This document shows, in pieces, positions 1 to 14,543 of a stretch of 14,543 nucleotides of DNA (the first letter of the stretch is position 1; each line of letters starts with the position of its first letter). The notes under the pieces are model-generated. The model was not told the DNA's origin and did no database searches. It saw only the letters and a list, made by a program, of their open reading frames with translations. The stretch comes from Chthoniobacteraceae bacterium (GTDB lineage: Bacteria; Verrucomicrobiota; Verrucomicrobiia; Chthoniobacterales; Chthoniobacteraceae): the NCBI GenBank assembly GCA_037190965.1, contig JBBCKI010000054.1, positions 1 to 14,543 of the forward strand, read 5' to 3'. Both the position numbers and the translations under genes were made by a program.

Positions 1-62
1 CTCATCCCAATCCCAGCAGCCTGTCTTGCGGGGATGGGCGTCAAACGCGGCTCTTCATCGAT

Positions 63-89
63 CCCGCGCTCGCGGCGCGAGCGGGCTAC
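63..89 (-). repeat. GTAG-tagged REP-like palindrome, downstream of the XRE gene
   Basis: The minus strand reads GTAG-CCCGCTCGC-GCC-GCGAGCG-CGGG. The GC-rich stem is CGCTCGC (67-73) / GCGAGCG (77-83), with a GTAG tag as in GTAG-type REPs. Only one copy is in the window. Confidence 0.45.
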
Positions 90-109
90 CTTTCACTCTT
101 CCCTCGCCT

Positions 110-394
110 CTAAGGCCGTTTGCGCTTGCTGGGAATATGACCGTCGAGCAGGTGAGGAAGGATCTCAACCAACTCCTCTTTGGGCGGCAAAAGCTGGTCT
201 ATGCCAATTCCCAAAACATCCGCGATGATGGCGAGTTCAAAATCGAAGACCGAACGGATTCTCGCCTCGATTTTCCCCACGGCAGCCCGATCCAGGGATA
301 AACCTGCCAATTGCAGCTTCGTTGCGAGATCGTCTTGAGACAAATCTTGCGCGATCCGGAGTTTCCGGACTTGAGGTCCAACTGAATTTCTCAA
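110..394 (-). CDS. XRE-family (HTH_3) transcriptional regulator
   Basis: The translation has an HTH_3 pattern: VGPQVRKLRIAQDLSQDDLATKLQLAGLSLDRAAVGKIEARIRSVFDFELAIIADVLGIGIDQLL. The start is taken as TTG at 394 (NSVGPQ...). The in-frame ATG at 439 is an alternative, but its reading frame runs through the operator-like palindrome. Confidence 0.85.
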   Translation of the reverse strand: MRNSVGPQVRKLRIAQDLSQDDLATKLQLAGLSLDRAAVGKIEARIRSVFDFELAIIADVLGIGIDQLLPPKEELVEILPHLLDGHIPSKRKRP

Positions 395-416
395 GAAAAG
401 TGATGCTTTTTCAAGA

Positions 417-479
417 TTGATCCCTATGGGGATCAACATCTGGCTTTTTATCCGCTAAGGTCAAGCTCCCCATGGGGAG
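417..479. promoter_or_regulatory. Two palindromic operator-like sites, core TCCCYATGGGGA
   Basis: TTGATCCC-TATG-GGGATCAA (417-436) and the perfect palindrome CTCCCCATGGGGAG (466-479) share a 12-bp core. The cores are 46 bp apart and lie directly upstream of the XRE gene. Confidence 0.6.
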
Positions 480-518
480 GCACCCGTCGCTTTAAAATAA
501 TCAATCCTGAGAAGCCCG

Positions 519-563
519 GAGGGGCAGTTTTCACCAATCGTTGAAAATTGCCCCTCTTCTTTA
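519..563 (+). terminator. 15-bp inverted repeat, possible intrinsic terminator
   Basis: GAGGGGCAGTTTTCA (519-533) and TGAAAATTGCCCCTC (542-556) pair with one G-U and an 8-nt loop, followed by TTCTTTA on the + strand. Confidence 0.45.
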
Positions 564-663
564 TAACGCAGCAGGGATTAGATCTTGCACCGAATCCCCC
601 GGACCGATTCCGAGAACTCCGCAGGCCCAATTTCAGCCGGGTCTTGAACGGCTACAGAAATAC

Positions 664-1134
664 TTAAAACGCTCCAAAGCGGATCGACTCCAGAAGCCCC
701 TGACCGCGCGCTTCGGCGTCAGCCTCGGAGAGATTGAACGTCTCGTAGAAGAACGACCAGACCGTGCGCTCGGGAAACAGGAGCAAAGCCCAAAAGCGAT
801 GACGCTCGTCATTGGCGGTTCCGGCGTAACGGGCTTCGGGGACGCCGCAACGCTCACCATAATGAGGCTCCGTCATCGCCAGATCGGGCGCGCGGTCGAA
901 CCCCAGTTCTACTGCCTTGCGATGGCGGGCCACGGCGCGGTGAATCAAAGCGTCCTCGTTGTTGCCCCCGCCCGGCAGTTCCGCCCGCGAGATCGTCATT
1001 TGCTCCCGACGGTCGGCACTCCGATAAGACCAGCGCCCGGCCTCATCCGAAGGCCGGAGCTGCCAATGCCCGGGAAGGGCAAGGTTGACACCATATTCGG
1101 CAAACAGGGTTTCCCGCTTTTTCCAGTGAGCCAT
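664..1134 (-). CDS. Hypothetical protein (156 aa), possibly a PsbP/Mog1-like fold
   Basis: The ORF from ATG 1134 (MAHWKKRETLF...) follows the cvpA-like gene on the same strand without overlap. The N-terminal LPGHW and C-terminal LLESIRF patterns recall PsbP/DcrB-like proteins (inference). Confidence 0.7.
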   Translation of the reverse strand: MAHWKKRETLFAEYGVNLALPGHWQLRPSDEAGRWSYRSADRREQMTISRAELPGGGNNEDALIHRAVARHRKAVELGFDRAPDLAMTEPHYGERCGVPEARYAGTANDERHRFWALLLFPERTVWSFFYETFNLSEADAEARGQGLLESIRFGAF

Positions 1135-1189
1135 ACCGTCCCAAGATTCCCTGTCCGCCCGTCCGGCTCCAAGCAAAATCGCCCGTTCA

Positions 1190-2047
1190 CTATCTCTCTG
1201 CCGGCTGGACGTCCGACCTTTGCGCTTCAAGAGCGAAATCGAGCGCTTTCTCCAGGTCGAACTTCCCGACCTGTTCGGCAACCTTCGGGTTGTTGGCCGT
1301 TCTGGTGATGCGTGGGTGTTTCAGCAATGAAAAGTAACGCCTCTCCTGCACCGCGCGGGCGATCTCGGGATCGTCCCGAAGCGCGGTAATCTCCTTCATC
1401 TGCGTCAATTCAATGGCCCCCGGATACTCCAGAAAACGGCTGATGGCGGCGGGATTGGCGGAAAGACGCCCGAGTTTTTCAATCAACTCGTAGGCTTTCT
1501 TCGGGATCGGATCGACGGTATCGAGCACTTCCCCCGCAATCCCCACCTCCAGCGCATGCTTCATCTCGACTAGCCCCGCGACGGTAGCTTTCTTCGAAGT
1601 GGGAACTTGCGCCGAGGAATTGGGCTCCTCGGCAATCCCGGAGGCAAGCGTCCCGAGAAACCGGATCGCGAGCGCCATCATCGTGACAAAAAACAGCCCG
1701 AAGAGCACCCCGCAAAGCGAGCCGGTCACCCCGTAAACCAGCCAGACCAGGCCAAAATCCTGATCGGTCGTTTTCTTGAAAAGGACGCGCCCCACAAAGG
1801 AGACGATCAGGTAAGCCACGATGCCGATAAGCGCCATGCTCACCGGCTTCAAAATCAAATCGGGATACCCGGTCAGCCTCAAAACCGGAACCGCCATGCC
1901 CCCCAGGAAAATCCCGGCGAGATAGGCGGACACCAGCGCGCCAAGCCGGATCAACTGCCGGACAATCCCCAAACGCCAGCCACGGAACGCTTCATACGCG
2001 ATGAAGAGGCCCGCCAATCCAAAGAAGATCATCTGGCCGCGATCCAT
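1190..2047 (-). CDS. CvpA (colicin V production) family membrane protein with a soluble C-terminal extension
   Basis: N-terminal AFRGWRLGIVRQLIRLGALVSAY motif, about four hydrophobic segments and G-x-x-x-G motifs (GSLCGVLFG). It starts 18 bp downstream of aroC. Confidence 0.8.
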   Translation of the reverse strand: MDRGQMIFFGLAGLFIAYEAFRGWRLGIVRQLIRLGALVSAYLAGIFLGGMAVPVLRLTGYPDLILKPVSMALIGIVAYLIVSFVGRVLFKKTTDQDFGLVWLVYGVTGSLCGVLFGLFFVTMMALAIRFLGTLASGIAEEPNSSAQVPTSKKATVAGLVEMKHALEVGIAGEVLDTVDPIPKKAYELIEKLGRLSANPAAISRFLEYPGAIELTQMKEITALRDDPEIARAVQERRYFSLLKHPRITRTANNPKVAEQVGKFDLEKALDFALEAQRSDVQPAER

Positions 2048-2065
2048 AACAAAGAACGGGGCGCT

Positions 2066-3157
2066 CTACGCCTCGCCTCCCCGCTGCGCCCGCTGACGCA
2101 AGGCATGATCGCAAAGTACCAGCGCGGCCATCGCCTCCACCATCGGGACGGCGCGCGGCAACACGCAGGCATCGTGCCGCCCCCGGGCGGAGAGTTCGGT
2201 TTCCTCGCCGGTCACGGTCACCGTCTGCTGAGGACGCATGATGGTCGCCGTCGGCTTGAAGGCGATACGGAAGAAAATCGGCTCGCCGTTGCTGATGCCG
2301 CCCTGCACGCCGCCGGAGCGGTTGCTGGTGGTGCGGACTTTTCCCTCCCGCATGACGAAGGGATCGTTATGCTGCGAACCGGTAAGGAGCGTTCCCGCGA
2401 AGCCCGAGCCGATCTCGAACCCCTTGGTGGCAGGCAGGCTCATCATCGCCTTGGCGAGATCGGCCTCCAGTTTATCGAAAACCGGTTCCCCCCATCCTGC
2501 CGGGACACCGCGAATGACGCACTCGATCACCCCGCCCACGGAATCTCCCTCGCTGCGGACCTGCTTGATCCGGTCGATCATTTTGGGCACCGCCGCCGCG
2601 TCGGGACACCGGACGATGTTCCCCTCGACCTGCTCAAACGTGACGGTCGCCGGATCGACCTCGGCTTCGATATCCTGAATGGTTTTGACATAGGCCACGA
2701 TCTCCAGCCCCGGCGCGAATGCGGCGAGCGCTTTCTTGGCCACCACCGCCGCCGCGACCCGGCCAATCGTCTCGCGGGCCGAGGAGCGGCCGCCCCCCTC
2801 CCAATTGCGAATGCCGTATTTGGCCTGGTAAGTATAGTCCGCGTGCGAAGGACGATAAGCCGTCGCCATTTCGCTGTAAGCCTCGGGACGGGCGTCCTTG
2901 TTCATCACCAGCACGGAGATCGGCGTGCCGAGCGTCTTCCCCTGGAACACCCCGGAGAGAATGCGGCACTGGTCCTCCTCCTTGCGCGGCGTGACAATTT
3001 CGCTCTGCCCCGGCTTGCGCCGATCGAGGTCACGCTGGATATCCGCCTCGCACAGTTCGATCGAAGGCGGGCATCCATCGATGACGACGCCGACGCCGCC
3101 CCCGTGAGATTCGCCCCAGGTGGAAATGCGGAAAAGTTGACCGAACTGGCTGGACAT
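2066..3157 (-). CDS. aroC: Chorismate synthase
   Basis: Signature motifs [50 protein letters not shown] and RGRHDACV; 363 aa. Confidence 0.98.
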
Positions 3158-3332
3158 ATTCCTTCAATCAAACCAGCGGGAGAGCATCCCGGCAACTTGA
3201 TTTCTTGCAGAAAGGCCCGTTGGCCGGAGCCACCGCCGACCGCTGACCTCGCCCCAAAGGGCAATGGCGATCCGTTTCCGCGAAGGCTTTTGTATGGACT
3301 CAGTATTGTCGGCCCACTAGCCTTTCCGCCCC

Positions 3333-4847
3333 ATGCATACCGCTTCTCCATCCGCCGAATCCCGCGATATCATCCTTGTTGGAAGCGGCATCATGTCGGC
3401 CAATCTCGGGGCCATGCTCAAAGTCTTGAACCCCGAAGCCACGATTTCGCTCTATGAAACGACGGCGGGGTTTGCGGAAGAGAGCTCCAACGGCTGGAAT
3501 AATGCCGGGACCGGGCATGCGGGAATTTGTGAACTCAGCTACACGCCGCATCGGGAAAAGGACGGCTCGGTCAACGTCAACAAGGCGATCGAAATTTTTG
3601 AGCAGTTCGAATACTCGAAACAATTTTGGGCCTTTGCGCTGGAACGGGGGATGATCGCTCACCCGAAAGACTTTATTCGCCCCGTGCCGCACTTGAGCTT
3701 TGTGCAGGGAGCGGAACAGGTCGATTACCTGAAGGCGCGTTACAAAGGGATGTCAGAGCACCCTTTCTTTTCGGAGATGGAGTTTACGAGCGACCGGGAG
3801 ACGATCGCCCGTTGGGCTCCACTCCTGGTCGAGGGGCGGCAGGAAGGGCCGGTGGCGGCGACCAAGATGGATGGCGGGACGGATATCAACTTCGGCGAGA
3901 TCGCCCGCAAGCTACTCGAATGGCTCGGCAAGCAACCGGGGTGCTCGCTCCATACCCGGCACCGGGTGCTTACCCTGGCGCCCGTGGGACGCGAGTGGGA
4001 AGTGACTATTGAAGATCTCGTAACCGGCAAGCTGATCCGGCAGCAGGCGAAGTTTGTTTTCCTTGGAGCGGGCGGAGGAAGCCTGCCGCTCCTGCAAAAG
4101 AGCGGCATCCCCGAGAGCAAAGGGCTGGGCGGCTTCCCCGTGGGCGGGCAATGGCTAGTCTGCGATGATCAAGAGGTTATCAACCGGCACCAGGCCAAGG
4201 TTTATGGGCAGGCCCTCGGGGCTGCGCCGACGATGGCGGTGCCGCATCTCGACACGCGTGTCATCAACGGCAAAAAAGCGCTTCTTTTCGGACCGTTTGC
4301 CGCATGGACCACCAAGTTCCTCAACAAGACAGGACATTGGACCGACCTGCCGGCGTCGGTGCGTCCGGACAACCTGGCAACATTGCTCAATGTGGGGATT
4401 CATAACCTCGACCTCGTGCGCTACCTGGTGGGGCAAGGCTTGCAGAGCAAGGAGAAGCGAATGGAGACGCTGCGTGAATTCTATCCCAACGCCCGCTCGG
4501 AAGATTGGCGATTGATCGACGCGGGCATCCGCGTGCAGGCGATCAAGAAGACGGACGGAGCGGCCGGGATCGTTCACTACGGCACGGAGGTGATCACCAA
4601 CCAGGAACGCACCCTCTCCACGCTGCTGGGCGCTTCGCCGGGCGCGTCGGTATCGGTCCATATCGTTCTGGAAGTCATCAAGCATTGCTTCGCGCCGTGG
4701 CTAGAAACTGCCGAAGGGCAGAATCGCATCAAGGAGATGATCCCTTCCTTTGGGCAAGACATGAAGCGGCCTGAGAACGCGGAGCGTTTTCGGGAGATCA
4801 CCCGGCGGGTCGATGCTTTGCTGGAGCTTTCGGAGACTTCCAATTGA
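3333..4847 (+). CDS. mqo: Malate:quinone oxidoreductase
   Basis: Motifs LVGSGIMSA, ESSNGWNNAGTGHAGICELSYTP, FVFLGAGGGSLPLLQKSGIPE, KVYGQA..GAPTMAVPHLDTR, LFGPFA, AGIRVQ and LLGASPGAS; 504 aa. Confidence 0.97.
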   Translation: MHTASPSAESRDIILVGSGIMSANLGAMLKVLNPEATISLYETTAGFAEESSNGWNNAGTGHAGICELSYTPHREKDGSVNVNKAIEIFEQFEYSKQFWAFALERGMIAHPKDFIRPVPHLSFVQGAEQVDYLKARYKGMSEHPFFSEMEFTSDRETIARWAPLLVEGRQEGPVAATKMDGGTDINFGEIARKLLEWLGKQPGCSLHTRHRVLTLAPVGREWEVTIEDLVTGKLIRQQAKFVFLGAGGGSLPLLQKSGIPESKGLGGFPVGGQWLVCDDQEVINRHQAKVYGQALGAAPTMAVPHLDTRVINGKKALLFGPFAAWTTKFLNKTGHWTDLPASVRPDNLATLLNVGIHNLDLVRYLVGQGLQSKEKRMETLREFYPNARSEDWRLIDAGIRVQAIKKTDGAAGIVHYGTEVITNQERTLSTLLGASPGASVSVHIVLEVIKHCFAPWLETAEGQNRIKEMIPSFGQDMKRPENAERFREITRRVDALLELSETSN

Positions 4848-4849
4848 GT
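4834..4849 (+). repeat. 16-bp direct repeat, left copy (attL-like), containing the mqo stop codon
   Basis: AGACTTCCAATTGAGT is identical to 10937-10952. Confidence 0.75.
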
Positions 4850-4863
4850 GTATCATCGCTGAA

Positions 4864-5757
4864 ATGCGATATGACGTGATCATCATCGGGGGAAGCTACG
4901 CGGGAATGGCGGCAGCCCTTCAGCTTCTCCGGGCGCGGAGGTCTGTGCTGGTAATCGACGCCGGTGAGCGGCGAAATCGCTTCGCCAGCCATTCGCATGG
5001 GTTTCTCGGACAGGATGGAGTCGATCCCGGAGAGATCGCTTCGAACGCGCGCAAACAGCTCGAATCTTATCCTACCCTGACGTGGATTGAGGGTCGAGCC
5101 GAAGCGATCATCGGCCAAGCCAACGACTTCACCGTCTCAACGACCGACGGACAGGTCTATCACAGCCGCCGCATCCTTCTCGCTACAGGCGTATCCGACC
5201 AGCTCCCGCCGATCACAGGAATTGCGGAACGCTGGGGCAAGACCGTCTTCCATTGCCCCTATTGCCATGGATACGAACTCAACCAAGGCCGCATTGGCGT
5301 GATCGCGTCAGGCCCCATGTCAGTGCATCAAGCGGAACTCCTCACGGATTGGGGCGAAGTGACGTTCCTGATCAACGGAGTTGTGGAACTTGATTACGAA
5401 ATGCGGACCGCCCTGAAAGACAGGGGCGTGACGATTGAAGAAACGCTCATTAACCAGATCGAAGGCGCTGCCGACGTTCTCATGGTTGATGGCCGACGGC
5501 TCTCCTTTGCAGGCCTATTCACCGCGACGCGCTGCCTTCCCAGCCCCCTTGCCGAAGCGGCGGGATGCGCGATTGAAGAGACGCCCGCGGGCACACAGAT
5601 CCGCACTGATGCCGAGAATAAGACTTCGGTTTACGGAATATTTGCGTGCGGAGATGTGGCGCGTGCTCCGCATTCGGTGTCTCTCGCCGTGGGCAACGGT
5701 GCCATGGGCGGCATCCAGGTACATCGTTCGCTTCTCTGGCCGGAGAACAAGCACTGA
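4864..5757 (+). CDS. Thioredoxin-reductase-like NAD(P)/FAD-dependent oxidoreductase
   Basis: ATG at 4864 (MRYDVIIIGGSYAGMAAA, FAD-binding), ILLATG, a redox CxxC in FHCPYCHGYE, and TSVYGIFACGD; 297 aa. Confidence 0.92.
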   Translation: MRYDVIIIGGSYAGMAAALQLLRARRSVLVIDAGERRNRFASHSHGFLGQDGVDPGEIASNARKQLESYPTLTWIEGRAEAIIGQANDFTVSTTDGQVYHSRRILLATGVSDQLPPITGIAERWGKTVFHCPYCHGYELNQGRIGVIASGPMSVHQAELLTDWGEVTFLINGVVELDYEMRTALKDRGVTIEETLINQIEGAADVLMVDGRRLSFAGLFTATRCLPSPLAEAAGCAIEETPAGTQIRTDAENKTSVYGIFACGDVARAPHSVSLAVGNGAMGGIQVHRSLLWPENKH

Positions 5758-5760
5758 CCC

Positions 5761-5964
5761 GAATGGCGTTAAGTTAAGAGAGCTTTGGGATATTTACAGG
5801 GGTTCGCGGGTCGTTTTTTGGTGTCCCATGGGTGTCTTATGAGCATCCGAAAATCACAATGGCTCGTGAAGCCTTTAAGTCCGTTCGGCAGATTTCCTGA
5901 AACAGCCGAGAATATGCCCAAAATACCCGATTTTACCCTGATTGTGCTTAACTTAACGCCATTC
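5761..5964. mobile_element. MITE / internally deleted IS, IS4-like (204 bp)
   Basis: Perfect 18-bp TIRs GAATGGCGTTAAGTTAAG (5761-5778) and CTTAACTTAACGCCATTC (5947-5964), flanked by the 11-bp direct repeat AGCACTGACCC (5750-5760, 5965-5975). No transposase ORF. The family call is inferred from TSD length and TIR style. Confidence 0.9.
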
Positions 5965-6074
5965 AGCACTGACCCCTTTCCATACTTCTTTCCCTTCAAC
6001 TGGCGGTCCGTCACAAATGTGGTTTCCGCGCTTTTCTCCTTGCCTTCAGCGCCGGAAGACGGGAACTTTCGAGT

Positions 6075-6147
6075 GCTGGCGAGAGTCAGCCGGGACTTGA
6101 TAACCCCGTCCAGAACGGCTGGCAGTAGCCGAAAACCTATTGCCGTT
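6075..6147 (+). ncRNA. c4/CI-like antisense RNA candidate
   Basis: Hairpin GCTGGC-GAGA-GTCAGC (6075-6090, GNRA tetraloop), hairpin CGGG-ACTTGATAAC-CCCG (6091-6108) and a further stem at 6121-6144. TTGATAA and CCGTCCA are complementary to downstream TTATCAA (6231-6237) and TGGACGG (6223-6229). The ends are approximate. Confidence 0.6.
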
Positions 6148-6162
6148 TCCGGGGTATTCATA

Positions 6163-6280
6163 TGGCCGGGAGGCGGCGGCGCATGTCCAGGCCTTGTGGC
6201 TAAAGGCCGTCGCGGCTGTTTTTGGACGGCTTATCAACTCCCGGCCACCTTCGAGCAATCTAGGTGGCCGTTTTGTTTTT
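6163..6280 (+). promoter_or_regulatory. Antiterminator/terminator attenuator
   Basis: TGGCCGGGAG (6163-6172) pairs with CTCCCGGCCA (6238-6247). This is mutually exclusive with the terminator CGGCCACCT (6242-6250) / AGGTGGCCG (6262-6270) followed by TTTTGTTTTT (6271-6280). Confidence 0.75.
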
Positions 6281-6295
6281 AAAGCTGCCAATCCC

Positions 6296-6517
6296 ATGAA
6301 GACTGCCCAACGCAATATTTTTCACGCAAAAAGCGCCGAAGGACTCGCAGAATGCCTCGGCATCCTTTTGTTCCATCTGGACGCTGCGGCCCTCCCCGCC
6401 TCAAACCTCGAATCGCTTTGCATCGAAATTCACGCCCTTTCGGCTCACGTCGACGTGTTCAAACTCCGCGCCGCCGGGGAAATCGCCGCACGGCGCGACG
6501 CGCCCCGCAAGCCTTGA
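6296..6517 (+). CDS. Small hypothetical protein (73 aa) downstream of the attenuator
   Basis: ATG 15 bp after the terminator U-tract. MKTAQRNIFHAKSAEGLAECLGILLFHLD... looks helical and protein-like. No family recognised. Confidence 0.6.
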   Translation: MKTAQRNIFHAKSAEGLAECLGILLFHLDAAALPASNLESLCIEIHALSAHVDVFKLRAAGEIAARRDAPRKP

Positions 6518-6583
6518 TATTCCCCTCACGACAATGATTTGGCTGACGGGACACTAGTGTTTCGAAGGTGCTCCTGCGCACCA

Positions 6584-6658
6584 AAAGCGGCAGAGACCGC
6601 CGCAGTCCAAGACGTTTCATCGTGCACCATGCAGTCGCGAGTGCGTCTTGCGTGCGCC
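6584..6658. repeat. REP-like palindrome with a degenerate inverted partner
   Basis: Minus strand 6614-6584 reads CGTCTTGGACTGCGGCGGTCTCTGCCGCTTT (GCGGCGG/CTGCCGC stem). A partial inverted copy CGTCTTG-CGTGCGCC lies at 6644-6658. Confidence 0.5.
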
Positions 6659-6683
6659 ATTGCCATTCCGGCTCCTGAAACGG

Positions 6684-6722
6684 AAAAAAGTCCCACCCCA
6701 AAACTCGGGGACGGGACTTTTT
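6684..6722. terminator. Bidirectional intrinsic terminator, copy 1
   Basis: AAAAAAGTCCC-ACCCC-AAAACTC-GGGG-AC-GGGACTTTTT, between the convergent 73-aa ORF and PEP-CTERM gene. Confidence 0.8.
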
Positions 6723-6830
6723 GGCGATCGACTTCAATGTCGTCCCTTTTCTTATGAGGCCGGACTTCCCGATCATGGGAAAAATCAAAGCTGATGCTCC
6801 AAGCTCCCGCGCCACGCGCTCAAGGCGCAT

Positions 6831-8009
6831 TCATCGGCAGCCGATCCGGCGTCGCACGAACGCCAGTGCCGCCACCCCACCGGCGAGCAAAGCCCACATA
6901 TTGGGTTCGGGAATCGCCGCGGTGGCAATCGTTTGATCCTCAAACCGCAGCCATTCGATACTGTAGAGAGATTTCTGGAACCCGAAACCTTCGAGGATCA
7001 GTTCATCTCCGCCGTTGGCGTACCAGAGAAGCGTATAGTCGGCAAAATCTCCGCCAAGGACGACGGTGTCCTCCCCGGCATCCCCGAAGATCGAGTCGTT
7101 CTGCCCCAGCGCGAAAATCACGTCATCCCCTTCTGCGCCGTGGATCAGGTTATCATCACCGGCACGGCCCAGGATCGTATCGCTTTCCTTCCCACCCCAG
7201 ATCGCCATTCCTGCGATCTGTGAGGCGATGCTCTCCCCGCTGGCGCCCCACTCGATCTGGAAAAAAGTGTTGTCTCCGCTTTCGCGAAACAGGTTGAAAT
7301 GCGCCTGATCGCCAGCCCCGTAAGCGGGTAGCAAATGCAGCGTTTCATCCAGATAGCCAGTGCTCTTTGTCCAGCCAACAGGAAGCACCGCGCGTTCAAA
7401 ATAGTCATCCAGTTCCGCATCGGTCGGAGCGCCGCTTGCCCCCATGATGTATTTATTCCCCCATTGGTCGGTGATATAGTAACGCTTGATCAGCGTCCCT
7501 CCCGGGATGTCACCCTCCGTCGCCCAGAAGATCATCTCCTGGTTCTTCTCGTTGGAACTGAACTTGATCGTGCGATCCGGCGGCGTCACCACGAAGGAGG
7601 CGGAGTGGTAAGGATTTGTCGGGAAAGGGAGTGCGGAATAGTCGCCCCACATCGCGCTTTGAATCTGGGCGATGAACTTCCAAGTGTACGCGGCCCCGCT
7701 GCCATCAGTCCCGATATTTGCGATAATCACCTCTCCCTCCGGTTTCCCCGGGCTGCTGAAGGTATGTTCCGCGTTGAATTCGGGGTTTCGCGGGGAGTTT
7801 TTCAGATAGTCATCGGGAGGAACAAAGCTTACCCACTCACTCTCCTCAATAGGGTTCGTCCCGTCGTTGAGGTAAACCCGGGTGTACCCCCTAAAGTCGT
7901 TATCCGAGGCTTCGGTAATATCGGCAATCTCATAACCCGCATGCAGGGAATGGCCTACTGCCAAAGAGAGGAGCAGAAGAGTGCGAATCGATGGAGAGAA
8001 AGGATTCAT
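6831..8009 (-). CDS. PEP-CTERM sorting domain protein with RTX-like Ca-binding repeats
   Basis: Sec-like signal peptide (IRTLLLLSLAVGHSLHA), GGKESDTILGRAGDDNLIHGAEGDDVIF...GDAGEDTV repeats, and a C-terminal IPEPNMWALLAGGVAALAFVRRR (PEP, TM helix, basic tail). Confidence 0.92.
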   Translation of the reverse strand: MNPFSPSIRTLLLLSLAVGHSLHAGYEIADITEASDNDFRGYTRVYLNDGTNPIEESEWVSFVPPDDYLKNSPRNPEFNAEHTFSSPGKPEGEVIIANIGTDGSGAAYTWKFIAQIQSAMWGDYSALPFPTNPYHSASFVVTPPDRTIKFSSNEKNQEMIFWATEGDIPGGTLIKRYYITDQWGNKYIMGASGAPTDAELDDYFERAVLPVGWTKSTGYLDETLHLLPAYGAGDQAHFNLFRESGDNTFFQIEWGASGESIASQIAGMAIWGGKESDTILGRAGDDNLIHGAEGDDVIFALGQNDSIFGDAGEDTVVLGGDFADYTLLWYANGGDELILEGFGFQKSLYSIEWLRFEDQTIATAAIPEPNMWALLAGGVAALAFVRRRIGCR

Positions 8010-8051
8010 ACCCTTTGTGGGATACCCTCATCCACCCCCATTGCACGTGAT

Positions 8052-8086
8052 TCTTCGTGAACCGGGCCAACTAGTTCACGAACAGG
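8052..8086. promoter_or_regulatory. Putative LytTR-binding repeats
   Basis: Minus-strand CTGTTCGTG and CGGTTCACG are 21 bp apart and resemble the AlgR-type CCGTTCGTC site. They lie between the divergent PEP-CTERM and LytS-like genes. Confidence 0.65.
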
Positions 8087-8132
8087 GCCGCCCGGCGCAA
8101 AAGTCGCCTTTTGTCCGGGCACCCGGGAAGCT

Positions 8133-9245
8133 ATGCTCATCCGGGTGAACCTAAAGAACGCCCTCGCCCCCGGCAGCCGGAACTCACTTTTCTGGCGTTT
8201 GCAGGCAATCGGCTGGGCCGGCACCCTGCTGGTTTCCGTGGGGATGGTTTTCTACCTGCCAATGCAGGACATCCTCATCCTCACGTTTCTTCGCTCCATG
8301 ATAGGGCTCCTTATCACCTCCCTTGCCCTGCGCCCTCTTTATCAGCAGACCCGGCGGACATCCTCCCTCTACAGCGGGTCACGAATCGGGCTTATCGCCT
8401 GTTGTTGTGTCACTGCCGGATTGGCCGATACCTATCTTACCAGCCAAGCCGCCCGGTTGCTGGCCCCTGCCCACACGGATCTCCTGGGGTTGCGGCAGTT
8501 TCTGGCCTTCAGCACGCTCATCCGGACGGTCCTTTACGGGTTCTGGAGCATCCTCTATTTCGGCATTCATTACTGGATCGATACCCAGCAGCAACAGCTT
8601 CAAGCGGAGAGAACAGAGGCGGCGCTCCAGGTCGGGGAGTTGCAGATGCTTCGGTCACAAGTCAACCCTCACTTTCTTTTCAACGCGCTCAACTCCATTC
8701 TCGCCGCCACTAACGAGCCGCCCATGGCGCGGAAGATCACGCTCGCACTGGCAGACTACCTTCGGTTTTCCCTCCAGCAACGAGGCAATATGGAACGCCT
8801 GAGCGTGGAGATCTCGGCATTGAGAAGCTACCTTCAGGTGGAGAAATCCCGCTTTGAAACAAACCTGGAATACTGCATCGACACCGCCGCGCCCGCCCTT
8901 CAAACCGTCGTCCCCGTAGCCGTGGTCCAGCCGCTCCTGGAGAACGCTCTCAAGTATGGTGGCCAATCCGCCATCCGGCCATTGAAGATTGCCATTCGGG
9001 CCCATATCGAAGGAGAAACCCTCGTCTTGAGCGTGACGAATTCAGGCCAATGGATCGAGCCCGGTGTACCCGGCTCCACCGGTATCGGTCTTGCCAACTT
9101 GCGCCGTCGCCTTCACCTTCTCTATGGAGCATCAGCCTCGGTCGTTCACGAATCGTCGTCCAACGAGGTTACTGCCCGAGTCCGCCTCCCCTTGACCCCT
9201 CCAGCACCCGTTCATGGCAACTCCATTGAAAGTCCTGTTGGTTGA
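8133..9245 (+). CDS. LytS/YehU-type sensor histidine kinase
   Basis: Four N-terminal hydrophobic segments, H-box ELQMLRSQVNPHFLFNALNSI, LADYLRFSL, N-box QPLLENALKYG and G-box STGIGLANLRRRL. An alternative GTG start lies at 8145. Confidence 0.93.
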   Translation: MLIRVNLKNALAPGSRNSLFWRLQAIGWAGTLLVSVGMVFYLPMQDILILTFLRSMIGLLITSLALRPLYQQTRRTSSLYSGSRIGLIACCCVTAGLADTYLTSQAARLLAPAHTDLLGLRQFLAFSTLIRTVLYGFWSILYFGIHYWIDTQQQQLQAERTEAALQVGELQMLRSQVNPHFLFNALNSILAATNEPPMARKITLALADYLRFSLQQRGNMERLSVEISALRSYLQVEKSRFETNLEYCIDTAAPALQTVVPVAVVQPLLENALKYGGQSAIRPLKIAIRAHIEGETLVLSVTNSGQWIEPGVPGSTGIGLANLRRRLHLLYGASASVVHESSSNEVTARVRLPLTPPAPVHGNSIESPVG

Positions 9246-9951
9246 CGATGAACCCCCGGCTCGCCGGTGGTTGAAGACCCTGTTGGCCCCCTACCCCGAC
9301 ATCGTCCTCATCAGCGAAGCCGGGACCCTCCCGGAAGCCGTTTGTTTATGGGAAGCGGAGAAGCCCGATGTCATTTTCCTCGACGTGCAAATGCCCCCGG
9401 CAAACGGCTTCGACCTCCTGCCGCTTCTCCACCCGTTGCCCCGCATTGTTTTCGTGACCGCGCATGACACCTATGCCGTCCGGGCGTTTGAAGCCAACGC
9501 GCTTGACTACCTCCTGAAGCCCGTGGATCCCGATCGCCTGGCGGAAACCTTGCGCCGCGTTCGTTCTGCACCGGCTCCTCCTCCGCCTCCGGCTTCGGGC
9601 AGCCTTCAACCGGACGATCTCGTACCCCTTCGCGATGGCGGATTCCAACGCATCGTCCCGGTTCGGGATATTGCCCTCATCGAAGCCGAAGGCGCTTATA
9701 CAAAGATCCGCCTGCGCGGGCATTCCCCCATGATCCTTCTGCGGCGGTTGCGGGAGTGGGAAGCCATGCTGCCCGCCCCACCCTTTTTCCGGATCGATCG
9801 CTCGACCATCATGAACCTCACCCTCGTGCGGAAAGTACACCGCATCGACCGCGATGAAACCCACCTGGAGCTTGAGCAGGCAGGTGCACTCTCCCTCAAC
9901 CGCATCGCAGCCCGTCGTTTGCGGAAACTTCTGAGAACCGCATCGCTATAA
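9214..9951 (+). CDS. LytTR-family response regulator
   Basis: Receiver domain (LLVDDE, FLDVQMP, FVTAHD, DYLLKP), Pro-rich linker and LytTR domain (IEAEGAYT, FFRIDRSTIMNL). It overlaps the kinase stop. Confidence 0.95.
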   Translation: MATPLKVLLVDDEPPARRWLKTLLAPYPDIVLISEAGTLPEAVCLWEAEKPDVIFLDVQMPPANGFDLLPLLHPLPRIVFVTAHDTYAVRAFEANALDYLLKPVDPDRLAETLRRVRSAPAPPPPPASGSLQPDDLVPLRDGGFQRIVPVRDIALIEAEGAYTKIRLRGHSPMILLRRLREWEAMLPAPPFFRIDRSTIMNLTLVRKVHRIDRDETHLELEQAGALSLNRIAARRLRKLLRTASL

Positions 9952-9985
9952 GCCTATGAACTGAGACGACTATTCCTGACGTTAA

Positions 9986-10017
9986 GGTCAGCCCTGGGTC
10001 TGACCCTCCCTTTTTTT
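9986..10017 (+). terminator. GGTCAG/CTGACC hairpin followed by T7, possible terminator or REP-like element
   Basis: GGTCAG (9986-9991) pairs with CTGACC (10000-10005) around an 8-nt loop. The T7 tract at 10011-10017 is 5 nt from the stem. Confidence 0.4.
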
Positions 10018-10092
10018 ATTAGTCTGGAAGTTGAGGCCGTTGAGAGATAGCAGGGGACGGTTTGATTGACGGCTCTTGATGTTGACACTAGG

Positions 10093-10851
10093 ATGAGGGG
10101 TATGTCAAAGGCTCTCCTCATGCTGGCCGTCTGCGGATGGATATTGATTTCCGGAGCTCGGGCTGATGGAGAGCAAGCCATCAAGGCAGTTGCGTTTGAC
10201 GCATTTCCCATCTTTGATCCTCGCCCAATCGAAGCCGTGGCGAAGGAGTTGTTTCCGGAGAAGAGCGAGAAGCTGATGAATTTGTGGCGTTCGAAACAAT
10301 TCGAGTATCAATGGCTGCGGGCGCTGGGCGGGAATTACAAGAACTTTGAAGAGATAACGGAGGATGCGCTGGTTTATGCCGCCCGCCAGCTTGAGATTCC
10401 GCTACCCGACGATCTCCGTAAAAAGCTGTTGGCGCCGTATGCCGCACTTTCCGCATGGCCGGACGCAAAAGCCGCCGTCGGCAAGCTAAAGGCGAAGGGC
10501 TACAAGGTTGTTTTCCTATCGAATATGACCGAGAAGATGCTTCGGTCGGGATTGGCGGCATCGGATCTGGAAGAGGTCTTCGATGACGTATACAGCACTG
10601 ATTCGATAAAGACCTTCAAGCCAAGCTCCGCAGCGTATCAAATCGCACTCGACAGGTTGCGCCTCTCCCGCGAGGAGATTCTGTTCGTGGCTTTCGCGGG
10701 TTGGGATGCGGCAGGTGCAAAATGGTTTGGTTATCCGACATTCTGGGTGAACCGCGCCGGGCGCTCCCCGGAAGAACTCGGGGCCAAGGTCGACGGCTCG
10801 GGCCGCGATTTGCAGGCGTTGCTGGAATTTCTCGATGCGTCCGAACGTTGA
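10093..10851 (+). CDS. Type II haloacid dehalogenase-like HAD hydrolase with a predicted signal peptide
   Basis: Motifs AVAFDAFP, WRSKQFEYQW, FLSNM, FKP...Y, FVAFAGWDAAGAKWFG and WVNR. The N-terminus is hydrophobic and ends in ARA. The start is ATG 10093 or 10102. Confidence 0.9.
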   Translation: MRGMSKALLMLAVCGWILISGARADGEQAIKAVAFDAFPIFDPRPIEAVAKELFPEKSEKLMNLWRSKQFEYQWLRALGGNYKNFEEITEDALVYAARQLEIPLPDDLRKKLLAPYAALSAWPDAKAAVGKLKAKGYKVVFLSNMTEKMLRSGLAASDLEEVFDDVYSTDSIKTFKPSSAAYQIALDRLRLSREEILFVAFAGWDAAGAKWFGYPTFWVNRAGRSPEELGAKVDGSGRDLQALLEFLDASER

Positions 10852-10936
10852 TCCGGCTCGAAATCTTCGTGGATTCGCGAAGTATCGAAGATAACAAGGG
10901 ATTCTTGACGAGCATCCGGACGTTTGTGCACGTCAA

Positions 10937-10952
10937 AGACTTCCAATTGAGT
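10937..10952 (+). repeat. 16-bp direct repeat, right copy (attR-like)
   Basis: AGACTTCCAATTGAGT is identical to 4834-4849. Confidence 0.75.
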
Positions 10953-10990
10953 TTTGAGCAATAGGATCAGAATCCCTGCTCTTGAAACCG

Positions 10991-11029
10991 AAAAAAGTCC
11001 CGCCCCCAAACTCGGGGTCGGGACTTTTT
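10991..11029. terminator. Bidirectional intrinsic terminator, copy 2
   Basis: AAAAAAGTCCCG-CCCC-CAAACTC-GGGG-T-CGGGACTTTTT, 30 bp downstream of the autotransporter stop. Confidence 0.85.
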
Positions 11030-11059
11030 GATGATTGGCTTTAACCAACAGGTCGCTTC

Positions 11060-14000
11060 TTAGAAGCTAATGCGGAAGCCGCCGTTGACGCTGTTGGAGT
11101 TGTAATTCGAACGGCCGATGTCGCCGGTGTAGTAGGCGAACACGGCGAAATTCGGATTGAACTGCGCAGTGACGCCCGCATCGAGCAGAAGCCCGTCGCG
11201 GCCGAGGTTCGGTCCGCGCGTGGTGAACGTGCTGCCACCGGCGGCGAAGCTCGATTCAACCGCCGCCGTGCTGTCGAGGTATTCGTGCAACCACTGGGCG
11301 CGTACTTCCGGTGTGATGACAATCCCGCCGACGTTGAAGGCATAGGATGCCTTCAGGCCCAGGGTGGATTTCAGCGAATCCTGATTCTGGGACTTGAAGT
11401 GAAGCGGAGCGTCGGATCCATTTTCCGTGAAGCTATCCAACCCGATGTAGGTATACCGCAACGACGCCACCGGCCCGAAGGTGAACCCACCCGTGCAGAT
11501 GTCGTAACCGCCGCCGAGGAGCGCGTCAAACTCGCCGCCATGGGTGCTGCCATTGGCTTTTCCACCGAGCGTCGAGCGCTTGGTATCATACGAGTTGTAG
11601 GCACCGCCCACGAGAGCGTTCAGGTAGAGGCCATCGTTATAGACCGTGGCGTAGACGCCGGCGCGACCGCTGTTGAGATCGATCTTGCCGCCGTTGTTCA
11701 GATCCGAGTCGGTATTGGTGTACCCTGCTGTCAGACCAACCACGAGGTTACGGTTCACCCGGTAATCCGCGCCCACCGTGACACCTCCGGTCGTGAACTC
11801 GGAGCCGCGTGCGTTCCCTGTCGTTTCCACATCGGCCCATTCGCCCGTGCCGGTGGCGAAGAAGCTCCAGCGGCTTTCCGAGATGATCGGGGCTACCGTC
11901 TGCTTGCCGACGATGCTCTTGCCGACCCAACCCGCGAGGGTGAGGCCGTCCTTCTCGTTGCTCAACGGCATTCCGTTGTAATTGAGCGAGCCGCGCGAAT
12001 TGCTTAGCGCGAGGCCGTTGGTGCTAAATCCGGACGCTCCGTTGCGGGCATCCTCCAAACGCCGCTCGATGTTACCAAACTGAATCTGCGAGGTCGCAAA
12101 CCCGATATTGAAGATCGCCGCGAACTGCTCGGGCGACAGCAACGAAAGCGTATCGGGGATATCGCCCAGAGGCAGGGTGTTGAGCTTATCGATCAACTTC
12201 CGGGCTCCGCGCTTGTTGAGAATCGAGTCGAGTCCCTTCGCCACGGCTTTCTGGTTCGGAGTGAGGCCGGAAACATCCGAGAACTTGCCTTGTTCGAAGC
12301 TCAACGTGACGTCGTAGCTGTCGTAGCTAACCTTCGGCTTCAGCATTGTCGGGGTCAGATTCTTGATGTTGCTGAACTCCCCTTCAATGACGCCTTCCCC
12401 AGTTGAGAGGATGGTGTAGGACTTGTTTACCTTGGGCGTGAACCCACCCCGATAAGCAAGCAGCAGGCTTCCATTAAGCTCCGCGTCACCCCAGACGAAT
12501 AGATAGTCGTGATCGTGCTTATTGATCTCCACGAAATAGGCACCCGACCCTGTCTGGATATAGTTCCCATCGATGACGAGGGTGCCGATAGAGTGCCCCG
12601 GGCTCACAAATGACTGGTTGTATACATCGCCATAGATGAAGCCGTTGCCGCCAAGCAAGCCGCCCACAACCTCGACACGGCCCGCGATCGAGCCGTCCAC
12701 CAGGAGGCTGCCTCCGTAGACGTTGGTGCCACCGTAATATTCGTGAGCTCCCACCAGCGTCGTCTCACCCGAGAAATGATTGACCGTGATGCTTCCGAAG
12801 ATCTGGGGCGTGAAGGTGTAGTCTTTGCTGGTGTGATTGAAGTTGATGGTGCCGTTGCTGGCAGGGGCAAAGCCCTGTCCCGACCCCGACGTCCCAACGA
12901 CTGCCCCGGCATCAAGGTAACCGGCTCCTGTCGCGGCTTCTCCCGGCGCACTGCCGATGTTCAACGTTCCGACACCGCCCTCGCCGCCCAGGTAGACCAC
13001 CCCTCCGAGGGAAGGCTCGCTATCGAATCCGATCATCATGGATTCAACTCGAACCACGCCTCCATTGGAAATGGTCAGAGAGCCTTCGCCATAGGTGCCG
13101 ATGCTGAGATTGGCACCGCTTTCCCAGAGAGATCCGGCGCCGGTGACAAGAACGCTTCCCGTTCCTCCCTCCCCCCACCCGATGAAGGCCTCCCAGTCGT
13201 TGCGTACATAGCCTCCGTTGGAAATCGTGAGTGAACCCGTTCCATAGTTGCCAACGGTAAGCCCATCATCAATGCTCCACTGGGATCCGCTGCCTGTAAC
13301 AACGACTTGCCCCGACGATCCGTTTTCGTTGCCGACAGCGCCGTCATCATCGGTGTAGACATAGCCGCCGTTGGAAATCGTGAGTGAGCCCGTTCCATAG
13401 TCGCCAACGATAAGCTCATCATCAATACTCCACTGGGATCCGCTGCCTGTAACAACGACTTGCCCTGTCGATTCTTCTTCGCGACCGATGTAGCCGCGGC
13501 TGCTGGAGACGGAACCGGCTTCGGAAATCGTGAGGGAGCCCATTCCTCCGTTGCCGACGTAGAGGTCCCAACCAATCTCCAACTTGGACCCGCTCCCTGT
13601 AACAACGACTTGACCCGTCGATCCGACTTCGTTGGCGATATAGCCATCCTCAACGGTGTTGACATAGCCCCCCGCGGAAATCGTGAGGGAGGCAGTCCCT
13701 TCGTCGCCGACGTGGAGGTCCTCACCAATCTCCCACTCGGACCCGCTGCCCGTAACAACGACGTGCCCCGTCGATCCGAGATTGTCGCCGATTCTGCCGT
13801 CGTCTCTGGTGAAGACATAGCCTCCGGCGGAAATCGAGAGGGAGCCCGTCCCTTCGTAACCAACGCGGAGGACATCATAAATATTCCACTGGGAACCAGT
13901 GCCGCTGACGGACGCAGAAGCAATGCTCTCGTGAATCGTTCCAAGGGATCCGTTGTTGGATTCGGCGAAACCACCGTTGACGATTTGCAGGCTTCCTTGC

Positions 14001-14320
14001 TCGATAGAAAAATCGCTAGTCGAGTGACTGATGAAAGCGTTGGAGCCGGAAAGCGTCAGCGTTCCACCGTAAATTTCAGTCCCGCCGGAATAGGTACTTG
14101 ACCCGGTCAAGAGCAACGTACCACCCCCGAATTTCTGCAAAATCGAACCGTCGTCATCGGTTAAATTTGTGTTAACCGTCCGAACTCCCTCGATTTCGCT
14201 CACATCGTAAACATTGTGCGCCGGTATCGCTGTGAGTAGCGGGGCGGTCATCAGCACAACGGTTGCGCCGAGTAATATTGATTTGCGGTGAAAACGGCTG
14301 CCGGCTCGATGCTTTTTCAT
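11060..14320 (-). CDS. Autotransporter (type Va) with passenger-associated and T5SS/PEP-CTERM-associated beta-strand repeats
   Basis: Signal peptide, LQKFGGGTLLLTGSSTYSGGTEIYGGTL repeat, tandem VTGSGSxW...VGxxGTGSLTISxGG units, VSPGHSIGTL and LTPNQKAVA linker. The C-terminal beta-barrel (TPEVRAQWLHEY) ends in GFRISF with a terminal Phe. Confidence 0.95.
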   Translation of the reverse strand: MKKHRAGSRFHRKSILLGATVVLMTAPLLTAIPAHNVYDVSEIEGVRTVNTNLTDDDGSILQKFGGGTLLLTGSSTYSGGTEIYGGTLTLSGSNAFISHSTSDFSIEQGSLQIVNGGFAESNNGSLGTIHESIASASVSGTGSQWNIYDVLRVGYEGTGSLSISAGGYVFTRDDGRIGDNLGSTGHVVVTGSGSEWEIGEDLHVGDEGTASLTISAGGYVNTVEDGYIANEVGSTGQVVVTGSGSKLEIGWDLYVGNGGMGSLTISEAGSVSSSRGYIGREEESTGQVVVTGSGSQWSIDDELIVGDYGTGSLTISNGGYVYTDDDGAVGNENGSSGQVVVTGSGSQWSIDDGLTVGNYGTGSLTISNGGYVRNDWEAFIGWGEGGTGSVLVTGAGSLWESGANLSIGTYGEGSLTISNGGVVRVESMMIGFDSEPSLGGVVYLGGEGGVGTLNIGSAPGEAATGAGYLDAGAVVGTSGSGQGFAPASNGTINFNHTSKDYTFTPQIFGSITVNHFSGETTLVGAHEYYGGTNVYGGSLLVDGSIAGRVEVVGGLLGGNGFIYGDVYNQSFVSPGHSIGTLVIDGNYIQTGSGAYFVEINKHDHDYLFVWGDAELNGSLLLAYRGGFTPKVNKSYTILSTGEGVIEGEFSNIKNLTPTMLKPKVSYDSYDVTLSFEQGKFSDVSGLTPNQKAVAKGLDSILNKRGARKLIDKLNTLPLGDIPDTLSLLSPEQFAAIFNIGFATSQIQFGNIERRLEDARNGASGFSTNGLALSNSRGSLNYNGMPLSNEKDGLTLAGWVGKSIVGKQTVAPIISESRWSFFATGTGEWADVETTGNARGSEFTTGGVTVGADYRVNRNLVVGLTAGYTNTDSDLNNGGKIDLNSGRAGVYATVYNDGLYLNALVGGAYNSYDTKRSTLGGKANGSTHGGEFDALLGGGYDICTGGFTFGPVASLRYTYIGLDSFTENGSDAPLHFKSQNQDSLKSTLGLKASYAFNVGGIVITPEVRAQWLHEYLDSTAAVESSFAAGGSTFTTRGPNLGRDGLLLDAGVTAQFNPNFAVFAYYTGDIGRSNYNSNSVNGGFRISF
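13065..13915 (-). repeat. Intragenic tandem repeats, about six units of 150-153 bp
   Basis: GTAACAACGAC recurs at 13296, 13449, 13599 and 13752 (spacing 153/150/153), with more diverged units on either side. Confidence 0.9.
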
Positions 14321-14543
14321 AATGATTAATTATTACTATTTAGGCACGTATCAGGAAAACCCCGGTACAAGCGTGCGGTATTACAACGACGCTGAAGCAA
14401 AGATCAATGCATTCATTCGCCTTTGAAGAATATTCCGCCAATTCAACAAAAGTTTTTCAAAAACACAGAACTATCTCAAAATCAAATACTTACGAAATGC
14501 GATAGAAAAACTCCAGGAGATGAGCGTCCGCATAAATGCGGTG

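What the first reader, a model, noticed from the sequence alone, without database searches (positions are those of the whole stretch)
6040..6517. Orphan c4/CI-like antisense-RNA attenuator controlling a 73-aa unknown protein, with no phage genes nearby
Seen in sequence: a possible -35 TTGCCT (6040); a GNRA-capped hairpin (6075-6090); a second hairpin exposing TTGATAA, followed by CCGTCCA; their complements TGGACGG-C-TTATCAA (6223-6237) directly beside the 3' arm of a perfect 10-bp antiterminator (6163-6172 / 6238-6247); and an overlapping 9-bp terminator with U-tract 15 bp before the ATG. Established: P1/P7 c4 RNA and P4 CI RNA are processed from their own leader and pair with bipartite downstream targets, stopping transcription before toxic or antirepressor genes (icd-ant, kil). 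Inference: this is a stand-alone version. Accumulated RNA would open the antiterminator and shut off the ORF, giving transient expression on entry into a naive cell, or a toxin-antitoxin or phage-immunity-like module.
Basis: partly seen in the sequence, partly recalled or inferred. Interest (0 to 1): 0.82.

Follow-up and report, generated by a model that had tools for sequence, protein, structure and literature searches.

The report
Self-addressed C4-like RNA switch leader
This chromosomal leader is laid out like the c4 immunity RNA of phage P1 and carries its own matching target, which co-varies with it across many relatives; it likely shuts off the small unknown gene behind it as the RNA builds up, though no RNA or switching has been measured.

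Summary
By comparison with annotated phage P1, the upstream hairpins (6075-6119) are the a1/b1 target, and the downstream three-way junction (6164-6249) is the C4-like RNA. That unit is a sub-threshold relative of Rfam sRNA-Xcc1; its closing stem is the supposed antiterminator. Unlike P1, there is no a2/b2 site and no icd-ant. A terminator overlaps the RNA's 3' end instead. The genome holds three copies with different pairing codes, and code positions diverge five times faster than the rest of the leader. Relatives precede 93 unrelated gene clusters, and a related leader precedes traM on Rhizobiales conjugative plasmids, including a Ti plasmid. The 73-aa ORF is likely a real gene of a small genus-level family, with no evidence of toxicity. 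Repression by the accumulated RNA is the likeliest logic (0.5), but my folding models disagree on the sign. This scan already found the family in other genomes. New variant of a known kind.

The parts
6040..6068 (+). Likely sigma-70-type promoter: -35 TTGCCT (6040-6045), 17-nt spacer, -10 GAACTT (6063-6068); start near 6075
   Evidence: Sequence; same spacing in alignment A1; motif in 65 of 150 relatives vs 11 of 150 shuffles; not found by the consensus scan
6075..6090 (+). Hairpin H1 (GAGA loop), 5' end of the leader
   Evidence: 5 of 5 pairs changed on both sides, 84% of cells paired
6091..6108 (+). Hairpin H2 exposing the a1-like target TTGATAA (6097-6103); P1 has TTGACAG at this place
   Evidence: covariation with 6231-6237
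6106..6119 (+). b1-like target, the hypervariable address, with a conserved CGG tail
6121..6144 (+). Hairpin H3; followed by only 3 U, so not a strong terminator here
   Evidence: Top covarying pair 6126:6139; 93% paired; U-tract count
6142..6152 (+). Strand able to pair with 6166-6177 and block the RNA's closing stem (predicted relay helix)
   Evidence: Folding; conserved, but little covariation
6164..6249 (+). C4/sRNA-Xcc1-like antisense RNA unit: closing stem P1 (6163-6172/6238-6247), P2 with conserved AUGUCCA...UAAAG internal loop (6173-6213), P3 with b'-like loop (6214-6230), a'-like junction TTATCAA (6231-6237), 3' ACC
   Evidence: (RF02221 36.1 bits, cut-off 53)
6242..6280 (+). Terminator-like hairpin (6242-6250/6262-6270) overlapping the 3' arm of P1, with U-tract 6271-6280
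   Evidence: overlapping hairpin plus at least 5 T in 60 of 165 relatives
6296..6517 (+). 73-aa ORF, predicted all-helical, small genus-level family, function unknown
   Evidence: 12 synonymous vs 7 non-synonymous codon changes against the C19 paralogue

Best explanation
The leader holds a C4-like antisense RNA unit (6164-6249) and, upstream in the same transcript, its own two-part target (6097-6119); the RNA is likely cut out of the transcript and likely acts in trans on new transcripts of its own locus, which would favour the overlapping terminator and shut off the 73-aa ORF. Shown: the layout, the seed pairing, and a separate pairing code per copy. Inferred from P1/P4: RNase P-type processing and trans action. 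Inferred from folding models: without the RNA, the target pairs in cis with the relay strand or with the RNA unit and hides part of the terminator arm (read-through). With the RNA bound, the relay strand is freed, blocks the closing stem, and the terminator forms. The expected result is a burst of expression in a cell lacking that code, then a low steady level, with each copy insulated from its paralogues.
For: Covariation: long-range pairs 6109-6115:6220-6226 and 6099-6101:6233-6235 have z 11-20 and 83-92% pairing in 165 sequences, Neff 135. In 48 aligned leaders 7 of 7 pairs of each seed helix change on both sides, 97-98% paired, 0 of 500 shuffles. Cognate duplex mean -23.5 vs -16.9 kcal/mol non-cognate; the window's RNA ranks its own leader first of 165. 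Layout equals P1 a1/b1-c4. Trans action: in 36 disjoint close pairs, code positions differ at 0.335 vs 0.067 elsewhere, with 85 compensated changes. The 91%-identical C19 paralogue has four compensated changes, and cross-pairing is weaker (-19.0 and -13.5 vs -25.6 and -22.5). The only exact bipartite target in the genome is its own leader. Sign: relay strand more open when the target is bound in 27 vs 15 of 56 terminator-type and 57 vs 14 of 93 other leaders. A crude co-transcriptional model gave more terminator with the target occupied in the window (0.65 vs 0.16) and in 6 of 8 leaders. CI binding to the upstream seqA is described as causing termination (PMC4825925 section 20).
Against: Quasi-equilibrium folding gives the opposite sign: terminator more favourable in the free state in 38 of 57 leaders vs 10 when blocked, and barrier lower when free in 29 vs 7. 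P1 exceeds 0.5 in 0 of 150 free leaders but in 57 of 150 when the whole target is blocked. At equilibrium the window's terminator wins in every state tested, 0.92-1.0. The kinetic model almost never forms P1, which covariation shows is real, so it is unreliable. The one search test is biased because blocking bases removes partners. The own leader is the best partner in only 47 of 165 (top ten in 116); 45 changed code pairs in close relatives are unpaired in one member. The relay helix shows little covariation.
Confidence: 0.5

Rival explanations
1. Same parts, opposite sign: the free transcript folds into a self-paired rod and terminates. The mature RNA, bound in trans to the target, lets H3 and then P1 form, giving read-through and more RNA, a self-sustaining ON state (bistable, IsrK-like activation).
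For: (P1 forms only when the target is occupied; terminator easier in the free state in 38 of 57). Helix parity H3alt/H3/relay/P1/terminator. IsrK activates its own long transcript in trans (PMC4825925).
Against: Searches point the other way. P1 C4 and P4 CI repress. Relatives L028 and L049 keep a U-rich terminator after H3 and an a2/b2-like site, the classical repressive design.
Confidence: 0.23
2. A purely cis-acting attenuator: the seed pairing is an intramolecular long-range helix or pseudoknot, and the trigger is a protein, a ligand or transcription speed acting at the invariant AUGUCCA...UAAAG loop.
For: Cis pairing is 1.0 at equilibrium. No a2/b2 site. The internal loop is nearly invariant in A4, although my search pattern selected for it.
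Against: Cis-only pairing gives no reason for codes to diverge five times faster than the rest. sRNA-Xcc1 is a discrete 88-nt RNA on Northern blots (PMC2996969).
Confidence: 0.15
3. One reading: the upstream roughly 75-nt double hairpin is the active small RNA and binds the downstream site to open P1.
For: IsrK is a 5'-terminal short RNA that acts in trans on its own long transcript. A relative's upstream part scores weakly with isrK (27.2 bits, cut-off 50).
Against: No U-tract to end a short RNA here (4 of 165 relatives have one). Blocking 6215-6237 leaves P1 at 1.0 at the decision point. The P1 annotation makes the upstream part the target.
Confidence: 0.07
4. A stranded relic of a mobile element that no longer regulates anything in this genome.
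For: Patchy distribution: 5 of 41 related genomes searched. It sits among repeats and next to a MITE-like insert. Some relatives have lost the target (L013, L023).
Against: All pairings are intact, recent changes between paralogues are compensated, and the ORF shows synonymous bias.
Confidence: 0.05

Closest known systems
C4 antisense RNA of phages P1/P7 (Rfam RF01695) with its a1/b1 leader (RF03163)
   Same: Promoter, hairpin, hairpin exposing a TTGA-type heptamer, second target, third hairpin, then a three-way junction with a loop seed, a junction heptamer and a 3' ACC.
   Different: No Rfam hit in the window; my model R1 does not hit P1 C4 at E up to 5. Shorter closing stem, long P2 with an AUGUCCA/UAAAG loop. 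No a2/b2, no icd-ant. A terminator overlaps the RNA's 3' end. Chromosomal.
sRNA-Xcc1 (Rfam RF02221)
   Same: Full-length model match over 6164-6254 with the same topology; 13 of 20 relatives also match weakly. Stand-alone cassettes before symE are reported (bioRxiv 10.1101/2025.06.18.660453).
   Different: 36.1 bits against a cut-off of 53; different P2 loop. The passages I read treat it as a trans-acting sRNA with predicted host targets and mention no self-target.
P4 CI RNA/seqA and Gifsy-1 IsrK (RF01394)/STnc1160
   Same: Upstream short structured unit complementary to a downstream processed RNA in one transcript; alternative cis folds (PMC4825925).
   Different: No U-rich terminator after the upstream unit, no seqC-like site, no conserved leader ORF (the in-frame 125-codon extension is shifted in the C19 paralogue).
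Acinetobacter baumannii Group 1 chromosomal C4-like sRNAs (PMC5320573)
   Same: Multiple chromosomal, phage-derived C4-type RNAs with variable seed loops, apparently processed from longer transcripts.
   Different: Those match Rfam C4. The passages read propose phage or host targets, not an overlapping terminator switch.

Membership tests
C4 antisense RNA (RF01695) | Score at or above the Rfam cut-off (45 bits) | tested here: not met
   No hit in the window at E up to 5; best among 20 relatives 24 bits
C4 antisense RNA (RF01695) | Three-way junction P1/P2/P3 with loop and junction seeds and 3' ACC | tested here: met
C4 antisense RNA (RF01695) | Upstream a1/b1 target in the same transcript | tested here: met
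C4 antisense RNA (RF01695) | Downstream a2/b2 target at the first gene's ribosome site | tested here: not met
   Window not among the 8 of 165 candidates; only one exact bipartite target in the genome
C4 antisense RNA (RF01695) | Controls icd and antirepressor genes of a prophage | tested here: not met
   Icd vs 73-aa family probability 0.1; no phage hallmark genes in 11 window proteins
C4 antisense RNA (RF01695) | Processing by RNase P | not testable with these tools
   Needs RNA data
sRNA-Xcc1 (RF02221) | Score at or above the cut-off (53 bits) | tested here: not met
   36.1 bits; 0 of 26 related genomes over the cut-off; 26-37 bits in 13 of 20 relatives
sRNA-Xcc1 (RF02221) | Closing stem, two inner stems, junction, over the full model length | tested here: met
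   Model positions 1-87 matched
sRNA-Xcc1 (RF02221) | Discrete RNA of about 88 nt | not testable with these tools
   Needs RNA data
P4 seqA/CI and IsrK (RF01394) | U-rich terminator ending the short upstream RNA | tested here: not met
   3 U after H3; 4 of 165 relatives have a U-tract
P4 seqA/CI and IsrK (RF01394) | isrK model score | tested here: not met
   No hit in the window; 27.2 bits in L116
Type I toxin-antitoxin | Toxic small protein | not testable with these tools
   No Pfam, PHROG, NCBIfam or PDB fold match
Type I toxin-antitoxin | Antitoxin RNA pairs with the toxin's translation start region | tested here: not met
   The only exact bipartite target is the leader's own 5' part

The most novel reading that the evidence does not exclude
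A phage-immunity RNA has been domesticated into a portable, self-addressed switch: each copy makes an RNA that reads only its own leader and locks that locus into a heritable ON or OFF state. It would give gene-by-gene RNA memory for accessory genes across Verrucomicrobiota and Alphaproteobacteria, and an unrecognised RNA layer over traM, the brake on quorum-sensing conjugation of Ti and other RepABC plasmids.
Probability: 0.25. Interest if true: 0.82.

Novelty: new variant of a known kind. Interest (0 to 1): 0.52.

Why it matters
It suggests a function for sRNA-Xcc1-like RNAs, described as orphan trans-acting sRNAs in the passages I read: they may be C4-type RNAs that read their own leader. 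The family offers a natural set of orthogonal RNA address pairs (110 distinct b-type codes among 165). A related leader sits before traM in genetically tractable Rhizobiales, so the open question of its sign is directly testable, and the answer would bear on how newly transferred plasmids time their conjugation. This particular locus, in an unnamed assembled genome with an unknown 73-aa gene, is one more member and not the best test case.

Tried and rejected
Expression: no RNA holder was listed for the region; this is no evidence either way. Protein function: no family in Pfam, PHROGs or NCBIfam. Single-sequence search found only the paralogue; the profile found 3 proteins and 6 representatives, the weakest a four-helix-bundle protein at E 8e-6, taken as a helical look-alike. 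Model pLDDT 72.5, three helices, no PDB fold at E up to 0.001. An Atlas search with homologue P0004 scored below its recognition threshold; the DUF222 leads are not used. Homology with P1 Icd (also 73 aa) rejected. QfsR as the identity of the plasmid leader rejected: different place and no core motif. A conserved read-through leader peptide rejected (frame shifted in C19). A translational output in the GGAAGG subtype not supported: 3 vs 4 of 39. Phage collection: no meaningful match; viral contigs gave 2 loci. mis-placed the P1 arm and was redone. The cross-pairing table mis-located two targets and is not used; values are. Rows dropped: of 232 motif hits, 212 had enough flank, 23 lacked the closing stem, 189 were kept, 165 non-redundant. 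Direction modelling did not converge.

Full report
Observation. The module lies between a thioredoxin-reductase-like oxidoreductase gene and a convergent PEP-CTERM-type gene. None of 11 window proteins is a phage hallmark. Rfam gives no C4, c4-a1b1 or isrK hit, only sRNA-Xcc1 over 6164-6254 at 36.1 bits against a cut-off of 53.

Copies in the genome. There are three. G000:C19:97506-98002 is 91% identical, carries the same ORF (90% identical) between queA-like and ilvD-like genes (named from their translations, not from a family scan), and differs by four adjacent bases in the upstream site matched by four in the downstream site. G000:C48 near 58300-58520 has both seeds recoded and fronts a DprA-like protein, phrog_768. 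Cognate duplexes are stronger than crossed ones: -25.6 and -22.5 against -19.0 and -13.5 kcal/mol.

Family. A DNA search matched 9 of 41 related genomes, some weakly; my RNA model found 5 of 41. Record titles are mostly Akkermansiaceae/Luteolibacter, Chthoniobacteraceae and Micavibrio-like Alphaproteobacteria. That the window's organism is a verrucomicrobium is my inference from these. Of 232 hits, 212 had flanks, 189 had the closing stem and 165 were non-redundant. The scan pattern fixed part of P2, so conservation of that core is partly built in; the seeds were not part of the pattern.

Covariation. In the 165-sequence alignment the top mutual-information pairs are H3 (6124-6126:6139-6141), the two long-range seed helices (z 11-20) and pairs of P1 and P2. 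On 48 of these leaders, picked by hand across subgroups, both seed helices have changes on both sides at 7 of 7 pairs; overall 94% of cells pair against 74% shuffled and 36-47% for slid controls. These controls do not remove relatedness. In 36 disjoint pairs of close relatives the code positions differ at 0.335 against 0.067 elsewhere: 85 changes compensated, 9 G-U type, 45 unpaired in one member.

Which part is which. The P1 record annotates a1 (TTGACAG) in the second leader hairpin, b1 after it, C4 88 nt further on, then a2, b2 and icd. P1 C4 folds as closing stem, hairpin, seed hairpin, junction heptamer, closing stem, ACC; window 6164-6249 folds the same way. The c4-a1b1 alignments in the supplement of PMC2864571 show the same double hairpin as 6075-6108. 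Relatives give weak hits in the expected places: isrK and c4-a1b1 upstream in L116, C4 on the downstream unit in L126, sRNA-Xcc1 on the downstream unit in 13 of 20. So the upstream part is the target and the downstream part the RNA. The difference from P1 is the output: an a2/b2-like site in at most 8 of 165, a U-tract after H3 in 4 of 165, an overlapping terminator in 60 of 165.

Direction. Unresolved. The free transcript pairs target and seeds in cis; P1 exceeds 0.5 in 0 of 150 free leaders and in 57 of 150 with the whole target blocked. A switch calculation finds the terminator easier in the free state in 38 of 57, which means activation by the RNA. A home-made kinetic model finds more terminator with the target occupied in 6 of 8, which means repression, but it fails to form P1. 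The relay strand is more exposed when the target is bound, 84 vs 29 of 149, in a biased test. I choose repression at 0.5 on homology with C4 and CI plus these last two results, and give activation 0.23.

Cargo and context. 165 of 189 leaders have a first ATG ORF; these fall into 93 clusters. Of 80 representatives scanned, 15 hit Pfam: DNA methylases, GYF_2, HTH, TM2, PLD, HigB-like and others. Among 39 loci of about 6 kb (98 of 149 ORFs scanned), 6 had an integrase, recombinase or terminase and 9 a methylase or ResIII gene. Being without phage genes is therefore common in this subfamily. The 73-aa family was found in 3 of 61 related genomes, all one genus. Where the 5' end is assembled it follows this leader in 6 of 7 cases. 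Synonymous bias supports a real gene. Its function is unknown and nothing indicates toxicity.

traM. A distant search of plasmids hit the core before traM. One such leader matches 361 plasmid records; 5 of the 6 I opened lie directly before traM, including Ti plasmid pTi1D1487. Each of the six has its own compensated seeds, and the three not used to build R1 score 62-79 bits. It is not QfsR. That TraM is the TraR antiactivator is from the record annotation and my own knowledge.

Literature seen. PMC2864571: passages and supplement search hits. PMC4825925: abstract, section 12, first part of section 20. PMC5320573, PMC12189769, PMC2996969, PMC12197685, bioRxiv 10.1101/2025.06.18.660453 and 10.1101/2020.03.17.996009: passages. 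bioRxiv 10.1101/533729: first fifth and passages. Chen et al. 2011 on sRNA-Xcc1 was not held and may describe its context. The original P1 and P4 papers were not read; details of P4 termination beyond one search are recalled. Searches listed no paper that treats sRNA-Xcc1 as a C4-type self-targeting RNA or describes the traM leader; the two listed papers holding both terms annotate them separately. Most subscription papers and all bioRxiv supplements could not be seen, so absence from print is not established.

Earlier scan notes. The scan has reported this kind of leader many times in other genomes, mostly gut Alphaproteobacteria. My role assignment was noted before those look-ups; the phrase 'self-addressed' is taken from them.

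Verdict. Real, strongly supported structure; new variant of the C4/CI/sRNA-Xcc1 kind, not a member of any Rfam family by score; mechanism plausible but of unknown sign; interest 0.52.

Noticed in passing
L281-L283, L285, L286 (Rhizobiales plasmids, just upstream of traM): The same leader type, with its own compensated seed pairs, precedes traM in 5 of 6 plasmid loci opened; 361 plasmid records match one such leader.
   Followed up: partly
window 5750-5975: MITE-like insert of 204 bp (5761-5964) with perfect 18-bp terminal inverted repeats and 11-bp flanking direct repeats, right after the oxidoreductase stop codon. Single copy in the genome; repeat-like ends also at G000:C1 near 1066 and C14 near 1184. 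Resemblance to IS4-family ends is recalled, not tested.
   Followed up: partly
window 6501-6528: 28 bp covering the ORF's end match G000:C1:196-223 exactly, and similarity to the C19 copy stops at about 6525; possibly the module's right boundary. How the module moves is unexplained.
   Followed up: partly
window 6530-6612 and 6685-6723: Short dispersed repeats with 2-4 other copies in the genome, and a bidirectional terminator-like hairpin repeated at 10992-11030.
   Followed up: no
L028, L030, L049, L116, L258: Relatives with the classical design: U-rich terminator after H3 (L028, L030, L049, L116) and/or an a2/b2-like site before the first gene (L028, L049, L258), linking the subfamily to C4/CI.
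   Followed up: partly
L060, L064, L076, L088, L139, L140 (CP170506.1): One complete Chthoniobacteraceae chromosome has at least 8 units, some in tandem and some without their own target; the seed of L139 would fit the target of L064 in part, so cross-regulation is possible.
   Followed up: no
L013 and L023: RNA unit intact but upstream target missing.
   Followed up: no
window 6181 and 6205: G.G versus A.A covariation (152 vs 12) inside P2 suggests a non-canonical pair; both positions lie inside the search pattern.
   Followed up: no
L011 1028-1423: A regularly repeated array follows cas1/cas2-like ORFs just upstream of the leader in G005, probably a CRISPR array (seen in translations).
   Followed up: no
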